Below, one piece after another: positions 1-64,000 of a DNA stretch of 64,000 nucleotides; within the stretch, counting starts at the first letter, position 1, and the number at the start of each line of letters is the position of its first letter. This DNA comes from Candidatus Liptonbacteria bacterium (lineage in GTDB: Bacteria > Patescibacteriota > Minisyncoccia > UBA6257 > JACOXY01), in the NCBI GenBank assembly GCA_016182095.1, contig JACOXY010000014.1, positions 7,234 to 71,233 on the forward strand. Direction: 5' to 3'. The notes below the pieces were generated by a model. It made no database searches and had not been told where the DNA came from. It worked only from the letters and a program-made list of their open reading frames with translations. The position numbers and the translations under genes were made by a program.

Positions 1-164
1 AATTTAGCGTCCAAAATATTATTGGCATGAAAGGCCAATTGCGGATGATGCTCTATAGGGCCAGATTTGTAGTAATATATTTTTTTGCCTCGGGACATGA
101 TTCCAGTGTTATTTATATAATCATAAAGCTAAAGAAGGGCGCTTTCAATAAGACAACAGCGAGC

Positions 165-1253
165 TTATTGCTCGCTGTAATTTTCGTAGGTTTCCATTGA
201 GTATAGGAAATTTGGCAATATTTTGTTAAAGTAATCTTCCTGCAAAAACTGAAACAAATCTTCCGGCTCGTAAAATAACCTTGAGACAGTGTTGAATTTC
301 TTGATAAAGGGACTTGCTTCCGCGGGGTGGACCACAAAAACATCTTTGGTGCCCAAATAGGCCAGAAGCCGTTCGTCGGTAACTCCGGGAGACGCCAAAA
401 CTCTGGGAAAATAAACAATATTTTTGTCGCTCTGTGCCAACTGCCACTTCATATCTCGGCGCACTGTTTGTTCATGCTCTGCGGATTCAATAATAAATCC
501 TTTAATTTTCAGCTTTTCTTCTCCGGCCGCAGTGCCCATGTCAACAGTCAGGGGATTAAAAACGACAAAATATTTGTTTAGCTCATTAATAAATTTCAGA
601 ATCTTTATTTGATCCTCCTTGCTGCGCAAATGGGTAATAGGCATGGACACATAAACTTTTTCAACCTCCGGATAAAAAACCAGGTTAAAAAGCGTGGAGA
701 GCGGCTGTCCCGAAGTAATGACGTAATGCGGCTTTCTGAAAATCCTAGCCACCAGTTTCGTGTCATTTACTTCAACATTCTGCCACAAGAGAATGTCTTT
801 GGATGTCAGATTCTGATATTTCCACTGATCTCTCTTGCCAATGCGCCCAAAAATTTCCGTACTGCCATCAATAAAGGTTACATACATATCCGGCTTAAGA
901 TCGGGAAAGTAGGCGGGGTCAAAAGCAATATCATAACCGACATTGTAGTAGAAGTCGGCGTGAGCGTTTATAATCAGCACATCGTTTTCCGCAAGCTCTT
1001 TCTTTAAATTAGAACCCTCTGGCCCGATGATTAGATCGTAAGCGTCGGCTTTGAGAGCGGTTAGAAGGTCTTCGTGGGCGTTATTGACATTTTTCGGCGA
1101 AAGATAAACGCCTATCTTCTCGGCTCGCTCGAAAAGCATTTTACCCAAATTATAAAGCTTAACTTTCTTTTTGTGTTTTTTGGCAAATTGCACAAAGGAT
1201 CTAAGATATTCTGATCTCCCCGATCCCGATATGCCAGTCGCGAAAACCAGCAT
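165..1253 (-). CDS. hypothetical protein with an N-terminal P-loop-like motif (ATGISGSGRS) and a C-terminal Rossmann-like half that resembles nucleoside 2-deoxyribosyltransferase; possible nucleotide-salvage enzyme
   Basis: 362-aa ORF read for motifs only; lies next to tmk; no database search was possible. Confidence 0.5.
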   Translation of the reverse strand: MLVFATGISGSGRSEYLRSFVQFAKKHKKKVKLYNLGKMLFERAEKIGVYLSPKNVNNAHEDLLTALKADAYDLIIGPEGSNLKKELAENDVLIINAHADFYYNVGYDIAFDPAYFPDLKPDMYVTFIDGSTEIFGRIGKRDQWKYQNLTSKDILLWQNVEVNDTKLVARIFRKPHYVITSGQPLSTLFNLVFYPEVEKVYVSMPITHLRSKEDQIKILKFINELNKYFVVFNPLTVDMGTAAGEEKLKIKGFIIESAEHEQTVRRDMKWQLAQSDKNIVYFPRVLASPGVTDERLLAYLGTKDVFVVHPAEASPFIKKFNTVSRLFYEPEDLFQFLQEDYFNKILPNFLYSMETYENYSEQ

Positions 1254-1331
1254 TTATTTACCTCATTTATGTATTTTCTACTAAAACAATCGCATAAAAA
1301 AAATAAAAAAACAAGCGCGCTTTGTGGCGCG

Positions 1332-1652
1332 CTAATTAGAGTATTTTGAATTCAGATCTTGAAGCATTTCTCGCCATCTGTCATCCGTGCCGCCCACGAT
1401 TTCCGCAGTCTTAAGAGGATAGAAAAAAGTCATGATATAGGGGCCGTCATCCGTAAGCGTCAATCTGAATGCGGCGCCCACATCAAACCTGCGGCAAAAG
1501 TCCTTGATAAATTGCTTACTCTGCAGCACCTTATCAGAAGATTCCCATTCGGAATAAGGAATAAATGTGAGGAGGGTTCTGAATTTAGCGGTGAAATCGG
1601 CAAGTTCTTTAAAGGATTCGCCGAAGCGCCCGATTAGTTCTCCTTGCTTCAT
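1332..1652 (-). CDS. hypothetical protein (106 aa)
   Basis: clean ORF between tmk and the P-loop ORF on the same strand; no recognisable motif. Confidence 0.45.
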   Translation of the reverse strand: MKQGELIGRFGESFKELADFTAKFRTLLTFIPYSEWESSDKVLQSKQFIKDFCRRFDVGAAFRLTLTDDGPYIMTFFYPLKTAEIVGGTDDRWREMLQDLNSKYSN

Positions 1653-1694
1653 TGGACCTCCTCGCCCCCTGGCTTTCCTGAAACTATTGCTATT

Positions 1695-2381
1695 TTACCA
1701 CAAATTGAGTTTAAAGCAAATGGTATTAAAGACTTCATCTAAAGACTCGCTAGCATCAATTGCATAAAGCGTCCTGTAAAAATCCTTATTTTTCAGAAGC
1801 TTTTTGTAGGCCGCCCTAGTTTTTTTTATCTTGGACAGAGTTTCATAGATGTCTGTCTGTTTGCCGGATAATTTGAGCCGCTCGACCGCAGTTTGCGGGT
1901 CAAGGTCAAAGTATAAAATAATGTCCGGCCGCAAATAGACATCTTCCAAAATTTGCTTTTGGCGCTTTCGCAGGGTTTCTTCGGAAATATCCTTGGTGGC
2001 TCCGTAGGCAAAAGTGCTCATTTCATACCTGTCCTGCAATACTGTTGCGCCCCTGGCTATTTTAGGGATAACGGTATGAATAAGATTTTCGCGCCTGTCG
2101 GCCATATAAATTGACTGACGCTCCAGTTCGGTAAGTTCCTTGCCATCTTCAAGCTTTTCAATAACCCCGGGTATGAGCTTTCTGTTTTTGGCCTCCTTTA
2201 TAAGCTCGGGCGATATTTCACGTTTTTCTACAATCCTCCTTATGATTTTGCCGTAAGGGCTTGCCTTGGTCGGCTCATGGTTAAAAAAGGCCCGCCCTCC
2301 CTTGGAGTTAATCCTGTCTGCCAACATTTTCATCTGCGTAGTTTTTCCGGTACATGTTATGCCCTCGGCAACTATGAACAT
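1695..2381 (-). CDS. tmk: thymidylate (dTMP) kinase
   Basis: N-terminal EGITCTGKTTQ P-loop and a DRY motif, 228 aa, typical Tmk layout. Confidence 0.85.
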   Translation of the reverse strand: MFIVAEGITCTGKTTQMKMLADRINSKGGRAFFNHEPTKASPYGKIIRRIVEKREISPELIKEAKNRKLIPGVIEKLEDGKELTELERQSIYMADRRENLIHTVIPKIARGATVLQDRYEMSTFAYGATKDISEETLRKRQKQILEDVYLRPDIILYFDLDPQTAVERLKLSGKQTDIYETLSKIKKTRAAYKKLLKNKDFYRTLYAIDASESLDEVFNTICFKLNLW

Positions 2382-2431
2382 AAAAATATAGTACCATATT
2401 GGGTACTATATTTTATAATGCAAAGTTTATT

Positions 2432-2860
2432 TTATTGCCCCTCGATTGTTATTCCCATTGATCTCGCCGTGCCTTCAATGATTTTTTCTGCCGCTTCAAT
2501 ATCGTGAGCATTTAAATCAACCATTTTTTTCTCTGCAATTTCACGCACTTGCGCCTTCGTTACCTTTCCTACTTTCGTCTTCAGGGGGTCGGCGGAACCC
2601 TTATCCAGACCGGCCGCTTTTTTTAAAAGCGCTGAAGCTGGCGGAGTTTTAAGCTTAAAAGTAAAACTCCTGTCTTCATATATGGTAATAACCGCGGGCA
2701 CCACGTCCCCCGTCATTTCTTTTGTGGAATCGTTAAATTGCTTACAGAAGTCCTGTATGTTTATGCCATGGGGCCCGAGCGCCGTTCCCACGGGAGGGGC
2801 CGGGTTCGCTTTTCCGGCCTCTAATTGCAATTTTAAAGTTGTTTTGATTTTCTTGGCCAT
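2432..2860 (-). CDS. rplK: 50S ribosomal protein L11
   Basis: MAKKI...[24 protein letters not shown] is the canonical L11 N-terminus; 142 aa. Confidence 0.95.
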
Positions 2861-2987
2861 CCCTCACTCAAGAAGGGGTATTATTTTGCCTTCTTGTTAT
2901 TCTTAGTAATCCGTTACTAATCTTTTGGGTTATATTACCACCCCAGGGGGCATTAGGGCAAGAGCTTGCCCCTTCTTGAGTGAGGGA
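2860..2987. promoter_or_regulatory. family-1 long-range inverted repeat (TCCCTCACTCAAGAAGGGG, about 90 bp spacer, CCCCTTCTTGAGTGAGGGA) abutting the rplK start codon
   Basis: perfect 19-bp arms at 2860-2878 and 2969-2987; the proximal arm carries GAGTGAGGG directly before the ATG; the spacer (minus strand) holds TTGCCC-18-TAATAT, a plausible promoter. Confidence 0.5.
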
Positions 2988-3061
2988 TAAATCCAATCAT
3001 GCAAACAAATTTATGTATTTGGTTTACTTTTTGTAGTTCCGATATGAAGCGGAAACAAAAA

Positions 3062-3619
3062 CTATATTTTTTTCACCTGCAGTGAATCAATCTCCACCGC
3101 CGTATCTCTGCCGAAAATCGGCACCATAACCTTGACCTTGCCCTTCTCCTCATCTACTTCCGCAATCTTGCCATCATAATCCTTAAAGGGGCCGTCGGTA
3201 ATCTTTACCATCTCCCCCACGCGCAATTCAACGGTCATCTTGGGCTCACCTTCTCCCATCTGACCTAAAAGAAAATCAACTTCTTCCTTAGAAAGCGGGG
3301 TGGGCACGGTTGAGTCGGCGCCAACGAATCCAGTAACGCGCGGGGTATTTCGTACTATATACCATGATTCTTCGGTCAAAATCATGTCCACCAAAACATA
3401 TCCTGGATAAATTTTCTCCTCAATAGTCTGACGCTTGCCGTTTTTAATCCTTATCTTTTTTTCTTTTGGAACCAAGACATTGAAAATTTTGTCCCCGGCC
3501 TCAAGCGATTCTATTCTTTGCGTTAAGTAGCGAACGACGGCATCTTCGTATCCGGCGTAGGTGTGAATTGCGTACCAATGCCTATTTTTGGTTGTTTTTA
3601 CTTCTTGTTGGTCTTTCAT
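3062..3619 (-). CDS. nusG: transcription termination/antitermination factor NusG
   Basis: NGN and KOW regions (WYAIHTYAGYE... / ...GEMVKITDGPFKDYDGKI); conserved secE-nusG-rplK order. Confidence 0.9.
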   Translation of the reverse strand: MKDQQEVKTTKNRHWYAIHTYAGYEDAVVRYLTQRIESLEAGDKIFNVLVPKEKKIRIKNGKRQTIEEKIYPGYVLVDMILTEESWYIVRNTPRVTGFVGADSTVPTPLSKEEVDFLLGQMGEGEPKMTVELRVGEMVKITDGPFKDYDGKIAEVDEEKGKVKVMVPIFGRDTAVEIDSLQVKKI

Positions 3620-3767
3620 GGCACATAATGCGAAATTTGCAAATTTATTATGCCTATAGCCTGTCGGCTCGGCCGATTAAGGCGAATACCGCGAAAATTG
3701 ATTCTGAACTTTCGCACCATTCGCATACGGTTTTAGTTGTTTCGCATTATATATATAATTTTGAAAA

Positions 3768-4079
3768 CTATTGCATTGGCTCTGCCGGAGGAACTGTTGT
3801 TACGTCCACATCTCCGGTTGCGCCCACTCCCCCGACTTCAAAATTCGGTAAATTAGCTGATTCAAGCGGCGCGGCATTTGTTGGGTTATTGTCGCCCTGG
3901 ACTATCATTTTCACCCCTTCTAAAAACAAAAAATCAAATACACCCAGAAATGAGGCAAGGGCGACCGAAATAACAATAACAATGCCGGTTAAACGCATCG
4001 TCTCTTCTCTTGTGGGCCAATTAACGCGCATTAATTCCTTGCGGGATTCCTGCAGGAATAATTTGATTTTGTGAAACAT
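3768..4079 (-). CDS. secE: preprotein translocase subunit SecE, with a C-terminal extension
   Basis: LQESRKELMRVNWPTREETMRLTGIVIV followed by a TM helix is SecE-like; position upstream of nusG. Confidence 0.7.
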   Translation of the reverse strand: MFHKIKLFLQESRKELMRVNWPTREETMRLTGIVIVISVALASFLGVFDFLFLEGVKMIVQGDNNPTNAAPLESANLPNFEVGGVGATGDVDVTTVPPAEPMQ

Positions 4080-4161
4080 GCTAAATTTATTTTCCGCCTT
4101 AGGCGGATCAGCTTTGGCTGAAAATTGATTAATCGATAAAATTTAACTATAAATTCTTGCA

Positions 4162-4196
4162 CCCCGTTAGATGGCGGCTCCGCCTATCTAACGGGG
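4162..4196. terminator. about 16-bp intergenic hairpin (CCCCGTTAGATGGCGG/CCGCCTATCTAACGGGG) between the gyrB 3' end and secE
   Basis: near-perfect palindrome seen in the sequence; only a weak T-run, so terminator function is uncertain. Confidence 0.35.
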
Positions 4197-4386
4197 TAAG
4201 GTTTTGTAACTGCAATTTGTTCGCGTCTACGCTCCAAATTTTAGACAAAGCCCTTAAAAAAGAGCGGAGCGCCCTTATTTGTTACATGATACCAGAAAAT
4301 CCCAAAAAAGCAACTCCCCTTCCCCCGAAGACTGCCCAACTAAAGTCCTTGAACATAAGTTAATTATACCACATTAACATTAAAAT

Positions 4387-7300
4387 CTAAATATCTAAAT
4401 TTTTGACCCCAGCGGCGTGAGTTTGGATAAATTGTTTTCTGGGCTCAACTTCGTCGCCCATTAAAATATCAAAAAGTTTATCGGCGTCTTCGGCATCTTT
4501 TACGGTTACAACCAGCATTTTGCGGGTAGCGGGATTCATGGTGGTATCCCAAAGCTGATCCGGATTCATCTCGCCCAAACCTTTATATCGCTGAACATTA
4601 ACCGCAACTCGCCTATCCCCCGCCGCCTCTTCAGCGTCCGCTTTCTCCGCTTCTTTTAATTCATGCTTTCCGGCTCGCGCTTTGCCAAATTTCACGATGA
4701 TCGCTTCTTTTTCGTTTTCATTATATGCATACTGAACCTCTTTGCCTGATTGAATTCTAAAAAGCGGCGGCTGGGCTATGTAAAGATAGCCGCCATGAAT
4801 AACCTGCGGAAAATAACGATAGAAAAGGGTGAGTAGCAGGGTGCGAATGTGCGCCCCATCAACGTCGGCATCGGTCATAATAACAATCTTGTGGTAACGA
4901 ATTTTTTCTATATTAAAGTCCTGGGCGATGGCGGTCCCCAGAGCCATCACCAGCGCGCGGATTTCTTTATTGGCAAGCATTTTATCTATGCGCGATTTTT
5001 CTACATTCAAAATTTTCCCGCGCAAAGGAAGTATTGCCTGCGTGCGCCGATCGCGGCCCATTTTTCCGCTATTGTGCACAAACACGCCAGAAGCCAATGC
5101 GAAATTATGAGTTTTAGGAACTTCAAGGTCATAAACATCAACTTTTTCATTAAGCCAAAGGATTTCTTTAATTTTGTGGTTATGACGCTCTACTGCTTCA
5201 ACTAAATTTCTTGCGTCGCTTCCAAAAAATCTTTTAACAATAGTTTCGGCGCGTAGCAAGTTTTTGTCATTAGTTGCTTTTCTTAGATTCTCATACTCAC
5301 TAAAGTCAATTTCGCCTTTAGTTTCGTAGATACCGCGCAAAGCTTGCAGGGCTTTCTGCTTATAGGTTTCGTTATAAGCAAGTTTTCTCCTTAAACGAAA
5401 TTCGGGCGTCCATTGATCTTTGGTTTTGCCGCTGCGCCATTTTTTAAGCTTCTCATCATTCCATTGTATTTTAGCGAATTCGGAGTAAGCAAGACGTTTT
5501 TCTGGATGGTTTTCAAAATAAGCTCGCGTGCGATTCGCTTGATCGCGCCGATTTTTTTCTTCTGACCAATATTCTTTTTGCGCTCTGCTTAAAATGCTCG
5601 CGCTCTGTGCCCGATAGGCCGCATTATTGTGATAAAAATCCAAAAATTTATCAGTCATAAATTGCTTATAATCTTTGTCTTGCCACTGTTTTTGGGCACG
5701 CTCACTTAGCATCTTTCTCATTTGTGGAGTAGACATGCTGGCTCTAATTTTATTCCTGTATTCAGGTGTCTGCCTTATTAGACGAAGTTTTTCTAAAACT
5801 TGAGGGGATCGCAAAAAAATATCCGCCATTTTACGATGCAGGCCTAAATGATCTTCGCTTGAAAGTCGTGTAATATTTTCCGGGTTATTGTTTAGTTTAT
5901 TGAAATCTATATGGTGTCTGTGCGCGCCAATGCTTTTTTCGTAAATATTATTTTTCAGATTATAGTCGTCAGATAGCATGTGGGTAAAAATCCATTTCTG
6001 GTTCTGCGAATTAAAAACCATTTCGTATCCGTCAATTGTAATGCGACCGCCAATTTTGGATATTTTTTTGTATAACGGCATTAGCGAGTCTTGCGATAAA
6101 AGATCCCTAGCTTTTTTATAAGAACCATTAAGAAGCATGAATTCGTGGTCTGGCGTACAAATAATTTCCTCGCCATTATCAAGCACAACTTTAACAACTT
6201 CTGTATTCTTTTTAGTAATCCTAGGATAAACTATTTTCTGTATTGCAACTGCCCCATCTTTATCAATGGTGTAGCAATAGTTTTGTATGCCTTTTTTATC
6301 CTCATGGACCAAATCCTTAAAAGACAAATTGCGTCCATCAGCCAGTGAAACTTTTGTGTTGCCCGAAAAACATCCTCCGGCTGAATCGCCTTCCACTATA
6401 AACAATTCCGATTCGGCCGGGTCTCGCGATGAGCAATCGGCTAATTTCCCTGGCAAGGTTAAGCCCTCAAGAATTCCTTTTCGCAAAACGGTGTCTTTCG
6501 CGGCCTTAGCGGCTTTGCGAGCTTTAGCCGCAAGCAAACACTTTTCAACCATTCTCCGCGCGTCAGCCGGATGTTTCTCTAAAAATTCTTTCAAAGACTC
6601 GCTTACCACCGATTCAACAACCGTTCTCGCCTCCGGAGTCCCAAGGCGGGCTTTGGTTTGCCCTTCAAATTGCGGTTGGGAAAGTTTAACGGAAATGACC
6701 GCCACCAAACCTTCGCGCACGTCATCGCCCGTCAAATTGTCGTCTTTTTCCTTTAAGTAACCCTCGGTTCGCGCGTAAGAATTGATGGCGCGGCTCAAAG
6801 CCGATTTAAACCCGGTTGAGTGCATGCCGCCATCGGAAGTATAGATGTTGTTGGCAAAACTTAACTCTTTTGATTCAATATCCTCGGTATAAGTAAAAGC
6901 TACTTCTACTTCTATGTTATTTTCGCTTTTTTGGATGTAAAAAGGATCGTCCTGCAGAACTTTCGCGGCAGGAGTAAGGTGCCGCAAAAACGAAAGCAGT
7001 CCGCCGTCAAATTTAAGGGCGTAATATTTTGGCGCGTCAGTCCTTAAATCCCAAAAGTCAATTCTAACTCCCTTTGTTAAAAACGCCTGCTGGCGCAAGT
7101 GGTCCAAAATATACTTCCAATCAAATTTAATCTCTCCGCCACCGGTTGAAAAAATCTCCGGGTCTGGCTCAAAAATAACTTTAGTGCCAATTTGATCGCA
7201 TTTACCGACCCTCTTCACGACTTTCTTCGCCTTGCCTCGTTCATATTCTTGCTCATAAAGATAGCCATCCCGACAAACTTCGGCTTTAAGATAAATTGAG

Positions 7301-7716
7301 AGCGCGTTAACCACAGAAACCCCAACGCCATGCAAACCACCGGAAACTTTATAAGAATCACCGCCAAATTTGCCCCCGGCGTGAAGCGTGGTCATAACTG
7401 TTTCCAGGGCGGATTTTTTCGTCTGCTTATGAATATCAACCGGGATGCCGCGCCCATTATCGGTAACCGCCACCCTATTCCCCGGCAAAAGCTCAACTTT
7501 GATAGCAGTGGCATACCCAGCCATCGCCTCATCAATAGAATTATCAACCACTTCCCAAATCAGGTGGTGCAAGCCGGCGCTGTCGGTTGTGCCAATATAC
7601 ATCCCGGGGCGCTTTCTTACCGGCTCAAGACCCTCCAAAACATAGATGTCCTTTGCTTCATAGCTCGCGTGCTTTGACGCGTCTGGAGTTTTTTTAGTTT
7701 CTTTTACTTTTGCCAT
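4387..7716 (-). CDS. gyrB: DNA gyrase subunit B, interrupted by an in-frame intein
   Basis: 1109-aa ORF; GHKL ATPase motifs, TOPRIM EGDSAGG and a C-terminal GyrB tail; host protein is about 675 aa once the 434-aa intein is removed. Confidence 0.95.
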   Translation of the reverse strand: MAKVKETKKTPDASKHASYEAKDIYVLEGLEPVRKRPGMYIGTTDSAGLHHLIWEVVDNSIDEAMAGYATAIKVELLPGNRVAVTDNGRGIPVDIHKQTKKSALETVMTTLHAGGKFGGDSYKVSGGLHGVGVSVVNALSIYLKAEVCRDGYLYEQEYERGKAKKVVKRVGKCDQIGTKVIFEPDPEIFSTGGGEIKFDWKYILDHLRQQAFLTKGVRIDFWDLRTDAPKYYALKFDGGLLSFLRHLTPAAKVLQDDPFYIQKSENNIEVEVAFTYTEDIESKELSFANNIYTSDGGMHSTGFKSALSRAINSYARTEGYLKEKDDNLTGDDVREGLVAVISVKLSQPQFEGQTKARLGTPEARTVVESVVSESLKEFLEKHPADARRMVEKCLLAAKARKAAKAAKDTVLRKGILEGLTLPGKLADCSSRDPAESELFIVEGDSAGGCFSGNTKVSLADGRNLSFKDLVHEDKKGIQNYCYTIDKDGAVAIQKIVYPRITKKNTEVVKVVLDNGEEIICTPDHEFMLLNGSYKKARDLLSQDSLMPLYKKISKIGGRITIDGYEMVFNSQNQKWIFTHMLSDDYNLKNNIYEKSIGAHRHHIDFNKLNNNPENITRLSSEDHLGLHRKMADIFLRSPQVLEKLRLIRQTPEYRNKIRASMSTPQMRKMLSERAQKQWQDKDYKQFMTDKFLDFYHNNAAYRAQSASILSRAQKEYWSEEKNRRDQANRTRAYFENHPEKRLAYSEFAKIQWNDEKLKKWRSGKTKDQWTPEFRLRRKLAYNETYKQKALQALRGIYETKGEIDFSEYENLRKATNDKNLLRAETIVKRFFGSDARNLVEAVERHNHKIKEILWLNEKVDVYDLEVPKTHNFALASGVFVHNSGKMGRDRRTQAILPLRGKILNVEKSRIDKMLANKEIRALVMALGTAIAQDFNIEKIRYHKIVIMTDADVDGAHIRTLLLTLFYRYFPQVIHGGYLYIAQPPLFRIQSGKEVQYAYNENEKEAIIVKFGKARAGKHELKEAEKADAEEAAGDRRVAVNVQRYKGLGEMNPDQLWDTTMNPATRKMLVVTVKDAEDADKLFDILMGDEVEPRKQFIQTHAAGVKNLDI
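5071..6372 (-). other. intein (Hint splicing domain with an HNH endonuclease-like domain and a basic repeat-rich region) in gyrB, inserted immediately after EGDSAGG
   Basis: starts with Cys (CFSGNTKVSLADG...TPDHEF), ends ...VYDLEVPKTHNFALASGVFVHN followed by Ser+1; internal HRHHIDFNKLNNNPENITRLSSEDH is an HNH motif; residues 449-882 of the ORF. Confidence 0.8.
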
Positions 7717-7907
7717 TTTTAAATGAAGAGCGTAGCGATGAATCTACAAAAATGAGCACCCCGCTCTAATTTTGCTATCACCATATCTTAAAATTCAGTT
7801 GGAACTATTTATATGATATTTGGTGCGACCTGCGCGTGCCGAATAGGCACATCCCGCTAATGGGCGAAGCGGGTCGCCATGGCATATTCCGCAAAATTAG
7901 AGCGGGG
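7717..7907. promoter_or_regulatory. family-2 element upstream of gyrB: conserved leader (AAGAGCGTAGCGAT...GAGCACCCCGCTCTAATTTTGC) whose far partner GCAAAATTAGAGCGGGG lies about 115 bp away; the spacer carries GC-rich local hairpins
   Basis: 17-bp perfect inverted repeat at 7759-7775 and 7891-7907; the leader is shared with the parB and rpsR upstream regions. Confidence 0.45.
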
Positions 7908-8242
7908 TAGCCATCTCAACAAAATAATGCTCCCCCCAGGAGCTAGATTTTCTTAATATTTTATACTTACAGTTTAGCATAAAACGAGTCTAAAAACAAC
8001 AGAAATTGGACTTAAAAAGCAACGCTACCCCGCACTAAATTCCGCACATTATTTGCTCTAAACTGCTTTTATTATCGTCACGGAAACCGCCTCAACTCCG
8101 GGTAGTGAATTGAATGAGTTTCGGCTTTGGCAAGCGCTCTTTGTTCGCTAACATAGAGAATTAGCGCGGGGTTCTGTTGCTTGTAGCTTTTCGAACTGCG
8201 CGCTTCGCGCTTGTTCTTAAAGACAAGCAACGAAAAAGAGGG

Positions 8243-8704
8243 CTATTTGCCCTCTCCATAATACGTGAAAACCAAGTTCGCGAGCCTCACAATAGCTTCT
8301 TCAAAAGTGGGCGCGCCACAGCAAAGGCGATGATCAACGCTGGGCTGACCGTCAGGAAATATCTTTCTCATTTCTTCCGCTTGCCCGGGGTAAGCAGTAA
8401 ACTCCTTTTCATAGTCGTTGACCTTGATCAATGGCCCGCACTCCAGCCAAACACGAGTTTCGGTATTTTTCGCCTCATCGTCATCAACTTCTTTAGTCAA
8501 GGGATTTACCTTGACCGCATCCCAGTCAAGGTACACATTAAAAGCGCTTCCCAAAATTCCATCATCAAAAATCGGGTGCTCCTCCAAAAATCTGCACGAT
8601 TCGTAGAAATCGGTAAATCTTTCTTGCGGTTCACCAGAAATAAAATCTCCAAGCATTTCTCTCGGCGACTTGCCACCAGGAAGTTTTCCAAAGCCAACAG
8701 CCAT
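8243..8704 (-). CDS. hypothetical protein (153 aa)
   Basis: clean ORF, no recognised motif. Confidence 0.5.
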   Translation of the reverse strand: MAVGFGKLPGGKSPREMLGDFISGEPQERFTDFYESCRFLEEHPIFDDGILGSAFNVYLDWDAVKVNPLTKEVDDDEAKNTETRVWLECGPLIKVNDYEKEFTAYPGQAEEMRKIFPDGQPSVDHRLCCGAPTFEEAIVRLANLVFTYYGEGK

Positions 8705-8821
8705 TACAACCTACCTTTCTGTAAGAGTAGCTGATATTCTTATAGCAAAGTGAGTAAAAATTAGCAAATTTGACTTATGGGACTAATAGGACTTATAAGT
8801 CTTATAAGACCAATAAAACAT

Positions 8822-9370
8822 ATGTCTTATAAAGATTTAAAATCCTACCAGCAAGCGACAATAGTTTATGACTTTACTTTTGAATTCTGCAATCGTTACA
8901 TTGATAAAAGATCGCGCACTCACGATCAAATGGTGCAAGCCGCGCGCTCCGGGAAGCAAAACACAGTAGAAGGTTCCAGCGAAAAAACATCAGAAAAAAG
9001 CGAGCTGAAATTAATCGGGATAGCGCGTGGCTCATTGCAAAAACTTTTGGAAGATTATGAGGATTACTTAAGACAAAATGGGTTAAAACAATGGGGGAAA
9101 GACGGTCGGCGAGCAATTGAAATTAGAAATTTGTCTTATATGTTAAATAGGTCTTATTTGACCTATGAGTCTTATATTGGGAATCAAGAAGCCGCGGCTA
9201 ATGTAGCGATTTGCTTAATCCACCAGACAAACTATTTATTGGATCGCCAGATTAAAACATTAGAAAATGAATTTGTCTTGCGCGGCGGCTACAATGAAAA
9301 TCTCACAAGAAAACGCAACGAAGAGAAGAAAAGGGATATAATACAAAATTTTTGGAGAAAACAGCAATAA
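8822..9370 (+). CDS. four-helix-bundle protein (the family found in 23S rRNA intervening sequences) with a C-terminal suffix domain
   Basis: MSYKDLKSYQQA...MVQAARSGKQNTVEGSSEK...LKLIGIARGSLQKLLEDY matches the family signature; start placed at Met16 of the ORF; flanked by CTTATAAG/GTCTTAT palindromic repeats. Confidence 0.65.
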   Translation: MSYKDLKSYQQATIVYDFTFEFCNRYIDKRSRTHDQMVQAARSGKQNTVEGSSEKTSEKSELKLIGIARGSLQKLLEDYEDYLRQNGLKQWGKDGRRAIEIRNLSYMLNRSYLTYESYIGNQEAAANVAICLIHQTNYLLDRQIKTLENEFVLRGGYNENLTRKRNEEKKRDIIQNFWRKQQ

Positions 9371-9439
9371 AAAATACGGTTCGCAAACCGCATTTTATAA
9401 GTCCCATGGGGCCTATTGGACTAATAAGTCTTATAGGAC

Positions 9440-9811
9440 TTATCTTCCAAGTGTCGCCCTGATCTTTGCCACCACCTCATTCAAATTCAGCGTCGCTTTT
9501 ACCAAATAATACGCCGGTTCATATTTAATTACATCCGCCATCACCTTGTCATCAGGAATTTGATTGGTTAAAACCACTATCGGAACTTTTTTACCCAACG
9601 GATCAGCCCGAAGTTTTTCCATAACTTTAATGCCGCTCATCTTTGGCATTAGAAGGTCTAAAAGTATCATATCCGGCTTTTGGCTTAAGGCAGCAGTAAG
9701 GCCCTCTTCGCCATCTTTCGCCTCAAGGACTTCAAATCCTTCGTTTAATAATGTGTCCACTAACGCGGCGCGTAGCGGAGTTTCGTCTTCAACAATAAGA
9801 ATTTTTGCCAT
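9440..9811 (-). CDS. response regulator, receiver domain only (CheY-like)
   Basis: DETP...D(54)LLMP...K motif layout; 123 aa with no output domain. Confidence 0.85.
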   Translation of the reverse strand: MAKILIVEDETPLRAALVDTLLNEGFEVLEAKDGEEGLTAALSQKPDMILLDLLMPKMSGIKVMEKLRADPLGKKVPIVVLTNQIPDDKVMADVIKYEPAYYLVKATLNLNEVVAKIRATLGR

Positions 9812-9935
9812 CCCTCACTCAAGAAAGAGCATTATCCGCCCTCTCTTTTTTTAATTAATTTATCAACTTAATATTACTCGACTAAAAACATTTTATTCTA
9901 GAGACAGAAACCCAAACTCTTTCTTGAGTGAGGGA
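9811..9935. promoter_or_regulatory. family-1 long-range inverted repeat (TCCCTCACTCAAGAAAGAG, about 87 bp, CTCTTTCTTGAGTGAGGGA) between the histidine kinase stop and the response regulator start
   Basis: perfect 19-bp arms at 9811-9829 and 9917-9935; the proximal arm overlaps the regulator ATG and the distal arm abuts the kinase stop. Confidence 0.5.
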
Positions 9936-11198
9936 TTATAGCTCTGCTGTAGTTGCGATGACCTTTGTACCCGCTCTGGGCTTCATGCCCGTCAGTGGTA
10001 TTGTAACATAAAAAGCAGTGCCTCGCTCGTCCGTAGCTTCACGCGAAGGAGAGCCATGCCCACCCACAGACTCAAACCAAATTTTCCCGCCGGCCGCTTC
10101 CAGGGTTGCCTTAACAATATATAATCCCAAACCGTTGCCTTCAATCTCATTGCTTTTAACATTGTCTGCCCGAAACATTTTGGTAAAAATTTGCGATTTT
10201 TGATCTTCCGGTATTCCATAGCCGGTATCCGTTACTTTAATAAGCGCGTTCTCGCCATCCTTAATAATACTCAAGCTTATGCTGCCTCCCTCCGGGGTAT
10301 ACTTAATGGCATTTGATAATAAATTCTGAAAAACTATCCAGACTATTTTGGAATCGGCATTTATGGAAACCAGAGTTTCGTCATAGCGCTTTTCCAGTTT
10401 CAGTTTTTTCTCCATGAGCTTTCCTGCGAGCTCACCCAAAACGCCCTCGGCGATTCCCGCTAAACTCACTGGCTCCGGGTTAATTGAAAAAGTTCCCATT
10501 TCAACCCGTGAAACATTCAGTAGGGCGTTTACCAAATTTATGACTCTTTTTATGCTGTAGCCAATCTCATTTAAATACTGTATCTGCTTGTGGTTTAGCT
10601 CTCCCACTCTACCCGAAAGAAGCATCTGCGCGTACCAATTGATAACGGAAAGCGGGGTGTTCAACTGATGCGAAACCAAGGACACAAACTCACCGCGCAC
10701 CCTATCCGACTCCTTCCTTAGGGTAATATCCTGATGCAAGGAGCCATAAAACAATATCTCCCCGCCCTTGGACTTAATCGGAAAAACAGAAAGATTGGTT
10801 TCATATTCAGTGCCATCTTTGCGGCGATTAATAATTTCTTCCGTCGTCAAAGACTCGCCGTTCTTCAAGGAGTCCCACATTTTTTTATAGGCGAGTTGGG
10901 GAGTTTTGGAACTGCGCAGAAGGCGGGGGTTCTTGCCCTTGATATCAATCAAACTATAGCCGGTAACCCTTTCCCAGGTAGGATTTACATAAATAATATT
11001 GCCATCCAAATCAGTGATGAGAATTGCCTCCGTTGAGGCATCCACAATGGATTGAAAAATGTGCACCTCGCCGCTAACCGCCCTTGGGTCCGCTTTTAAC
11101 TCACTTAACTCCGCGGAGATTTTTTCTTTTTCGGCAAGCGCGCTCTCTAAGGCGGCTTTAAGTTTTTCTACTTCTTGGTTTGATGAAAATCCTAACAT
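9936..11198 (-). CDS. sensor histidine kinase with a PAS domain
   Basis: PAS region, H-box HQLNTPLSVI, N/G boxes (...NAIKYTPEGG...GTGLGL); upstream partner of the response regulator. Confidence 0.85.
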   Translation of the reverse strand: MLGFSSNQEVEKLKAALESALAEKEKISAELSELKADPRAVSGEVHIFQSIVDASTEAILITDLDGNIIYVNPTWERVTGYSLIDIKGKNPRLLRSSKTPQLAYKKMWDSLKNGESLTTEEIINRRKDGTEYETNLSVFPIKSKGGEILFYGSLHQDITLRKESDRVRGEFVSLVSHQLNTPLSVINWYAQMLLSGRVGELNHKQIQYLNEIGYSIKRVINLVNALLNVSRVEMGTFSINPEPVSLAGIAEGVLGELAGKLMEKKLKLEKRYDETLVSINADSKIVWIVFQNLLSNAIKYTPEGGSISLSIIKDGENALIKVTDTGYGIPEDQKSQIFTKMFRADNVKSNEIEGNGLGLYIVKATLEAAGGKIWFESVGGHGSPSREATDERGTAFYVTIPLTGMKPRAGTKVIATTAEL

Positions 11199-11234
11199 TT
11201 ATTAATTGTAACAAAAAAGAGGGTTTTAATCCTC

Positions 11235-11447
11235 TTTATTCTGGTCGCGGTTTGCAATTTTTGCACGGCCGGTAACCGCAGGCAATCGCATCATCCCAAT
11301 TATGGAAAAATACCCTGTTTTCTTTTTTCATTCTCATGCCAGACTTACAACTAAGTAGCCCAAAAATTTTTCCGGGTGCCCAGCCAGCGTATTTCCCTTT
11401 TTTCTGCTTAATATAAATCCATCGGGCGTTAAAATTCTATAAGCCAT
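11235..11447 (-). pseudogene. small Ada-like zinc-binding domain gene, split by a one-nucleotide frame shift at an A5T5 tract
   Basis: frame A starts ATG after an A10G9 tract (MAYRILTPDGFILSRKKGN...); frame B continues ...GKIFGLLSCKSGMRMKKENRVFFHNWDDAIACGYRPCKNCKP, matching the Ada N-terminal TGIFCRPSC...RENV.FF...AGFRPCKRC pattern; the first Cys is replaced. Confidence 0.4.
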
Positions 11448-11744
11448 CAAATCCCCCCCCCTTTTTTTTTCCTTACTTTATTTTTCAGCACAGCTTACGG
11501 GAAGCGCCCCCTGAAGCTTGCGCGCTTCTTTGCGCACCGATTCTTCAGTTGGGTTAGCAAGGCGGCGCAGCCACATATCATCTAAAATCTCTTCCGGACA
11601 ATCGGGGAATTCTTCTTTCATGATACGGGCTATCTCGTTTCTTTCCATTTTCTTCTCCACCTAAAAACGCTAAACCCAAAATATCACACCTAACCCAAAA
11701 ATACAATCATTTGTACTGGTTCATATGATATAGGCCACAATCAG

Positions 11745-12015
11745 AAACAGCCCTGCTTTTGTACGCAAACACGCGTCACATTTCCCAGCGAGAAATGCGC
11801 GCTTGCCCTCGGACTCGCTCGCCATGCCACTTTATCTAAGCAGAATGTCTCGGAGACAGATTTAGCTTGGTTTCCGCAGGAATAAATCTGCCGAGAGCCC
11901 AAGCCCCCGACTTTCCGCCGGAGAAAGGAGAGGGGCGGTTCTGCGTGATAAAGCGGCATGGCACCAGTGCCCGCTCGTCCTCCGCACAGTTTGCTTAACA
12001 AAAGCAGGGCTGTTT
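11745..12015 (-). ncRNA. candidate structured ncRNA (about 270 nt, GC-rich, closed by an 18-bp perfect terminal helix); class unresolved (RNase P-like GGAAAGUCGGGG motif noted)
   Basis: sharp local GC elevation with no credible ORF; AAACAGCCCTGCTTTTGT / ACAAAAGCAGGGCTGTTT terminal inverted repeat; several internal perfect hairpins. Confidence 0.4.
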
Positions 12016-12051
12016 TTTAGCTGGTCTCTATGTATCTGAACCCGGAAATAA

Positions 12052-12420
12052 TTAAGCAACCTCCCACGGAAATGCGACCCAATCGTTCTTTTTCTCTTTT
12101 AGCCAGATACTGGGAACAAACTGGCTTTGTTTGTGATAATAGAGCGTGGCAATAAAATAACCTTGATCGGCGAAGTTTTTCAGAGTTTTCCCGGTATCGG
12201 CGATGTCGTCAACTATTAAAGTAGATTTCCCGCCTGGTGTTGCGACAAGCGGCAGGTCCAGCGCATGAGAAAGAGAAACCGCGATGGGTAATCCACCGCG
12301 CGCCGGACCCCACACGCTGTCAAATTTTACTCCGCTCTTTTTTATGAGATTTGCCAATTTTTTCGCATCTTCTCCAAATTCCGACCAGGAGTATAGTTCT
12401 TTTTTATTATTTGTAGTCAT
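12052..12420 (-). CDS. purine/pyrimidine phosphoribosyltransferase (type I PRTase)
   Basis: PRPP-binding motif LIVDDIADTGKTL; 122 aa. Confidence 0.7.
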   Translation of the reverse strand: MTTNNKKELYSWSEFGEDAKKLANLIKKSGVKFDSVWGPARGGLPIAVSLSHALDLPLVATPGGKSTLIVDDIADTGKTLKNFADQGYFIATLYYHKQSQFVPSIWLKEKKNDWVAFPWEVA

Positions 12421-12885
12421 ACCAATTGGGAGCTTCAGTAGGGTCTGACCCTACTATTGCTGACGATAGTGTAACAACCTTCACATGTAGAAAAGTATAA
12501 ACTTTTTCCGCGTTGATTTCCAGGTAGTGAAAATACGAGCATTTCTTTCTATCAATGCCCACCTGATAATATCCCAGTTATATTTTATTAATGGCGTTAC
12601 CATATTTTTTCCTAAAACTTCACTCGCATTTCTACTACCTGGTTTCCAGCCAGTATTTCCCAATCATCTTATGTCGTATTTTCTTATATCCCTAATTCGC
12701 ACGAATTAGGGATATAATGATTATGAATATATTGTCGTGCAATTTTCTGGTTATTGATTGAGAGAGCGCGATAATTGTAACCGAAAAATTCTGGGGTTAT
12801 TTTCCTTGTCTGGGCTTTGACTTCGTGTTTTAAAGAGCTATAGTAATGGGTAGTTATCTGACAAAAAGCCAAAAAGAGAGTAAAT

Positions 12886-15108
12886 ATGAGCTTCGAGCGG
12901 CTTACCAGAGAACAGCATCTGCAGATATACCGTGAGATGTACCGCCCCCGTAAAGTTGATGAGGCGATCCGCAATGAGATATTGAGACCGGACGGAAACA
13001 TACCCCTCGCGCTCTTAAGCATCGGACAGGAAGCGGTGGCGGTTGGAGTGTCTTTTGATCTCGTATCCGGAAGAGACGCGCTCTTTTTCGGACACCGCGA
13101 CAAAGGGGCATTATTGCACATGGGTATCACCGCCCTGGAAGATATTTCTAACCACATGGGTAAAGCCAGTTCTCCTATGCGTGGCCGCGACAATAATATC
13201 CACTATGCATTCTGGGGAAAGAATGAAGAGGGTTGCGAGCGTTACGTTGGAAAATTCACCAGCCACATGGGTGCGGGATGGCCCACGGCCGCGGGCGTTG
13301 CCAAGGGCTGGCTCTATGACTACCTGGAACTTTCTCCGGAGGAGCAGGCAAAAACAGTTGTGCCCTTTGTGCTTTGCATGTGCGGAGACGGCGCTTCCCG
13401 TCAGGGAATCGTCCATGAAGTAATGAATACAGCGGCGCTCTACAATCTGCCGATGGGATTTGTATTTGTGAATAACGGTATTGCAACACAAACCCCGATT
13501 AACGAGCAGGTAGCGTCACCGCATCTCTACACATTAGGCAACGGATATCATATCGCGACTGATTTTGTCTCAAGCGGCAATAATGTCATTGATGTATATG
13601 ACGCAGCCGCTCCGCTCATTGCGCGAGCGCGGCGTTTAGCGGCCAAAAAAGAATTTTTAGAAGAAAACAGATTAGAACGGGCGCCATTCCTTCTGGAGTG
13701 CCGCACGTTCCGCATGACGGGACACAATGAAAAACAACTGGCAGATTGTGTAGATCTCTATGAATATGCTAAATGGCGCGCGCAAGATCCACTCACGATG
13801 TACCGAAGTATCCTTTTGAATTATCCGAGGGTGGAAGCGCTTCTCAACATTAAAAGCAGGGATCATATTGAGATTTTTAATTGTACAGAGAAGGAATTTA
13901 CCGTCGAAGAACTTGATCGCATCGAGCAGGAAGTGCGCGAAGAAGTAGAAGTGGCGTATCAGGCCGCGAAAGCGATGCCAGAGCCGCAACCCGATAAATC
14001 GCTCCTGCAAATCTATCCGTCCGAAATCGTTTTCCCCAAAACCCGCGCTGTCGAACCGTTCAATGCAAAGACCTTGCACGATCGGGTCGGCAAAGAAAAA
14101 CGATGGCTCAATGGAAATAGAGCAATGCGTAAAGTCGTGGTTGACCTCATGAAGGAATACCCCAAGATTCTGCTTTTTGGAGAAGATGTTGGCGGTCGCA
14201 AGATTGAAGGCGAACTGCGCGGCGGAGGCGTTTATAACATCTCCCATGACGCGCTCCTTGATCCCACAATCGGTCCCAAGCGGGTCTTTAACACCTCACT
14301 TGCGGAAAACTCTATCATCGGCCTCATGATCGGACTCTCGCTCACGGGAAAACTACCGTTTGCGGAAATACAATATCTGCCGTTTCTTTCGGTGGCATTA
14401 AGTGGTGCCATTGATTATCTGCCAAGTTGGTTCTGGACGGCCGGAGTTCCAATTCATGCTGTACTTCGTCTCCCGTGCGGAGGCGGACACCAGTCAGGAG
14501 AATTTCACAGTTCTATGCGCCTTGAGCCCGTTCTATATCACACGCCGGGACTGAAGTTGCTCACGCCTTCCACCCCGAATGATATCATGGGACTTATGAA
14601 GAGCGCCGCGAAAGACGACTCTCCTATTATGTTTTTTGAGAATCTCTGGGGATTCTCGGAAGTATACGGGGAAATAAGCGGCAACGAGGTCCCCATCGGA
14701 CCGGCGGCACTTAGGCAAGAAGGGAAAGATATTACGATAATCGCCTGGGGCGCAAAGACATGGTTTGACGCCGTGCTTCCGGCAGTGAAAAAACTGGAAG
14801 AAAACGGTCTAAGCGCTGAGCTCATTGACCTACGGACGCTCCGCCCGTTGGACATGGAACTTATGGTCGCTTCAGCCCGCAAGACACACCGCGTGCTCAT
14901 TGTCCACGAAGACATTTGCGACGGTGGCATCGGCCAGTCAATCGCCTATAAGATCAATCTCGAAGCATCCCAAGAAATGCTGTGCGCTCCCTTGGTTGTC
15001 GCTTCGGAATACTGCCCATCACCTCAACACAGAAATCTGGAAAATTGGTTTTTGCCCTCAACTGAAAAAGTGATGCGGGCGATAAATGATCGTATGGAGT
15101 GGAGATAG
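12886..15108 (+). CDS. 2-oxoacid (pyruvate/acetoin-type) dehydrogenase E1 component, fused alpha and beta subunits
   Basis: N-terminal half carries a TPP-binding E1-alpha signature (CMCGDGASRQG); C-terminal half is transketolase-like E1-beta; 740 aa. Confidence 0.85.
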   Translation: MSFERLTREQHLQIYREMYRPRKVDEAIRNEILRPDGNIPLALLSIGQEAVAVGVSFDLVSGRDALFFGHRDKGALLHMGITALEDISNHMGKASSPMRGRDNNIHYAFWGKNEEGCERYVGKFTSHMGAGWPTAAGVAKGWLYDYLELSPEEQAKTVVPFVLCMCGDGASRQGIVHEVMNTAALYNLPMGFVFVNNGIATQTPINEQVASPHLYTLGNGYHIATDFVSSGNNVIDVYDAAAPLIARARRLAAKKEFLEENRLERAPFLLECRTFRMTGHNEKQLADCVDLYEYAKWRAQDPLTMYRSILLNYPRVEALLNIKSRDHIEIFNCTEKEFTVEELDRIEQEVREEVEVAYQAAKAMPEPQPDKSLLQIYPSEIVFPKTRAVEPFNAKTLHDRVGKEKRWLNGNRAMRKVVVDLMKEYPKILLFGEDVGGRKIEGELRGGGVYNISHDALLDPTIGPKRVFNTSLAENSIIGLMIGLSLTGKLPFAEIQYLPFLSVALSGAIDYLPSWFWTAGVPIHAVLRLPCGGGHQSGEFHSSMRLEPVLYHTPGLKLLTPSTPNDIMGLMKSAAKDDSPIMFFENLWGFSEVYGEISGNEVPIGPAALRQEGKDITIIAWGAKTWFDAVLPAVKKLEENGLSAELIDLRTLRPLDMELMVASARKTHRVLIVHEDICDGGIGQSIAYKINLEASQEMLCAPLVVASEYCPSPQHRNLENWFLPSTEKVMRAINDRMEWR

Positions 15109-15112
15109 ACAG

Positions 15113-16606
15113 ATGAGAAAAGCGATAAAAGCCAAAACTGGTGGGTATGATATAAAACAGATCATCGTAACCTGGTTAAAAAAAGAGGGGGATATGATAA
15201 GCGCCAAAGAAATACTGGCTTCTTTTGAAACTGATAAGGCGCTGGTTGATCTGGAATCTCCCTGCGCGGGAAAATTGTTAGAAATCATACCGGGCAATGT
15301 TCCACGAGAACCTGACGACAAAAATGATGAGTACCTATTCGAAATTCCCGCTGATCTGCCAACGGGAAACTGGGATCCTATTCTCGGCTATATTGAAGAT
15401 GGAGTGGCTGATACGGATACAGCGCAAGCTTCCGTTCCGGTTGCAAAAAACGAGTCTCCGGTTCAAGAGCCGCAAAACTTAGAACCAGTTTCCGTGCCTC
15501 ACCCAAAACAGGAGGAGCCATACATTCCTCCACCAGTAACCGCAGAAAAGATTAGCCCGTCATTGGACTTCGTAAAAGCGGGGCCAATGGTCCGGAGATT
15601 AGCAAAAGAAAAAGACGTTGACCTTTCTCTCATTCCTCCGACCGGGCCGCATGGAACAGTTTCTGAAGCTGATCTCAATAAATACCTTGCGAATATTATT
15701 CCGTCGCCGGTTCAGAAACCGGAATCACCGCCGGCCGATACGAAAAAAACGGAAAAGAAGGAACCGAGCGCGGCACCCAGCGAAGAATTTGAAATAGTTC
15801 CGCTCACCCCTAAGCGTGTAGTAATCGGAAAGCACATGACACTTTCCGAGGAATGCATCCCCCATGCTCACACAAGTGTTTCTTTGGATATGAGGAAAGT
15901 TCTTAAAGCAACAAAAGTGTTCGCGGACTGGAATGGGCTTACCGATATAGTCAGCTCCCTGGATGTGCGAAAGGATCAAAAGACAAAATTGTCTATGCCC
16001 TGGGAAGAACGTACCGATGTGATCAGCGTTGAAAATAAAAAGATTTATCTCCGGCCGGAAATTATTGTGATAGAGGGAATTATCAGGGCACTGGAACTCA
16101 ATAAATGGAAAGTCTTGAATTCGTGCGTTGAATGCGAACATTTTGACTTTAAAGGAATTAAAAAATTCCTGGATATAAATCTGGGGATTGCCTACGCGAG
16201 TCACGATGGACTTGAGGTTCCTGTGCTGGAAAGAATGCAGGGCGTCGGTTATAAAACTATCGCCGAAAGAACGGCCGGTCTCTACCAGCGAATGCGGACC
16301 AACAAAGCAACTCTCAAAGAACGGATGGGACAAAACAAAACATTCACCTTTAATAACGTAGGGGCGCTGGGAGCAGATGATGGAGCATCAATCATCCCTC
16401 ACGGCACAAGCGCAATCTGTTCCTTGCATCGTGCAGACCTAAATCTCGATGGACATTCTCGCGGGTTTGCCAATCTGAATCTGGCGTTTGACCACCGCTT
16501 GTTCGACGGCAGAGAAGCGGTCGGATTTTTACTGGCGGTACTGGAGTTTGTTGAAGGAGTTGACATTGTCTCGCATATCATACACCAGTTTGATAAATTT
16601 CCGTAA
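15113..16606 (+). CDS. dihydrolipoamide acyltransferase (E2) with lipoyl, E3-binding and catalytic domains
   Basis: lipoyl motif ...SFETDKALVDLESP; peripheral-subunit-binding domain (GPMVRRLAKEKDVDLS...GPHGTV); catalytic DHRLFDGREA; start taken at the Met just after the E1 stop. Confidence 0.8.
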   Translation: MRKAIKAKTGGYDIKQIIVTWLKKEGDMISAKEILASFETDKALVDLESPCAGKLLEIIPGNVPREPDDKNDEYLFEIPADLPTGNWDPILGYIEDGVADTDTAQASVPVAKNESPVQEPQNLEPVSVPHPKQEEPYIPPPVTAEKISPSLDFVKAGPMVRRLAKEKDVDLSLIPPTGPHGTVSEADLNKYLANIIPSPVQKPESPPADTKKTEKKEPSAAPSEEFEIVPLTPKRVVIGKHMTLSEECIPHAHTSVSLDMRKVLKATKVFADWNGLTDIVSSLDVRKDQKTKLSMPWEERTDVISVENKKIYLRPEIIVIEGIIRALELNKWKVLNSCVECEHFDFKGIKKFLDINLGIAYASHDGLEVPVLERMQGVGYKTIAERTAGLYQRMRTNKATLKERMGQNKTFTFNNVGALGADDGASIIPHGTSAICSLHRADLNLDGHSRGFANLNLAFDHRLFDGREAVGFLLAVLEFVEGVDIVSHIIHQFDKFP

Positions 16607-16682
16607 GAAAAAGCCACCGCGCAATCAGCGGTGGCATTTTATTTTTCAAAAAATTCTGAGGTCATTTGCGCAATATTCATCA

Positions 16683-17357
16683 TTAGGGAAGATACTGCGG
16701 GGCCAGTTCAATTAAGTTCTGAATGTAAAAATCTACGCAAGCATTGCCGCCTTCTCTCGCCGCCGAAGTGAGCTCGTATTCCCGGATGCCGCAGGGATAA
16801 ACCAATCTTAAAATCCAATCTTCCGGAGAAACATTAATGTTCATGCCAAAAGAAGTAACCTTCCTGCTAACACCCACTCCCATTGACGCTATTTTTCGAG
16901 GCGAAGAATCTCCCATGACCCAAAGGCCGCGATACTTGGTTTTCTCTTTTTGGTCAGTCCGCAATTCATCGGGCAATTTGTCTGCATAAATGCGGGCCCT
17001 GGTCAAAGTTCTTTTAGCAAGAGACTGCGCAGACCTAAAGAAGCGAGAGGCACAGGATAAATCTTTAAGCTTAAATATAAAATAACATCCTAAAATTCCC
17101 GGCCCATGTACCGCAAGCGACCCTCCGCGGCTGGTCTTAACAATCGGGATGCCGTTCTGTGTGAGCCAATATGGCGAATAATATCTAAGATGCGCGAGCT
17201 GTAAGCCACTGCTTCGCGCTCCCAAAGAAATCGTAGTGGGGTGCTCGGCAAAAATAATAGTATCGGCAATTTCATCAAGCTTCCTTTTATCCACTAACCC
17301 ATTTTGAATTTCTAAAAACTCCCTAAAATCCAGAAACCCCAGATTTTTAAAATCCAA
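16683..17357 (-). CDS. lipB: lipoyl(octanoyl) transferase
   Basis: FAEHPTTISLG, RGGSLAVHGPG and PCGIREYELTS match LipB conserved blocks. Confidence 0.8.
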   Translation of the reverse strand: MDFKNLGFLDFREFLEIQNGLVDKRKLDEIADTIIFAEHPTTISLGARSSGLQLAHLRYYSPYWLTQNGIPIVKTSRGGSLAVHGPGILGCYFIFKLKDLSCASRFFRSAQSLAKRTLTRARIYADKLPDELRTDQKEKTKYRGLWVMGDSSPRKIASMGVGVSRKVTSFGMNINVSPEDWILRLVYPCGIREYELTSAAREGGNACVDFYIQNLIELAPQYLP

Positions 17358-17425
17358 GGTTTGCTCCCATAGATTAAACTACCAATACTCTACGCTATGG
17401 AAAAATTAAAAACAAACGTCTTTAC

Positions 17426-17734
17426 ATGGCATATTTTAGACAATGGAAAGGACTGGGCAAAAATTGTAATATCCGTAAATACAAATATAAAAATGCCGTG
17501 ATTTACAAAGCTCGGAAAACTCTTGGGCTACCACGACACGCGCCATACGACAAAATTCTTGTGTCAGCGGCAGGAGATACGCTTCCAGAAGAACTTTTAA
17601 ACCAGTTGAGAGGGGGCGGGGTTATGGTAATCCCAATAAATAATTCAATACAAAAAATCAAAAGAGTCGCGCAAGGAAAATATAAAATAAAAACATTATG
17701 TGGATTTGCCTTCGTGCCGCTTATAAAGCCATAG
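17426..17734 (+). pseudogene. pcm: protein-L-isoaspartate O-methyltransferase, C-terminal portion only (truncated)
   Basis: PYDKILVSAAGDTLPEELLNQLRGGGVMVIPI...FAFVPL matches the PIMT C-terminus; the N-terminal SAM-binding half is absent. Confidence 0.5.
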
Positions 17735-17764
17735 CGTGGGTCTGTTTAATTACTGCACTATTTC

Positions 17765-18388
17765 CTAATCCTTTAAGTACTTTTCTCTACTGTATGCTTC
17801 CAGGAAAATTGGGGAGATTGGAATGCCGTTTTGCTTAAAGTACAATCCCATATCAACCTCACTCTCTGGCCCTACATCAAATTCCTCCATTGTCTTCCTC
17901 ACCATATTTTTGTCTGTTAATGGTTTTCCTGTTATTTCTTGCAACGCGTGAAGCCATTCCTCTAAATATATAACGGCGATTTGTTCTTGAAGTTCTATTG
18001 GCAGAACGCGCTCTTGTTGCGGAACAGAGTCTGCAAAAATAATCATAGATAGGTTGATGCGGCCGCCTTGGGAGCTAGAGTTTGCTGAAATCTGAAAAGC
18101 ATAATCCCCAATCTTATCTAATGGCACTTTTTTTGCCAGCAAAAAGCTACGGGCGGGAGTTATCTCCCATCCAACTTTTTCTGCTTCAGCCGAATTCATA
18201 AAGTGTGTAATTGCTTCGGTATATTTACCTTCTTTTATTAGCGCTTCGCCATTATGTATGTACTCCTTAAACGCACCGATTAATTCGGCGCTTAATTCAG
18301 GTCTACCGCGTTCATGATCCGAAGCTTCTCCTTGGGGCATTTTTGGATTTTCCTGACTATTTTTCATTATGATAAATTGGTCATCCAA
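17765..18388 (-). CDS. hypothetical protein (207 aa)
   Basis: clean ORF; no motif recognised. Confidence 0.5.
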   Translation of the reverse strand: MDDQFIIMKNSQENPKMPQGEASDHERGRPELSAELIGAFKEYIHNGEALIKEGKYTEAITHFMNSAEAEKVGWEITPARSFLLAKKVPLDKIGDYAFQISANSSSQGGRINLSMIIFADSVPQQERVLPIELQEQIAVIYLEEWLHALQEITGKPLTDKNMVRKTMEEFDVGPESEVDMGLYFKQNGIPISPIFLEAYSREKYLKD

Positions 18389-18450
18389 TACTAAATATTC
18401 CTAGAAGAATCTGTTTGAAGATGCCTATCCTGTGATTGCCGAAGGATTCA

Positions 18451-18783
18451 TTACTCCAAATCTTTTCTCGCAGCATACGCAAAATGAGAAAGATATTGAT
18501 CTACCGATTCCAATGAACTGCCGTATTCCTTACCACCCGTTATGGCGTCACAAAATATTTCTCGCGCTCTGGCAATCTCTCTTTTTCTAGCCCCAAGCCA
18601 GCGGGGGTCTTCTAGGGTTAAATCATAGAGTTCAAGCGCGCGCTCTATGGCGTGCTTAAATTGCTCATCGTCTTTCCCCCGCCACCGCAGGGCTCTATAC
18701 ACCTCACTGCCAATATTCCCAAATTGTTCGGCCAGTGTGAGCCCACGCCACTTTCCATCTGCAAGCTCTTTGTGATGCGTCAT
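18451..18783 (-). CDS. hypothetical protein (110 aa), overlaps the upstream ORF by 4 nt
   Basis: ATGA start/stop overlap with ORF 18780-19139 suggests a two-gene operon, possibly a toxin-antitoxin-like pair. Confidence 0.45.
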   Translation of the reverse strand: MTHHKELADGKWRGLTLAEQFGNIGSEVYRALRWRGKDDEQFKHAIERALELYDLTLEDPRWLGARKREIARAREIFCDAITGGKEYGSSLESVDQYLSHFAYAARKDLE

Positions 18784-19139
18784 ATCTTAATTAAACCATT
18801 AACAACGGCTGCAACTTTACTTCTCGCCTCCTCGCTCTCAATTTTTCTGGAACGGTTGCCGTGCGCTGGTTTTATGTTGACCATAGAATCAAATTCTAGC
18901 CATTCTTCCGTCGGTTTCCCTGGATAGATATTCAAACCCCAGGTATCCTTACGCTTGGATCCTTCACGCTCCATAAGCAAAGACTCTGCTTCCGCGTGTA
19001 GCTCCGCGCCGATTGCCATGATTTTCTGCTCTACATCAACTACAATCTTTGCCATATCGCCAAATGTAGACTCCGCGAAACGCAGTAGCTCATCTTTCCC
19101 AATGGGTTCTTTTATGATTTTAATGTCTGGGCTGTACAT
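18780..19139 (-). CDS. hypothetical protein (119 aa)
   Basis: clean ORF translationally coupled to 18451-18783. Confidence 0.45.
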   Translation of the reverse strand: MYSPDIKIIKEPIGKDELLRFAESTFGDMAKIVVDVEQKIMAIGAELHAEAESLLMEREGSKRKDTWGLNIYPGKPTEEWLEFDSMVNIKPAHGNRSRKIESEEARSKVAAVVNGLIKI

Positions 19140-19173
19140 AAATTATTTTAACACGAAACTCCTCTTAGACTGA

Positions 19174-19335
19174 CCGTTTTCTTGCGGTGAGGGTTGGCGG
19201 AACTTTGAACCGATAGTATCCTGCAAAACCGTTAATTTCGCTCGTATAGATAAAATTATGCGTGAATTACGTATAATTTACAAGGAGAATCCGGTCTATT
19301 TTGATGTTCCGGCTTTTGTACAGAAGATCTACTAA
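19174..19335 (+). pseudogene. gene fragment A (C-terminal about 53 codons, ...NFEP...DKIMRELRIIYKENPVYFDVPAFVQKIY*), paralogous to fragment B
   Basis: in-frame stop directly upstream, no start codon; about 60% nucleotide identity with 20573-20740 and a conserved peptide pattern. Confidence 0.4.
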
Positions 19336-19458
19336 ATGATGCTACTTTTCTTTGGCGGCAAATTCTCGCTCTTTGAATTTAGAAAAAGAAAAGACGCCGC
19401 GCACTCTTCACAAATTTCGTGAAGTGGGTGCGCGGCGCGGTGATGACAATCTGTCTTC

Positions 19459-20328
19459 CTACACCGATTCGTAAGTATACGACAGATTGTGTTGCTGTAG
19501 GGTGTGAAGTACCGCCTCGATGGCAACCCCTTCTCGGTGTTCGTGGTCGAAACCGAATGACCAACGGATAGCCAACGAGACGAACTGGACGGCGCGGTCG
19601 AGAGCAGTGGGGAAACTTTCTCCCCTCATCATGCTCCCGAGAAAAACGCTGGTGAACGTATCTCCCGTGCCAGGGTACGATACGGGCACCTTCTCGTTCT
19701 TCACTCGCCAGAAGCGATTGCTCTGTGCGTCGAGACCGATGACCGAGGATTGTCCGGTTTCTCGGACTGGAACGCTCGTCACCACGATGTAGTTCGGACC
19801 CTTGGTCGAGAGTTCCCTCATCCATCGCTTGATCTCGTCGAGACTGACTTCCTCGCGGTAGGCTTCACCGACGAGAAGCGCTAGTTCCGTCAGGTTCGGA
19901 GTGACCACGTTTGCTTTCGCCACGAGCCTCCCCATTCCTTCGACCATCTCCGGCCCCATGGTCTGGTAGAGCTGGCCATCATCTGCGAGCACCGGATCCA
20001 CGACGACAAGCTGCCCCTCGCCACGGAAGTCGTCGATGAATCTAGAGACGATATCGACCTGTCGGGGTGAGCCGAGAAAGCCACTGTAGATCGCCTCGAA
20101 TCTTGCCCCGACTGTTTTCCAGTGTGCGACAATTCTTTCCATCTCATCAGTCAGATCCAGAAAACTGAATCCTATGAATCCGCCCGTGTGAGTGGAAAGA
20201 ATCGCAGTTGGTAAAGGACAGACCTGGATCCCCATTGAGGAAAGCGTCGGGATCACGATCGTGAGCGACGCCTTTCCGAATCCGGAGAGATCGTGGATTG
20301 CTGCCACTCTTCGAATCATGTTCTGCAT
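19459..20328 (-). CDS. pyridoxal/pyridoxine/pyridoxamine kinase (PdxK/PdxY, ribokinase superfamily), horizontally acquired
   Basis: IHDLSGFGKASL, DPVLADDG, VVTPNLTELALL and GTGDTF motifs; GC content much higher than the flanks. Confidence 0.8.
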   Translation of the reverse strand: MQNMIRRVAAIHDLSGFGKASLTIVIPTLSSMGIQVCPLPTAILSTHTGGFIGFSFLDLTDEMERIVAHWKTVGARFEAIYSGFLGSPRQVDIVSRFIDDFRGEGQLVVVDPVLADDGQLYQTMGPEMVEGMGRLVAKANVVTPNLTELALLVGEAYREEVSLDEIKRWMRELSTKGPNYIVVTSVPVRETGQSSVIGLDAQSNRFWRVKNEKVPVSYPGTGDTFTSVFLGSMMRGESFPTALDRAVQFVSLAIRWSFGFDHEHREGVAIEAVLHTLQQHNLSYTYESV

Positions 20329-20572
20329 CGTTTCCTCCCTTCTTTTTTGTACAAAAGCTATATACTACGCTAACAAAATTCTGGGAAATTATCAATAGCA
20401 TAACAAACAAAAAAACAGCGTTACTTAGCTGCTTCAAAAAAATTGATGAAAAAATTTCTTTTGCCATTCATTGACAAATCCTTTTCCTTTTCGCCAAAAA
20501 TCCCATACAAATTAGCCGCCGAGCGAGCTACTCCGTGCGTCCGCACGGACGCTCTAGGAAGCGAGGCGGGCA

Positions 20573-20740
20573 ACACGCATTTGCAATTTCCTTTCTGGCG
20601 GTGACGATGTCCACAACTTTGAACCGAAAATGTGGCTCAAATTCAGAAGCGTTGATAAGATTGTACGGGATTTAAGGCGAATCTACAAAGAAAATCCTGG
20701 CTTATTTGATATTCCTACTTTTGCTGAAAAACAATATTAG
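20573..20740 (+). pseudogene. gene fragment B (...CNFLSGGDDVHNFEPKMWLKFRSVDKIVRDLRRIYKENPGLFDIPTFAEKQY*), paralogous to fragment A
   Basis: the same conserved peptide pattern as fragment A, on the far side of the pdxK island; no start codon. Confidence 0.4.
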
Positions 20741-20894
20741 CCACTCGTCCTACTTCTTTGTCGGAGAGCTTTGAACCCTCAAGACGCGTAGATGCTCCGG
20801 CAGAAGCTATGAGAGTAGCGCGTCGAAGTTCGGCCAGACGTTCTGTCGAAATACCAGAATGCTTTTTATTATGCTTAATTTTGTTCATGTCCAT
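20715..20894 (-). pseudogene. 59-codon N-terminal fragment resembling Fic-family proteins (STRLEGSKLSDKEV); truncated
   Basis: short ORF overlapping the Nudix 3' end and convergent with fragment B; too short to be a functional Fic protein. Confidence 0.3.
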
Positions 20895-21402
20895 AAAAGA
20901 TTCTGACTAGAATTGGTAAATCTCCTTTCGTTTTCTCCCCTTGAGCGATCTTTTCAAATAAGGCTTTAGGTGAGAGCCAGAAATATTCGGTAAAGTCGTC
21001 TTTGTTGTAATCAGGTGCTTCGTCCATTTTTATCTCGTAGACCTTCATAAAGGCGGAGACGCCATCTTTTTGAGGAGTCAGATGGCCGAGTAAACGCACT
21101 TGGGCTTTATCAGTATCAATGTTTAGTTCCTCTTGTGTTTCTCGTTTAAGAGTCTGCTCGTAAGTTTCGCCATTTTCCACATGGCCACCCATACTCATAT
21201 CCAAACAAAGCGGAAAAATTCTTTTATTTGCTGCTCGCCTTGGTATCCAAATTTCACCCTTAGAATTTACGACAAACGCATTCACTACCCGAAAATTGGA
21301 AAGATGTTCAGCATATACTTCTGACCGTTTTTTCTTGCCAATGACCTGATCGTTCTCATCAACCAAGTCGAGATACTCGTCTGTTGTTGGGGTTGTGTTC
21401 AT
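20875..21402 (-). CDS. NUDIX hydrolase
   Basis: Nudix box GGHVENGETYEQTLKRETQEELNI. Confidence 0.8.
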   Translation of the reverse strand: MNTTPTTDEYLDLVDENDQVIGKKKRSEVYAEHLSNFRVVNAFVVNSKGEIWIPRRAANKRIFPLCLDMSMGGHVENGETYEQTLKRETQEELNIDTDKAQVRLLGHLTPQKDGVSAFMKVYEIKMDEAPDYNKDDFTEYFWLSPKALFEKIAQGEKTKGDLPILVRIFYGHEQN

Positions 21403-21672
21403 AAAGTTCGAATCCCTTCAGGGTTCTTACATTTTATCACTTTTTGGTTTTAAAATGTACTGCAAAATAAGAGAATTTTTACTGCTACTTTTCAAAACTA
21501 CTGGCGGCCCGAGCCAGAGATTATTATAACCGTATTTTCGGATAGAGAATATATGACGAATCTCTATTCTAAGTTTTGTATTTTAACAGGACTAATCAGG
21601 CAAGAAGCTCTAAGAGCACTTATCTAAATAATATACTGCTCCTATAAATCCTCAAAAGGGCGGAGATAGAAA

Positions 21673-22119
21673 TTAGCGAACTATATTTTGGTAATAATTG
21701 TTTTCTGTGGCGTCTTGCTCTTGGATTTGGCCCTCATATTCTCCATTACAGTAAGGACTACTTGCCCACTCTGATAAACGGCAATCAATTTTAGTTGTAT
21801 TTTTAGAGCCATAATTACCTTGATTTTCCAGTAAACCACCGAAGAATATCCATAATACAAACAGTCCCAACAAAATTCCAAAAGCTAATTTCACCCACTC
21901 TTTTGTCTCTGTTAGATTCTCTTTCGTTTGATTTGAACCTCCTTTCATGTTTTCTAAAGTATTTTTTAGAGCCAATTTTATCAATTCCTTTTCTTCTGTG
22001 CTGACTTCATTATTTCTAACTCTCTTTTCTTGTTCCATGCACTCCCTACAATTCACAGAAAAGCCAAGATATTGATTGGTTCCACATTTGGGGCATTTTT
22101 TCTCCGGAATTTCTTTCAT
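21673..22119 (-). CDS. hypothetical zinc-ribbon (CPKCG...CREC) membrane-anchored protein
   Basis: CxxC...CxxC followed by a TM helix. Confidence 0.5.
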   Translation of the reverse strand: MKEIPEKKCPKCGTNQYLGFSVNCRECMEQEKRVRNNEVSTEEKELIKLALKNTLENMKGGSNQTKENLTETKEWVKLAFGILLGLFVLWIFFGGLLENQGNYGSKNTTKIDCRLSEWASSPYCNGEYEGQIQEQDATENNYYQNIVR

Positions 22120-22125
22120 GGTAGT

Positions 22126-22851
22126 TTACCTCTTATAATCTGCGTGCCAGCTGACATTTTTAATTATAACGGTTTCCAAGTCAAAATTAATTTTTGTCTC
22201 AGTGTGTTGGTCTAATCCATACGATTCATTAATACAGTTAAATTGTACTGTAGCGACCATGCCCTCATCGTCGGTCTCTTTTTCTGAGTTTTTAAAACTA
22301 TTCCACTCTCTTTTTAATTCTTCTAATGCGCTTGGATAAATACTTTCACATTTTAAATCAGGATTTACAGAATCGGCAACGAGTATTGGCTTTTCAATTT
22401 TCTTGTTATTGATTGTTGTTATTGCTGGTCTAAACGCTATTCCCTTTCCAATATTTTTTAATTTTAGTTCTTTTTTACTCTTCTCACCCACAAAGCAAAA
22501 TATAAGATTTGGGAGGTATGAGAGACGGTTGGCCGCATGAATTTCTAAATGAACTCTTCTTATTTCACCAACGCAGAAGAATAAAACGCCAACGATTCCA
22601 AAAAATCCAGAAATTATCCAGTATTGCCATCCATGCCAAGAAAAAAGTAAAAAGTAAATAGTCGCCATGCCCGAAAGGGCACCAAGAAGATAAAATTTTC
22701 CAGATAGATCCTCTTTAAAAAGGTATGCATCAATATTCTTGTAACGGTTTAAATATTTTTTAATTTTGTGCCGCGTCAAAATTGCCAAAACAATAAGTGT
22801 TAGCAGAAGTACCCAGATTAAGAAATCTATATTTAAAATAAGCTTATTCAT
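22126..22851 (-). CDS. hypothetical integral membrane protein (241 aa)
   Basis: multiple hydrophobic helices in the N-terminal half. Confidence 0.5.
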   Translation of the reverse strand: MNKLILNIDFLIWVLLLTLIVLAILTRHKIKKYLNRYKNIDAYLFKEDLSGKFYLLGALSGMATIYFLLFSWHGWQYWIISGFFGIVGVLFFCVGEIRRVHLEIHAANRLSYLPNLIFCFVGEKSKKELKLKNIGKGIAFRPAITTINNKKIEKPILVADSVNPDLKCESIYPSALEELKREWNSFKNSEKETDDEGMVATVQFNCINESYGLDQHTETKINFDLETVIIKNVSWHADYKR

Positions 22852-22870
22852 GCAGTTGCTCTTCCATGTT

Positions 22871-23086
22871 TCAACTAAAAATCCATCCCATAAAATACGC
22901 CCAAATAATTGCGGCTACAAGCAAAACAGCCCACCTATAAATTTTGGAAAATACTGCCTTTATAAACTTTCGCACAAAAGAAATAATCCAAATTATTGGC
23001 TCTATAATAAAGCGAAAAACAATGTTTAGTATAATATCCGAGAAGTCCATTGCCATAAATTTACCCCACAAGCACAAGAGTTGCAA
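22871..23086 (-). CDS. small hypothetical membrane protein (71 aa)
   Basis: two hydrophobic helices; very AT-rich; uncertain. Confidence 0.3.
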   Translation of the reverse strand: MQLLCLWGKFMAMDFSDIILNIVFRFIIEPIIWIISFVRKFIKAVFSKIYRWAVLLVAAIIWAYFMGWIFS

Positions 23087-23101
23087 TTAGTTATCCACAG
23101 A

Positions 23102-23163
23102 CTTTCGGTTTGCTTTCGGGTCTATTTGCTATAATTATAATATACCGAAAGTAAACCGAAAAT
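23102..23163. promoter_or_regulatory. candidate operator: 17-bp inverted repeat TTTCGGTTTGCTTTCGG, 26 bp, CCGAAAGTAAACCGAAA, bracketing a TATAAT -10 box 4 nt upstream of the LexA-methyltransferase gene
   Basis: one mismatch between the arms; each arm holds two CTTTCGG/CCGAAAG heptads; TATAATTATAATATA lies in the spacer. Confidence 0.5.
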
Positions 23164-23166
23164 AGA

Positions 23167-24501
23167 ATGATTACACAAAAGAAAAAAGAAATATTAGATT
23201 TCGTAAAAAGTTATTCTAAAAAGAGAGGGTATTCTCCTACCATTCCTGAAATCGCAACAAAAATTGGACGGGCTTTTGGAACCATTCACGAACATCTTCG
23301 GGGGCTAGAGGAAGATGGCTTTATCCAACTTAACAAAAATCAACGCCGAGGAATAGCGATTCTTGAGTCAACCCCGATGATTAAAATTCCACTACTTGGC
23401 ACCATAGCCGCCGGCTCACCTTTAACACTCTTTGATGTGCCACAAGAAACAATCGCTGTTCCAAAAAGCAAGGTTCACTCATCTTCGGAAGTATATGCGC
23501 TTCGTGTTGTTGGGAACAGCATGATTGATGAAAATATAAATGATGGAGATATTGTTTTAGTGCACCACCAAAAAACTGCAGAAAACGGGCAGAAGGTTGT
23601 CGCGCTTATTGACAACCACGAAGCAACGCTAAAGAAATTCTACAAGGAGAGGGGGCAAATCCGCTTACAGCCAGCAAACAAAAATATGGAGCCGCTTATT
23701 TTTAGAAATGGCCGAGATGTTTCTATACAGGGAGTAATCATTGATGTTATAAGAGAAGAAACACCGGCATCTATTTCTTTGCCAGAAGTAAAAACAGAAA
23801 TTAAACAATATAAAAAACTGCCACTTAATCAAATTATTCACGGAGATGCCGTGGAGGGGTTAAAGAAACTACCAGACGACTCTATTGATTTAGTAGTCAC
23901 CGATCCCCCATATGGAATCAGTAGAGAGCTTAATTGCAAAGGTCAAAGATTGGGAACAACGGCAAAACTGAATTTTAATTTTGGTGAGTGGGATACCTTT
24001 AATAAAGATTGGTTTGAGATTGCGTTGAAAAAAACTAGAGGCTGGATGATGACCTTTTGTGCAAAAAAAGACGTAGGCTTTTTTATTGATGGTTTAGAAA
24101 AAAATGGATTTATTGCAATTGACGTGTTGGTTTGGCAGAAACCCGACCCCATTCCTCTAAACGCGAAATCCAGATTTCTTAATGCATGGGAGGCGGTAGT
24201 GATAGGCAAAAAGCCAGGCGCCATTTGGAATAGCAAATATGAACACAACATCATTAAAGTTCAGGCCCCCAAAGGGAAGAGCAGGATTCATCCCACACAG
24301 AAACCTGTTGAACTTATAAAAAAATTAATCAATTTAACCACCAAAGAGGGTGATGTTGTATTAGACCCGTTTATGGGTAGTGGAACAACAGCCGTAGCCT
24401 GTTTAGAAACGAAAAGAAACTACGTTGGTTTTGAAATATCAGAGGAGTATAGGAACCAATCCCTAAAAAGAATAAAAGCACTGCCAAAAGAGTTATTTTA
24501 A
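23167..24501 (+). CDS. fusion protein: complete LexA-type repressor (HTH plus S24 self-cleaving peptidase) joined to a beta-class N6-adenine/N4-cytosine DNA methyltransferase
   Basis: residues 1-198 align with LexA (cleavage site TIAAG|SP, Ser in VVGNSM, Lys in ATLKKF); residues about 205-444 carry DPPY (DLVVTDPPYGI) followed by FMGSGTTAVA. Confidence 0.8.
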   Translation: MITQKKKEILDFVKSYSKKRGYSPTIPEIATKIGRAFGTIHEHLRGLEEDGFIQLNKNQRRGIAILESTPMIKIPLLGTIAAGSPLTLFDVPQETIAVPKSKVHSSSEVYALRVVGNSMIDENINDGDIVLVHHQKTAENGQKVVALIDNHEATLKKFYKERGQIRLQPANKNMEPLIFRNGRDVSIQGVIIDVIREETPASISLPEVKTEIKQYKKLPLNQIIHGDAVEGLKKLPDDSIDLVVTDPPYGISRELNCKGQRLGTTAKLNFNFGEWDTFNKDWFEIALKKTRGWMMTFCAKKDVGFFIDGLEKNGFIAIDVLVWQKPDPIPLNAKSRFLNAWEAVVIGKKPGAIWNSKYEHNIIKVQAPKGKSRIHPTQKPVELIKKLINLTTKEGDVVLDPFMGSGTTAVACLETKRNYVGFEISEEYRNQSLKRIKALPKELF

Positions 24502-25475
24502 TTCTCTGGATACACAAGCATTGCTTTAATGCTGCGCAAATCCTTTAAATTAAGAGAGGTTTGTTTCCGACGAATCTCTTTTTTTAGCGACAAGAATCTT
24601 CTCCTTTTTTCGCGTAACTTTTTTCTGAGAAGTTTAACTACTTTCTTGGCATCAGCACTGTATATTTTTTTGACTAGGAATTCATTTTTATCAACACTGG
24701 CAAGTATTATGCTTTTATCTACAAGGTACTTATTCAAAACTTCGTTTGAAATATCTTGGAAGCTCCACGTGAATCCCTTTGCAACTTTATATTCGTACAT
24801 GTTGCCATGATTATCTTCCGCATCATGCTTCGCTTGTTCCGACTGAACTTTATGGTTTAGTTTCAGCGCTACTAAAACCTCCCAAAATTTATTACTTGTA
24901 AGAATTCCTTTTGTTCCGGTTGCTGTTTCAATTTTGCTAGCAATTTTAATAATGCGCGTAATCCAAGATAAGTAATGCCCATTATAATTTTTGATAGTTT
25001 GTCTCGTGAGATTCAGGTTATTTTCAATTTGCCTGGAGCTCACGTTGATCATTTTCCTGCTATTTCTTATTTTTTTAGTTGCTTGTGCTAGATAATCTGA
25101 CATGACTTGCCCGGGCACTTCGTAATACCAATCAAATTTCGGGAAAGAAACATTAACGTCTTGTATGTGCGCGAAAATAACAGCTTCGGCGTTACTAAGT
25201 TTAGTTATGGTGGTATTGGAAAAGTCGTTAAAAGTCCATGAATGATTAGAGCTACTCTCTTTGTAGTGCTTATATTCAAACTCACCCCCTGCTGAATTTT
25301 TGGCATCACGTGAGCCAGAGTGGCCGGGAATAAGAGTGTGGTCTAGAGCGTCTGCAATAAGCACCTCAAATATTTTACTGTTCGTAATAATATCGGTAAC
25401 ACCAAAAGTTTTATAAAAATCAAACTGGATCTGCTTTAACTGCTCAATAAAATCATTTATACTATTAGTATTCAT
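24498..25475 (-). CDS. putative single-chain restriction endonuclease with two tandem PD-(D/E)XK-like domains (internal duplication) and a basic C-terminal tail
   Basis: repeated blocks KIFEVLIADALDH...RDAKNSAGGEFEYK and KFWEVLVALKLNH...HDAEDNHGNMYEYK; start may be Met1 (25493) or Met7 (25475); wedged between two methyltransferase genes. Confidence 0.55.
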   Translation of the reverse strand: MNTNSINDFIEQLKQIQFDFYKTFGVTDIITNSKIFEVLIADALDHTLIPGHSGSRDAKNSAGGEFEYKHYKESSSNHSWTFNDFSNTTITKLSNAEAVIFAHIQDVNVSFPKFDWYYEVPGQVMSDYLAQATKKIRNSRKMINVSSRQIENNLNLTRQTIKNYNGHYLSWITRIIKIASKIETATGTKGILTSNKFWEVLVALKLNHKVQSEQAKHDAEDNHGNMYEYKVAKGFTWSFQDISNEVLNKYLVDKSIILASVDKNEFLVKKIYSADAKKVVKLLRKKLREKRRRFLSLKKEIRRKQTSLNLKDLRSIKAMLVYPEN

Positions 25476-25477
25476 CG

Positions 25478-26317
25478 ATGAAAAGAATAACACTAAAAAG
25501 AAAATTTAGCACTGCGGCAGAAAGCTCCTTGATCTTCGGGGACGCTTTAAATATTTTGCGATCTATTCCAAGTCACTCCATTGACCACTGCATAACTGAC
25601 CCCCCGTATAATATTTCCGGATACGACTATAAAAAAAAGATTGGATGGCTCCAATCAAATAGCGCCTGGGTAGAGGAGAAAAACTTTTCAAAGATTGATG
25701 CTCGGTGGGATAAGTTTTCTGATAACGATTATCTAGCTTTTACCAAAAGCTGGATCTCTGAAGTAGCCAGAGTTCTCAAGCCAAATGGGAACATTATAAT
25801 TTTTGGTTCGTATCACAATATTTATCAAATCGGCTCTATTCTACAGGATATTGATCGTAAGCTAATTAACTCTGTTGTATGGTATAAACGAAACGCATTT
25901 CCAAATGTAACACAAAGGATGCTTTGTGAGAGCACAGAGCATATAATTTGGGCTGTAAATGAAACCAAAAAAAATGCCAAGAACTGGACATTTAATTATA
26001 AAGCACTTAAAGAACTAAACGGCGGAGTACAAATGAGAAATATGTGGGATATACCATCAACTCCGGTTTCCGAAAAAAGGCACGGCAAGCATCCTTCTCA
26101 AAAACCGATTGAACTCATAAGCCGCCTTGTTCTTGGCGGGACCAACAAGAAAGATATTATCATTGATCCATTTATGGGTAGCGGCACTCTTCCGGTTGTG
26201 GCGCTAGTAAACGAAAGAGGATTTGTAGGAATTGACAACGATAAACAATACTGCAACCTGGCGCTAAAAAGAGTAGTGGATACTAGAAATCATCCAAAAC
26301 AAAACAAGGTTACTTAG
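25478..26317 (+). CDS. DNA methyltransferase (beta-class N6A/N4C)
   Basis: DHCITDPPYNI (motif IV) near the N-terminus and FMGSGTLPVVAL (motif I) near the C-terminus. Confidence 0.85.
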   Translation: MKRITLKRKFSTAAESSLIFGDALNILRSIPSHSIDHCITDPPYNISGYDYKKKIGWLQSNSAWVEEKNFSKIDARWDKFSDNDYLAFTKSWISEVARVLKPNGNIIIFGSYHNIYQIGSILQDIDRKLINSVVWYKRNAFPNVTQRMLCESTEHIIWAVNETKKNAKNWTFNYKALKELNGGVQMRNMWDIPSTPVSEKRHGKHPSQKPIELISRLVLGGTNKKDIIIDPFMGSGTLPVVALVNERGFVGIDNDKQYCNLALKRVVDTRNHPKQNKVT

Positions 26318-26635
26318 AATTTTGAGCAAAAAAGCAATAATCGGTTCGAACTCGCCGCCAAATTCATAAAATCCATAAAACAAGCCGAAATTATCGCTTT
26401 GCAAGAAAATCCCGAGCAGAGTCGGGATTTTCTAAAAAAGATTGGTTCGAACTTCCGTTTGAGCGGGCGGGAATTGTTTTGCGACTTCAAAAATCCCTTT
26501 CAAATCCTATGCGAGCGGCGCGTCTCGCGCCGCGAGCTTGCCTCTTCAAATTTGCATTTTCCCAATTGGCGTCGCGTAATAAATCAAAGATTTACACGCG
26601 ACAGCAATGTAAAATTTGCAAAGCAAATTTGTACG

Positions 26636-26726
26636 TGGCGGAGGCGGAAGGATTCGAACCTTCGATACCCTTGCGGGTATAACAGTTTTCAAGACTGTTT
26701 GTTTCAACCACTCACACACGCCTCCA
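26636..26726 (-). tRNA. tRNA-Ser (anticodon UGA), long variable arm, CCA encoded
   Basis: GGAGGCG acceptor, anticodon loop CUUGAAA, variable arm AUACCCGCAAGGGUAUC, T-loop UUCGAAU, ends CGCCUCC-G-CCA. Confidence 0.85.
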
Positions 26727-26885
26727 GAAACTACAAAGCTTTATACAGTTTTTCTACCTCATAGTCAATCTTTCCTGGATTTATTTTTTCTTTTATTATC
26801 ATGCATGTATCTTATCACTAAAATATTAAATTGGGTAACTTTCTGGGTGCGTGATTTTTTCCTATTTTTGCCGTAAGATAAGCAC

Positions 26886-27272
26886 ATGGAGATCCAAAAG
26901 AAAAAGACAAAACTAAATCGCGGTATGTTCAAGCGCGCCATTTTCATCTTTGCGGGACTTTTGCTTTCAGCCTTTATACTAAATGCGATTATGTTAACTG
27001 CTGGATATAAAACCGGCTTTTTTCATCGTTGGGCAGAAGAACAATATTTTGGGAGAGTCACAGAAATCAGCGAGAATGGTTTTCTAATTGTAGACGAAAA
27101 AAATAATGAAAAGCCGGTTTTAATTAAAAAAGACACGCGGATTAGAATGGGGAGAGAATTCGCCACCAAGGAAGACCTGCTTGTAAATAATTATGTGATT
27201 GTAGTTGGGTCGCAAAATAATCAGGGACAAGTTGAAGCTAGAGTTATCCGCATTTTTAACGATAGCCGATAA
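26886..27272 (+). CDS. hypothetical membrane-anchored protein (128 aa)
   Basis: N-terminal TM helix; clean ORF. Confidence 0.45.
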   Translation: MEIQKKKTKLNRGMFKRAIFIFAGLLLSAFILNAIMLTAGYKTGFFHRWAEEQYFGRVTEISENGFLIVDEKNNEKPVLIKKDTRIRMGREFATKEDLLVNNYVIVVGSQNNQGQVEARVIRIFNDSR

Positions 27273-27276
27273 AACA

Positions 27277-27867
27277 GTGAATTGGAAAAGTAAAAAAGCC
27301 TTGAGATATCTGCCGGGACTAATACTGCCATTGCTTTTTGTCGGTTTTACCGTATATTTTTTTGTCTTCTCAACCCCAGAACGCATAATTGAGATGGTCG
27401 GGGTAAACAACGCCTACATGCTCATCTTTGTGCTTGCTTTTTTGGGCGGCCTTACGACATTCAGCGGACTTCCATATCACTTGCTACTCATTACATTAGC
27501 CACCGGTGGCTTGAAGCCATCTCTGCTCGGAATATCGGCGGCTGCCGGCGTTATGCTTGGAGATTCCACGTCTTATTATGTTGGCTATCATGGCGGCGCT
27601 ATCGCTCCACAAGGCATACAAAAATTTTTTAAGCAGGCCTATTTTTTTAGCTCTCGGCACCAGATAATGCTGCCGCTCTTTTGTTTGGCATATGGTTCAT
27701 TAGTGCCGTTTTCCAACGACTTTATCACTATTTCTGCCGGTATAGCACGATACCCTTTTTGGCGAGTGATGATACCGCTTGGAATAGGTAATTTGATCTT
27801 TAATATTTCATTAGCATATTTTTCACCGAATGCTTACAATTTTTTATTCAATACAATTTTTAACTAA
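27277..27867 (+). CDS. DedA/VTT-family membrane protein
   Basis: GLPYHLLLITLATGG and GDSTSYYVGY motifs; start uncertain (a GTG at 27277 is proposed to avoid overlapping the upstream ORF). Confidence 0.6.
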   Translation: MNWKSKKALRYLPGLILPLLFVGFTVYFFVFSTPERIIEMVGVNNAYMLIFVLAFLGGLTTFSGLPYHLLLITLATGGLKPSLLGISAAAGVMLGDSTSYYVGYHGGAIAPQGIQKFFKQAYFFSSRHQIMLPLFCLAYGSLVPFSNDFITISAGIARYPFWRVMIPLGIGNLIFNISLAYFSPNAYNFLFNTIFN

Positions 27868-28045
27868 TTTTTAATTTATAATTTTTGGTTTATAATAGAA
27901 TTATGCCCAGTAATACAACTTACAGTATACTTGGCAAATTGTAACAAATCATTAGTAATGAACTTGAATAAATATTTATCAACTGATAAAGCTAGTTGAT
28001 TTTTATTTTTTAATAAAAATCACGCTGTAAGTTGATATACTAGGT

Positions 28046-28816
28046 ATGGCGCCTATAGAAAAGGAGGGTTATTGGACTCCATTAGAAAAACAGGTTAGAG
28101 ACTATATATTCCTGCCAATTACTTGGCCATTTAAGTTTATTCCGCATGCGGCCAACATTTTGACGATGATCGGATTCGGCATACTTTTTTATGCCATTTA
28201 CGATTTCTATATATATGAAAGCTATTCCCGCCAGATTTGGCTTTTAACCGCCGCCTGGCTCACGGATTTATTTGATGGACCGATAGCCAGAAACAACAAT
28301 GATGTAACCGCCTTCGGCACAGCCGCCGACCATATCCGCGACTACTTCATAAGTTTCTGGATGCTCACCCTCGCCTTCTTTATAACGGCAGATTCTCCGC
28401 AGTTTTGGCCGGTTTACTGGATTCTTGTTTTTACGATCTTGGGGCTTTTGGGCGTCATAGCGGGCACGTTGCTCTTCCAGAAAGAAAAACGCGGCGAGCG
28501 GCCATGGGGCGGATATCTGGATTTTTTCCGGGAATTTTTATTGAAAGATCTGGTCACGTCGGTAACGGCAAGAATACACACGGTAATCATGGCAATCGGC
28601 GGAGTTTTCTATATCGCGGGTGCCGCCTTGGGAGATGTTTACGCGAAAACAGGGGTGGTTATATTGATAATACAGCTTTTTGTTTTGGGCTTTTATAACC
28701 ACGAAATCCATGAGGCGCGCTACGAAGACAGGGCGCATAAAATAAGAAATATTCTCCAGGAAAAAATCCGCGAGTTGGAAGAAAAACTTAAAAAACACGT
28801 AAAAGTTGACGGCTAA
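28046..28816 (+). CDS. CDP-alcohol phosphatidyltransferase family protein with a C-terminal extension
   Basis: D(x2)DG(x2)AR...G(x3)D(x3)D motif: DLFDGPIARNNNDVTAFGTAADHIRD. Confidence 0.7.
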   Translation: MAPIEKEGYWTPLEKQVRDYIFLPITWPFKFIPHAANILTMIGFGILFYAIYDFYIYESYSRQIWLLTAAWLTDLFDGPIARNNNDVTAFGTAADHIRDYFISFWMLTLAFFITADSPQFWPVYWILVFTILGLLGVIAGTLLFQKEKRGERPWGGYLDFFREFLLKDLVTSVTARIHTVIMAIGGVFYIAGAALGDVYAKTGVVILIIQLFVLGFYNHEIHEARYEDRAHKIRNILQEKIRELEEKLKKHVKVDG

Positions 28817-28834
28817 AATAAGATTCCGCGCGCT

Positions 28835-29782
28835 CTATATCTTCACTCTTTCTATCGGTATTGGCGGATATCTTTCAGGATCAATAGTTCTTGAAAAACA
28901 AACCCGGCCTGCGTCATGAGACCAGTTTTCACTATAGCCGTAGGGATTATAGACGGGCTGTGCAATGGCAGCGTCTTTTAGATCGCTCCCAACGTTAAAA
29001 ACAGCGCAAAGCTCAAACGAATAATTGCCGGTTTTTACGTATTCATAAATGTTTCCGGTTTGAGGATCTTTCGGCGGGACAAATCCAGAAATATCATCAC
29101 GCAAAGCATCCAGAGAGTCGGGCAGAGCTCTTTTAGTTTGCCAATAATTCACTAACTGCGATTGCAAAATCTGGAGATCGTTTACGCGCCTATCGTCAAA
29201 TTTTTGCAGGCGCGCCGATTGCGGAGAGCCGGCAATATAAAATCCCGTTACCACAAAAGCTAAAACTACTAAAATCACCGCGGAGATAAAAACCCTCATC
29301 GTGGGATCTTTGATTGCCATCGTTTCTTTTTTAAGGTTCCAGTTATAATAAACGAAAACTGCGACAGCTATCGCGAAAACCGTTAGAACTTTAAGAATAA
29401 ACCTCACGGTAATTTCTCCGTTTAAGAATGTGTAGATTAAAGAAACCAAATCCCCCACTATCACGAGAGCAGCCAGAGATAGTGTAAAGTAAATGAGCCA
29501 CTTCCTAACCTTTAGCTCGCGCTTTTGGGGATTCTCCACCACATCTTTTTGCGTGCGGTAAGAGAGCCAGGCATAAACCGGAAAAACAACCACCAAAATA
29601 GATAGCGGCCATTTCAAGCTGTCTTTCGCGTAGCGGCCGTACTCATAAGCCAGCGGATCGGGAAAGTAAATATTAATTAACTGAAAAATCAGCGACCCCA
29701 ATGCCACAACGGTTACGTATAGGCCCATTATTGAAAGAAGGTGAAAAAACACGTCTTTCGGCCCAGTTTTTGAATGATTCAT
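28835..29782 (-). CDS. hypothetical polytopic membrane protein (315 aa)
   Basis: about six hydrophobic helices plus a C-terminal soluble domain. Confidence 0.55.
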   Translation of the reverse strand: MNHSKTGPKDVFFHLLSIMGLYVTVVALGSLIFQLINIYFPDPLAYEYGRYAKDSLKWPLSILVVVFPVYAWLSYRTQKDVVENPQKRELKVRKWLIYFTLSLAALVIVGDLVSLIYTFLNGEITVRFILKVLTVFAIAVAVFVYYNWNLKKETMAIKDPTMRVFISAVILVVLAFVVTGFYIAGSPQSARLQKFDDRRVNDLQILQSQLVNYWQTKRALPDSLDALRDDISGFVPPKDPQTGNIYEYVKTGNYSFELCAVFNVGSDLKDAAIAQPVYNPYGYSENWSHDAGRVCFSRTIDPERYPPIPIERVKI

Positions 29783-30090
29783 CCCGTTAGAGATAGGAGG
29801 CGCAACGCCTCCGTAATTTGTTTGCGACTATTTGAAATCAGGTTATTTGAAATATTTTTGCATCCCATTAAATATAGTTTGGTTATTTCTAACGGGATTC
29901 ATAATAAAATTATCATAGCATTAATTATGCGGCTTCCGCAACATATCTGGAGCTAGCGCATCATAAAACCAAAAGAAAAATAACAAGAGCGGCAAGGGAT
30001 AAAATCAGCCAGCCAAGGGTTATGAGCAGTAAATAAACCGCTTGTTTTCAAATGTGGTCAATTTTGGAAAAAGTGCGAACCCACTACGAG

Positions 30091-30203
30091 CAGAACCCTG
30101 ACAAAACCTAACCGCTCGGGCGGCGCGGAATTCCCCCCTTGAACCCCCCTTCCGCGCCGCCCTCGCGGGAAGTTCGTTTTTGCCCGCTTCGCGGGCACGC
30201 CGC
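30091..30203. repeat. left arm of an about 113-bp near-perfect inverted repeat bounding the R-M/ImmA island
   Basis: differs from the reverse complement of 33153-33265 at about 3 positions; GC-rich with internal palindromes. Confidence 0.85.
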
Positions 30204-30601
30204 TATTTCTTCGGGAAAAGATACTCAACCGCCACTCTCAACATCAAGTAAATCTGTGTTATTGTAGCAGTCACCAACAAACGGAAACTCCATTCTTCAA
30301 GAACAAATCCAAGCCATCCTGTTGCTTGAAGAAAAGCAAACGCGAAAATTATAAACGATTCGATACCGAGAAACCAGAGCAAGACCTTAAGCGTCAATTT
30401 CTTCAACTTAATATCTTGCTCAAGATCTACATTCTTTAGTTTTTCTCTCTTTGCTAATTCCTCTTTAATTCTAACCGGCTTTTGTTCAGAATACGAAAAT
30501 TCACTAGACGACTTTAATAGTTCCGCAACAGATTCAAAAGAAAGTGCTGGAGTTTCTTGCACTTCGGGCTCGTTTTTTGTCTTTTCTTTTTTATCAGTCA
30601 T
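30203..30601 (-). CDS. hypothetical small membrane protein (132 aa; charged N-terminus, 2 TM)
   Basis: last gene of the island operon; overlaps the end of the left inverted repeat. Confidence 0.45.
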   Translation of the reverse strand: MTDKKEKTKNEPEVQETPALSFESVAELLKSSSEFSYSEQKPVRIKEELAKREKLKNVDLEQDIKLKKLTLKVLLWFLGIESFIIFAFAFLQATGWLGFVLEEWSFRLLVTATITQIYLMLRVAVEYLFPKK

Positions 30602-30605
30602 ATCG

Positions 30606-31133
30606 TTAGTTAACGAGCCCCAACCTGCTCAACCTGATACTCATTGCCTCGACCGAAACATTGAAGACTTCTGCACAATCTTCGACATCTCTTAATTTTT
30701 CCCACGCTTTCTTAACGAGCTCCGCTGGCATAATTAAAGACGCCGCAAAGTTATTTGCTTCGGTTTCTAGTTTTGTTGAAGTGGCTTCATCTCTCCGATA
30801 AAGCATTCCCGCTCTATCGAGAACATTCTCTTCGTCAACGAAAAACTCTTTCTTTATTTCCTCTTGATGCAAAAAATAGTGTCCAAGTTCGTGAGCAATG
30901 GTAAAGTATTGTCTGGTAGGCGATTTTGTATTGTTAATGAGAATAGAAAAATTATTTTCTTCCTGGAAAAATCCAATAACCCCCGATACTTTATCGGGCA
31001 ACTTGCCTGTCCGGAATATTTTCAAATCACTTTTATCCTTCTGAATATTTTCATAGGGAAAAGGCGAAAGCCCCTCGGGGTTATACTTTTTTGAAATTTC
31101 TTCAGCGTAATTACAAATTTCCTGTATAGTCAT
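30606..31133 (-). CDS. ImmA/IrrE-family metallo-endopeptidase (COG2856, DUF955)
   Basis: YFTIAHELGHYFLH HEXXH motif and ETEANNFAASLIMP block. Confidence 0.8.
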   Translation of the reverse strand: MTIQEICNYAEEISKKYNPEGLSPFPYENIQKDKSDLKIFRTGKLPDKVSGVIGFFQEENNFSILINNTKSPTRQYFTIAHELGHYFLHQEEIKKEFFVDEENVLDRAGMLYRRDEATSTKLETEANNFAASLIMPAELVKKAWEKLRDVEDCAEVFNVSVEAMSIRLSRLGLVN

Positions 31134-31140
31134 ATTGTTG

Positions 31141-31857
31141 CTATTTGATTTTACGCTTTATTATTTCGACCAAGTTCTCTGGTTTGACTAGAAATGTCTT
31201 GAACTCATCAAAATTTTTATCAGTAATACCAATTTGAAACTCGATACCTCCTCGGTGCTGATGGCTTCTCATGGGGTGTTTTTTGACTTCTTTATCTGAA
31301 AGAACCCAATAATAAATTTTGTCTATCCACACACCAACGAAAACAAAAACATCTACAATATCCAGTTTAAGCTGTTGAAAATTCATCCAATATGGCTCAT
31401 CGGACTCAAAACTTAATGCTTTGGTTTCTAATCCGCCTCTAATTTTTGTGTTGATTGCTCGTGATGCTTTTACTTCAATCTTGATTATTTTACTTCCGTT
31501 TTCAAGATAGAGATCGTAGTCGCCGGAATACTTTTTATCAATCTGTTTTGATGGTTTCTTAAACCCTGAATCCACATCTATCAAATGCTGTTGCGCCCAA
31601 ATTTCACCAAAAACACGAGGTGAAATGTTGTAAAGATTTAGATATGGGTTCGCATTAACATACGCATCTCTTAATGCCTCATATTCTTTGAAAGTGATGA
31701 CTTTCTTATCAAGCAAATACATTAAACGATACTCGTACTCATTAAAGGGATAAATAGATTTTAGCCCGCTCAAATGGGCCAAAAGAATTTTTCGATCTTC
31801 TTGCGGTAATTCTTTGACCCACGCTTCAAGTTTTTTATCTAAATTTTTCTTATCCAT
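31141..31857 (-). CDS. putative type II restriction endonuclease (PD-(D/E)XK)
   Basis: GDYDLYLENGSKIIKIEVKAS is a D...EVK catalytic core; directly downstream of the methyltransferase. Confidence 0.55.
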   Translation of the reverse strand: MDKKNLDKKLEAWVKELPQEDRKILLAHLSGLKSIYPFNEYEYRLMYLLDKKVITFKEYEALRDAYVNANPYLNLYNISPRVFGEIWAQQHLIDVDSGFKKPSKQIDKKYSGDYDLYLENGSKIIKIEVKASRAINTKIRGGLETKALSFESDEPYWMNFQQLKLDIVDVFVFVGVWIDKIYYWVLSDKEVKKHPMRSHQHRGGIEFQIGITDKNFDEFKTFLVKPENLVEIIKRKIK

Positions 31858-31860
31858 AGA

Positions 31861-32805
31861 TTAAACTAAATCAAGAAGCGTTGGCGCGCCCAACAATTCT
31901 TCATCTTTTACTAAAATTTGGCCGTCTTTTAGAACTTTTAGCCGCCCCCACCCCATCTCGCCTGTGCGCCGGTGGTGAAGTAAACGTGCAGCCATAATCT
32001 TACAATAATTCGGATTTATATCCATTGTGTAGCATTTTCTTTTGCTCAACTCTGCCTGCAATAAGGTTGAACCGGAATGACCAAAAAAATCTACAACAAG
32101 ATCGTCAGTTTTGCTACTGGCCTCGATTATCCGTTTCGCGGATTTTAGAGGTTTCTGTGCAAAACACCCCTCAATATTCTCATGCATCAAATAAAAAACT
32201 TGTTGAATGTCATGCCAAACATTACCCGCGCGAATTGTTAGCGATTTACTCCTTTCAAAATTTTCAGTCATTTTTCCGTTCACTTTTTTGTAATATCCTT
32301 TTGTCTTTTTAGGTATATCTGTATATTCAGCCTGGACATCAAAAGCTGGCTCTCCCTTTATGTAGTAAAGCAGTTCTTGACGAATAGCCATCCAGTTTTT
32401 TTGTGTTCCATACCCTCTTTGATTTCTCATGGTAATAAAGCTCCGAATCTTCACCGGCTTATTCCTCATCATAAGAATAAAATCGGGCAATGGTTGTAAA
32501 CCACTCCTAACATCTGCCCCAAGCCAAACATAAAATGAAGAATTGTTATGAAGTATGTCTAGTGTATTATCAACCCACTTTTCGCTCCAATTCATATATT
32601 GATCTAGTGGCAAATTTCCGAATTCGTCGTTGATGTCCACATTGTAAGGCGGGTCTTGCACCGCTAACACGGCTTTTTCTTTTTCCATCAATTTTTCAAC
32701 ATCTTCTTTTTTGGAAACATCAAGACAACCAACGCGATGACCGCTAACTGGGTCTTCCCAAATCATTCCGTATTCAAAATTTGGCAAGCTGTTAGTTTTT
32801 GCCAT
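31861..32805 (-). CDS. DNA methyltransferase (beta-class N6A/N4C)
   Basis: VQDPPYNVDIN (motif IV) and FFGHSGSTLLQAE (motif I); start uncertain (the ORF extends to 32841 and overlaps the HTH gene). Confidence 0.8.
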   Translation of the reverse strand: MAKTNSLPNFEYGMIWEDPVSGHRVGCLDVSKKEDVEKLMEKEKAVLAVQDPPYNVDINDEFGNLPLDQYMNWSEKWVDNTLDILHNNSSFYVWLGADVRSGLQPLPDFILMMRNKPVKIRSFITMRNQRGYGTQKNWMAIRQELLYYIKGEPAFDVQAEYTDIPKKTKGYYKKVNGKMTENFERSKSLTIRAGNVWHDIQQVFYLMHENIEGCFAQKPLKSAKRIIEASSKTDDLVVDFFGHSGSTLLQAELSKRKCYTMDINPNYCKIMAARLLHHRRTGEMGWGRLKVLKDGQILVKDEELLGAPTLLDLV

Positions 32806-33013
32806 TGTTGAAAAATTCTTTTGGGCTAATTTCGAGTGCATGGGCTAATTTTTGGATATTTTTTAAGGCCGGATTTCTTATTCCTCGCTCAATGCCACTT
32901 ATGTAGGTTCGATGTAGTCCAGTAATTTTTGATAATTGACCTTGCGAAATTGCTCGTTTTTCTCTCAATTCTCGCAACCGCTTGCCAAATTTTGATAATT
33001 CTTGATTCTTCAT
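32792..33013 (-). CDS. XRE-family HTH transcriptional regulator (controller-protein position of the R-M operon)
   Basis: LRELREKRAISQGQLSKITGLHRTYISGIERG is a classic XRE helix-turn-helix; 73 aa. Confidence 0.8.
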   Translation of the reverse strand: MKNQELSKFGKRLRELREKRAISQGQLSKITGLHRTYISGIERGIRNPALKNIQKLAHALEISPKEFFNNGKN

Positions 33014-33152
33014 ACATAAACACGATATCCACTTGAAATCATTTTATCATTGTGAATAAGATAAGTATATAGTAGAATATAAGTCACTAGGGAGTATAAT
33101 GATGTTGCGCGCGCACTGGGAGGGTGGGGCAAGCGCAACTCCAACTTTTCTA

Positions 33153-33265
33153 GCGGCGCGCCCGCGAAGCGGGCAAAAACGAACTTCCCGCGAGGGCGGC
33201 GCGGAAGGGGGGTTTAAGGGGGGAATTCCGCGCCGCCCGAGCGGTTAGGTTTCGTCAGGGTTCTG
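33153..33265. repeat. right arm of the about 113-bp inverted repeat bounding the R-M/ImmA island
   Basis: reverse complement of 30091-30203 with about 3 mismatches. Confidence 0.85.
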
Positions 33266-33278
33266 ACTTTTTCAAATG

Positions 33279-33349
33279 TGGACCTAGCGAGAATCGAACT
33301 CGCGCCTTCTGCATGCCATGCAGATATTCTACCACTGAATTATAGGCCC
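33279..33349 (-). tRNA. tRNA-Ala (anticodon GGC), with the G3:U70 identity pair
   Basis: GGGCCUA acceptor pairing UAGGUCC with G3-U70; anticodon loop AUGGCAU; T-loop UUCGAUU; CCA not encoded. Confidence 0.85.
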
Positions 33350-33419
33350 GCTTGAACTTTATAACATTTTCATTGTAATCTTGCAACAAAAATGTTATAA
33401 AGTTAATCTTAAATAAGGG

Positions 33420-33494
33420 GCCCTCGTAGTTCAATGGACAGAACAATTCCGTCCTAAGGAAAAAATGGGAGTTCGATTCTCTCCGAGGGCACCA
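33420..33494 (+). tRNA. tRNA-Arg (anticodon CCU), CCA encoded
   Basis: GCCCUCG acceptor, D-stem GUUC/GAAC, anticodon loop GUCCUAA, T-arm GGGAG-UUCGAUU-CUCUC, 3' CGAGGGC-A-CCA. Confidence 0.85.
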
Positions 33495-33543
33495 CGTAGG
33501 AAATTGACTGAAACTAACGCGCCGCACTCGTCCCGAATAAAGC

Positions 33544-33632
33544 GGTGGGGTGGCTGAGCCCGGTTGAAGGCGCCACACTCGAAATGTGGTATGCTCGAAA
33601 GGGCATCGTGAGTTCAAATCTCACCCCCACCG
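33544..33632 (+). tRNA. tRNA-Ser (anticodon CGA), long variable arm
   Basis: GGUGGGG acceptor, anticodon stem CCACA/UGUGG with loop CUCGAAA, variable hairpin UAUGCUCGAAAGGGCAUC, T-arm GUGAG-UUCAAAU-CUCAC, 3' CCCCACC-G. Confidence 0.85.
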
Positions 33633-33652
33633 CTTTGCGCGGGATAAAAAAT

Positions 33653-33701
33653 GCGGTTGGGGAGAAATCCCCTCGGAGGTTCTAATCCTCCACCCTCCGC
33701 A
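33653..33701 (+). other. tRNA-like minihelix (acceptor-like stem plus T-arm GGAGG-UUCUAAU-CCUCC) lacking D and anticodon arms; likely a diverged partial duplicate of a tRNA 3' end
   Basis: GCGGUUGGGGAGAAAUCCCCUCGGAGGUUCUAAUCCUCCACCCUCCGCA has the same architecture as the tRNA-Ser 3' end, about 20 nt after the tRNA. Confidence 0.3.
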
Positions 33702-33806
33702 AATGTTTTTTGCTATATTTTTTGGTACCGCAAGATAGAAAAAATAACAATTGAGAAAAATTTGGCGGGAATTAGTTATAAGTGATATAATGAACATATA
33801 AGTATT

Positions 33807-34196
33807 ATGAATTGGAATCCCACAATTTATCTTCTCTGGCTGACCATTAAATACTTAATCGTTGCTTCCGCGATTGCCTACGGCTTTTTGTGGCTGATAT
33901 TCAGATTTTACGTGAAAGAATATGAAATGGATGCTAAAAGCCAAATAATGATTTCTTTCAAAACCTTCGGAACTTTCATATTGATAAACTTCGTTTTTCT
34001 TCTTTGGCTACCGCCGATATCTACGAGCATATTGCCTCCGTTTTTCCTAAGCATTGGAGCGTCTTTATTTGTAGCGCACAGGCTTCTTATTAAGGCAGGA
34101 ATGGAAAAGAAAGAAACTTGGCGTGTTGCCATGCCATGGTTTGCTGCCATGTTAGCTTTCTCGCTGATTTTTATGTCTGTCGAGGGGATTATTTAA
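33807..34196 (+). CDS. hypothetical 4-TM membrane protein
   Basis: hydrophobic helices; first of six same-strand lineage-specific ORFs. Confidence 0.5.
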   Translation: MNWNPTIYLLWLTIKYLIVASAIAYGFLWLIFRFYVKEYEMDAKSQIMISFKTFGTFILINFVFLLWLPPISTSILPPFFLSIGASLFVAHRLLIKAGMEKKETWRVAMPWFAAMLAFSLIFMSVEGII

Positions 34197-34220
34197 AACA
34201 AACAAATTAAAATAAAAAAT

Positions 34221-34751
34221 ATGGGAATAATACCGAGAAGAAAAATGCCATCCGGCACAAAAGTTAAGCGGCTGACTCTTTATCCCAGAGAGAAGTATTC
34301 GTTCGAGAAACCTGAAGAGGCCCCAGAGACATTCGAAAAACCGCCAGAAAAACCAAGGGGGGAATGGCGATGGGTCCCCACAAGAGAAAAGCCAGAAATG
34401 AAAGCTCCGGAGAAATTGCCATATTTTAGGGACCTCCCGCCAAAATACGAGGAACCGACGCCTCCGCCGCCCGCTCCTAAAGAAGGCATGAGCGACGCTA
34501 AATTGTTTGCCGTCTGGGCATTCATTATCGCCATAGCTATAATTATTGCGTCTATAATCGGCAGTACCGATGAGAACTGGGACTGGGGTGGCGGAGGAGG
34601 CGGAGGCGGGCTGAACTGCCCGGCTACATGTGATAGCACTGTCGGGGTTACCGTAGACGAGCGCTGCCCTTGCCCATCTCCTTGTTTTCGTTCTTTCAAA
34701 TCAACAAACCCTCCGGGAGTAAGCGGAAATTATAAACAATGTTATAGATAA
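34221..34751 (+). CDS. hypothetical protein with an EKP/Pro-rich repeat N-terminus, one TM helix, a Gly8 tract and a 6-Cys C-terminal module
   Basis: FEKPEEAPETFEKPPEKP...PPPPAP; TM LFAVWAFIIAIAIIIASIIG; GGGGGGGG; CPATCDSTVGVTVDERCPCPSPC. Confidence 0.5.
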   Translation: MGIIPRRKMPSGTKVKRLTLYPREKYSFEKPEEAPETFEKPPEKPRGEWRWVPTREKPEMKAPEKLPYFRDLPPKYEEPTPPPPAPKEGMSDAKLFAVWAFIIAIAIIIASIIGSTDENWDWGGGGGGGGLNCPATCDSTVGVTVDERCPCPSPCFRSFKSTNPPGVSGNYKQCYR

Positions 34752-34758
34752 TTAAAAA

Positions 34759-35292
34759 ATGAGAAAAACACTTACCATAATTATTATTTCCATCATTCTC
34801 GTCTTGGCGGGATATCTGACTTACCGATACTTCTTTTATACTTGTTGCGCCCTGCCGCCTAAATCCATACCAACCGCCTCAAGTGATTTGAGATTAAACG
34901 ACCCCGGCCTGTTGTATGCCAAGCGGGCCTTTATCGGTCTTTGCCGTACAAAATCCGGCGACGGAGGCAGCTGCCATTACAATACTTATTTATATGCCTC
35001 CGGGAAACTGACCATGGAATCGGGGGAGCTCGCCATAACACCCGACGGCGAAAAATCTACCGCTTATCCGGCTGTTGAAAAACAACTGGATAAAGTACTG
35101 ATGGACAGGATAATAAAGCAGATCAGAGATTCAGGAGTCATGACCAAGCCGTGCGACGCGGAATTGGTAATGGATTACTTCGTCAATTATTTTTTATTTC
35201 TGGACGGCATAAAAAAAGAAGCTAAGTTCCCCGGCTGTGAAGCGGAATTCAATGCAATAGATAAATTAATTGATACGGCCGCGGATAAATAA
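34759..35292 (+). CDS. hypothetical secreted/anchored protein (177 aa) with conserved cysteines
   Basis: N-terminal signal-anchor helix. Confidence 0.5.
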   Translation: MRKTLTIIIISIILVLAGYLTYRYFFYTCCALPPKSIPTASSDLRLNDPGLLYAKRAFIGLCRTKSGDGGSCHYNTYLYASGKLTMESGELAITPDGEKSTAYPAVEKQLDKVLMDRIIKQIRDSGVMTKPCDAELVMDYFVNYFLFLDGIKKEAKFPGCEAEFNAIDKLIDTAADK

Positions 35293-35438
35293 CTATGAAA
35301 AGATTTTATCTCATTTTAAAAATTCTACTCATTCTAGCGATTTTAATCGCATTGGCCTATTTAGTAACTCCCACGGACAGCGAAATTATTTTAAAAAGGC
35401 CATGGCTTCAATAAATAATAAAGGGCTTTTTATTTACA

Positions 35439-36131
35439 ATGGAAAATGCGGGAGAAAATAAAGAAAAAATCAGTGAGTTGGCGCACAGGTGGGAGACGCG
35501 GCTTCAGGAAAAGCTTGATGAGGCATTAAGCGACCCAAGCGTCGACAAGAAAAAAATTGAAGACACATTGTGGGAATATGGAATTTTGGAGCGGATAGAT
35601 CCGCGAGACAGTGAAGAGCGTGAGGCGAGAAAAGAAAATAGCAGTGACCTATGGGACGGGGGGCGAGATAACCCCGAGCTATACTGGCGCTTGCTTTATT
35701 CGCTTGGCTTAATTCACGAGTCTATTAAAAGAAATTATTCGCTTGTCGGCGGATTGGCTGTGGGCGCGTTAACGGGCATTGTGTATTTACACGCGAAAGC
35801 TCAAGAGAGAATATATAAAGAATTTTTCCCTGGTTCTAAAAACGCGTATGTTGATCTTAATAATGATTTAATTGAGAAAGCAAAAGATGAGTTGCATAAG
35901 CGCGGCGTGGCCAACCCGCAGCTTATTTCCTGGGGCTCCGAGGGCGTTTGGAAAGGAATCCCCGTTACTGTAGAAAGATATGCCAGCGATGGCACCGTAG
36001 TATTTCATGCCAATAACATATCCGACCATATGAAAATTTATGATCTTAGCGATCGGGGTAGTGTACTGCCAAGCAGTGTAAATCCCGAAGATTTTACCTT
36101 ACCCCTTAAGCGTCCTAAACAGAAAAAATAG
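35439..36131 (+). CDS. hypothetical protein (230 aa)
   Basis: clean ORF. Confidence 0.5.
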   Translation: MENAGENKEKISELAHRWETRLQEKLDEALSDPSVDKKKIEDTLWEYGILERIDPRDSEEREARKENSSDLWDGGRDNPELYWRLLYSLGLIHESIKRNYSLVGGLAVGALTGIVYLHAKAQERIYKEFFPGSKNAYVDLNNDLIEKAKDELHKRGVANPQLISWGSEGVWKGIPVTVERYASDGTVVFHANNISDHMKIYDLSDRGSVLPSSVNPEDFTLPLKRPKQKK

Positions 36132-36149
36132 AAATATTTCTCATTTATC

Positions 36150-36581
36150 ATGGAAAACAAAAGCGAGGAATGGAAAGGTGGCGGGAAAGAGGAGTGGCCA
36201 GAGGAGCTTGAGCATTTTTTCAAATATAGCAAGATATTGCCAGAAGATGTACCAAGAGAACTTCTTGAGTTTCCTTCTGATTTAATTATAGAAACAATGC
36301 ATAATCTCTTTAATTTATCGCGCGAGCAAAGCGCGGATGAACTGCGAAACTACATGGCTTACATAGTAGAAAAAGAGCAGTCACTTACGGCTTCAGGCAA
36401 AAACGCGGAAAACGATTTTGATGCTTACAAACTCCGGCAGACAAAAAAGCTTTATGAATATATGCTTGCCTTTGTAGAAAAGTATGGCTGGGAAAAAAGT
36501 TTCGGGCTGGTAAGAAATCTTGAGGAAATCAATCCGAAACACTTACTGCTTAAAGAATTTTACGATAAACAGAAAAAATGA
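36150..36581 (+). CDS. hypothetical protein (143 aa)
   Basis: clean ORF. Confidence 0.5.
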   Translation: MENKSEEWKGGGKEEWPEELEHFFKYSKILPEDVPRELLEFPSDLIIETMHNLFNLSREQSADELRNYMAYIVEKEQSLTASGKNAENDFDAYKLRQTKKLYEYMLAFVEKYGWEKSFGLVRNLEEINPKHLLLKEFYDKQKK

Positions 36582-36666
36582 AAAGTCCTTTTACTACTTG
36601 ACACAAATAATAGCCCTTGCTACCCTTCTAGTAGATTTATTCCCAACTTTTTAGGAGACGGAAGAG

Positions 36667-37365
36667 ATGAGAAATGTTCAAAGCGGAAAAACGATCCCGG
36701 CATTTCCGAATTCATTCCCATACAACGAGCTTTTGCTTAGCGGCAAGCTTTCGGCAAAAACACGCACATGGCGCTGGGGACACACAGGATTGACGCTACT
36801 CTACACATCAACAAGCACCGCTCGCGAAGTCGCTTCGGCGCATGGCCTTAATCCAAAAGGTACTCCTCGTGGCGTTCTTGTCGGCGTAGGAGAGCTCGTG
36901 CCAGTTCGAAAGCTTACTTATGCGGAAGCAAAGCGGATTGAAAGAGAGTTCGACAACAATACTGGAACAGTCAGTATCGGCGCCGGAGCTTGGCGATACA
37001 AGTTCAAAAACCTCAAGCGTTTCAAGAAACCCGTTCCATTCAAGCCACCGCAGGGAGCCGTCAGACTTTTCAACGTTCCAGTTACGGTTGTTGCAAGAGC
37101 TCTTAAAGAGGTTGGAGTTTCTACTTCAAATTTAGGGGGTCCCCAATATAGGAAGTTACCAATAGTCACAAAAACATGGAGGAAAACCGACCCGCCCAAA
37201 AAACAAGGAAAGGTCGTAAAGTTGCGCTATAGGGACTCTTTTGGCGGGGTTCGTCAGGGCAACTTTTACTGGGATAATACCGAACAAACATGGATTGAGT
37301 GTGATGACCCGGAAGGAATTGCCTTATATGAAGACGATGGATATATAGTGTTGGGCTGGCAATAG
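36667..37365 (+). CDS. hypothetical protein (232 aa), basic
   Basis: clean ORF. Confidence 0.5.
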   Translation: MRNVQSGKTIPAFPNSFPYNELLLSGKLSAKTRTWRWGHTGLTLLYTSTSTAREVASAHGLNPKGTPRGVLVGVGELVPVRKLTYAEAKRIEREFDNNTGTVSIGAGAWRYKFKNLKRFKKPVPFKPPQGAVRLFNVPVTVVARALKEVGVSTSNLGGPQYRKLPIVTKTWRKTDPPKKQGKVVKLRYRDSFGGVRQGNFYWDNTEQTWIECDDPEGIALYEDDGYIVLGWQ

Positions 37366-37438
37366 TAATTTCACATTAATAGCGGCTAATAGTATCGGGC
37401 CGCTTTTTGATTTTTTTATAATTTGCTATACTAATCTC

Positions 37439-38536
37439 ATGCTAAAAGACAACTCCCCTGTTATAAAAATAGTTAAAAAAACCCTGCCGGCGGTAATTTC
37501 AATTATTATTTCCAAAGATGCCAAAGAGGTTCAAAAAGAGTTGGATCAGAATTTGTCGCAGGTGCCGATCATGAATCCCGACCAGACAAAAATACCGAAA
37601 GAAGCCATAGACGCAAACGGCATGGTAAAAATTGGAGGCGGATCCGGTTTTGTTGTAAATGAGAATGGCACTATTTTAACCAATAAGCACGTCATAGCCG
37701 ACCCCAAGGCGGAATACGCAATCTTTACATCTAACGGAGAAAAATATGAGGCCGAGGTACTGGCGCGCGATCCGATAAACGACGTTGCAATTTTAAAAAT
37801 TAAGCCACAAAAACCTCTGCCAGTACTCTTGCTCGGCGATTCAACCAGGGTGGAACTTGGGCAATCCGTGCTCGCATTTGGAAACGCCTTGGGAATATTC
37901 AGGAATACGGTGTCATCAGGTATAGTTTCGGGCCTTTCCCGCTCTATAGCCGCGCAGGCCGACCCAACGGCCCCGCCGCAAGAAATGAGAGGCCTAATAC
38001 AGACAGACGCCGCAATTAACCCGGGAAACTCCGGCGGGCCGCTAGTTGATATTTTCGGGAAAGCAATCGGCATCAACGCGGCGCTTTTATTCGGCGCGCA
38101 AAATATCGGGTTCGCGATCCCCATAAATCACGCGAAGCGAGATCTGGAGGATTTGTGGCATTACGGCCATATCAAAAGGCCACTCTTGGGCATAAGTTAT
38201 GTGACGGTTGATGAAAATCTAAAAGCAAAAATGAATTTACCGGTTGATTACGGGGCGCTCGTGACCGGAGAAATGCATGAGCATAAAAATATTCTGGAAC
38301 ATGACCCAACACACCGCGCCTGCGCGAGAAGCGGCATAGTAATGGATAGCCCCGCCCACAAAGCCGGCATCAGAGAGAAGGATATAATATTGGAATGCAA
38401 CGGCGAGAAACTCGGGGTGGAAAAAACAATCCAGGATTTTCTTGAGGACCTTAAAGTTGGAGACACTTTGGCGCTCAAAGTTATGCGGGGAAATAAAGAA
38501 TTCAACGCCAAGGTACTTTTAGCAGAAAGAAAATGA
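37439..38536 (+). CDS. htrA: HtrA/DegP-family serine protease with a C-terminal PDZ domain
   Basis: trypsin-like catalytic block DAAINPGNSGGPLVD; PDZ-like C-terminus. Confidence 0.85.
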   Translation: MLKDNSPVIKIVKKTLPAVISIIISKDAKEVQKELDQNLSQVPIMNPDQTKIPKEAIDANGMVKIGGGSGFVVNENGTILTNKHVIADPKAEYAIFTSNGEKYEAEVLARDPINDVAILKIKPQKPLPVLLLGDSTRVELGQSVLAFGNALGIFRNTVSSGIVSGLSRSIAAQADPTAPPQEMRGLIQTDAAINPGNSGGPLVDIFGKAIGINAALLFGAQNIGFAIPINHAKRDLEDLWHYGHIKRPLLGISYVTVDENLKAKMNLPVDYGALVTGEMHEHKNILEHDPTHRACARSGIVMDSPAHKAGIREKDIILECNGEKLGVEKTIQDFLEDLKVGDTLALKVMRGNKEFNAKVLLAERK

Positions 38537-38609
38537 TTTATATAACTCAATACTGAATCCGTATCCTATATCTGTCCGATTGGACAAATCGGATTAAGAC
38601 GAAAAAGAA

Positions 38610-38637
38610 AAGGGCGCCAACAATGGGCGCTTTTTCT
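38610..38637 (+). terminator. rho-independent terminator after htrA (GGGCGCC-AACAAT-GGGCGC followed by TTTTTCT)
   Basis: GC stem plus T-run 70 nt after the htrA stop. Confidence 0.5.
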
Positions 38638-38753
38638 GACCCTACCCACACACCAAATTCCGAATACTATCCCTCGTGGCTTGATTATTTTGCCGCGGAA
38701 GGGTTCCGCACTTCGTAACAAAAATGCTCCGACCTTTGTCGGAGCGGAGCGCT

Positions 38754-38987
38754 TCACTTGCCATCGTCGAAAAATCGTCTAAGGTTGGCGGTATTACGCT
38801 TAAGAGAGTAAAGCGCTCCTCGAATCTTTTCCGGTCCTTTGCGAAGAATTTCACCGCCAAAGCCACTTTTTGCTAAATCCCTTTCGTATTTAGAAAGTTC
38901 CTCCAAACACATGTTAATTCCGTTATCTAATTCATTTATTTCCTGCAGAGCTTCGCACACCAACTCGCCGACCTTTTTGCTATTCAT
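38754..38987 (-). CDS. small hypothetical protein (77 aa) inside the inverted-repeat-bounded element
   Basis: ORF only; no motif. Confidence 0.3.
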   Translation of the reverse strand: MNSKKVGELVCEALQEINELDNGINMCLEELSKYERDLAKSGFGGEILRKGPEKIRGALYSLKRNTANLRRFFDDGK

Positions 38988-39185
38988 TATCCTCTCGGCA
39001 CCATTGAAAACAAGCTAAAAAGAACATATCATGAAATTGCGTAAAGCACAACTTCTAACGAATTACAGGCGGTGTGCGAAAGTACAAATAAAACACAGAG
39101 ATTACAGTTCGTATTTTAGTCTTAATCCGATTTGTCCAATCGGATAGATGTAGGATAGTAAATTCGTAATTCATCATAGAAATTC

Positions 39186-40880
39186 ATGACAGTAAAAGAA
39201 TCAATCAAAAAAAATCCAGATGGAATTATAGCCAGAGCTTACGCTTTCGCGGAGAAATCGCATAAAGGCCAAAGCCGCAAAAACGGAGAAGCCTACTTTA
39301 ACCACGCGCTTGCGGCTGCCAATAATGTCGCGTCTTGGAACCTTGACGACGAGAGCGTGGCGGCGGCTCTTTTACACGACGTAGTGGAAGACACCGACGT
39401 AACACTGGAAAAACTTAAAAGGGAGTTCGGCGAAGAAATCGCCTTTCTTGTGGATGGCGTGACAAAAATCGGCAAAATTAGATATCGGGGCATTGAAAAC
39501 CAGGTTGAAAATCTGCGTAAAATGCTTCTGGCATTAAGCGAGGACATCAGAGTAATAATCATAAAACTCGGAGATAGACTGCATAACATGAAAACTTTAT
39601 CTTCCGTGCCGCGCGAGAAGCAAAGAAGAATCGCCCTGGAAACAATGGAGATATACTCGCCCATCGCCTATCGGCTTGGGATGCAGCACTTGTCCGGAGA
39701 ACTGGAAGATCTGGCGTTCCCATATATATATCCGCAAGAATATACCTGGTTAAAAAAAGAAGTTAAAGACGCCTATGAAAAAAGAGCTAAATACCTGGAA
39801 AGAGTAAAGAAAGCTCTTCTCCAGGAATTACAAAAAAATAAATTGCATCCGTTATTTATAGATTTTCGCGCCAAGCGATACGCCAGTCTCTACAAAAAAC
39901 TTCTGCGCTACGACATGGATATAAACAAAATCTACGACCTGGTAGCGTTAAGGGTAATTATGGAAAATGTTTCCGAGTGCTATGCCGCACTGGGGATAGT
40001 TCACAACCTGTGGCCACCTGTTCCGGGAAGGATTAAGGATTACATAGCCATGCCCAAACCCAACGGATACCGAAGTCTGCACACCACCATTATTTGCCTT
40101 GATGAAGTTATAACCGAAATTCAGATTAAAACCAAAGAAATGCACGAGGAGGCGGAGAATGGAATTGCCGCTCATTGGCTCTATGAACAGACCAAAGGAA
40201 CCGGAAAAAATATGCAAAAAAGGTCAATTTCTCCCGATAAGAAAGAATTACAATGGGTAGAGCAGTTAAGAAATTGGCAAAAAGAATTTTCTAATCCCGA
40301 AGAATTTTTGGATTCCCTGAAGATTGATTTCTTTAGAGACAGAATATTCGTCATTACGCCGCGCGGAGAAGTTCGCGACCTGCCAGTTGGAGCAACTCCG
40401 ATTGATTTTGCCTATCAAATACATAGCGATGTCGGCAATTCCTGTTCCGGAGCTAAGGTGAACGGCAAAATCGTGACGCTTGACCATCAACTGCAATCGG
40501 GTAATGTAGTTGAGATTATAACTCAAAAAAATAAAAAACCGTCCTCGTCATGGTTAAATTTTGTAAAAACAGCCGGCGCCAGAAATAAGATCAAATCGGC
40601 GCTTAAGGGAAGCGACTCGCTTGCCGCGCCCACCAAATTAGCCAGAATAGAATTCAAGATTACAGCTGAAGATAAATTGGGATTATTGAAGGACGTAACA
40701 ACAATAATATCCAGAGCGCACGTTAATATAGTTTCGGTAAACACCGGTGGACAGGGCGCCTCCAAGTTCCATGTATTAAAAATACTCTGTGACGGCATAA
40801 ATAAAGACAAGGCGGAAAAACTCGCGATAAAATTAAAGAGCGTAAAAGAAATTAAAGAACTAAGCTACAAGTTTATTTGA
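39186..40880 (+). CDS. rel: bifunctional (p)ppGpp synthetase/hydrolase (RelA/SpoT homolog), short form
   Basis: HD hydrolase motif (HDVVEDT), synthetase domain, TGS and ACT-like C-terminus; 564 aa. Confidence 0.9.
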   Translation: MTVKESIKKNPDGIIARAYAFAEKSHKGQSRKNGEAYFNHALAAANNVASWNLDDESVAAALLHDVVEDTDVTLEKLKREFGEEIAFLVDGVTKIGKIRYRGIENQVENLRKMLLALSEDIRVIIIKLGDRLHNMKTLSSVPREKQRRIALETMEIYSPIAYRLGMQHLSGELEDLAFPYIYPQEYTWLKKEVKDAYEKRAKYLERVKKALLQELQKNKLHPLFIDFRAKRYASLYKKLLRYDMDINKIYDLVALRVIMENVSECYAALGIVHNLWPPVPGRIKDYIAMPKPNGYRSLHTTIICLDEVITEIQIKTKEMHEEAENGIAAHWLYEQTKGTGKNMQKRSISPDKKELQWVEQLRNWQKEFSNPEEFLDSLKIDFFRDRIFVITPRGEVRDLPVGATPIDFAYQIHSDVGNSCSGAKVNGKIVTLDHQLQSGNVVEIITQKNKKPSSSWLNFVKTAGARNKIKSALKGSDSLAAPTKLARIEFKITAEDKLGLLKDVTTIISRAHVNIVSVNTGGQGASKFHVLKILCDGINKDKAEKLAIKLKSVKEIKELSYKFI

Positions 40881-40890
40881 TCAGCATACT

Positions 40891-42015
40891 CTAAATTACA
40901 AAATCGTCTGAATAGCCCTCATCCATGTCATCGCCGCCTTCAGCGCCATTTTTTGCAAGTTTAAGCGCTATTCCCTTTAACTCCTCGGGAGAATAAAAGT
41001 CAATCATAATTTTGCCGCTTCCCCCGCTCTTTTTTATAGTAACCGGAGCGCCGAAAAACAGTTCTAATTGCTCTTTCAAATCAATGATTTCTGGGTCTTC
41101 ATAATCATCCATTTCATAAGGTGCGCTACCCGCTTCTTCCTTCATTTTAGCTACTTGTTTGATCTTATTCCGCAGTTCACGGACGCTTAAATTACTTTTC
41201 AAAATCTCGTCAAACAGTTTTTCTTGGTCACGGGGACTTGAAACCATAAGCAACATTCTTCCCTGACTCTCGTTAAGTTTGCCTTGCGTTAAAGCTTCCT
41301 GGACAACCGTGGGCAAACTTAGAAGCCGCATGGTATTAGCGATGCTTTCTCTGCTTTTGCCAAGCCGCGTGGCTATTTCCCTCTGTGTAAGCCGAAATTC
41401 ATCCTGGAGACGGGAAAATGCTCGAGCCGCCTCAATTGGATTTAAATCCTCGCGCTGGAGGTTCTCAATAATGGCCATCTCCAATTGTTCTTTTGGTGGT
41501 GATGGCTTCCTTATTATTACCGGCACCCTTTCTAAGCCGGCAATTTCGGCGGCGCGTAATCTTCGTTCACCGGCAATAAGCTGATAAGAAACATCTTGGC
41601 CAGACTCTGTTTCGTGCTCAACTTTAGAGACCAAAAGCGGCTGGAGAACCCCGAACTCCGCGATGGAGCGGGCTAGGTCATGAAGGGCTTCCGGATCAAA
41701 ATTCCGGCGCGGCTGTTCAGGATTGGGAGTAATTTTTGCTGTCTCAATGTGAAAAACAGGGCTTACCTCTAAATCCCTGGCCTTGCCGATAGATTTTCCC
41801 ATGCCTGACTCGTAAGCCGGCTTCATATGGCCACCCACAAAAGGATCGCGGCTAGGAATCTCCGGAGGGGTGAGGCGCGTATTTTCTTGCTGTAAATTCA
41901 TGGATGCAAAATCAGTTGAATTATTTAAATTCATTTCTTGAGGCGCCCGCCCCTCATTCTTCAGATTGTCTGGAGAGTGGGGGGGTATTAATGATTCAAG
42001 ACCGCGACCGAGCAT
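40891..42015 (-). CDS. parB: chromosome partitioning protein ParB with a Pro-rich N-terminal region
   Basis: ParB box ...GLERVPVIIRK...IIENLQREDLNPIEAARAF...; start taken at Met15 (MLGRGLESL); the upstream in-frame TTG extension overlaps the family-2 leader. Confidence 0.85.
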   Translation of the reverse strand: MLGRGLESLIPPHSPDNLKNEGRAPQEMNLNNSTDFASMNLQQENTRLTPPEIPSRDPFVGGHMKPAYESGMGKSIGKARDLEVSPVFHIETAKITPNPEQPRRNFDPEALHDLARSIAEFGVLQPLLVSKVEHETESGQDVSYQLIAGERRLRAAEIAGLERVPVIIRKPSPPKEQLEMAIIENLQREDLNPIEAARAFSRLQDEFRLTQREIATRLGKSRESIANTMRLLSLPTVVQEALTQGKLNESQGRMLLMVSSPRDQEKLFDEILKSNLSVRELRNKIKQVAKMKEEAGSAPYEMDDYEDPEIIDLKEQLELFFGAPVTIKKSGGSGKIMIDFYSPEELKGIALKLAKNGAEGGDDMDEGYSDDFVI

Positions 42016-42158
42016 GCCATTTTTACCCAAGAGCGAAGCGATTGGCCGTAAAACCAAGCACCCCGCCCTCTAAGCAATTGATTAATAAAAAATATTTGAT
42101 TTAAATTTTAAACTAAATCCCGCAACACCTCAACAGTCTATGCGCATAGAGGGCGGGG
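42016..42158. promoter_or_regulatory. family-2 element between parA and parB: conserved leader (CCCAAGAGCGAAGCGATTGG...AAAACCAAGCACCCCGCCCTCTAAGCA), its far partner TAGAGGGCGGGG, and an about 75-bp AT-rich spacer
   Basis: 12-bp perfect inverted repeat at 42061-42072 and 42147-42158; the leader is about 85% identical to the rpsR upstream region. Confidence 0.45.
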
Positions 42159-42178
42159 TTAATTTGTTCGGCCAAGCC

Positions 42179-42982
42179 TCACAAATTAAAGTTCCCAAAT
42201 TGGGGCGACATTTGGAATTGATCTTCCTGTCTTATAATTTCTTTCGCGAGCTTGTTATAGGCATAGGCGCCTACTGAATTTGGAGCGTGTAATATAACCG
42301 GCTTTGCGAAACTTGGGGCTTCCGCCAAAGCTATGGACTTGGGTATTTCGGTATTGTAAACGTGATGCGGGAAATGCCTCCTTAGCTCCCTGCCAACCTC
42401 CCTGGATAATCGTTCGCGCTTATCATACATCGTAAGCACCGCTCCTGCAACCATGAGCGGATGGCGCAGATTGTCCCTTACTAAATTTATGGTGTGTAAA
42501 AGCTGGCCCAGTCCTTCCAGACTATAATACTCAGCCTGCACCGGGATCAAGACCTCGTCAGCCGCTATAAGACCATTTACGGTAAGCAGACTTAAAGACG
42601 GCGGCAAGTCTATTAAAATATAGTCGTAATTGTGTCTTATGCCAGTAATAAATTTTCGCAAACAGTGTTCTCTCTCCGGCATCTCAACTAATTCAATAAG
42701 AGCGCCTGCAAGATGAGGCCCAGCTGGGACATACGACAAGCCATAAAGCGCGGAGTTCTTGATTAGAGCGTGCGGTTCGCTAATGCCAAAAATACCATGA
42801 TAAATGGTGTGCTCCTCTCCCATCACATTGTGCCCTAATGCAGAACTCGCATTCCCCTGCGGATCAAAATCAATGACTAATGTGGAACGCCCGTGAGACG
42901 CAAGATAGCCGCCCAAATTTACGGCACTAGTGGTTTTTCCAACTCCCCCCTTAGCGTTACAAATTGCTATAACTCTGGCCAT
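42179..42982 (-). CDS. parA: chromosome partitioning ATPase ParA/Soj
   Basis: deviant Walker A KGGVGKTT; 267 aa. Confidence 0.9.
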   Translation of the reverse strand: MARVIAICNAKGGVGKTTSAVNLGGYLASHGRSTLVIDFDPQGNASSALGHNVMGEEHTIYHGIFGISEPHALIKNSALYGLSYVPAGPHLAGALIELVEMPEREHCLRKFITGIRHNYDYILIDLPPSLSLLTVNGLIAADEVLIPVQAEYYSLEGLGQLLHTINLVRDNLRHPLMVAGAVLTMYDKRERLSREVGRELRRHFPHHVYNTEIPKSIALAEAPSFAKPVILHAPNSVGAYAYNKLAKEIIRQEDQFQMSPQFGNFNL

Positions 42983-43270
42983 CCCTCACTCTTCAAGCAT
43001 TGATTCTCTCAACCGACGCTTGAGAGAGTAGAAACCTTTAGCAAAACGCTTAAGTTGCTTCTCGCGATTAAGCGCATCTGTTTTAGACCTATAACTTTCA
43101 AAATATATTAATGTCATTGGAAGCAGATGTTTAGTAGATTGAACCAGCCTTTTACTATGTTTTACTAATCTTTCTCTAAGATTTGGCGCAAAGCCTATAT
43201 AGAAACTTTTATCCTTCTTTGATTGTAATACATAAACATAAAACATAGTATATGCTTGAAGAGTGAGGGA
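42982..43270. promoter_or_regulatory. family-1 long-range inverted repeat (TCCCTCACTCTTCAAGCAT ... ATGCTTGAAGAGTGAGGGA) whose 250-bp loop contains a GIY-YIG gene; the proximal arm abuts the parA ATG
   Basis: perfect 19-bp arms at 42982-43000 and 43252-43270. Confidence 0.5.
42986..43246 (-). CDS. small GIY-YIG nuclease-superfamily protein
   Basis: MFYVYVLQSKKDKSFYIGFAPNLRERLVKH matches the GIY-YIG core; start taken at Met13 so the distal repeat arm lies in its leader. Confidence 0.7.
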   Translation of the reverse strand: MFYVYVLQSKKDKSFYIGFAPNLRERLVKHSKRLVQSTKHLLPMTLIYFESYRSKTDALNREKQLKRFAKGFYSLKRRLRESMLEE

Positions 43271-43319
43271 CGATATCTTCACTTTAACTTAAAATCGTGG
43301 TAATATCAATGAGAAAAAT

Positions 43320-43405
43320 GCTTGGGTGGCGAAACGGCAACCGCGATGGACTCAAAATCCATTGATCGCAAGATCTTGAGGGTTCGATTCCCTCCCCAAG
43401 CACCA
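43320..43405 (+). tRNA. tRNA-Leu (anticodon CAA), long variable arm, CCA encoded
   Basis: GCUUGGG acceptor, anticodon loop CUCAAAA, variable hairpin, T-arm GAGGG-UUCGAUU-CCCUC, 3' CCCAAGC-A-CCA. Confidence 0.85.
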
Positions 43406-43611
43406 CAAAGGAAATTGCAAACTATTAAAGAAAAATTTTAATCATTTGATTTAAGAGTGAAAAATGGCCTGAAATAGGGCTATTTTGTTATTTTCGCACA
43501 AACCTTGACTTTTCATACTAAATATGCTAAACTATCAGCAGTCGTGGAATTGTAAATCCATGTCTCATTCGTGAGGGAATCACGATAACCAGTATCTTGA
43601 GGAGGTTAATC

Positions 43612-44007
43612 ATGCAGGAACTCGGAACGGGTGTTCTGAACTGGGACATCGACGAGCGGTGTTCCGATCGCTACGGACAGGTTTTTCTTCTTTCCTCGCC
43701 TGACAGTGAGGAACGAGTCAAGCTCGTCCAAGTGAAGGGTGGCGTGCGCGGGCGGCTTATGGCCATCGTCAAGGAGACGAGGCAGTCCCGCCACATCGGC
43801 GACCTTTTCCACGGTGTGTTTCCCAAGACCCCGAAAGTGGGCCAGAAGATCACGCTGGGCGAAGGAACGCTGTTCTTCCGAAACTACAACGCGGTCGGTG
43901 TTCAGCCGGACGACGGTCGAGACACACTGTGGCTCGACATCAACGGGCTCTACAAAGCCCATGAGCAGACCGTCACTCTCTACTTCGAGGAGCTTCCGGC
44001 CAACTGA
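43612..44007 (+). CDS. hypothetical protein (132 aa) encoded by a GC-rich foreign segment
   Basis: strong GAGGAGG Shine-Dalgarno 7 nt before the ATG at 43612 and sharp GC elevation, both atypical for this genome; lies between tRNA-Leu and its partial 3' duplicate. Confidence 0.55.
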   Translation: MQELGTGVLNWDIDERCSDRYGQVFLLSSPDSEERVKLVQVKGGVRGRLMAIVKETRQSRHIGDLFHGVFPKTPKVGQKITLGEGTLFFRNYNAVGVQPDDGRDTLWLDINGLYKAHEQTVTLYFEELPAN

Positions 44008-44308
44008 CGGGCGACCACAATGTCGCCTTGTCACAACGCGCCATGTCTTTGGACATCTGGCGCGTTTTACTTTTTAATAATTTGAAAGAACAAAGAATTT
44101 GCCGCTAAACCCCGCACCAGAATAAATTCGGTACGGGGCAGGGGAAAAACTTGCTTGTCCGCCGTAGCTCAAAGAGCGTAGGCGGAAAATTGTCATCCGC
44201 CCCGCCGTGGCGGGGCGAAATGCGTTCGAACTAATTCAAGTATTCTGCACCACATAGACTCGTCAAGGCGAAGTCGGGCGCGACAAAATCCTGTGGCCGC
44301 AAGGTCGT

Positions 44309-44333
44309 GAGGGTTCAAGTCCCTCCCCGCCCA
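44309..44333 (+). other. partial duplicate of the tRNA-Leu 3' end (T-arm GAGGG-UUCAAGU-CCCUC plus acceptor strand CCCGCCC-A); likely an attachment-site scar
   Basis: GAGGGUUCAAGUCCCUCCCCGCCCA versus the tRNA-Leu 3' end GAGGGUUCGAUUCCCUCCCCAAGCA; no matching 5' acceptor strand or anticodon arm upstream. Confidence 0.4.
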
Positions 44334-44404
44334 CAAAATATAAGTTAGAGCTACCGGTTGTTGCTCTTGTTTTATTTTAATCTTCTATTATATTTTAAAT
44401 AGCA

Positions 44405-44719
44405 TTGGGATTGGAGACATTAGTGCTCATCGCGAAAATTCTTTTCGGGCTTTTGGCACTCGCGCTTATCGTTGGTGTTCTCTGCGCCTTTAGATTGATA
44501 TCGGTCAATCAATCGCCAAGGACTCTAAAAATACTGGCGCGCGCTTACTTTCATGCGACGCTTGTGGGCATGCTACTCCATATATTTAATCCTTTAAGCG
44601 GGGATTTTGGAACTGTGACAATTGTATTTACGGGATGCTCGCTTGTGCTTTCCACATTTTTTGCTCTTAAGCATACAGTCTTGGAATACCGCGCTAACAA
44701 TAAAAAGAACGGCTCATAA
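44405..44719 (+). CDS. hypothetical small membrane protein (104 aa)
   Basis: hydrophobic ORF. Confidence 0.4.
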   Translation: MGLETLVLIAKILFGLLALALIVGVLCAFRLISVNQSPRTLKILARAYFHATLVGMLLHIFNPLSGDFGTVTIVFTGCSLVLSTFFALKHTVLEYRANNKKNGS

Positions 44720-44730
44720 GCCGTCATTTT

Positions 44731-45246
44731 TTATTTAGTTCCTAGAGAAAGAGCAGTTATGGCAGTATCTTTGAAACTGCGGCCTGTATAAATTAGCTTT
44801 TCTTTTTTAATAGTACCAAGAAAACCCGTGACGGCCGATGGGTAAGTCGGATCAGTTACTCTGCACCACTCTATTCCCCCATTGTCTTGCCACTCGGACA
44901 TAACATTGCCCAATCCATAAACATCGCCGCCTTTCCAATACATAACTTCTGGAAATTCCATGTGCTTGATGTGCCCGATAAGAAAGTAGCGCAAGAATGC
45001 CAGGTAGCGATATTGAGACAGCTTATTAAGAAGTGTTTTAGTAAACCGATTCGTAAGTATAACTCCCGTAGAGTATGCCGCGAAGATTAAAGATAGGGCT
45101 TGCAAATAAGGATTGCTAAAAAACGCGCTTGTCGGCGCAGAAATCATCCCGTAAGCACCGGTAATAAAATAAGCAATTAAGCCAAAAGTAAGAAAAACCA
45201 AAACTCCGATTTTAACATTCCCCCAAACATGGCGCGCCAAACCCAC
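44731..45246 (-). CDS. hypothetical membrane protein (171 aa)
   Basis: hydrophobic N-terminal half. Confidence 0.5.
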   Translation of the reverse strand: MGLARHVWGNVKIGVLVFLTFGLIAYFITGAYGMISAPTSAFFSNPYLQALSLIFAAYSTGVILTNRFTKTLLNKLSQYRYLAFLRYFLIGHIKHMEFPEVMYWKGGDVYGLGNVMSEWQDNGGIEWCRVTDPTYPSAVTGFLGTIKKEKLIYTGRSFKDTAITALSLGTK

Positions 45247-45282
45247 TTCACAACTCCAGAATATATAAATAAGCTACTTAAA

Positions 45283-45849
45283 TTATACCGCATTTCCCCT
45301 GCCAACGCCCTCGCCCAAAGGAATCTCTTTGGCCTTGGGTTGATTAAGCAATTTAAGCGATAGATAAGCGCTAAAAAACGCGGAGGCCACTCCTCCAGCT
45401 ATATCAAGCGGCCAATGAACACCGACAAAAATCCTGCCCAAGGCAACAAAAAATGCCGCCCCGAAAAGCCAATAGCCAACTTTTTTGTTGAATAAATAGA
45501 CCGCGAAAGCCAGGGTAAAGTAAAAAATAACATGTCCGGACGGGAAAGACCCAGAATTCTCATGAGCAATAAGCGGCTCAAAATTTAAAGCGAGAAAGGG
45601 GCGCGGGCTTGCATAAACATATCTAAAAGTAGCAAGTATTACTCCGGAGATAACAAGCGCCAAAAGGAGAAAAGTAAAAAAAGAAAGTTTTTGCTTTGTT
45701 GACTTGTTTTTAAATCCGAAAACGGCAACCGACACAAGTATCGCGTAGCCCAAGTACTTCGCAAAAAAAATGCCCATCCAATCCAGCGGCCAGTAAAGTC
45801 CGGCAAATTGGTGAATGAGATTGAAGAGATAGAGATTCATATAGTCCAC
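45283..45849 (-). CDS. PAP2-family membrane phosphatase (undecaprenyl-diphosphatase-like)
   Basis: PSGH motif (SFPSGHVIFYF) and the SRPF-like region (YASPRPFL). Confidence 0.75.
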   Translation of the reverse strand: MDYMNLYLFNLIHQFAGLYWPLDWMGIFFAKYLGYAILVSVAVFGFKNKSTKQKLSFFTFLLLALVISGVILATFRYVYASPRPFLALNFEPLIAHENSGSFPSGHVIFYFTLAFAVYLFNKKVGYWLFGAAFFVALGRIFVGVHWPLDIAGGVASAFFSAYLSLKLLNQPKAKEIPLGEGVGRGNAV

Positions 45850-45938
45850 GAATTTACGAATTTAGCGAATATACTAATCTTGGCAAACGCCACAAAGTGC
45901 TCAATTCATATATTAGCAAAATTCGTAAATTCGTGGAG

Positions 45939-46151
45939 TTATCTACGGACAAACGGGAGCAATCCAAGAAATCTCGCCCGTTTAATCGCCTCCGCGAGTC
46001 TCCTTTGGTGCTTTGCGCAAGTTCCTGTATGCATGGGATCAATGATTTTCGCCTGGCCCGAAGTAAACTTCCTCAAAAAATCAGAGTCCTTATAATCTAT
46101 TTCCTGCAAGTTTTGCGAACAAAAGTAACATTGAAAGTAACATTGGCGCAT
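45939..46151 (-). CDS. rpsR: 30S ribosomal protein S18
   Basis: CYFCSQNLQEIDYKDSDFLRKFTSGQAKIIDPMHTGTCAKHQRRLAEAIKRARFLGLLPF; start at MRQCYF; the upstream in-frame extension is part of the family-2 leader. Confidence 0.85.
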   Translation of the reverse strand: MRQCYFQCYFCSQNLQEIDYKDSDFLRKFTSGQAKIIDPMHTGTCAKHQRRLAEAIKRARFLGLLPFVRR

Positions 46152-46295
46152 GCCGTTTTTGCCCAAGAGCAAAGCGATTGGATGCAAAACCGAGCACCCC
46201 GCTCTCTAAGCATATAAATAATGGTTAAAATTTAATTTATAATTTGATTATTTTTAGACACGAAACCTTATAATTCCAGCACATAGAGAGCGGGG
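46152..46295. promoter_or_regulatory. family-2 element upstream of rpsR: conserved leader (CCCAAGAGCAAAGCGATTGG...AAAACCGAGCACCCCGCTCTCTAAGCA), its far partner TAGAGAGCGGGG, and an AT-rich spacer
   Basis: 12-bp perfect inverted repeat at 46197-46208 and 46284-46295; about 65 bp shared with the parB upstream region. Confidence 0.45.
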
Positions 46296-46306
46296 CTTCC
46301 TTTCAT

Positions 46307-46765
46307 TCAGAAAGGAAGGTCTTCCGCTTTTATATCATTCCCCTCATCTATATCAATGGTCGGCAAATCTGCGGCTGCGTCCTCTTTGCCGCCTGCCGCA
46401 CCCACCCCCTGTTTCCCGCCTTGAGCACCGGCGTTCGCGGCCCTCGGTCCAAATTGAATTCTTTCGGCCACTATCTCCGTTGTTTTCATGTTTTGTCCCT
46501 CTTTATTCTGCCAGCTTCTGGTTTGAAGTCGGCCCTCAACCATAGCAAGCGCGCCCTTGGTCAAAAATTGGCTCACAGTTTCAGCTTGCCTCCCCCAGAC
46601 AACAACATTGTGGAATTCAACGCTTTCCTGCCTAGCCCCAGCTTTATCGGTCCAGGTTCTGTTGGTAGCCAACCCAAAACTGGCAACCGATTGGCCGCTG
46701 GGAATACTCCTTAATTCCGGATCGCGAGTTAAGCGGCCTATTAAAAATACTTTATTGAGATTCAT
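46307..46765 (-). CDS. ssb: single-stranded DNA-binding protein
   Basis: MNLNKVFLIGRLTRDPELR...; OB fold; acidic C-terminal tail DIDEGNDIKAEDLPF. Confidence 0.9.
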   Translation of the reverse strand: MNLNKVFLIGRLTRDPELRSIPSGQSVASFGLATNRTWTDKAGARQESVEFHNVVVWGRQAETVSQFLTKGALAMVEGRLQTRSWQNKEGQNMKTTEIVAERIQFGPRAANAGAQGGKQGVGAAGGKEDAAADLPTIDIDEGNDIKAEDLPF

Positions 46766-46872
46766 GACAAGATAAAACGAATGTTACTAATATTGTAACG
46801 AATGATACGAATGGAACAAAAACACCTTATTCGTTGCATTCGTTCTAAAATTCGTATCATTCGAATTATACA

Positions 46873-47313
46873 TTATTTAAGTATTTCTTCAAGCTTCTTC
46901 TCCAATAGTTCGTTGCTTATGGCCTCGCCACTTTCTCTGCGAGGCTCTTTTCTTTCGGTAGTTATTTCTCTCTTCGGCCTTTCGGTTCTTGGCTTAAGAT
47001 CTCTCGGGCCTCGCATCCCCCTATCAACTCTCTGTTTAATGGGAGGGGTTATTATCAAGAATCTTAAGACGCCATTTAAAACCTCAAGTTCGCGGTTAAT
47101 GGCGCTCACTTTATCAGGAGCCATTTCAAACACAAGGTATGTAAAAACTCCGGCTGTTTGTTTTTTAATCTGATAAGCGAGCTTAAATCTCGCAAGAGCG
47201 TTCTCGTGAAGCGCCGAAGCTCCATTATTTTTTAGCAAATTTAAAACTTCCGGGTAAATCTCCTCCGTTTGAAGCATTAAACTTAGTTCGTATTGTTTCT
47301 CGCTTTCTGACAT
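46873..47313 (-). CDS. rpsF: 30S ribosomal protein S6 with a basic C-terminal extension
   Basis: MSESEKQYELSLMLQTE...; rpsF-ssb-rpsR order. Confidence 0.85.
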   Translation of the reverse strand: MSESEKQYELSLMLQTEEIYPEVLNLLKNNGASALHENALARFKLAYQIKKQTAGVFTYLVFEMAPDKVSAINRELEVLNGVLRFLIITPPIKQRVDRGMRGPRDLKPRTERPKREITTERKEPRRESGEAISNELLEKKLEEILK

Positions 47314-47472
47314 TGATTAAGATAATATAGCAAAGTAAAAATAAATGCAAGATTTGCTGAAAAGCCATTATTTTATGGAGTTTTTTCTGGGACACATTGC
47401 TTTATTATTTAAAGTGTGGTATAATAAAAACACATCGAAGGTAGCACCGCTCGGAAGAGAAAGGGGAGCGAC

Positions 47473-47676
47473 ATGGAAAATGGTAAGAGGAACGGATCCA
47501 TATTATTCGGCGTAATGCTGGGTATGCTGTGCGCGGAAGTAGCTTCGGCGGCTCCACAGCCGTGGGCGGCAGCCGGCGCCGTTTTCACTGTCTTGTGCAT
47601 TATGATAGCTGTGGACAGTATGATCCTGAATGCCCGCGACCATATCTGCGACAAGATAGAGAAGATGAGAAAGTAG
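47473..47676 (+). CDS. small hypothetical membrane protein (67 aa)
   Basis: GAAAGGGGAG Shine-Dalgarno 7 nt upstream; followed by a strong terminator; two hydrophobic helices. Confidence 0.4.
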   Translation: MENGKRNGSILFGVMLGMLCAEVASAAPQPWAAAGAVFTVLCIMIAVDSMILNARDHICDKIEKMRK

Positions 47677-47688
47677 GCGAGCCAGAAA

Positions 47689-47722
47689 GGGGCACTCAAC
47701 CGAGTGCCCTCATATTTTTCTT
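47689..47722 (+). terminator. rho-independent terminator (GGGGCACTC-AACC-GAGTGCCC followed by TCATATTTTTCTTT)
   Basis: 9-bp GC stem plus T-run between the small ORF and the rpoC 3' end. Confidence 0.55.
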
Positions 47723-47734
47723 TCCAGCATCCTT

Positions 47735-50700
47735 TTACGCGGAAACCGAGGCTTCGCCTTCTTCATCCTCTGTCACAAGCAGATCTTCTTCGGTTACATT
47801 CAACCCCGTTCCAGCAGGTATCAACCGGCCGATAATGACGTTTTCTTTCAATCCTCTTAACTTATCAACCTTGCCCTCCGAAGAAGCCGCGACTAGCACT
47901 CTCGCTGTTTCCATAAACGAGGCGGCCGAAAGGAAGCTTTCGGTTGAAAGAGCTACTTTAGAAACACCCATTAAGAGCTGTTTCGCGCGCGCCGGCGTCT
48001 TCCCTAACCGCTTCATGGCGCGGTTAACTTCCAAAAACTTGGATTTTTCAAGAACATCTCCGAGTATAAATTCAGTGTCTCCAGAATCCACAACCCTTAC
48101 CCTTGAGAAGAGCTGGCGAATTATAACTTCAATGTGCTTGTTGTTGATTGAAACACCTTCGGAAACATAGATTCTTTGAACCTCGCTTATAATATACCTT
48201 TCAACCGCGCTTCTGTCTTTGTAGGCATAAAGTTCCTGTAAATCCACGTGACCTTCCGAGAGCTGATCGCCTTTCTTAACTGAATCTCCGGCCTTAACAT
48301 AAACTTCCGCCAAGCGGCTAACCTGATATTCAACTGCCCTGCCCTTTTTCCCCGCAAGTTTTACCTTTATAGTCTTCACCATCCCCTTCTCTTCCACGTC
48401 TAAAATTTCTCCATCATCTTCGGCAAGTAGCGCCTTGCCCTTGGGAATCCTTAACTCAAAAAGCTCCTCAACCCTAGGCAATCCGCTTGTGATATCGGCT
48501 CCGGCAACGCCGCCAGTATGGAAAGTCCTCATAGTGAGCTGAGTACCGGGCTCGCCTATTGACTGGGCGGCCACGACGCCAACACTTTCTCCGATTTTTA
48601 TGGGGTGATTGGATCCGAGATCAAGCCCATAACACTTGGCGCATATACCATACAAAGTTTTGCAAGTTATGGGCGATCTTACTTTAACGGACGCGAGATC
48701 GGATTCTTGAATATCCACGCTTGAGGCGTGATCAATAATTTCTCCGGCTTTTACCGCGGTTTTGCCCCTGCCGCCGTGAACCTTAATATCCTCCAGGGCA
48801 ACACGCGAGAATACTCTTCCAGCAAACGCGTGCCCGAATAGCTCTCCATCTTCCCTGAAAATTGAAACTCCTTCCTTAGTTTTGCAATCTTCCTCTTTAA
48901 TAATTAAATCCTGTGAAACGTCAACGAGCCGCCTTGTCAAATAGCCAGCTTGCGCCGTTTTAAGAGCGGTATCGGTTGTCCCCTTCCTTGCTCCGTGAGT
49001 TGAAATAAAGTACTCCAAAACACTTAAGCCCTCTTTAAGGGAAGACTTGATGGGCAGTTCAATAATCTCGCCCTTTGGATTTGCCATCAATCCCCTCATA
49101 CCCATCATCTGGCTGGGCTGGGCCCATGAACCGCGAGATCCGGAATCAATAATGGAATAAATCGGGTTTTCGACTTTAAGTTCAAGGGGCACGAGTTTCG
49201 CGACCTCCTTCCCGGTTCTCATCCAAACATCAATAACCCTGGCTTTGCGCTCGGCTTCGGTCAGGAATCCTTCGCTGTACTGCTCTTTTATCATTTCCAC
49301 CTCTTGCTCCGCTTTTTTAATCAATTCATATTTAGCCACGGGGATAATCATATCCGCCGCCGACCAAGTAATACCCGATTTGGTGGCAAATTCAAAACCA
49401 ATATCTTTAAGCTTATCAATTAAAAGCCGACCCTCTTCAATGCCATAGCGATTTACAACATTGCCAACCAATTTAGAAAGACTGTTTTTATTCTGGGTTT
49501 CGTTAATAAACTCATATGCTTCCGGCAACACGCTGTTGAATATGAGCCTTCCGCAGGTGCTAATTATTGTGCCATGCATATTTTTCGGATCTTTGACTGT
49601 AATCGGCTCGTTTATCATGATCGCGCCCGATTCATACGCGGCCAGGGCCTCAATCTCGCCACTCATGGCTTTTTTTGGTTCACCCTGAAGCAGGGACGTC
49701 AAATAATAAATGCCGAGCACAATATCTTTATCCGGTTTCGCAATCGGATCGCCGGTAGCCGGCTTCAAGATATTGCGGCTAGCGAGCATTAGTTCTTCCG
49801 CTTCCTTTTGAGCGTATTTTGAAAGCGGCAGGTGAACCGCCATCTGGTCGCCGTCAAAGTCAGCGTTAAAAGCCGTGCAAACCAAAGCGGGAACTTGGAT
49901 GGCCAGGCCCTCAATAAGAATCGGCTTAAAAGCCTGGATGCTTAAGCGATGCAAAGTAGGCGCCCTGTTTAAAAGCACCGTTTTGTTGGCAATTACCTCT
50001 TCTAAAATCGCCCAAACTTCCGGTGGGGCCTGTTCTATCAAACGATTTGCGTTTTTAATAGTGTAAACGAAACCATCCCGGATAAGACGGCTTATCACGA
50101 ACGGCTTGAAAAGTTCCAGGGCCATTTTTTTCGGCAAGCCGCATTCGTCAATTTTAAGCCGCGGACCGATAACGATAACCGATCTCCCGGAATAATCAAC
50201 GCGCTTGCCAAGCAGATTCTGCCTAAAGCGGCCCTGTTTGCCCTTCAGATAATCGGCGATTGATCGAAGCGGCCTCTTTTGCGCGGAGAGTTGTTGAGAT
50301 CCTATTCTCGAAGAATTATCAATGAGCGCGTCCACCGCCTCCTGTAACATTCTCTTTTCATTCACAACAATCACTTCGGGGGCCTTCAACTCCAGAAGCT
50401 TCTTCAGCCGATTATTTCTGTTTATAACACGCCGGTACAAATCATTGAGGTCAGAGGTGGCGTATCTACCTCCGTCTAAGGGCACCATTGGGCGAAGATC
50501 GGGCGGAATAACCGGCAAGGTTTTCAAAACCATCCATTCGGGGCGAATATTATTTTTATGCATTGAGCGCATGAGCTTTAGCCGCCTCATCGCCTTTCTT
50601 TTTTGCGTCGCTTCCTTGATTTCATCCACTTCCTTTTCAATTCGAATATACTCTTTCTTTAAATCAAGATTTTCAAGAATTTGACGCACCGCTTCGGCTC

Positions 50701-51310
50701 CAGAACTGGCTTTAAAAACATCGGCAAACTTTTTGGCCAGGGTGTAGTATTCGCTTTCAGAAATAATTCTGCCTACGTGGATATTTTCGAGCGCCTCTCT
50801 GGTTTTTTCGGCGGCGGCCTTGAGCTGGCTTGCCTCTTTTTTGGTATCCAGAACTTTTTGCCTTACCTGAAGTTCGCGATCAATTTCCTCCAAAACCCGC
50901 TTTTTATTTTCCTCGTTAACTGCGGTGATAATGAAAGCCGAGTAGTAAATAACCTTCTCCAGCTTCTGTGGAGACACGTTAAGAGCCAGACCAAGCCGCG
51001 AGGGAACGCTTCGTAAAAACCAGATGTGACAAACCGGCGCGGCTAAGGTTATGTGTCCCATTCTTTCCCGCCTTACTATTGCTCTCGTGACCTCCACTCC
51101 GCATTTGTCGCAAATAACCCCCTTATACCTAACCCGCTTGTACTTTCCGCAATAGCACTCCCAATCTTTGATCGGGCCGAATATCCTTTCGGAAAAAAGC
51201 CCGTCTTTTTCAGGACGCTGGGTACGATAATTGATAGTCTCCGGCTTTATGACTTCTCCATATGACCAGCTAAGTACTTCTTCCGGCGAAGCTAGTTTTA
51301 GTTTTAGTTT
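47735..51310 (-). CDS. rpoC: DNA-directed RNA polymerase subunit beta-prime; the 5' end is unresolved (see 51311-51349)
   Basis: the conserved N-terminus (LASPEEVLSWSYGEVIKPETINYRT...CYCGKYKRVRYKGVICDKCGVEV) is in frame upstream of the ORF-track start (GTG 51097) back to the TAA at 51311; no canonical start codon in that interval. Confidence 0.9.
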   Translation of the reverse strand, partial: KLKLKLASPEEVLSWSYGEVIKPETINYRTQRPEKDGLFSERIFGPIKDWECYCGKYKRVRYKGVICDKCGVEVTRAIVRRERMGHITLAAPVCHIWFLRSVPSRLGLALNVSPQKLEKVIYYSAFIITAVNEENKKRVLEEIDRELQVRQKVLDTKKEASQLKAAAEKTREALENIHVGRIISESEYYTLAKKFADVFKASSGAEAVRQILENLDLKKEYIRIEKEVDEIKEATQKRKAMRRLKLMRSMHKNNIRPEWMVLKTLPVIPPDLRPMVPLDGGRYATSDLNDLYRRVINRNNRLKKLLELKAPEVIVVNEKRMLQEAVDALIDNSSRIGSQQLSAQKRPLRSIADYLKGKQGRFRQNLLGKRVDYSGRSVIVIGPRLKIDECGLPKKMALELFKPFVISRLIRDGFVYTIKNANRLIEQAPPEVWAILEEVIANKTVLLNRAPTLHRLSIQAFKPILIEGLAIQVPALVCTAFNADFDGDQMAVHLPLSKYAQKEAEELMLASRNILKPATGDPIAKPDKDIVLGIYYLTSLLQGEPKKAMSGEIEALAAYESGAIMINEPITVKDPKNMHGTIISTCGRLIFNSVLPEAYEFINETQNKNSLSKLVGNVVNRYGIEEGRLLIDKLKDIGFEFATKSGITWSAADMIIPVAKYELIKKAEQEVEMIKEQYSEGFLTEAERKARVIDVWMRTGKEVAKLVPLELKVENPIYSIIDSGSRGSWAQPSQMMGMRGLMANPKGEIIELPIKSSLKEGLSVLEYFISTHGARKGTTDTALKTAQAGYLTRRLVDVSQDLIIKEEDCKTKEGVSIFREDGELFGHAFAGRVFSRVALEDIKVHGGRGKTAVKAGEIIDHASSVDIQESDLASVKVRSPITCKTLYGICAKCYGLDLGSNHPIKIGESVGVVAAQSIGEPGTQLTMRTFHTGGVAGADITSGLPRVEELFELRIPKGKALLAEDDGEILDVEEKGMVKTIKVKLAGKKGRAVEYQVSRLAEVYVKAGDSVKKGDQLSEGHVDLQELYAYKDRSAVERYIISEVQRIYVSEGVSINNKHIEVIIRQLFSRVRVVDSGDTEFILGDVLEKSKFLEVNRAMKRLGKTPARAKQLLMGVSKVALSTESFLSAASFMETARVLVAASSEGKVDKLRGLKENVIIGRLIPAGTGLNVTEEDLLVTEDEEGEASVSA

Positions 51311-51349
51311 TTACTATACCCCATACCCTATGCCCCATACCCTTTTCAT
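51311..51349 (-). other. anomalous rpoC 5' end: ATG overlapping the rpoB stop (TAATG), 11 codons of G-rich repeats (GGGTATG GGGCATA GGGTATG GGGTA, G-quadruplex-like), then in-frame TAG TAA, then (AAAACT)x3 leading into conserved beta-prime sequence
   Basis: read directly from the minus strand; an alternative +1-frame ATG (51338-51336) would join the rpoC frame with a single-base shift inside the (AAAACT)3 repeat. Confidence 0.6.
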
Positions 51350-54300
51350 TATTTCTGTCTATCTTGTTTTATCGCCTGACCTTGATCGTCCAATAACTCC
51401 ACGCCCAATCCCAGCGCCTTTAACTCATTGGTTAAAACACTAAAGGTCGCGGGGACATTAGGCGCTTTTATCGGCTCATCCCGTATAATTGATTCAAAAG
51501 CCGATGAACGACCCGCAATGTCGTCTGATTTAATGGTCAGCATTTCCTGAAGCGTGTAAGCCGCGCCGTAACCTTCAAGAGCCCAGACTTCCATCTCTCC
51601 AAATCTCTGGCCACCGAACTGCGCCTTGCCTCCCAATGGCTGCTGTGTAACCAGTGAATATGGGCCGATTGATCTCATGTGAATCTTGTCCTCCACCAAG
51701 TGGTTAAGTTTCATGATATAGATATAACCAACCATAACCTCCTTATCAAAAGACCTGCCGACTCTGCCGTCATAAAGCTTTACCTTGCCGCTTTCGGGAA
51801 GATTAGCGGCCCGCAGTTCCGCCCTTATTTCTTCTTCGGAGGCCCCGGATAAAGCCGGGGTTACCGCCCGGAAACCATTCACGTGGGCCGCCCAACCTAA
51901 ATGGGTTTCCAAAATCTGCCCGATATTCATGCGAGACGTAACGCCCAAAGGATTTAGTATAATGTCAACCGTGGTGCCATCCTCAAGATATGGCATATCT
52001 TCCACCGGCCGAATTTGCGAGATAACGCCCTTGTTGCCATGGCGGCCGGCGAGTTTGTCGCCAGCTCTCACATTTCGTAATTGCGCTATCTCAACCTGGA
52101 TTCTTTTTATAACCCCGGGCTCAAGCCTATCTCCTCTCTCGCGTGAAAAAATTTTAACACCCACAATACGTCCGTATTTCCCATGCGGCAAGGTTAATGA
52201 GGTATCCTTGACATCACGAGCTTTTTCACCGAATATGGCCCGCAATAATCTTTCCTCCGACGTAAGTTCGGTCTCTCCCTTGGGAGATATTTTCCCCACG
52301 AGAATATCCCCCGATCTCACCTCGGCGCCGACCCTCACAATCCCCTCCTCGTCAAGATTTTTTAGCTTTTCCTCTGAAACATTTGAAATGTCGGGGGTAA
52401 TTATCTCCGGACCAAGTTTGGTGTCGCGAACATCGCAGTAAAAATCTTCTATGTAGATTGAAGAAAATCTATCCCCCTGAACTACGCGCTCCGAAAGAAT
52501 AATGGCATCTTCAAAATTGGCGCCCTCCCAAGAAGCAAAAGCAACCAAAAGATTTTGGCCCAAACCCAAAACGCCGTTTACCGTGCCGGGGCCGTCAACC
52601 AGAGTTTCCCCCTTCTTAACGACACTCCCTTTAGTAAGCAATAATCTCTGCGAAATAGAGGTGCCTTGATTGGATCGCTTAAAATTAAGCAGTTCGTAGG
52701 TTTTGGTGCCTAATTTTTTATACTTTAGAGTAAGTCCCGTTGCGTCAGCTTTAACGATTTCGCCATTATCTTCGGCCTTAATAAGGTAGCCCGAATCATG
52801 GGCGGCTTTTTCCTCAACGCCAGTGCCCACATAGGGAACTTGCGGCTTAACGGCAATTACTGCCTGTCTCTGCATGTTTGAGCCCATTAGGGCGCGGTTT
52901 GCGTCATCATGCCTTAAAAATGGGATTAAAGATGTTGAGACGCTAATAAATTGCTCCGGAGAAATATCCATAAAATCAACCTCTTCCTTTGGGCACGTGC
53001 CCGGCGCGCCCTTAATTCTTGCCTCAATGGAATCCTCAACAATTTTCTTGCCATCCAATTTAATACCGCCATGGGCAATTTTATATTTTTCCTCTTCCAG
53101 GGCATCCAGCCAAACCACTTCGTTCGTCACTACGCCGTTCTTTACTTTTACATACGGGGTTTCCAAAAAACCATAGGGGCTAATTCTGGCATATCCGGCT
53201 ATATAATTTATGAGCCCGATATTGGCACCCTCCGGGGTTTGAATCGGACAGATGCGGCCGTAATGCGATGTGTGGACATCGCGCACTTCAAATCCGGCTC
53301 TTTCGCGAGTCAGCCCGCCGGGGCCCATCGCGGAAAGACGCCTCTTATGCTCAATCTCAGACAAGGGATTTACCTGATCCATGAACTGTGAAAGCTGGGA
53401 TGACGCAAAAAACTCCTTAACTGTGGCCATTAGAGGCCTCACATTCAAAAGAGCGCCTGGGGCGAAACTTTCTTCCGCGATAGTGGACATTCTGTCCTGC
53501 ACAACCCTACGAAGGCGCGCGAAGCCAACCCTCATCTTGTTTTGCAAGAGTTCGCCAACGGCGCGAACGCGCCTGTTGCCAAGGTGGTCTATGTCATCCG
53601 GTTCCGCCATTGGATCATTATTAAGACGGATAAGTTCTTTAACTATCAAGACCAAATCATCAAATCTCAAAAGCCGCGAGTCAGATTTAATCTGTAATCT
53701 CTGATTCATTTTAAATCTTCCAACCATTGAAAGGTCATAGCGGTCAAACCTCTTAAACATGGCGTCAATTAAAGATTTGGCGTTTTCCGGCGTAGCCAAG
53801 TCGCCGGGCCTTAAACGTTTGTAGATTTCCAGATAAGATTCGTCAAAATTTTTGGCCGCGTCTTTTTTCAAGGTTGCCTGAAGATGTTTTATCGGCCCAA
53901 CATCAATATCTTTGAAAAGTTCGGTAAACGCGCTTCCCTCTTCATATTTTTTGCCTTCCATGGAAGCGAAGGCGCGAAGCAAATCTGTTATGGGAACTTT
54001 GCGACGGCGATCAATTTTAACCCCAATAAGCCCGTCCGGATCAGTTTCCAATTCAAGCCAAGCTCCCCGGTTAGGAATTACTTTAGCGCCAAAAAGCTTT
54101 TTGCCTCTGTAAACAACGGCCGTAAAATAAACTCCGGGAGATCTTATGAGCTGTGAGATAACAACTCTCTCAACCCCATTTATAATAAAAGTCCCCCTCG
54201 CGGTCATGAGGGGCACATCTCCGATGTAAACATCTTGGGTCTTATCTTTTTTGCTTTTCAGATTCACTAAGCGCAAGGTGGCCCTAAGTGCCGCTTCAAA

Positions 54301-54534
54301 AGTCAATCCTTTCTCAATTGACTGGACTTCATTATATTTTGGTTCATCAAAGCGGAATTCGTCAAAATGGAGTTCGTACTCTTTGCCGGTATAATCCTTA
54401 ATCGGAGACACCTCTCCAAACAGCTCTTTCAAGCCATCACCCAAAAACCAGCGATATGACTGTGTTTGAATTTCTGACAAATCTGGCTGGGGCGTTAGAG
54501 CTCCTACACCATGAGAAAAGTATTTTATAGTCAT
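51349..54534 (-). CDS. rpoB: DNA-directed RNA polymerase subunit beta
   Basis: 1061 aa with conserved beta-subunit blocks throughout. Confidence 0.95.
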   Translation of the reverse strand: MTIKYFSHGVGALTPQPDLSEIQTQSYRWFLGDGLKELFGEVSPIKDYTGKEYELHFDEFRFDEPKYNEVQSIEKGLTFEAALRATLRLVNLKSKKDKTQDVYIGDVPLMTARGTFIINGVERVVISQLIRSPGVYFTAVVYRGKKLFGAKVIPNRGAWLELETDPDGLIGVKIDRRRKVPITDLLRAFASMEGKKYEEGSAFTELFKDIDVGPIKHLQATLKKDAAKNFDESYLEIYKRLRPGDLATPENAKSLIDAMFKRFDRYDLSMVGRFKMNQRLQIKSDSRLLRFDDLVLIVKELIRLNNDPMAEPDDIDHLGNRRVRAVGELLQNKMRVGFARLRRVVQDRMSTIAEESFAPGALLNVRPLMATVKEFFASSQLSQFMDQVNPLSEIEHKRRLSAMGPGGLTRERAGFEVRDVHTSHYGRICPIQTPEGANIGLINYIAGYARISPYGFLETPYVKVKNGVVTNEVVWLDALEEEKYKIAHGGIKLDGKKIVEDSIEARIKGAPGTCPKEEVDFMDISPEQFISVSTSLIPFLRHDDANRALMGSNMQRQAVIAVKPQVPYVGTGVEEKAAHDSGYLIKAEDNGEIVKADATGLTLKYKKLGTKTYELLNFKRSNQGTSISQRLLLTKGSVVKKGETLVDGPGTVNGVLGLGQNLLVAFASWEGANFEDAIILSERVVQGDRFSSIYIEDFYCDVRDTKLGPEIITPDISNVSEEKLKNLDEEGIVRVGAEVRSGDILVGKISPKGETELTSEERLLRAIFGEKARDVKDTSLTLPHGKYGRIVGVKIFSRERGDRLEPGVIKRIQVEIAQLRNVRAGDKLAGRHGNKGVISQIRPVEDMPYLEDGTTVDIILNPLGVTSRMNIGQILETHLGWAAHVNGFRAVTPALSGASEEEIRAELRAANLPESGKVKLYDGRVGRSFDKEVMVGYIYIMKLNHLVEDKIHMRSIGPYSLVTQQPLGGKAQFGGQRFGEMEVWALEGYGAAYTLQEMLTIKSDDIAGRSSAFESIIRDEPIKAPNVPATFSVLTNELKALGLGVELLDDQGQAIKQDRQK

Positions 54535-54705
54535 ATCTTCTTTGAGTTTATGATCCTAAAGACTCATAATTCACAATGCCAATATAAATTATTGGTATTG
54601 TTATCCCTACTTCTAAAAAACGCGAACAAAAACACGCCGCAACTCGTGCTTTTTAATAAATTATCCTGTAATTATTTATTTAACACAAATTCTCTTTAAA
54701 TGCAA

Positions 54706-54830
54706 GCCCAGTAACACTACTTCAGTGTTACCCGACATATAAGCAAACTAATTGTCATAAAACAATGTCAAAATGCCAAACTAATAATTTATGCTTCGGA
54801 AATAAATTATGCTGAAGTAGTGTTACTGGG
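54706..54830. repeat. 20-bp perfect inverted repeat (GCCCAGTAACACTACTTCAG / CTGAAGTAGTGTTACTGGGC) separated by an about 85-bp AT-rich spacer, 170-300 bp upstream of rpoB; the left arm also folds locally
   Basis: seen in the sequence; same promoter-flanking inverted-repeat architecture as other loci in this window. Confidence 0.6.
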
Positions 54831-54859
54831 CAAGTCTTTGTAATATAATGCTTTCGCAC

Positions 54860-55796
54860 TTACCTTAAATACAATGCCCTGTTTAAACTGTGCTCCTCCA
54901 GATCCTTGCTGAAAATGGTTTTCCCGGTTTTCGGGTCGGAAAGATAAAACCAATAAGAACTTTGCTGCGGATTAATAGCAGCTCTTATCGCTTCAAGACC
55001 GGGGTTTGCGATGGGCGTAGGCGGCAAGCCTTTATTGATATAAGTATTATATGGTGAGTCTATTTTTAAGTCAAGTGGGGTAATCGGGTGGCATGGCATG
55101 GGCACAACATAACATATTGTAGCATCTACCTGCAATGGCCAGCCGGATTTGATTCTTTTTTGGAGTATCCCGGAAACAATGCGCCTCTCTTTAAAATCGG
55201 TAAGTTCTTTTTCCAATAGTGAAGCTAAAATAATGGTTTTGTAGGCATTGGAATTCTTTGTGTCGGAAATAAGATTATTTTTTGCCCCCAAGCCCAAGAG
55301 GCCGCTTACTTTTTCGTCAAAATTATCCAAAAATTTTTGAACCACGTCCTTGGGCTCGGAATCTATATGAAATTTATAGGTATCCGGGAAAAGAAAGCCC
55401 TCCAAATCTTCCCGATATTCCGTGAGTTCGTTCGGCGAGATAACCCCGCTATCCGATAAGATTTTGTCTATTTCTTTGAGCGTGGCCCCTTCGGGAACGA
55501 GAACCTCCACCTCATCAACGCCTCCTTTTACTAAAACGCGAACCAGCCCATAGGCGGAATAACTGGCTCTTAATTTATAAAGTCCCGGTTTCTTTTTGAA
55601 GAACATCGGCTATGTCGCTTACCCCAAAACCGCGTTTTATTAAAACAGTCTTTTCTTCAATACTACCTATATCTGCCGGCATCATTCCGTAAATTAAATA
55701 TATAAAAAAAACCGCGAACACCGACGCGCCCCAAATTATGTAGGAGGATTTTTTTCGCTCATTCAAAATGTCGCTTGTTGTTTTTGTTGAAATCAT
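54860..55796 (-). pseudogene. mltG: endolytic murein transglycosylase MltG/YceG, split into two frames (frameshift near 55575-55606)
   Basis: N-terminal TM plus start of the YceG domain in ORF 55575-55796; the remainder (LQVDATICYV, YNTYINKGLPPTPIANPG) in ORF 54860-55606; the overlap lies in an A-rich tract (AAAAAGAAA). Confidence 0.65.
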
Positions 55797-55971
55797 TTTA
55801 TAGACCTTTTGTACAATTCCTTTTCTACTGCAATTTCCATATTTTGGCTACGGCTTTGTAAAAATTTCTTGAAATATATTCTGTATATTCCTTCAAAATT
55901 TTTACTTCGCCTCGCTCAAGATCTGAAAATTTCGTTACGAAAAGAATTGTACAAAAGGTCTTTCTATATTA

Positions 55972-57060
55972 TCAAGAAATGCGTCCGGCTATGCCATATG
56001 CGAGCCCCAAAAGAAAAAAACTGGTTATTAAATTAGAACCGCCGTAGCTGAAAAAAGTGAGGGGCACGCCTATAACCGGCAAGAGTCCGATTGTTGAGCC
56101 GATATTAATAGCAAAGTGAAGACCGAAGACCGTGGCGGTCCCTAGTGAGACAAATTTGCTGAAATTATCTTCGGTTCTTAGGCCAATTTTTAGGATTATA
56201 AGAATTAAATACACAAAAATCAACATAAAAACAAGCGCGGCCGCGAGCCCCCATTCCTCAATAAAGGCGGCAAAAATAAAATCGGAGTATGATTCGGGCA
56301 AAAATCCCAGCTGAACTTGGGTGCCCTGGCCGTATCCCTTGCCAAAAAATCCAGCCGAGCCAATGGCGATTTTAGATTGGATAACGCTGAAATTTACCCC
56401 CAGGGGGTCAAGCTCGGGGTTAAAAAGCCCCATTATCCTATTTTTCTGGTAATCGGCTAAAAAATTATTCCAGGCGAGGAATCCAAAAAATGCGGCAATG
56501 AGTATAAAAAGGGCGAGGTGTTTTATCTTAAGGCCAGAGATCAGAAGAAAGCCAAGCCAGATTGAAGCCAGAATTATAGCTGAACCAAGATCGGGCTCCA
56601 AAATAACAAGCCCCGCCGGAATAATCATTAAAACTGCCGAGAGCAAAATAGTTCTCACACTCGCTATCTTCGCGTGATACTTGGAGAAAAAATAGGCAAG
56701 GATAATTATCAAACCAGCTTTGGCGAATTCCGATGTTTGAAATTGAAGGGGGCCGAGCACAAGCCACGCTCGACTGCCGCGAATTGTAGGAGCAAAAAAA
56801 TAAGTAGCTATTAAAAGCGCGACTGAAATGCAATAAATACCATATACAAACCATGGATAAGCCGCGTACGGACGCGTATCAAAATAATGAAAAAAAACAA
56901 TAACTCCAATACCCAAAATAATCCAAGCAACTTGTCCCATGAAAAAATTACCGGGAACGCTTGAAAGCGTCACAAGACTCAAAAAAAGAAGCAGAAGGGC
57001 CGGTATTAAAAGAGAGCGCTGGAGAGAAGTCACAGAAATAAATAAAAAATCAAAATGCAA
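55972..57060 (-). CDS. SEDS-family peptidoglycan glycosyltransferase (RodA/FtsW)
   Basis: 10-TM topology and conserved ...GYGQGTQVQLGFLPESYSDFIFAAFIEEWG... block. Confidence 0.85.
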   Translation of the reverse strand: MHFDFLFISVTSLQRSLLIPALLLLFLSLVTLSSVPGNFFMGQVAWIILGIGVIVFFHYFDTRPYAAYPWFVYGIYCISVALLIATYFFAPTIRGSRAWLVLGPLQFQTSEFAKAGLIIILAYFFSKYHAKIASVRTILLSAVLMIIPAGLVILEPDLGSAIILASIWLGFLLISGLKIKHLALFILIAAFFGFLAWNNFLADYQKNRIMGLFNPELDPLGVNFSVIQSKIAIGSAGFFGKGYGQGTQVQLGFLPESYSDFIFAAFIEEWGLAAALVFMLIFVYLILIILKIGLRTEDNFSKFVSLGTATVFGLHFAINIGSTIGLLPVIGVPLTFFSYGGSNLITSFFLLGLAYGIAGRIS

Positions 57061-57151
57061 AAATCAAAATTGATGAAGCTTGAAAAATTACTTTGCAATT
57101 TTTCAAGCAACCGGAATTTTTATTTTTGATATCTAATTTTTGATATTGCTT

Positions 57152-57916
57152 TTACTGTCTTACTGCCTCATAAAACAGCCGCGTCTTAGTTAAATCAACA
57201 TTCGGCGCGGCCGAGATCGGATATTCTATCTGAAAAAATCTTTCTTCAAACGCTTTGACGTCGCGGACTTGGGTCTTGGATACTCCCAGAAGCGTGCCGT
57301 TTATGCTATAAAACAAGGCTCCGATATCAACCTGCGTAAAAAGCAGTGTTTCCTCGTTTTTTATATTTCCACGGATAAAAATTTCACCGCTTTTTACATC
57401 ACTATTTACTTGTCTGAAAGTAAAGTTTGGTTTCCTGAATTTATTAACTGACTCCCAGACTGGATCCCCTAATGTGATTTTAGGCGAACCAATCACCACG
57501 CTCCCAGCGCCATCCAACTGCTTAACAATATATTTTTCCTTGTCACCGGGATAAATAAAAGTTTCGTCTTTAAAAGTTTTGATGATATTTCCGCTTGCGC
57601 CATAAACGTCAAGCTGGTAAGGCAGTTTTAGCGCGCCAAAGCGAGTATTTGGGTTTTCAAGTTTCACCAAAATAACGGGGTCCTGCGCCAAAAAAGAAGT
57701 CCGAAGAACAACCTCAATCGGCTTTAGGCTTTTTATTTCACAAGACATGCAAGAAGCGCCACCGCAGTCCACTCCCGCCTCATCTTGATTTTGCTTTCCG
57801 TCAAAGCAGGTCGGCTCCGGTTTCAAAATAAAATAGGGAGCATAAATTATCGCAAAAAAGAAAGTGGTGTAAAAAATGCCATAAAGAAATTGTTTGCCGA
57901 TGCGCCTTGGTTCCAT
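57152..57916 (-). CDS. hypothetical membrane-anchored protein (254 aa) with a Cys-rich segment
   Basis: N-terminal TM helix; CFDG...VDCGGASCMSCE. Confidence 0.5.
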   Translation of the reverse strand: MEPRRIGKQFLYGIFYTTFFFAIIYAPYFILKPEPTCFDGKQNQDEAGVDCGGASCMSCEIKSLKPIEVVLRTSFLAQDPVILVKLENPNTRFGALKLPYQLDVYGASGNIIKTFKDETFIYPGDKEKYIVKQLDGAGSVVIGSPKITLGDPVWESVNKFRKPNFTFRQVNSDVKSGEIFIRGNIKNEETLLFTQVDIGALFYSINGTLLGVSKTQVRDVKAFEERFFQIEYPISAAPNVDLTKTRLFYEAVRQ

Positions 57917-57955
57917 AAATTCATCATATAAAATCTTTTTTCTCTCGCGCTCTCC

Positions 57956-58091
57956 GCAATATATAAATTATCCTTGCTTCTCCTAAAAAATGAATAAGAA
58001 AATGCCGAACTCAACCTGGTTTTGCTAAAGCAAAACTGCGGGATTCAAACAGCGGCATTTTCTTATTTTTTACTCGAAGCTTCGGTAATTT
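57956..58091. repeat. left arm of an about 135-bp near-perfect inverted repeat; each arm is a nested palindrome resembling a bidirectional terminator
   Basis: reverse complement of 59503-59638 with about 2 mismatches; inner 15-bp stem AATAAGAAAATGCCG/CGGCATTTTCTTATT with flanking A- and T-runs. Confidence 0.85.
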
Positions 58092-59502
58092 ATATATCTT
58101 GCTACGCGATGCTTATTCAAAAAGATTTTATGCTCTTACATATATTAAGATAATAGCAGAAAAAATAAAATAGAAAAAGCCCCGCCAACTTGTGACGAGG
58201 CGGCCCCGCGCAGTTTATCAATGCCCGGGGTGGTGGCTGGGGGTGCCGTAGCACCTAGGGCCTGCCACCTCGGTCAGAGACTGGATCCTTGAAGCGCGTC
58301 CCCTTGTGGGGCCGCCTTCAAGTTGTGAGCCACTGGCTCACAAACAAGCGCGATCCAATCTCCTGGAAAATTTTAAGAACTCGCGGAGGGAGATGTCGGC
58401 CTATCCCGTGGCTCGGTTGCCGGCTGGTCGGGCCAGGCAGAACGGCAGCTTGCGCTGCGGCCTTGTTTCCGTCGTTGCCCAGCGCCCATTCCCCGACAGT
58501 TTACCGGACATCTCCTCCCGCGAAATCTGGGCTCGCAGCTTCGCACAATTGACAACTGACACTTAACAATTGACTTGTGCAGACAAGCGCAAATTTCGTG
58601 GGATAAGTTTATTTTATTTCCTGAGCCTGTCGAAGGAATACAATACTGTAGTGCTTCGACTACGCTCAGCAACTAAATTTTCACCCCCCCAAGTAAATGT
58701 TTTTCACTATCTGCCTTTCCTGAAATATCTTACTTGAATGAAACGATTGACTGAAAAACACTTACTTGGTACATTACAGCTACGCCCAGAACTTCGTCGG
58801 GCCCGCGCGCACGACATACGGTGCGTTAGCCGGCCACCTCTGGACGTAGGACTTGCGGCGACCTCGAGATCACCGCGCACCAATGAAAAGAACTTGCGAA
58901 GCTCGGAAGAACAACTTCCGTCGTCTTACGGTTCGGAAACCCCGAACGCTGCAGCGGTAACAGCTCCCACGGCCAGCGCCAAGCACCAGCATCCGAGCTC
59001 CCGGCGAATATTGGAGGTGTGCTGCCCGGACCAGCACACCCCCGCTGCTTTAGCCAATCTCCAGGAAGTGTCTCGGGCCTCCCAAGATTGGATTTCAACA
59101 TTATAGCATACTATCCAGAATAATGCAAGTAGTCAAAAAAACAGCGTGAAATAAGGGTTTTATAAGCAAGTGAGAAGCCCAACTTTGTGACATCCGATGT
59201 CCAGAAACAAAAGACATTAATATTCGGGACATCGGAAGTCAATGCAAAGTCCAACTTTGCGACATCCGATATCTAAAGATGTGGCTGCGGAAAGAAGCCC
59301 AACTTTGTGACTTCCGATGTCCAGAAACAAAAAACTTCAACCCTTCGACTTCGCTCAGGGCAGGCATTTAGGACTTCGGATGTAAGGGGTTATCCTACTA
59401 TATACTGCCCCACTTGGCGCCAAAAAGCCACACGAGGGGTAAGACCTAATATTTGGAAAATGGCGCAACATTTTTTTATGAGCATCACACAGCAATATCT
59501 AT
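58092..59502. other. about 1.4-kb GC-rich non-coding structured element of unknown class, bounded by the 135-bp inverted repeats
   Basis: no ORF longer than 122 codons despite high GC; overlapping short ORFs in all frames; many perfect local and long-range helices; three about 42-bp direct repeats at 59174-59335. Confidence 0.4.
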
Positions 59503-59638
59503 AAATTATCGAAGCTTCGAGTAAAAAATAAGAAAATGCCGCTGTCTGAATCCCGCAGTTTTGCTTTAGCAAAACCAGGTTGAGTTCGGCATTTTCTTAT
59601 TCATTTTTTAGGAGAAGCAAGGATAATTTATATATTGC
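59503..59638. repeat. right arm of the about 135-bp inverted repeat
   Basis: see the left arm. Confidence 0.85.
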
Positions 59639-59669
59639 AGGGGGCGCGAAGAAAAAAACGTTGTGCCAT

Positions 59670-61550
59670 TTATTCAACAGCCAACCCTAACGCCTTTTTT
59701 CTCCTCTCTTCATTCTCGTCCAAAACCCTTTTCCTTATACGCACATTTTTAGGAGTCACCTCCACCAACTCATCATCCCCGATGTATTCCAGCGCAGCTT
59801 CCAGATCCATGGTCCTTGGAGTATTAAAGTGTTCATCCAACCCTTGATTTTTTGAACGCATGTTGGAGAGTTCTTTTTCCTTGCAAACATTTAATCTGAT
59901 GTCTTCCTCGCGCGCATTCTCTCCCACTACCTGGCCCTTGTACACCTCCACTCCGGGACCAAAAAATAAAACTCCCCTGTCTTGAACATTTAGTAGTCCG
60001 TACATTTTAGTAACGCCCGTTTCATGCGCTACGAGTGAACCGCGCTCTTTATCTTTCCAATCTTTATAATCCTCCGCAAACTTATCAAAAAGAGAGTTCA
60101 TAATTCCCATGCCTTTGGTATCGGTTAAAAATTCACTTCTGTATCCGAAAAGCCCCCTCGTAGGAATAAAAAATTCTAAGAAAGTAGTGCCTAAAACAGA
60201 TTTGCTTTGCAAATCTGTTCGGCCGGACAATCCTTCAGATTGTCTTAGGCCATCCACTTTCATATTCTGCATAATTCCATGCCTTCCGCCTAATTTTTGA
60301 ATTACAACCCCGGAATAAATCTCCGGAACTTCTATAAAAACTTTTTCATATGGAGCCATAAGCTTTCCGTCAATTTCTTTTAAAATCACCTGCGGTCGCG
60401 AAACTTGAAACTCATATCCTTCCCTGCGCAACCGCTCAATTAAGATCGCGAGATGCAACTCGCCCCTCCCGGACACTATCCAACCACCTACACCATTTGC
60501 CTCATCTAACACCTGTAAAGCCATATCGGTTTCAAGCTCCCGAAATAATCGCTCGCGAATTTGGCGTGAAGTTGTAAACTGCCCCTCTCTCCCCGCAAAA
60601 GGAGAATCGTTGGCACTGAAGGTCATTTTTACCGTCGGCTCCTCTATATCCAAGAGCGGCAAAGCCACGGGATTATTTGCGTCCGCTATGGTTTCGCCAA
60701 TATTTATATCCGGGATTCCAGAAATTGCCACAATATCTCCAGCTAAAATTTCCTTCGCATCCACGCGGCCCAAACCTTCAAAAGTCATGACTGATGTAGG
60801 ACGGTATTTTTTTACTTCGCCACTTCTATTTATATGAGCCACCTCAACTCCGGCTTTGAGAATGCCATTATAAATTTTCCCGGTCGCGATTCTACCTTTA
60901 AAACTATCTCCCGATACGGTTGTAACCAAAATTTGAAGCGGTTTATTAACATCTCCTGTTGGCGCCGGCACGTGGGTTAAGATTGTTTCAAATAGTGGCG
61001 TCACATCTTGCATTTTAGAAACATCCGCTTCCAAGCCAGCCAAGCCCTGCTTTCCTACCGTATAAATAACTGGGAAATCCAAGAGCTCGCTGGGCGCGCC
61101 GAGCTCAACAAACAAATCAAATGTTTTATCAAGCGCAAATGGCGGCCGGGCATCCGGTTTATCAATTTTATTTATCACCACGATGATTTTAAGATTCATC
61201 GCGAGGGCTTTTTTCAAAACAAATCTGGTCTGCGGCATGGGACCCTCTTTGGCATCAACCAAAAGGAGAGCGGCATCCGCCATGTTTAAAACACGCTCCA
61301 CCTCTCCTCCGAAATCAGCGTGGCCCGGCGTATCAATTATGTTAATTTTTACACCACTCCATACCACGCTCGCGTTTTTACTAAAAATCGTAATACCACG
61401 CTCGCGTTCAAGTTCGTTGGAGTCCATGATAAGCCCCGCCGCTTCGGTTTCTTTTCCAATTTTAGTTTTTGATTGCCTTAAGAGCGCATCAACCAGTGTA
61501 GTTTTCCCATGGTCAACGTGCGCTATGATAGCGATGTTTCTGATGTTCAT
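59670..61550 (-). CDS. typA: translational GTPase TypA/BipA
   Basis: MNIRNIAIIAHVDHGKTTL..., G-domain motifs (DTPGHADF, NKID); EF-G-like domains; start at the conserved Met (the ORF-track N-terminal extension is leader). Confidence 0.9.
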   Translation of the reverse strand: MNIRNIAIIAHVDHGKTTLVDALLRQSKTKIGKETEAAGLIMDSNELERERGITIFSKNASVVWSGVKINIIDTPGHADFGGEVERVLNMADAALLLVDAKEGPMPQTRFVLKKALAMNLKIIVVINKIDKPDARPPFALDKTFDLFVELGAPSELLDFPVIYTVGKQGLAGLEADVSKMQDVTPLFETILTHVPAPTGDVNKPLQILVTTVSGDSFKGRIATGKIYNGILKAGVEVAHINRSGEVKKYRPTSVMTFEGLGRVDAKEILAGDIVAISGIPDINIGETIADANNPVALPLLDIEEPTVKMTFSANDSPFAGREGQFTTSRQIRERLFRELETDMALQVLDEANGVGGWIVSGRGELHLAILIERLRREGYEFQVSRPQVILKEIDGKLMAPYEKVFIEVPEIYSGVVIQKLGGRHGIMQNMKVDGLRQSEGLSGRTDLQSKSVLGTTFLEFFIPTRGLFGYRSEFLTDTKGMGIMNSLFDKFAEDYKDWKDKERGSLVAHETGVTKMYGLLNVQDRGVLFFGPGVEVYKGQVVGENAREEDIRLNVCKEKELSNMRSKNQGLDEHFNTPRTMDLEAALEYIGDDELVEVTPKNVRIRKRVLDENEERRKKALGLAVE

Positions 61551-61744
61551 AATTAAAACTATTTCCTGAACTTGTCGAAGGAATACAATATTGTAACCCT
61601 TCGATAAACTCGGGGTATAAAGTTTCTTCGCTCTGCTTAGCATTACCAACGCGAGCGAATGCGGATAATTCTATCACACTTAAAAGAGCTTGACAAGTAA
61701 TATATGACGTGTTAAACTTGGCACAGCAAGAAAGGAGGGTTCAG

Positions 61745-61984
61745 ATGGTTGAACTTATTTACCGCAAAAATAAGGAAGAAGAGACTATGCTGAAAAGTGA
61801 AGCATGGAAGATACAGGTGCGGCAGAATGAAATAATAATGCTAATTGATCTGACTATGACTAACTCACTACTTGCACTGCACGCAACCACAGCAGAGGAG
61901 CGGGAGGATAACATTGCAAGCATTAGAAAACTCCACACGGAGTTCACAGAGAATCAGAGAAAACTTCTCGCCCTTTCTGGCTGA
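61745..61984 (+). CDS. small hypothetical protein (about 79 aa)
   Basis: AAGGAGGG Shine-Dalgarno 7 nt upstream of the ATG at 61745. Confidence 0.45.
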   Translation: MVELIYRKNKEEETMLKSEAWKIQVRQNEIIMLIDLTMTNSLLALHATTAEEREDNIASIRKLHTEFTENQRKLLALSG

Positions 61985-62057
61985 TCCGGCCAAAAAAAAG
62001 AAGCGTTAAGTTCCCCAAGGCAACCCCGCAAAGGTTGCCTTTTTAGGGAGTGTGAGT

Positions 62058-63302
62058 CTAATGGGCAATTTTCACAACCCGAACTTTCTGAATCTGGTGG
62101 CCAGACACTTCTTCCACTTGAAATTTAAGCCCATTTAACTCAAAAGCTTCGCCAAGTTCCGGGGCGTGATTAAGTTTTTCCGTAAGAAATCCGTGTAATG
62201 TTTTCTTGGACTTGATCTCGGTATTGAAAAAATGGTTAATAGAGGCGATTTTTGTCTGGCCATGAGCAATAATCTCATCTTTGCTCACGCGCTTGATAAT
62301 CTCGGGCACAATATCTTTTTCGTCAATAATTTCTCCGACCAATTCCTCCAATACGTCTTCAAGGCCAACCACGCCCACAATATTGCCATACTCACTAACT
62401 ACAACCGCTAAATGCAAACGCTTCTCCTGAAAATCGTGTATGAGATCATCCGCAAGCCGGGTATCGGGAACAAAGAATGCCTCTTTGGCGTAACTCAAAA
62501 CTTTTTTATCAAACTCATCGCTCGCGAGGGCGCGCAAAAGATCTCTCTGGTGGACGATGCCCACGATATTATCTTTATTTCCCTGATACACTGGGAGGCG
62601 CGAATGCTTGGCGTTTTTAATAAATTCAGCGGCATCTTTTATGGTAACCCCGCCGTCCAAAAAAGTAACAAAGGGCCGCGGAGTCATCATGTCTCCGGCG
62701 GTAATGTCATTCAATTTAAATACGCGCTCAATCATGGCGGCTTCGCCGGCCCGGATCACGCCCTCTTTCACGCCCGCCTGGGTTAAGAGCGCGATTTCTT
62801 CTTCGGAGGTCGTAAATGGCGAGGCACCGCTCGTAAACGGCTTTGAAATAATTTCTAAAATTACGACCAGTGGAGAAATAAGAATAGTAAGCCAAGAAAG
62901 TGGAACCGCGGCTAACGGAAAAATAACAGGGCTCCAGCGCTCACCGATATTTTTAGGAAGAATCTCGGCAAGAGTAATCATAAAAAATGTCAGTATCGCC
63001 GAAAAAATCCCGATGCCTAAATCAGAAAAAAGCTCCGCGGCAAGCGTTCCCATGAAAATACTCCCCACAGTACTTATAGTCGAAGAAAGCACCACAAGCG
63101 TCGCGATGGTTTTTAACGGCTTTTCGCGCAATTCCAATGCCTTTCGCACCCCAAATTTACCTTGCGCAACATAGACACGCGCCTTAGAAATGGGGTAAGA
63201 AAATAGCGCCGCCTCAATCAAAGAAAGCGTCCCGCCTATTGTTATTAATCCTAAAGCCAAAATGACTAAAGCTGCCATACCCGGTATATCAACTTTCAGC
63301 AT
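62058..63302 (-). CDS. CNNM/CorC-HlyC family transporter (DUF21 TM domain, tandem CBS, CorC_HlyC C-terminal domain)
   Basis: four N-terminal TM helices, CBS pair, C-terminal transporter-associated domain. Confidence 0.8.
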   Translation of the reverse strand: MLKVDIPGMAALVILALGLITIGGTLSLIEAALFSYPISKARVYVAQGKFGVRKALELREKPLKTIATLVVLSSTISTVGSIFMGTLAAELFSDLGIGIFSAILTFFMITLAEILPKNIGERWSPVIFPLAAVPLSWLTILISPLVVILEIISKPFTSGASPFTTSEEEIALLTQAGVKEGVIRAGEAAMIERVFKLNDITAGDMMTPRPFVTFLDGGVTIKDAAEFIKNAKHSRLPVYQGNKDNIVGIVHQRDLLRALASDEFDKKVLSYAKEAFFVPDTRLADDLIHDFQEKRLHLAVVVSEYGNIVGVVGLEDVLEELVGEIIDEKDIVPEIIKRVSKDEIIAHGQTKIASINHFFNTEIKSKKTLHGFLTEKLNHAPELGEAFELNGLKFQVEEVSGHQIQKVRVVKIAH

Positions 63303-64000
63303 GATTTATTTTTGCAAAATAAATCATTAAATCTGGTGGTTGATAATATTTATGATAATTTAATTTATTTTAAACTTTTTCGCATTTTGCCAAAAAACTG
63401 AAAGTTGTATTACTGGGCATAGTTTTAGCATACGGAAATTATGGGAAAATAACAAAGCTACGCACCAGAACAAGTTCGGTGCGTTACTTCACTTCGTTTA
63501 GCTTTCTCTCACAAATTAAAAAAGTTTGTTCTACTTTATCAAGTTCTTCGGAACTGAAGGCGCTACGGTGCCGGCCCCTAACCCACTGCGGTTGGGGGTT
63601 TTTTATTTTAAACAAAAATCCGCCTCTCGGCGAAATTTTTCTGCTCTTCTTTGTGCTGGCGTACCCTACTTTCCCAGTGATAGTATCATCAGGCTTAGAC
63701 GCTTTCACTTCTCTGTTCGGAATGGGAAGAGGTGGTGCACATCCAAGTAAAACACCAGCACAAAAAAGACCAGATTAAATTTTAATATAGAAATTAGCAG
63801 ATATATGCCTTCCTTAGGAAGGGCACAGTCAGCATTGGGATGGTCGGCACCCATTAGTACCCTTTGGCTCGGCACTCTCTACACAAATATCGCGAAACAT
63901 TGGAAGCTCAAAATTATGCCGGAGCTCGCGGCGCGACGACGAAAGTGTACTCGAAGAGTACATTGAGGAGGAGCAACAAAGAGATCATCTAATTTTGAGT

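Follow-up and report, generated by a model that had tools for sequence, protein, structure and literature searches.

In the 64-kb window (the whole stretch of DNA that was analysed, from a Candidatus Liptonbacteria bacterium), a complete LexA repressor and a DNA methyltransferase are encoded by one uninterrupted open reading frame of 444 aa (23167-24501, plus strand), packed against a restriction nuclease gene and a second methyltransferase gene. The LexA part retains its Ala-Gly cleavage site and catalytic dyad, and the promoter of the gene carries a putative LexA operator. It seems fairly probable that this is an autorepressed, RecA*-cleavable methylase gene providing damage-responsive modification, both the cleavage and its physiological effect being inferred.

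Architecture of the LexA-methyltransferase fusion

An earlier note, made from the sequence alone, had claimed that residues 1-198 align with LexA and that a linker and a beta-class methyltransferase (M1) follow; both parts of this claim are borne out. HMM searches, which the note had proposed as a check of the domain boundaries, recover with Pfam all three domains of the protein, namely LexA_DNA_bind (PF01726; aa 2-62, 1e-10), Peptidase_S24 (PF00717; aa 75-192, 3.5e-30) and N6_N4_Mtase (aa 240-432, 6e-42). Moreover, the NCBIfam equivalog TIGR00498 'lexA' scores 177 bits (cut-off, 111 bits), with aa 2-197 covering profile positions 4-201 of 203, and a search of PDB sequences aligns the same residues along their whole length with the LexAs of T. 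maritima and E. coli, while aa 222-437 have the small beta-class adenine methyltransferase 5hek as their best solved relative (6.7e-37). The recognition helix of the winged HTH reads G38-T-I-H-E-H-L44, and the AF2 model of this domain consists of three helices and a wing (pLDDT about 90). Linker residues 198-211 are predicted to be disordered (AF2 pLDDT <50). In M1, the DPPY motif (aa 246-249) precedes FMGSGT (aa 402-407), which is the beta-class order IV-TRD-I; PADLOC matches this domain to MTase_II (2.5e-53), and stand-alone methyltransferases of 248 aa share 70-80% identity with it. As read from the frame, M1 extends a complete LexA paralog at its C-terminus and is predicted to be translated with it as one protein.

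The Ala-Gly site and the Ser and Lys residues noted earlier are also confirmed. The cleavage site TIAA/GSP places the scissile bond between A82 and G83 (nt 23410-23415), the catalytic Ser118 lies in GNSM (nt 23518-23520) and the catalytic Lys156 in TLKKF (nt 23632-23634), and these residues align with A84-G85, S119 and K156 of E. coli LexA. Together with the equivalent of Thr154, they are unchanged in the alignment of fusions (96/96), in which the S24 domain is the best-conserved segment, with 76-85% identity where the methyltransferase cores are only 20-26% identical. Such a pattern suggests that selection acts on the cleavage chemistry or on the contact with RecA, and not on dimerisation alone; comparison strongly supports the view that the intact Ala-Gly site and Ser/Lys dyad are under strong purifying selection. 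From the invariance of the catalytic residues, we infer that the fusion would cleave itself and be wired to DNA damage.

Table 1. Features of the fusion gene, its promoter and its surroundings (positions in the window).
Feature	Position	Strand	Basis or remark
TTATCCACA (inside GTTATCCACAG), perfect DnaA-box consensus	23091-23099	.	4 nt upstream of operator
Putative operator 1, TTTCGG-TTTGC-TTTCGG direct repeat, 11-bp period, over -35 region	23103-23119	+	
-10 region: extended -10 TGcTATAAT (23127-23135) and overlapping second TATAAT (23136-23141)	23127-23141	+	direct reading
Putative operator 2, CCGAAA-GTAAA-CCGAAA, other-strand copy of the repeat	23145-23161	-	over predicted transcription start and 5' UTR
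LexA winged-HTH DNA-binding domain, aa 1-65	23167-23361	+	PF01726, AF2 model, helix/operator covariation
S24 peptidase/dimerisation domain, aa 71-195	23377-23751	+	Pfam, TIGR00498, motif alignment
Linker, roughly aa 198-221	23758-23829	+	AF2 pLDDT
M1, beta-class N6A/N4C DNA methyltransferase domain	23830-24501	+	Pfam, 5hek match, PADLOC
R, 325-aa single-chain, tandem-duplicated PvuII-like PD-(D/E)xK restriction endonuclease	24498-25475	-	AF2, Foldseek
M2, second N6_N4 DNA methyltransferase, CcrM-like, 279 aa	25478-26317	+	Pfam, PADLOC
tRNA-Ser(TGA) flanking the low-GC island	26636-26725	-	

The restriction-modification module and its genomic setting

The nuclease gene R is convergent with M1, overlaps it by 4 nt and probably starts at the ATG at 25475, with a GTG at 25493 as the alternative. 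The two halves of R share 30% identity (E 7e-11) and each contains a D-x13-E-Y-K motif; the best Foldseek match of its AF2 model (pLDDT 90.8) is the engineered single-chain PvuII 3ksk (E 1e-14, TM 0.60-0.65), and PvuII is also matched (1e-6). Precomputed matches to PF09225 are found throughout the family; a direct Pfam scan of R gave no match, and its PADLOC match to REase_II is weak (1.6e-5). Like 3ksk, R would, on its model, join two PvuII-like halves in one chain; unlike 3ksk, it is a natural protein with diverged halves, and its two partner methyltransferases would fit an asymmetric target site. The second of these, M2, has the DPPY and FMGSGT motifs (PADLOC MTase_II, 1.3e-74) and its start codon is 2 nt from the divergent start codon of R. 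The earlier reading of the convergent nuclease and second methyltransferase as a restriction-modification (R-M) locus thus holds, and M1, R and M2, a three-gene module kept in loci L001 and L004, would together make up a Type II R-M system.

Among related loci, a convergent ORF abuts or overlaps the fusion stop codon in 61 of the 76 that were usable, and a co-directional ORF is found in 13; a HindIII REase (7e-77) and a His-Me nuclease are among the partner genes elsewhere. In some loci the methyltransferase gene faces a nuclease gene that follows an HTH_3 controller gene in the same direction (controller in L086 and L088), and no such small controller gene is present in the 23087-26317 locus. 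LexA-less versions of the R-M system also exist: in L089 an unrelated S24 LexA-like gene lies 27 nt upstream of M1, and L090 has no LexA at all, so the LexA module is dispensable. In addition, lexA-dpnI operons occur in L173, L174, L210 and L212; like the arrangement in L089, they associate LexA-type genes with restriction systems independently of the fusion.

The module lies in a low-GC island of about 21.6-26.3 kb (GC 0.34-0.39 against 0.433 for the window), and the flanking tRNA-Ser(TGA) gene is likely the boundary of a horizontally acquired segment. Neither an Xre-type repressor nor an M78 metallopeptidase is encoded within the 23087-26317 locus. The window also holds a second R-M operon (30203-33013), which has a CapP-like peptidase (9e-30) beside it and an HTH_3 controller at 32792-33013.

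Promoter and putative operator of the fusion gene

The repeat reported earlier at 23102-23163 consists of two 17-nt arms with 94% complementarity, each a TTTCGG-N5-TTTCGG direct repeat, which flank the -10 box. A generic sigma-70 scan of the fusion promoter found no -35 partner, which is consistent with an extended -10 promoter, and homologous loci have a TATAAT-like hexamer 0-13 nt behind the repeat. The downstream inverted copy is also present in L029, L051, L054, L062 and L172. Moreover, a direct repeat of 11-bp period lies within 170 nt upstream in 85/86 related loci, mostly between -35 and -10. Across about 90 related genes, the repeat unit changes together with the recognition helix: of 35 loci with H-Q/E-H, 34 have ..CGG, H-F/Y-H is paired with TTCTA, and H-H-H is paired with TTCGA (covariation uncorrected for shared ancestry). 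Some relatives (L023, L056 and L057) use a GTTC-N7-GTTC repeat, the type bound by the direct-repeat-binding LexAs of Alphaproteobacteria and Acidobacteria, and a direct-repeat LexA motif was reportedly described for Patescibacteria by Sanchez-Osuna, Barbe and Erill in 2017. The operator repeat seems to be a genuine LexA box, since three high-GC contigs have the identical sequence upstream of imuA and dnaE2. The suggestion that the repeat is a LexA footprint has thus gained strong comparative support, as has its assignment as the putative operator of the fusion in its own promoter.

The DnaA-box 9-mer next to the operator, TTATCCACA, has its sole exact copy within the window at this site; exact copies lie no more than 170 nt upstream of 56/83 fusion genes (0.1 expected) and also at the promoters of the stand-alone LexAs L085, L171, L172 and L173. 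It seems to be an invariant companion element of CPR LexA-type promoters.

Recurrence across Patescibacteria

The same architecture recurs, as a survey of related genomes suggested by the earlier note reveals, in more than 80 independent Patescibacteria (CPR) assemblies from many independent projects. Full-length fusions form 96 protein clusters among the best 120 protein matches and occupy 80 loci from species-representative genomes; fusions with a complete, seemingly self-cleavable LexA occur in the window organism and in hundreds of its relatives (at least 568 candidate matches). The length of the ORF is that of its homologues and the linker is conserved, while LexA is joined to different methyltransferases that are paired with different nucleases (HindIII-like, His-Me). 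The earlier note had not recognised this architecture, and a literature search indeed found no publication describing a LexA-methyltransferase fusion; however, it is not rare but widespread in Patescibacteria, and it is already present in public databases, where NCBI labels the proteins simply 'transcriptional repressor LexA'.

Alternative explanations

The fusion could be the sole SOS master repressor of the organism, carrying a methyltransferase incidentally and controlling recA, nrd, uvr and other SOS genes. This is unlikely, even though the LexA part passes the NCBI equivalog cut-off and bears the LexA name, the window contains no second lexA, the repeat precedes imuA and dnaE2 in the high-GC contigs, and stand-alone CPR LexAs share the promoter layout of the fusions and are similar in sequence (57-66% identity to the LexA part of the window, 75-90% to those of other fusions). 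Within the window, exact TTCGG-N6-TTCGG matches are confined to the two arms, with no further operator copy, including upstream of ssb, and in 917 kb around 86 homologues the exact repeats of the own type number 76 in own promoters and 0 elsewhere; in neither scope were such sites found that would suggest control of an SOS regulon (recA, uvr or pol genes). Among 120 metagenome contigs with the exact operator, a LexA-family gene stands beside it in 111, and in low-GC contigs it adjoins lexA-type genes only; these comparisons strongly support the conclusion that in CPR DNA the repeat would occur essentially only beside such genes. Moreover, the search for a separate lexA in relatives, also proposed earlier, found one in the sister assembly GCA_016186635.1, which encodes a fusion (L004; helix AHFH, TTCTA operator) as well as a stand-alone LexA of the same clade (L171; helix AHEH, CTCGG operator), so the fusion appears to be insulated, a paralog rather than the master regulator of SOS. 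A single genome carries two fusions (L001 and L036), the RNR promoter of L016 carries a TCGGG-type repeat unlike the TTCTA/TTCGA type of its own fusion, and the module sits in a low-GC island by a tRNA gene and is shuffled among unrelated methyltransferases.

A rather unlikely possibility is that the LexA part acts purely as an autorepressor that dimerises, in effect a C protein within the enzyme, which would allow a burst of methylase in a naive cell and keep it low afterwards, with cleavage being vestigial or used for turnover and conveying no damage input. The overlap of operator and promoter, the apparent horizontal acquisition of the locus and the existence of C proteins and N-terminal HTH autorepressor extensions (SsoII, EcoRII and MspI type) would all suit it, and some related loci also have a normal C protein for R. 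Nevertheless, a plain HTH would be enough for this purpose, yet the cleavage residues are fixed in every fusion and S24 is the best-conserved segment. It is also improbable that damage triggers self-restriction, in which degrons would be exposed, the S24-methyltransferase fragment degraded and methylation lost, and the stable nuclease would kill the damaged or infected cell (abortive infection or addiction). Cleavage would leave IAA at the end of the N-terminal fragment, similar to the VAA degron of E. coli LexA, whose fragments ClpXP and Lon degrade after cleavage. R-M systems do act as addiction modules, and in the lexA-dpnI operons a LexA of this clade directly drives a nuclease. Other defence operons are damage-induced (bioRxiv 10.1101/2022.04.27.489752). 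However, cleavage would also derepress the gene, so that new protein is made, M2 is separate and would be unaffected, and a small CPR genome would be destroyed at every SOS episode. Finally, an assembly chimera or a frameshift that fuses two separate genes is extremely improbable: although split or LexA-less versions of the system exist (L089 and L090), the identical architecture with its conserved linker is found in all the clusters and loci counted above, the frame is uninterrupted and of the usual length, and misassembly at the domain junction is ruled out because the architecture recurs in so many independent assemblies.

Proposed mechanism

In the preferred reading, that of an autorepressed and RecA*-cleavable methylase gene, dimers of LexA-M1 would bind their private operator, and the resulting repression of their own promoter would hold M1 at a low, constant level; in other R-M systems, C proteins or HTH extensions at the N-terminus do this. 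Filaments of ssDNA and RecA, whether they arise from DNA damage or from another source, would stimulate autocleavage at A82-G83 and release the DNA-binding domain from the S24-linker-methyltransferase fragment, in which the methyltransferase would stay attached to S24; the promoter would then be derepressed and the methyltransferase would rise. Transcription from the fusion promoter would run antisense through R and on into M2. No plus-strand terminator is predicted within R (24498-25475), the nearest plus-strand candidate being at 25772-25792, inside M2, so induction may reduce R and increase M2 as well. Overall, the circuit would provide a Type II counterpart of SOS 'restriction alleviation', with more modification while repair and recombination yield unmethylated sites. 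As the operator specificity would set the fusion apart from the housekeeping LexA, the circuit would respond to the SOS signal from outside the SOS regulon and without perturbing it. Nevertheless, the antidote and not the toxin would be induced, the opposite of the logic of CapH/CapP-type systems and of lexA-dpnI operons, and the physiological purpose is thus a guess.

Comparison with known regulatory systems

The fusion resembles LexA in its full-length match, winged HTH, hinge, Ala-Gly site, Ser/Lys dyad and putative 11-bp-period direct-repeat operator in its own promoter, but it adds a 245-aa C-terminal DNA methyltransferase, the operator in CPR contigs adjoins lexA-type genes alone and no SOS genes, paralogs of one genome differ in their operator specificity, and the gene belongs to a mobile R-M module. 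Methyltransferases with N-terminal HTH autorepressor regions are known from the M.SsoII/M.Ecl18kI, M.EcoRII and M.MspI type. As in these enzymes and in C proteins, a DNA-binding module on or beside an R-M gene would repress the methyltransferase promoter through an overlapping operator, and operators would be system-specific, without cross-talk; by contrast, the module of the fusion is an entire LexA whose self-cleavage apparatus is conserved, which would add an input from RecA* and DNA damage that is absent from C proteins and plain HTH extensions.

Among damage-responsive regulators, ImmR/ImmA and DdrO/IrrE are pairs related to those of the CapH/CapP type. Damage-responsive control of immune operons, including R-M systems, is already established for CapH/CapP, CapW and CapK/CapS (bioRxiv 10.1101/2022.04.27.489752; PMC11662680; PMC13373217), and DdrO is a related damage-responsive regulator (PMC10904395). 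The likeness would lie in a defence-operon repressor that is inactivated by proteolysis or modification upon ssDNA or DNA damage, and the Cap regulators also adjoin R-M systems. However, the sensor of the fusion would be RecA*-stimulated self-cleavage of S24 and not a separate metallopeptidase, kinase or WYL domain, and its repressor is covalently joined to the enzyme that it would regulate, which is the protective methylase and not the effector. In E. coli, restriction by Type I R-M systems is alleviated after DNA damage through ClpXP-dependent loss of HsdR. The outcome proposed here would be the same, a balance shifted toward modification while repair creates unmodified sites, whereas the mechanism would be transcriptional and autoproteolytic and act at a Type II methyltransferase gene.

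Implications for Patescibacteria

The LexA-M1 fusion would couple the protective methylase of an R-M system to DNA damage. On a broader and more tentative reading, which we find slightly less than evenly balanced, LexA in Patescibacteria may provide restriction systems with a modular and orthogonal 'SOS sensor cassette', with private operators, a helix code H-x-H matched to a variable dinucleotide, fusion to many Type II methyltransferases or placement in operons with DpnI-type nucleases, and gating by RecA-ssDNA that would be independent of the housekeeping SOS response. If this is true, RecA-ssDNA formed upon DNA damage or phage infection would gate restriction and modification, the fusion would be the first R-M enzyme to double as a RecA*-cleavable repressor, and Patescibacteria would hold a natural set of orthogonal LexA/operator pairs.

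Architecture and distribution of the LexA–methyltransferase fusion

The 444-aa protein carries a complete LexA ahead of a methyltransferase (M1), as the earlier note had read from its motifs, every one of which lies at the place it gave. Profile searches bear out both parts: Pfam assigns LexA_DNA_bind to aa 2-62, Peptidase_S24 to aa 75-192, and N6_N4_Mtase to aa 240-432, and TIGR00498, the curated NCBI lexA equivalog, covers aa 2-197 with 198 of 203 model positions at 177 bits (cut-off, 111 bits). In solved-structure comparisons, aa 2-197 pair end to end with the LexA proteins of T. maritima and E. coli, and aa 222-437 pair with 5hek, a small beta-class adenine methyltransferase. Re-alignment to E. 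coli LexA recovers the claimed cleavage site (Ala82-Gly83), nucleophile (Ser118), and base (Lys156). The AlphaFold model, which rests on 36 homologues, contains three separate folds: residues 1-65 form a winged HTH, 71-195 an S24 domain rich in beta structure, and 222-437 the methyltransferase. Confidence is low at residues 198-211, between the last two. The protein is identical to the NCBI entry 'transcriptional repressor LexA [Candidatus Liptonbacteria bacterium]'.

Fusions of full length (420-548 aa) make up 96 of the best 120 database hits; the remainder are stand-alone methyltransferases of 245-259 aa that share 66-80% identity with the C-terminal half. In 96/96 fusions there is no variation at the Ala-Gly pair, at the Ser, at the Lys, or at a Thr two residues N-terminal of the Lys, and the catalytic apparatus is under selection. 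A segment-wise comparison puts the S24 domain first in conservation: here the window protein keeps 76-85% identity to fusions that match its methyltransferase core at only 20-26%, the value for the DNA-binding domain being 37-60%. A survey of related genomes found the same architecture in at least 80 loci when one genome per species was scanned, with at least 568 confirmed candidates, and these loci span Parcubacteria and Microgenomates lineages. The idea that the fusion is a phage feature was considered and rejected, fusions being only 2 of the best 80 viral-contig hits. Assembly LCCV01 (GW2011_GWA2_42_14) holds two different fusions, L001 and L036, which are 37% identical overall and share the operator class TTTCGG, and cross-repression or heterodimers between them are possible.

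A convergent ORF abuts or overlaps the fusion stop codon in 61 of 76 usable loci, and a co-directional ORF follows in 13. Partner genes include a HindIII endonuclease (7e-77), a His-Me/EndoVII nuclease, and a Dam-like methyltransferase, and two fusion loci display the classical layout in which M and R converge and R is preceded by a C gene (HTH_3) on its own strand. Since the methyltransferase cores diverge and the partner genes differ, the LexA module is joined to methyltransferases from a great variety of Type II systems.

The restriction-modification locus and its setting

The earlier note took the locus for a restriction-modification (R-M) system, and the genes beside the fusion agree with it, namely a PvuII-like nuclease (R) and a second N6_N4 methyltransferase (M2). 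A direct scan of R with Pfam and NCBIfam gave no match and a PDB sequence search returned only noise, the fold being obtained by structure prediction. Homology links the two halves of R (30% identity, E 7e-11), both of which contain a D-x13-E-Y-K motif; the model (pLDDT 90.8) finds its best structural match in the engineered single-chain PvuII 3ksk (E 1e-14; TM 0.60-0.65 over the full length), with PvuII monomers ranking next. Its family exceeds 500 members, all 'hypothetical', with matches that include Clostridioides difficile and Zixibacteria, and nearly all carry a precomputed PvuII Pfam match. Because of the homologous halves with their motifs, the 3ksk match, and the family hits, R is predicted to be a natural single-chain, pseudo-dimeric PvuII-like endonuclease that arose by tandem duplication. 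An asymmetric recognition site would fit both the diverged nuclease halves and the two methyltransferases.

The start codons of R and M2 stand back to back at 25473-25480 (CAT-cg-ATG), an arrangement kept in the related loci L001 and L004, so each gene's promoter must lie within the coding sequence of the other. Two other CPR genomes have the same three-gene module, with 73-77% identity. The upstream neighbour (22126-22851) was rejected as a part of it, since the genes that occupy this place at L001 and L004 are not homologous to it. The module and two upstream ORFs occupy a low-GC stretch (about 21600-26725; GC 0.34-0.39 versus 0.433 for the window) that ends at tRNA-Ser(TGA), which points to an island gained by horizontal transfer. 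The surrounding housekeeping genes include gyrB with an intein, ssb, and relA/spoT, identified by Pfam, and likely also rpoB/rpoC, as judged from ORF size and N-terminal sequence. The window contains a second R-M operon, which resembles an R-M system under the control of a CapH/CapP- or ImmR/ImmA-type module, and would be the second such system within 10 kb tied to a DNA-damage-type proteolytic switch.

Positions of the features discussed, in window coordinates unless a genome is named
Feature	Position	Strand	Remarks
First element, TTATCCACA	23091-23099		upstream of the fusion gene
Direct repeat, TTTCGG-N5-TTTCGG	23103-23119		upstream of the fusion gene
Extended -10, TGcTATAAT	23127-23135		fusion promoter
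Direct repeat, inverted copy	23145-23161		between the -10 and ATG 23167
Fusion gene (LexA-M1)	23167-24501	+	444 aa
R	24498-25475	-	convergent with M1, 4-nt overlap
M2	25478-26317	+	second N6_N4 methyltransferase; start 2 nt from the divergent R start
gyrB	4387-7716	-	Intein_splicing, aa 456-881 of 1108
Second R-M operon	30203-33013	-	
Xre-type HTH	32792-33013	-	73 aa
N6_N4 MTase	31861-32841	-	
REase_II	31141-31857	-	PADLOC 2e-41
CapP-like/IrrE-like M78 metallopeptidase	30606-31133	-	9e-30
Small membrane protein	30203-30601	-	131 aa
Fusion L004	GCA_016186635.1		helix AHFH, TTCTA operator
Distant S24 repressor	GCA_016186635.1, 8 kb from the fusion		237 aa, 29% identity
Stand-alone same-clade LexA (L171)	GCA_016186635.1, another contig		218 aa, 63% identity, AHEH, CTCGG operator

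The same R-M1-M2 system occurs without LexA at L090 and without the fusion at L089 (4330-5747), where an S24 LexA-like gene lies 27 nt upstream of M1; the repressor encoded there (214 aa, 28% identity) is unrelated and has a probable Cys-Gly site, and this makes it the second time that an autocleaving repressor is found, independently, with the R-M1-M2 system. Moreover, several 'stand-alone' lexA genes are the first gene of an operon with a DpnI-family methyl-directed nuclease (PF06044, 1.5e-77). The nuclease gene lies 6-8 nt 3' of lexA in L173 (5001-6412), L174 (4001-5414), and L175, and tblastn located further lexA-dpnI operons in L210 and L212. Their LexAs are 211-aa members of the clade to which the fusions' LexA belongs, share a conserved KKLxWMK tail at the C-terminus, and are expressed from promoters with the box-plus-direct-repeat layout of the fusions. 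The nuclease is apparently an SOS-gated Type IIM enzyme. The stand-alone lexA of L171 overlaps the gene for a 355-aa protein with a weak nuclease-domain match; together with the lexA-dpnI operons, it indicates that this LexA clade has been repeatedly tied to restriction functions.

Operators and the recognition-helix code

A direct repeat with an 11-bp period lies at most 170 nt upstream in 85 of 86 related loci, usually in the -35/-10 spacer or over the -35, and sometimes inverted 3' of the -10. A generic sigma-70 scan did not call the fusion promoter of the window, and its -10 was assigned by reading the sequence and by its conserved position in homologues. The repeat unit varies from locus to locus (TTCGG, CTCGG, TCGGG, TTCGA, TTCTA, TTCGT, or TTAGG), with the two copies of a locus in agreement. 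Across 86 loci (the window and L001-L088), its variable dinucleotide can be predicted from one residue of the recognition helix, the one flanked by two histidines (in the window protein, E in G-T-I-H-E-H-L, aa 38-44). Thus, Q or E goes with units ending in CGG (TTCGG, CTCGG, TCGGG) in 34 of 35 such loci, H with TTCGA in 7 of 9, and F or Y with TTCTA, some loci having mixed TTCGA/TTCTA pairs. This pairing, expressed as raw locus counts that include shared ancestry, has the appearance of a signature of direct read-out. The methyltransferase's own target site was also considered as an explanation of the repeat. However, the window protein and L004 have near-identical methyltransferase segments (81-91%) and differ in both helix (HEH versus HFH) and unit (TTCGG versus TTCTA), so the repeat follows the LexA domain and is not the methyltransferase target.

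The element TGTGGATAAC, the reverse complement of the DnaA-box consensus TTATCCACA and a perfect DnaA box, accompanies the operator as an exact 9-mer in 56 of 83 fusion promoters, where 0.1 would be expected, and is also found at the stand-alone LexA promoters L085, L171, L172, and L173. Its distance from the first repeat unit is mostly 1-2 or 12-15 nt, two spacings that differ by about one helical turn. Copies are also present just 5' of the -35 of further genes, among them infA, a helicase gene, and two ribonucleotide reductase genes (positions include L016:6006 and L088:13270). The element is unlikely to be part of the LexA site, being invariant while helix and operator vary, differing in spacing and orientation, and occurring at promoters without the repeat. 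Since it does not vary with the LexA helix, a conserved host factor, perhaps DnaA, probably binds it.

Operator privacy and the proposed circuit

In its structure the fusion protein belongs with LexA; as far as this can be tested, it does not control an SOS regulon. Exact repeats of a locus's own type number 76 in own promoters and none elsewhere in 917 kb of flanking DNA, and in the 64-kb window the only exact TTCGG-N6-TTCGG matches are the two promoter repeats, with no further operator copies. In a metagenome scan with the 20-base consensus ACTTTCGGTTTNNTTTCGGTAT, a LexA-family gene adjoins the site in 111 of the 120 contigs listed (at least 120 in total). Among these 111 are 52 fusions, 18 stand-alone genes, 19 genes truncated at a contig end, and 11 cases where gene and module have opposite orientations; in the listed contigs of one operator class, there are about three fusions for each stand-alone LexA. 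The only clear exceptions are L190, L213, and L234 (GC 0.64-0.70), where ACTTTCGGTTTNNTTTCGGTAT lies 5' of imuA or dnaE2, which are classic SOS mutagenesis genes. These point to some other, non-CPR lineage whose SOS mutagenesis cassette is under this LexA box, and the operator is independently shown to be a real LexA box because the same site precedes these genes. A direct-repeat LexA motif has reportedly been described for the Patescibacteria SOS response by Sanchez-Osuna et al. in 2017.

No second lexA was found in the 64-kb window. GCA_016186635.1 has three LexA-related genes, and its two same-clade paralogs have orthogonal operators, as their differing helices and operators imply. At L016, the repeat in the promoter of a class II ribonucleotide reductase is of the TCGGG type and differs from the fusion operator of that locus. 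Stand-alone LexAs are 57-66% identical to the LexA part of the window protein and 75-90% to those of other fusions, so the two forms intermix. The fusion is best read from these comparisons as a paralog, and it is improbable that it serves as the SOS master regulator.

What the sequence supports is an autocleavage-competent LexA paralog fused to M1, whose putative operators flank its own -10 box. The LexA-M1 dimer would repress its own promoter; RecA-ssDNA filaments would stimulate cleavage at A82-G83 and free the DNA-binding domain, the promoter would open, and the methyltransferase level would rise. No + strand terminator is predicted within R, the nearest candidate (25772-25792) lying inside M2, so induced transcription may, more speculatively, run antisense through R into M2. 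We regard this circuit of autorepression and damage-responsive derepression as moderately probable. The likely benefit, by analogy with restriction alleviation, would be to keep the chromosome safe at times when unmodified sites arise from repair and recombination, a purpose that is less secure than the circuit itself. A plain establishment device resembling C proteins and without damage input is doubtful, if somewhat less so than the master-regulator reading. A course in which damage causes loss of methylation and then self-restriction is as improbable as the role of master regulator, and the chance that the fusion ORF, recurring as it does across CPR lineages, is an artefact is practically nil. 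As a control device, the fusion resembles C proteins and the N-terminal HTH extensions of methyltransferases, to which it adds a signal input. The favoured circuit of autorepression and derepression has a parallel in CapH/CapP, CapW, and CapK/CapS, which provide DNA-damage-responsive control of immune operons and are also found next to R-M systems (PMC13373217); unlike the fusion, they use separate sensor proteins and induce effectors.

Significance

The fusion is widespread and, as far as can be told, unreported, full-text literature searches having yielded no description of it. It is a dominant LexA form in a vast, uncultured section of the bacterial tree, and genes annotated as 'LexA' in CPR genomes should be treated with caution, since most are not SOS master regulators. 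Synthetic biology could take from the helix-operator code a set of orthogonal, damage-inducible repressor/operator pairs ready for use. Should the module work as proposed, it would link the SOS response to Type II restriction-modification, two textbook systems so far handled apart, and would explain in concrete terms how a Type II system spares its own chromosome at unmodified sites born of repair and recombination. LexA self-cleavage would then join CapH/CapP, CapW, and CapK/CapS in the growing list of DNA-damage-sensing switches of immune operons.

What the first reader, a model, noticed from the sequence alone, without database searches (positions are those of the whole stretch)
23102..23163. 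Inverted-repeat operator bracketing the -10 box of the LexA-methyltransferase gene
TTTCGGTTTGCTTTCGG and CCGAAAGTAAACCGAAA form a 17-bp inverted repeat with one mismatch. Each arm holds two CTTTCGG heptads. They flank a 26-bp spacer containing TATAATTATAATATA, and the right arm ends 4 nt before the ATG. This geometry is what an autoregulatory dimeric repressor site looks like, and the only HTH nearby is the fused LexA domain. A perfect DnaA-box-like TTATCCACA sits at 23091-23099.
Basis: seen in the sequence. Interest (0 to 1): 0.6.

Follow-up and report, generated by a model that had tools for sequence, protein, structure and literature searches.

The report
Twin LexA boxes at methylase promoter
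The inverted repeat is real, and it is best read as two copies of a direct-repeat LexA binding site flanking the promoter of a gene for a self-cleaving LexA repressor fused to a restriction-modification methylase; dozens of uncultivated relatives share this layout, with matching changes in the protein and in the DNA site.

Summary
The 17-nt inverted repeat exists (23103-23119 / 23145-23161, one mismatch, 25-nt gap) and is far beyond chance. Each arm is a complete unit: TTTCGG-N5-TTTCGG, two hexamers one helical turn apart. The arms flank an extended -10 box, TGCTATAAT. The gene downstream (23167-24501) encodes a full LexA (wHTH plus S24 peptidase, with cleavage site and catalytic residues intact) fused to an N6/N4 DNA methyltransferase. 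It sits in a methylase-endonuclease-methylase cassette of a Candidatus Liptonbacteria (CPR) chromosome.

In 73 distinct upstream regions of related CPR lexA genes, the same 11-bp-period repeat sits at the promoter. Its hexamer tracks the recognition helix: T(I/V)H(E/Q/S)H goes with TTTCGG and TAH(F/Y/H)(H/Y) goes with TTTCTA, with no cross-overs. Natural hybrids point to one residue, E42, equivalent to E. coli LexA E45. Most relatives have one box; the window has two, inverted, so the dyad is not the recognition unit.

The neighbouring TTATCCACA is also conserved: perfect in 51 of 74 distinct CPR promoters, 0 of 36 lexA promoters from other phyla, and 3 of 1707 background windows.

Verdict: an autoregulatory LexA operator, a new variant of a known kind. 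Binding, cleavage and the transcription start are inferred, not shown.

The parts
23091..23099 (+). DnaA-box-like 9-mer TTATCCACA, 3 nt upstream of operator O1, at about -51 to -43 of the predicted transcription start
   Evidence: It is the only perfect copy in the window. A perfect copy lies within 160 nt upstream of the start codon in 49 of 73 distinct related promoters, against 3 of 1707 background windows. With two more loci the count is 51 of 74. It is absent (0 of 36) upstream of lexA genes from other phyla.
23103..23119 (+). Operator O1: a LexA box of the direct-repeat type, TTTCGG (23103-23108) - TTTGC - TTTCGG (23114-23119), over the -35 region
   Evidence: The same 11-bp-period repeat is found in 22 of 26 relatives with the same class of recognition helix, against 1 of 2609 background windows.
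23127..23141 (+). Promoter core: extended -10 TGCTATAAT (23127-23135) followed by a second TATAAT (23136-23141). Predicted transcription start about 23142-23149.
   Evidence: Read from the sequence. The tool's -35/-10 scan did not call it because there is no -35 hexamer. A TATAAT box follows the repeat in all relatives. In six of them (L081, L084, L117, L131, L139, L001) it lies exactly 6 nt before the ATG, a leaderless layout that supports the -10 assignment.
23145..23161 (-). Operator O2: a second LexA box in inverted orientation (on the - strand TTTCGG-TTTAC-TTTCGG), covering the predicted start site and almost all of the short 5' leader
   Evidence: A second, inverted box downstream of the -10 also occurs in L083, with the same 25-nt gap, and in L160, which has the other hexamer class and a 19-nt gap. 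L113, L143 and L161 have only a downstream inverted box.
23167..24501 (+). lexA-methyltransferase fusion gene (444 aa). wHTH aa 2-62, cleavage site A82-G83 (23410-23415), S24 peptidase aa 75-192 with S118 and K156, N6/N4 methyltransferase aa 240-432 with DPPY and FxGxG motifs.
   Evidence: Pfam. NCBIfam TIGR00498 lexA equivalog scores 177 bits against a cut-off of 111. Full-length alignment to LexA structures 3K2Z and 3JSO. The cleavage and catalytic residues are invariant in 25 fusion proteins. It is 100% identical to a protein named LexA from Candidatus Liptonbacteria.
24498..25475 (-). Probable restriction endonuclease of the cassette (325 aa from the ATG at 25475), convergent with the fusion gene
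   Evidence: No Pfam or NCBIfam hit for the window protein itself. The syntenic 323-325-aa genes in L161, L163 and L169 carry a weak Endonuc-PvuII hit. The gene order methylase / endonuclease / methylase is conserved there.
25478..26317 (+). Second N6/N4 methyltransferase of the cassette. Its start codon is 2 bp from the endonuclease start codon, back to back.
   Evidence: Pfam, sequence, synteny. There is no LexA box near these two genes.

Best explanation
The 62-bp stretch is the control region of a lexA-methyltransferase fusion gene. It holds two LexA boxes, each a direct repeat of TTTCGG with an 11-bp period. O1 lies over the -35 region. O2, inverted, lies over the transcription start and leader. 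Between them is an extended -10 promoter.

**Proposed mechanism**
- The fusion protein dimerises through its S24 domain.
- Its two winged-helix domains bind the two hexamers of one box head to tail. Two dimers, centred 42 bp (four helical turns) apart, shut off the protein's own promoter.
- When RecA filaments form on single-stranded DNA, the protein cuts itself at A82-G83. The DNA-binding domain comes off and the gene is derepressed.
- This ties the level of the methylase of a restriction-modification cassette to DNA damage.
- The conserved TTATCCACA just upstream is most simply a DnaA site that adds an input from replication status.

**Shown here**
- The sequence elements.
- Their conservation.
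- The co-variation of protein and DNA site.
- The intact cleavage machinery.

**Inferred**
- Binding.
- The transcription start.
- Cleavage.
- What cleavage does to methylase activity.
- DnaA binding.
For: 1. The repeat and its statistics.
2. The N-terminal 197 aa are a full LexA: Pfam, the TIGR00498 equivalog above its cut-off, end-to-end alignment to LexA structures, and A-G, Ser and Lys invariant in 25 fusions.
3. Conserved layout. In 73 distinct upstream regions of related genes, a two-hexamer repeat of period exactly 11 sits between or over the -35 and -10.
4. Co-variation. Helix T[IV]H[EQS]H gives 22 TTTCGG, 2 GTTCGG, 2 close variants and 0 TTTCTA. Helix TAH[FYH][HY] gives 38 TTTCTA, 2 with no repeat and 0 TTTCGG. 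Background is 1 and 20 of 2609 windows.
5. Prediction tests.
   - P0005 has the same cassette and a methylase part 83% identical, but the other helix class. It carries TTTCTA boxes.
   - P0008 and P0010 carry TTTCGG boxes.
6. Natural hybrids.
   - STIHFH goes with TTCTA.
   - STAHEH goes with GCTCGG.
   - So residue 42, aligned to E. coli LexA E45 on helix 3, tracks CGG against CTA.
7. In all three two-box promoters the two boxes differ in the N5 spacers. In the window and L083 all hexamer positions match. That is what protein contact predicts and base pairing does not.
8. O2 keeps its distance to the -10 in L083 (25 nt) but not to the ATG.
9. The DnaA-like box is enriched: 49 of 73 against 3 of 1707 background windows, 51 of 74, and 0 of 36 in other phyla. 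DnaA and LexA acting together at one promoter has a precedent at E. coli uvrB (PMC6015884).
Against: - No experiment was possible. Binding, cleavage and the start site are all inferred.
- The tool's sigma-70 scan does not call this promoter, because there is no -35 hexamer.
- No second target of this operator was found in the 64 kb or in about 0.5 Mb of flanks of related loci. So I cannot tell whether this protein is the cell's SOS regulator or a private regulator of its own gene.
- recA was not seen in the window.
- The endonuclease and second methylase genes have no box, so control of restriction itself is not explained.
- A symmetric dimer on a direct repeat is unusual, although it is documented for other LexA proteins (PMC8565304, PMC7739468).
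- The two-box inverted layout is rare in the family: 3 of about 66 promoters.
- The 42-bp phasing is shared only with L083, which is a homologous promoter and so not an independent case.
Confidence: 0.8

Rival explanations
1. The repeat acts as a hairpin in RNA or in single-stranded DNA. It could be a leader structure that hides the translation start, an attenuator, or a terminator for a neighbouring gene.
For: The stretch 23095-23175 folds into a 17-bp stem with -25.3 kcal/mol and z = -5.4 against shuffles. The right arm ends 5 nt before the ATG.
Against: - The left arm lies upstream of the only plausible -10 box, so it should not be in the mRNA.
- The upstream genes run away from the repeat, so nothing terminates there.
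- There is no run of T after the stem, and the loop is 25 nt.
- Most relatives have one arm only and cannot form the stem.
- Where two arms exist, the differences fall in the N5 spacers. In the window and L083 all hexamer positions match, and there are no compensating changes.
- In L160 the spacers are unrelated.
- No Rfam family comes near its threshold.
Confidence: 0.04
2. The dyad is one long palindromic operator for a different regulator: a controller (C) protein, the methyltransferase domain itself, or an unlinked factor. The LexA domain would bind elsewhere.
For: - Restriction-modification systems are often controlled by C proteins that bind palindromes.
- Many related loci do carry an HTH_3 C gene.
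- Some methylases bind their own promoters (PMC3874152).
Against: - This cassette and its closest relatives have no C gene.
- The C genes of other loci carry a different palindrome, ATCCCATTTTGGGAT, upstream.
- The repeat follows the LexA helix class and not the methylase type. The same methylase with a different helix has a different repeat, and different methylases with the same helix have the same repeat.
- The inverted hexamers are 31 and 53 bp apart centre to centre, too far for one LexA-type dimer.
Confidence: 0.04
3. This is the same LexA operator, but the symmetric layout serves a two-way promoter. The AT-rich palindromic core (TATAATTATA) would also give a -10 on the minus strand. Each box would then cover the -35 region of one promoter and the start site of the other. 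LexA would also control a divergent transcript towards the small membrane-protein ORFs at 22871-23086 and 22126-22851.
For: - ATTATA at 23134-23139 reads TATAAT on the minus strand.
- The upstream ORFs are divergent, and the first starts at 23086.
- In the TTTCTA-class loci a reverse-strand TTGACT-18-TATAAT overlaps the forward -10.
Against: - The divergent upstream gene is not conserved among relatives.
- The minus-strand promoter has neither a TG extension nor a good -35.
- The small ORFs have no family hit and may not be genes.
Confidence: 0.12
4. The repeat is a relic, such as the terminal inverted repeats of a small mobile element, or a chance feature of AT-rich intergenic DNA.
For: The cassette lies in a low-GC island (0.36 against 0.41-0.47) next to a tRNA-Ser gene.
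Against: - Expectation by chance is 0.05 per window.
- There are no other copies in the window.
- No flanking duplication was found.
- Conservation at a fixed promoter position and co-variation with the protein are not expected of a relic.
Confidence: 0.01

Closest known systems
Autoregulation of lexA by SOS boxes in its own promoter (E. coli lexA, which has two boxes; from established knowledge, SOS overview in PMC8565304)
   Same: A LexA repressor with a wHTH and a self-cleaving S24 domain. The operators overlap the promoter of its own gene, and there are two boxes at one promoter.
   Different: The box is a direct repeat rather than the CTGT-N8-ACAG palindrome. The two boxes flank the -10 in opposite orientation. 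The repressor is fused to a DNA methyltransferase.
Direct-repeat LexA boxes: GTTC-N7-GTTC of Alphaproteobacteria and Acidobacteria, and the direct-repeat motif of Balneolaeota (PMC8565304, PMC7739468)
   Same: Two short half-sites in tandem with an 11-bp period. Stand-alone CPR LexA loci L151 and L155 carry GTTCGG-N5-GTTCGG, which is literally GTTC-N7-GTTC. Acidobacterial loci fetched here carry TTCGC-type repeats with the same period.
   Different: The window has TTTC rather than GTTC, and the conserved unit extends to six bases (TTTCGG). A second specificity class (TTTCTA) exists within the same protein family.
Patescibacteria LexA-binding motif (Sanchez-Osuna, Barbe and Erill, Environ Microbiol 2017, 19:3465)
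   Same: Same superphylum and same regulator. PMC7739468 cites the paper as a case of a direct-repeat LexA motif, so the motif type was very probably described there.
   Different: The library does not hold the paper, so I could not read it. I therefore could not check its consensus, or whether it reports the methylase fusions, the two hexamer classes or the DnaA-like box.
Methyltransferases with an N-terminal HTH that repress their own promoter (SsoII / Ecl18kI / EcoRII / MspI type; review PMC3874152)
   Same: A DNA-binding domain fused to the N-terminus of a restriction-modification methylase, binding a repeat in its own promoter. It works like these.
   Different: Those are C5-cytosine methylases with a short HTH extension and no protease domain. 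Here the regulator is a whole LexA with an S24 self-cleavage domain, which would make repression reversible by proteolysis. It is not a member of that family.
Controller (C) proteins and C-boxes of restriction-modification systems (PMC3874152)
   Same: A dedicated transcription factor with tandem or dual sites that times expression of a restriction-modification system. Pairs of DNA-binding domain and operator diversify into specificity groups.
   Different: C proteins are separate small HTH_3 proteins that usually control the endonuclease gene. This cassette has none. In relatives that do have one, its palindrome is different.
Joint control of E. coli uvrB by DnaA and LexA (PMC6015884) and DnaA as a transcription factor (PMC8203912)
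   Same: A consensus DnaA box next to LexA sites in one promoter region.
   Different: Here the gene is lexA itself. The pairing is conserved across a whole superphylum and absent from lexA promoters of other phyla sampled. DnaA binding was not tested.

Membership tests
LexA repressor (TIGR00498 / PF01726 + PF00717) | N-terminal winged-helix LexA DNA-binding domain | tested here: met
   PF01726 matches aa 2-62 with E = 1e-10. TIGR00498 scores 177 bits against a cut-off of 111. Alignment to 3JSO and 1LEA.
LexA repressor (TIGR00498 / PF01726 + PF00717) | S24 peptidase domain with Ser-Lys dyad and Ala-Gly cleavage site | tested here: met
   PF00717 matches aa 75-192. A82-G83, S118 and K156 are invariant in 25 fusion proteins and align with E. 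coli A84-G85, S119 and K156.
LexA repressor (TIGR00498 / PF01726 + PF00717) | Operator in its own promoter (autoregulation) | tested here: met
   Met at sequence level only. The boxes lie over the -35 region and the start site, are conserved, and co-vary with the helix.
LexA repressor (TIGR00498 / PF01726 + PF00717) | RecA-stimulated self-cleavage and control of a DNA-damage regulon | not testable with these tools
   No further boxes in the window or in the flanks of relatives. The whole genome was not available and recA was not seen in the window.
Direct-repeat LexA box of the GTTC-N7-GTTC type | Two identical half-sites in tandem with an 11-bp period | tested here: met
   The period is 11 in every locus where an exact repeat was found.
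Direct-repeat LexA box of the GTTC-N7-GTTC type | Half-site sequence GTTC | tested here: not met
   The window has TTTC(GG). GTTC(GG) occurs in relatives L151 and L155 only.
Patescibacteria LexA motif (Sanchez-Osuna et al. 2017) | Match to the published and experimentally validated consensus | not tested
   The library does not hold the paper. Only its citation as a direct-repeat motif could be read.
SsoII-type HTH-methyltransferase autoregulators | C5-cytosine methyltransferase with a short N-terminal HTH extension | tested here: not met
   The catalytic domain is N6_N4_Mtase with a DPPY motif, and the N-terminus is a whole LexA with an S24 domain.
C-protein / C-box control | Separate small HTH_3 controller gene with a C-box upstream | tested here: not met
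   No such gene in this cassette or in L161, L163 and L169. The C genes of other relatives have a different palindrome.
DnaA box | 9-mer matching TTATCCACA | tested here: met
   Perfect match at 23091-23099, unique in the window, and conserved in relatives.
DnaA box | Bound by DnaA with an effect on transcription | not testable with these tools
   The only evidence is enrichment and fixed position. The site is not part of an origin: it is a single box, and the cumulative GC skew does not turn in the window.

The most novel reading that the evidence does not exclude
Across the Candidate Phyla Radiation, a portable control module sits at lexA promoters. It consists of a DnaA box, a direct-repeat LexA box and a self-cleaving LexA domain.
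- The module has been fused again and again to unrelated restriction-modification methyltransferases.
- Methylase supply would then answer both to DNA damage, including self-restriction, and to replication status.
- The DNA-binding domain and its operator are exchanged or evolve together as a unit into separate specificity classes, set largely by one residue of the recognition helix (E/Q against F/Y/H at position 42).

Several of these points may not have been described before.
Probability: 0.35. Interest if true: 0.75.

Novelty: new variant of a known kind. Interest (0 to 1): 0.55.

Why it matters
- If the model holds, the methylase of a restriction-modification system is held off by a repressor domain that DNA damage destroys. 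That gives a simple feedback: breaks or single-stranded DNA, including those from self-restriction, lead to loss of repression and so to more methylase.
- It would be a third way of controlling these systems, beside C proteins and HTH-methylases.
- The family also offers a clean natural data set for how LexA reads DNA. There are two hexamer classes, one discriminating residue, and natural hybrids that behave as predicted.
- The DnaA-like box, conserved beside the LexA box in CPR bacteria but absent from the lexA promoters of other phyla sampled here, points to a link between replication initiation and the damage response. These organisms cannot yet be grown, so such links are otherwise hard to find.

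Tried and rejected
**Rejected readings**
- **Hairpin or RNA element.** The fold is strong, but it is rejected on promoter position, on one-armed relatives, and because the differences between arms lie in the spacers. No Rfam family matches.
- **C-box reading.** The C genes in related loci have their own, different palindrome. My first pattern for finding those genes matched nothing.
- **Conserved divergent gene under the same control.** The upstream ORFs of the window, L161 and L163 are unrelated, and clustering of neighbours finds no shared upstream gene.
- **LexA boxes at the endonuclease or second methylase genes.** None found.
- **Regulon search.** No further box in the window or in the flanks of relatives.
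- **Integration scars around the low-GC island.** None found.
- **Methylase target site inside the operator.** Rejected, because the same cassette carries different operators.

**Searches that fell short**
- **Genome-collection scan.** It was largely consumed by a generic methylase motif and gave only five fusion loci. The metagenome scan with the DNA-binding domain alone worked.
- **Source record of the exact protein.** Not on record.
- **The key 2017 paper.** Not held. Literature searches for LexA-methylase fusions found nothing.

Full report
**1. The observation**

The sequence is as described, with small corrections.
- The arms are 23103-23119 (TTTCGGTTTGCTTTCGG) and 23145-23161 (CCGAAAGTAAACCGAAA). 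They are 17 nt long with one mismatch.
- The gap between them is 25 nt, not 26.
- Three heptads are perfect CTTTCGG. The fourth reads CCGAAAA.
- The gap holds TGCTATAAT (23127-23135) and a second TATAAT (23136-23141). The ATG is at 23167.
- Inverted repeats of this quality occur at five places in the window. Random sequence of the same composition gives 0.05.
- The exact pattern TTTCGG-N5-TTTCGG occurs only here.
- TTATCCACA at 23091-23099 is the only perfect copy in 64 kb.

**2. The gene and its setting**

- The ORF 23167-24501 (444 aa) has LexA_DNA_bind (aa 2-62), Peptidase_S24 (75-192) and N6_N4_Mtase (240-432).
- Its first 197 residues pass NCBI's lexA equivalog model, 177 bits against a cut-off of 111.
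- They align end to end with solved LexA structures (3K2Z, 2e-32; E. coli 3JSO, 6e-25).
- The Ala-Gly cleavage site (A82-G83), the catalytic Ser118 and Lys156 are invariant in 25 fusion proteins.
- The protein is identical to one named LexA from Candidatus Liptonbacteria.
- The window is chromosomal: gyrB, rpoB, rpoC, relA/spoT, parB, nusG and ftsW are present.
- The gene opens a cassette of methylase, convergent 325-aa endonuclease candidate and second methylase.
- This order is conserved in L161, L163 and L169, where the endonuclease has a weak PvuII-type hit.
- The cassette lies in a low-GC stretch beside a tRNA-Ser gene.

**3. Relatives**

- Full-length fusion proteins are common in CPR bacteria. 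96 of the best 120 database hits are fusions, and those that carry a source name are from Liptonbacteria, Sungbacteria and Parcubacteria. A genome-collection scan added fusion loci from Ryanbacteria, Saccharibacteria and unclassified Patescibacteria.
- I fetched 80 metagenome loci with the DNA-binding domain as query. I added loci from the genome collection and from look-ups.
- This gave 73 distinct upstream regions (74 after adding two loci from the look-ups). Most belong to fusions with at least four unrelated methylase types, and a few to stand-alone lexA genes.

**4. The conserved promoter plan**

- Nearly every locus has two identical hexamers with a period of exactly 11 bp.
- In most loci they fill the 17-nt spacer between a TTGAtt -35 and a TATAAT or TATACT -10.
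- In the window's subgroup (window, L081, L083-L086, L117, L163, L169) there is no -35. The repeat lies 10-16 nt upstream of a TATAAT that often has the TG extension.
- Six relatives have TATAAT exactly 6 nt before the ATG. That is a leaderless layout, and it independently supports the -10 assignment.
- Only three promoters have a second, inverted box downstream of the -10: the window, L083 (same 25-nt gap) and L160.
- Three others (L113, L143, L161) have only the downstream inverted box.
- So each arm of the window's dyad is a complete site. The dyad is two sites.

**5. Protein and DNA change together**

| Recognition helix | TTTCGG repeat | GTTCGG repeat | TTTCTA repeat | Other |
|---|---|---|---|---|
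| T[IV]H[EQS]H (26 regions) | 22 | 2 | 0 | 2 close variants |
| TAH[FYH][HY] (40 regions) | 0 | 0 | 38 | 2 with no repeat |
| Background (2609 windows) | 1 | not counted | 20 | |

The link is independent of the methylase.
- Proteins whose methylase part is 81-86% identical to the window's have DNA-binding domains only 40-45% identical.
- The closest DNA-binding domains (62-74%) are fused to other methylases, with only 35-47% identity in the methylase part.

Predictions made from the helix held.
- P0005 has the same cassette but helix STAHFH, and it carries TTTCTA boxes.
- P0008 (ATVHQH) and P0010 (SNIHQH) carry TTTCGG boxes.

Two natural hybrids separate the positions.
- STIHFH goes with TTCTA.
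- STAHEH goes with GCTCGG.

Residue 42 therefore tracks the last bases of the hexamer: E or Q goes with CGG, and F, Y or H goes with CTA. This residue aligns with E. coli LexA E45 on helix 3. From memory of the 3JSO structure and older genetics, E45 contacts bases. That is a lead and was not tested here.

**6. Mechanism**

- The best reading is classical LexA autoregulation with an unusual site.
- A dimer, joined through the S24 domains, places its two winged helices head to tail on one box. Other LexA proteins are known to do this on direct repeats (PMC8565304, PMC7739468).
- In the window, O1 covers about -39 to -23 and O2 about +3 to +19 of a start predicted near 23142. The centres are 42 bp apart, on the same face of the helix.
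- Self-cleavage at A82-G83 would release the DNA-binding domain and derepress the gene.
- What cleavage does to the remaining S24-methylase fragment is open.
- It may stay active, so that damage leads to more methylation.
- Or it may be degraded, so that damage leads to loss of protection.
- The endonuclease and second methylase genes have no box. Their start codons sit back to back, 2 bp apart.

**7. The DnaA-like box**

- A perfect TTATCCACA or TGTGGATAA lies within 160 nt upstream of the start codon in 49 of 73 distinct promoters, against 3 of 1707 background windows.
- After adding two loci the count is 51 of 74, including 4 of 8 stand-alone lexA genes.
- None of 36 lexA promoters from other phyla has one.
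- It lies 1-16 nt upstream of the repeat, mostly in the TGTGGATAA orientation. The window has the rarer orientation.
- Nine loci have a second copy, often right at the ATG.
- The box stays the same while the LexA hexamers change. It is therefore not read by the LexA domain.
- DnaA is the simplest candidate. Joint DnaA and LexA control is known at E. coli uvrB (PMC6015884). Binding was not tested.

**8. Rivals**

- **Hairpin.** The stem is stable but should not be transcribed, cannot form in one-armed relatives, and shows no compensating changes. No Rfam family matches.
- **Another regulator.** This cassette has no C protein, and the C genes of relatives use another palindrome.
- **Mobile-element relic.** This does not fit the co-variation.
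- **Two-way promoter.** This remains possible as an addition to the main reading.

**9. Comparison and novelty**

- The element works like any autoregulated lexA and is a LexA box of the direct-repeat kind.
- A direct-repeat LexA motif for Patescibacteria was published in 2017. I could not read that paper.
- So the motif itself is probably known. I cannot say whether the fusions, the two classes or the DnaA box are.
- Literature searches found no description of LexA-methylase fusions.
- I rate it a new variant of a known kind, of moderate interest.

Noticed in passing
window 4387-7716 (-): The gyrB gene is interrupted by an intein. An Intein_splicing domain lies between the gyrase B domain and the Toprim domain.
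   Followed up: no
window 25473-25480; also L161 8309-8312 and L163 8309-8312: The endonuclease candidate and the second methylase are divergent, with start codons only 2 bp apart. Each promoter must therefore lie inside the other gene. A TTAACT-16-TATACT match for the methylase sits inside the endonuclease coding region.
   Followed up: partly
window 24498-25475 (-): By eye, the endonuclease candidate looks like two similar halves (around ...GGEFEYKHYK... and ...HGNMYEYKVAK...). Its homologues give a weak PvuII-endonuclease hit. A single-chain pseudo-dimer cutting an asymmetric site would fit the two methylases.
   Followed up: no
window near 12683, 33353, 45845 and 58689: Four other inverted repeats of at least 17 nt with at most one mismatch. 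The one near 45845 is perfect, with a gap of 55-59 nt. The one near 33353 lies between tRNA genes.
   Followed up: no
window 22000-26000 and 26636-26725: The cassette and the three upstream minus-strand ORFs lie in a low-GC stretch (0.36 against 0.41-0.47) next to a tRNA-Ser gene. This suggests an acquired island, but no att-like direct repeat was found.
   Followed up: partly
window 31861-32841 (-): A third N6_N4 DNA methyltransferase gene lies outside the cassette.
   Followed up: no
L097, L099, L100, L104, L105, L119, L127 and others, 20-50 nt upstream of the start codon: Loci of the TTTCTA class carry a palindrome TATACT-N3-AGTATA over the -10 and a recurrent AGTCAAG in the leader. Read on the other strand, these give a near-consensus TTGACT-18-TATAAT promoter pointing away from the gene. 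The window lacks both. The function is unexplained.
   Followed up: partly
L097, L100, L102, L104, L107, L119, L121, L126-L128, L132 and others, downstream of the fusion gene: 22 related loci have a convergent pair: a small HTH_3 controller gene and an endonuclease gene. The controller genes are preceded by a palindrome of their own, ATCCCATTTTGGGAT. Those systems would then be under both LexA and C-protein control.
   Followed up: partly
L081, L084, L117, L131, L139, L001: The TATAAT box lies exactly 6 nt before the ATG. These lexA-methylase mRNAs are probably leaderless.
   Followed up: no
L020, L026, L030 (Acidobacteria) and L006 (Patescibacteria): Stand-alone lexA genes carry TTCGC-type direct repeats with the same 11-bp period just before a TATAAT-like box. 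This links the CPR boxes to the published GTTC-N7-GTTC type.
   Followed up: no
L165 1-193: An anaerobic ribonucleotide reductase (NRDD) gene lies about 1.3 kb upstream of one lexA-methylase fusion. I recall, without being able to check, that nrd genes were reported in the Patescibacteria LexA regulon.
   Followed up: no

Follow-up and report, generated by a model that had tools for sequence, protein, structure and literature searches.

What does a gene built of two similar halves do between two DNA methyltransferase genes, and why should a single nuclease be accompanied by two methyltransferases? This question is raised by a three-gene locus in the window, the 64-kb stretch of Candidatus Liptonbacteria DNA analysed here, in which a minus-strand gene, R, lies between two plus-strand genes, M1 (23167..24501) and M2 (25478..26317). 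The first-pass annotation had described the central gene as a single-chain nuclease of 331 residues overlapping both neighbours. The 331-aa frame (24498..25493, minus strand) is indeed present when read from a GTG codon, and its translation contains the peptides quoted for the two halves. Judging from homologous proteins, R nevertheless probably starts at the ATG at 25473-25475, rather than at the GTG, and then spans 24498..25475 (325 aa plus stop): this ATG start is used by all homologs, and the deposited protein of the Candidatus Liptonbacteria MAG (P0001) is a 325-aa polypeptide identical to the R product. The proposed 4-nt convergent overlap with M1 is real, the TTAA at 24498..24501 belonging to both stop codons; it recurs in loci L001, L058, L016, and L064, and an overlap of 6-26 nt is found in most other class A loci. 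At the other end, the supposed overlap with M2 (16 nt) exists only with the unlikely GTG, whereas with the better-supported ATG the two genes abut, their divergent start codons standing back to back in CATCGATG (25473..25480) with a 2-nt gap and without intergenic region. A gap of 0-11 nt between the two starts is kept in about ten related loci (L001, L058, L007-L013, and L017). Overlapping M1 by 4 nt and lying 2 nt from M2, in an arrangement kept across phyla, R thus shows the linkage of a Type II restriction-modification system. No direct repeat of the tRNA-Ser 3' end, of the kind that would mark the limits of an integrated island, was found.

The internal duplication that had been proposed for R withstood formal alignment, the self-similarity of the halves being far beyond chance. 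Half against half, the Smith-Waterman score was 112, compared with 30.9±5.0 in shuffled sequences (maximum 60; none of 500 reached 112), and hhalign aligned the two half-profiles over 113 columns with 26% identity (probability 99.0%, E=4.8e-18). Domain 1 comprises residues 1-163 (24987..25475, minus strand) and is supported by hhalign against PvuII, and the diverged domain 2 comprises residues 164-325 (24501..24986, minus strand) and is supported by hhalign against both domain 1 and PvuII. The D-x(8-10)-ExK core expected in each half was found in both as D-x9-E-x-K, corresponding to D57, E67, and K69 in domain 1 (codons 25305-07, 25275-77, and 25269-71) and to D218, E228, and K230 in domain 2 (codons 24822-24, 24792-94, and 24786-88). 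The Lys/Arg-rich tail said to follow was only half right: the enrichment is genuine (16 of 30 positions at residues 276-305), but the segment is no tail. It is integral to domain 2, being modelled there as a confident long helix (276-296) plus a strand, and its counterpart in the alignment with domain 1 is residues 122-162.

Which nuclease do these domains resemble? Scanned directly against Pfam and NCBIfam, the R product gave no significant match, Pfam Endonuc-PvuII (PF09225) did not match it even at E<=10, and phmmer with the single sequence against the PDB returned a chance match only; the link to PvuII therefore rests on homologs, profiles, and predicted structure. Two homologs, P0045 (28.2 bits) and P0094 (30.2 bits), exceed the PF09225 gathering score of 25 bits, each over two stretches, and PADLOC gave a Type II REase match (E=1.6e-5). 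The best PDB match of the family profile was single-chain PvuII (3KSK), again over two stretches (E=8.8e-5). With hhalign, domain 1 matched the verified PvuII sequence with a probability of 92.4% (E=5e-7), placing D57/E67/K69 on PvuII D58/E68/K70, and domain 2 with a probability of 83% (E=8.5e-6), its catalytic residues in register. The structure model (pLDDT 91.2, pTM 0.85) was matched by Foldseek to 3KSK at E=1e-14 across its whole length (TM 0.62-0.67), with further fold matches to NhoI, Hjc, and RecU-type nucleases. In this model the domain pair superposes on the subunit pair of an active PvuII dimer, reproducing its fold and dimer-like cleft, and fully cover the chain, with no extra domain. 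Taken together, the two conserved D-x9-E-x-K triads and the fold matches place R in the PD-(D/E)XK superfamily, and profiles and structure prediction agree on a PvuII-type fold in a PvuII-dimer-like arrangement, against the alternative of a non-nuclease fold.

R is not an isolated case. We found 558 homologs at E<=0.001, in CPR bacteria, DPANN archaea, Nitrosopumilus, Prochlorococcus, Pelagibacter, and gut Clostridia including C. difficile, and all public copies are annotated "hypothetical protein". Isolates carrying the family include C. difficile GCA_018855715.1, Petralouisia muris NM01_1-7b, and Bovifimicola ammoniilytica. This distribution is patchy across bacteria and archaea, as expected of mobile restriction-modification systems; tblastn found no R in plasmids and one match in phages, on an unannotated gut contig. 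The three-gene cassette is conserved and its surrounding neighbourhood is not. Wherever a related locus is flanked by enough sequence, two different methyltransferases accompany R, in three gene layouts among which the methyltransferase types are exchanged while their number stays constant at two. M1 orthologs face R convergently in each class A locus, and M2 orthologs adjoin it in class A and class B loci. In the Clostridia members, R occurs as an RHH-R fusion. Candidates for naturally split R1/R2 enzymes, half-length proteins from a representative search, were discarded: the C-terminal ones begin at the invariant internal Met142 (MINVS...) and are thus truncated gene calls. Distant searches revealed further tandem PvuII-like families, an indication that the step to a single chain was taken more than once.

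As a whole, these observations are best explained, in our judgment with good though not full confidence, if R is the nuclease of a three-gene Type II cassette, convergent with LexA-M1 and divergent from M2, and constitutes a natural single-chain PvuII-type pseudo-dimer that is Type IIT-like. Lying between two different methyltransferases, R probably cuts an asymmetric DNA site. The first-pass annotation had likewise connected the pseudo-dimer and the two methyltransferases to an asymmetric site, and this connection is supported, whereas its wording "type IIS-like" is imprecise; the asymmetry itself is what we infer from the co-conservation of the two methyltransferases, from their low mutual identity (27% between M1 and M2), and from invariant reading residues specific to each half. 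Type IIT enzymes have two different catalytic sites, recognise an asymmetric site, cleave within it, and usually come with two methyltransferases (PMC4081073). R carries two different predicted catalytic sites and is flanked by two separate methyltransferases, M1 and M2. By contrast, the separate recognition domain and cutting at a distance of FokI-like Type IIS enzymes are not seen, since recognition and catalysis appear integrated in the model. Since both domains are PvuII-like and a distinct recognition domain is lacking, R comes closest to Type IIT, not Type IIS.

Could R instead be a fused homodimer of unchanged symmetry, reading a palindrome as PvuII does, with methyltransferases that are redundant or serve different purposes? 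In favour of this reading, the engineered single-chain PvuII (3KSK; Simoncsits et al. 2001, cited in PMC4081073 and PMC3850674), a fusion of identical copies, keeps its palindromic site, and N/S-S/N-K and E-Y-K motifs are common to both halves of R; in principle, a fused pseudo-dimer may go on reading a palindrome. We nonetheless consider this improbable. The halves of R are only 26% identical, and the candidate DNA-reading residues, assigned by PvuII alignment and secondary-structure position and not from a DNA complex, are invariant among 125 homologs yet unlike between the halves: N77/H78/W80 and N138/R140/M142/N144 in domain 1, W237/F239 and R302/R303/Q305 in domain 2. In addition, two non-identical methyltransferases are retained in all three layouts despite the exchange of types, and the window contains 10 copies of PvuII's CAGCTG where 10.9 are expected, which is no depletion.

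Slightly less probable still is that only one domain is catalytic, the other having degenerated, like the C-terminal domain of Sau3AI, into a copy with a DNA-binding or allosteric role, in which case R would nick or have to dimerise on DNA. The precedent, Sau3AI, comes up in Foldseek at the low ranks 39-46, and position 57 is N in two homologs; against this, D57 is conserved in 123 of 125 homologs, E67 in 124, and K69, D218, E228, and K230 in all 125, at PvuII's exact spacing, and both modelled domains superpose on subunits of the active PvuII dimer. At the level of sequence, selection acts on both predicted catalytic sites. Two last readings are very improbable, and to the same degree: a relative of NhoI, Eco15I, or DpnI that is modification-dependent (Type IIM/IV) and attacks foreign methylated DNA, with unrelated methyltransferases adjoining it, conflicts with the much higher scores of PvuII, with the self-toxicity of a methyl-dependent nuclease beside cognate methyltransferases, and with the tight linkage to two methyltransferases in all sufficiently flanked loci of many phyla, a classical restriction-modification signature, and a PD-(D/E)XK nuclease of repair, recombination, or mobile elements merely lying between methyltransferase genes conflicts with scores far below PvuII's, with a cassette conserved where its neighbourhood is not, and with the patchy spread described above.

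Returning to the single-chain PvuII-type pseudo-dimer, we propose that a duplication or fusion gave rise to two ~160-residue PvuII-like domains, which have since diverged to their present identity. They would fold against each other like PvuII subunits, creating a single DNA-binding cleft that holds two catalytic sites, as predicted by sequence and model. An R monomer would bind one DNA site, each domain reading one half-site and cutting one strand by means of its own Asp/Glu/Lys metal site. Cleavage would fall inside a short asymmetric (or quasi-palindromic) sequence or at its centre; from PvuII-type geometry, the ends are expected to be blunt or near-blunt. Because the strands of an asymmetric site differ, two different beta-class methyltransferases (DPPY, probably m6A), one per strand, would protect the host DNA.

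Both methyltransferases are recognisable in the flanking genes, and both match PADLOC MTase_II. M2 is a CcrM/HinfI-like beta-class N6/N4 DNA methyltransferase with a DPPY motif (Pfam N6_N4_Mtase, E=2.9e-47), its score of 219.6 bits against the NCBIfam CcrM model lying below the equivalog cut-off of 830. M1 matches Pfam LexA_DNA_bind, Peptidase_S24, and N6_N4_Mtase: a full LexA-like repressor (HTH and S24 peptidase, residues 1-~197; NCBIfam lexA TIGR00498, 177.3 bits, cut-off 110.95) is fused to a beta-class N6/N4 methyltransferase with a DPPY motif. Along with the winged HTH and the S24 peptidase, the translation contains AAG (in IAAGSP), GNSM, and TLKK, which we take to correspond to A84-G85, S119, and K156 of E. 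coli LexA. Control of the cassette is lineage-specific, the LexA-like repressor fused to M1 being the form found here.

Upstream of M1, at 23103..23161, we located a candidate operator/promoter. Its 17-nt inverted repeat, TTTCGGTTTGCTTTCGG / CCGAAAGTAAACCGAAA, is 94% complementary and flanks a pair of TATAAT hexamers, the whole standing 6 nt ahead of the M1 ATG; the motif occurs once in 64 kb, compared with 0.13 expected, and a related TTGACTTTCG-N5-6-TTTCGGTAT(T/A)AT precedes lexA-M1 in L001, L019, L064, and L065. LexA-M1 probably represses itself at this repeat over its own promoter. For R and M2, whose starts stand back to back, the promoters would lie inside each other's coding sequence, or the mRNAs would be (nearly) leaderless. 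A promoter/terminator scan of 22800-26900 returned 7 promoter-like sites, compared with 11.9±3.7 in shuffled sequences, and as such sites are no commoner than in shuffles, no promoter is established. An extended -10-like TGnTAT(A/G)(G/C)T stands 8-10 nt before the R start in six of seven close loci; we set it aside as not interpretable, because the opposite strand encodes conserved M2 residues there.

Which sequence might R cut? Of all 5-mers in the window, CTCAG/CTGAG shows the strongest depletion, five-fold (12 observed, 61 expected), and 3 of the 12 remaining copies are in or beside the cassette. The word is not clearly depleted in the close relatives L058 and L001, and across 60 further carrier loci it has a ratio of 0.75, no lower than those of unrelated quasi-palindromes (0.66 for GGWCC, 0.77 for GCWGC). 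The depletion being strong in this window only, we rejected it as evidence for the recognition site of R and keep CTCAG/CTGAG as a weak lead. The sites of BmgBI (CACGTC), BsrBI (CCGCTC), and PleI showed no depletion in the window, and a literature search found neither a CTCAG methylation motif nor sequence information on BmgBI or BsrBI.

A bolder reading joins these elements, and we regard it as doubtful in its entirety. R would be the founding example of a widespread single-chain PvuII-type family with a new asymmetric specificity (possibly CTCAG/CTGAG), under an SOS-coupled LexA-M1 loop and an R/M2 promoter switch. LexA-M1 would repress its own promoter, under-methylation would lead to self-cutting, RecA-stimulated self-cleavage, derepression, and more methylation, and the overlapping back-to-back promoters of R and M2 would act as a mutually exclusive switch. 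If this were true, triad mutants of either domain would be ready-made strand-specific nickases. More generally, a small monomer whose two catalytic sites can be separated would be a good basis for developing nicking enzymes and possibly a new specificity.

Through this analysis, over 500 "hypothetical proteins" of the R family receive a predicted function. Apart from R, the cassette is an otherwise ordinary defence system, and the LexA-methyltransferase fusion may be its more unusual part. A literature search found neither a natural tandem PvuII-like enzyme nor LexA-methyltransferase fusions, and such absences are no proof of novelty. Single-chain two-site (Type IIT) enzymes and two-methyltransferase systems were already known, so the specialists' view of restriction would stay as it is.

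Among named systems, the closest is R.PvuII (PDB 1PVI/1PVU), a Type IIP enzyme that cuts CAG^CTG as a homodimer of a 157-aa subunit and is accompanied by one methyltransferase (m4C) and a C protein. R has in common with it the domain fold, the D-x9-E-x-K triad at identical spacing, the helix-first N-terminus, and the two-domain cleft architecture, at 15-18% identity in structural alignments. It differs in being one 325-aa chain of two diverged copies rather than a homodimer of ~157-aa subunits, and its cassette has two DPPY methyltransferases and different regulators. Engineered 3KSK is artificial and its halves are identical, whereas R is natural, old, and widespread, and its halves are diverged.

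Type IIT enzymes include the heterodimeric BbvCI and Bpu10I, of which BbvCI stays active when its subunits are tethered into one chain, and the single-chain Mva1269I, BsrI, BsrBI, and BmgBI (PMC4081073; PMC6326814). They resemble R, going by their descriptions, in their two different catalytic sites and their two methyltransferases, and they cut within or beside an asymmetric site, as R is predicted to do. Sau3AI is a pseudo-dimeric monomer with a palindromic site, GATC, and a non-catalytic, allosteric C-terminal domain. Like R, it has two PD-(D/E)XK-like domains per chain; unlike it, R keeps both triads, and the structural similarity is insignificant (Foldseek E ~0.3). CR.NsoJS138I is a C-REase fusion whose enzyme belongs to the true PvuII orthologs (50-69% identity), homodimeric and with an XRE-type C protein (PMC3850674). 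Its fusion of a regulator to a restriction-modification enzyme parallels the RHH-R of Clostridia and the LexA-M1 described here, where the regulator is of LexA/S24 type and is joined to the methyltransferase.

LAGLIDADG homing endonucleases comprise monomeric members such as I-DmoI and I-AniI and the homodimeric I-CreI. Their fold, catalytic chemistry, and biological role (homing as opposed to restriction) are unrelated to those of R, but there too the subunit of a homodimer was duplicated and fused into a pseudo-dimer whose halves became free to recognise an asymmetric site. Passing from a homodimer on a palindrome to a single-chain pseudo-dimer on an asymmetric site is textbook knowledge for LAGLIDADG enzymes and had previously been approached for PvuII by engineering only; the R family suggests that restriction enzymes made the same passage in nature.

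The minus-strand open reading frame that the first-pass annotation had placed between two methyltransferase genes is present, running from a GTG at 25493 to 24498 (331 aa). An identical 325-aa protein deposited from a Candidatus Liptonbacteria MAG (P0001) starts at the ATG at 25473-25475, and all 31 of the 31 aligned homologs start at or close to that Met; we therefore take the gene of the putative nuclease, R, to be 24498-25475 (-). It is flanked by M1 (23167-24501, +; 444 aa), a complete LexA-like repressor fused to a beta-class N6/N4 DNA methyltransferase, and by M2 (25478-26317, +), a CcrM/HinfI-like methyltransferase of 279 aa. As described earlier, the 3' ends of R and M1 overlap by 4 nt, their stop codons having TTAA in common (24498-24501). 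Of the proposal that the R 5' end overlaps or abuts M2, abutting is the better supported: with the probable ATG start, the two start codons lie back to back in CATCGATG (25473-25480), so that promoters and ribosome-binding sites have no space except within coding sequence. The gap between the R and M2 starts is 0-11 nt in about ten loci.

The internal duplication claimed for R is real. Local alignment of half 1 (residues 1-163) with half 2 (residues 164-325) scored 112, against a mean of 30.9 (SD 5.0) for 500 shuffles, none of which reached 112, and comparison of half-profiles built from 32 homologs gave a probability of 99.0% (E=4.8e-18, 113 columns, 26% identity). The repeat spans almost the entire unit, C-terminal segment included (RKMINVS...QIE in half 1, RRKQTSL...DL in half 2). 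Hence the Lys/Arg-rich stretch at residues 276-305 (16 of 30 residues), previously read as a tail after the second half, is indeed rich in these residues but belongs to domain 2.

The single R sequence matched nothing in Pfam or NCBIfam. Two homologs, P0045 and P0094, exceeded the gathering score of Pfam Endonuc-PvuII with two matched stretches apiece, and a family profile searched against the PDB returned PvuII chains at the top, the best being 3KSK, an engineered single-chain PvuII (E=8.8e-5, two stretches). When the half-profiles were aligned to a PvuII sequence matching the PDB exactly, with probabilities of 92.4% (half 1) and 83.4% (half 2), D57/E67/K69 and D218/E228/K230 fell on the catalytic D58/E68/K70 of PvuII with the same nine-residue spacing, in line with the D-x(8-10)-ExK core announced for each half. 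The AlphaFold2 model of R is confident (pLDDT 91.2, pTM 0.85), and Foldseek ranked 3KSK first (E=1e-14, TM 0.62-0.67, about 335 columns), followed by PvuII monomers, then NhoI, Eco15I-N and DpnI. These results bear out the suggested PD-(D/E)XK fold and specify it as PvuII-type. The whole model chain superposes on both PvuII subunits simultaneously, so the way in which the two domains are predicted to pack reproduces the PvuII dimer, beyond the domain fold alone.

Across 125 homologs of full length, with identities as low as about 45%, D57 is conserved in 123, E67 in 124, and K69, D218, E228 and K230 in all 125; judged by this conservation, selection maintains both halves as nucleases. We take the DNA-reading elements of PvuII to be the Asp34 loop, the Ser81-His85 segment and the Asn140/Asn141 strand. 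PDB entry 3PVI confirms the role of Asp34 in its title. In the same 125 homologs, residues at or near these positions are invariant in the family, yet unlike between halves: N32-S33-K34, N77-H78-x-W80 and N138-x-R140-x-M142-x-N144 in half 1, T193-S194-N195-K196, W237-x-F239 and R302-R303-x-Q305 in half 2. These residues presumably contact DNA, and their pattern is as expected if the domains read two unlike half-sites, with one specificity family-wide.

Homologs of R number 558 at E<=0.001, and scanning a single genome for each species yielded 62 loci, in Patescibacteria (CPR), DPANN archaea, Nitrosopumilus, Prochlorococcus/Synechococcus, Pelagibacteraceae, Cytophagales, Clostridia (C. difficile included) and others. 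Genes around the cassette (R, M1 and M2) are not conserved between loci. Every R locus with sufficient flank encodes two methyltransferases, in layout A (M2 <- R -> <- M1, as in the window), layout B (R -> <- M2 <- a large N6_N4 enzyme of about 500 aa) or layout C (R -> <- the large N6_N4 enzyme <- a D12-class enzyme). Methyltransferase types thus swap between layouts while their count stays at two, and M1 and M2 are only 27% identical; two constant, unlike methyltransferases are the hallmark of asymmetric-site systems. Two loci from Cytophagales have an interrupted R gene, with a frame change past residue about 215 (L053, 5001-5985) or with some 240 additional nt between residues about 126 and 123 (L060, 5001-6240); these may be pseudogenes or insertions. 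A further homolog (48.5% identity over 74% of the query) lies at 7488-8201 of MT836948.1, an unannotated 8.2-kb "Bacteriophage sp." contig from human gut, reaching within 2 nt of the contig end.

Elsewhere, the window carries housekeeping genes (gyrB, rpoB, rpoC, bipA, relA/spoT). The gyrB gene (4387-7716, -) carries an intein, with a Pfam Intein_splicing match over residues 457-882 of its 1109-aa product. Together with two upstream ORFs that have no Pfam match (21673-22119 and 22126-22851), the cassette lies in a lower-GC stretch (21200-26400; GC 0.32-0.39 versus 0.42-0.58 nearby) that abuts the 3' side of a tRNA-Ser(TGA) (26636-26725). This stretch may be an acquired island; a search for a flanking direct repeat found none.

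Regulation of the cassette we mostly infer; the regulators vary with lineage. M1 residues 1 to about 197 comprise an HTH and an S24 peptidase, with Ala-Gly, Ser and Lys motifs and a TIGR00498 score exceeding the cut-off. The LexA-like module is fused to M1 in the window and in L001, L058, L019, L064 and L065; directly upstream of an unfused M1, it is a stand-alone 214-aa gene in L009 and a coding region detected by a weaker tblastn match only in L010. This association suggests a dedicated, possibly RecA-responsive controller; we found no literature on LexA-methyltransferase fusions. Directly upstream of the lexA-M1 start, two TATAAT hexamers lie between the arms of a 17-nt inverted repeat (TTTCGGTTTGCTTTCGG / CCGAAAGTAAACCGAAA, 23103-23119 and 23145-23161, 94% complementary), and auto-repression by the LexA module there is the obvious hypothesis. 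The promoter regions of L001, L019, L064 and L065 contain related TTTCG(G) repeats, and that of L058 does not; in four fused loci other than the window these repeats sit between -35-like and -10-like hexamers. A promoter scan that as a whole was not above chance included a TTAACT-16-TATACT match whose end lies 14 nt ahead of the M2 ATG. In DPANN and Zambryskibacteria loci (L021, L023, L025, L033), an 86-aa winged-helix ORF (MarR/TrmB/HTH_45-like) immediately upstream of R, in an M2-R interval of about 345 nt, looks like a controller-protein analogue in place of the LexA fusion. Clostridia R proteins (e.g. L004/L005 of C. difficile, 5001-6152) carry an N-terminal ribbon-helix-helix-like extension of about 55 aa (CopG/HicB-like; weak Pfam matches), and the adjoining serine recombinase indicates that the cassette is probably on a mobile element.

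CTCAG/CTGAG, which has one adenine on each strand, is depleted more than any other 5-mer in the window (12 observed versus 61-104 expected depending on the model, five-fold at 61); three of the 12 copies, at 22198, 22284 and 24625, lie in or beside the cassette. AGGCT/AGCCT is depleted about three-fold over the same 64 kb (27 observed, 76 expected). Depletion points to restriction pressure on both words in the host genome. In other carriers, CTCAG/CTGAG depletion is no stronger than that of unrelated quasi-palindromes, so this word is a lead only.

Taken together, R is a real and well-supported feature. The label "type IIS-like" given to it earlier does not fit best, since R has no separate recognition domain. 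Type IIT enzymes combine two unlike catalytic sites, at times in one chain, and generally come with two methyltransferases (PMC4081073), and R looks like a mechanistically Type IIT-like enzyme on the PvuII fold. A representative search also returned far more diverged proteins (about 280-355 aa), each having a pair of PvuII-like D...E-Y-K domains (P0180, P0189, P0208, P0212, P0216, P0227, P0235) and single-domain relatives, such as P0199, having an NFHFGARK motif in common; tandemisation of the PvuII fold has thus probably recurred in several lineages. The searchable literature yielded no account of natural single-chain tandem PvuII-like enzymes; the R family, or a sister family, might include enzymes already characterised, for example BmgBI or BsrBI. 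R is no ortholog of PvuII: it shares 15-18% identity with it in structural alignments, does not reach the Pfam model as a single sequence and is not a homodimer. It is the natural counterpart of the engineered single-chain PvuII.
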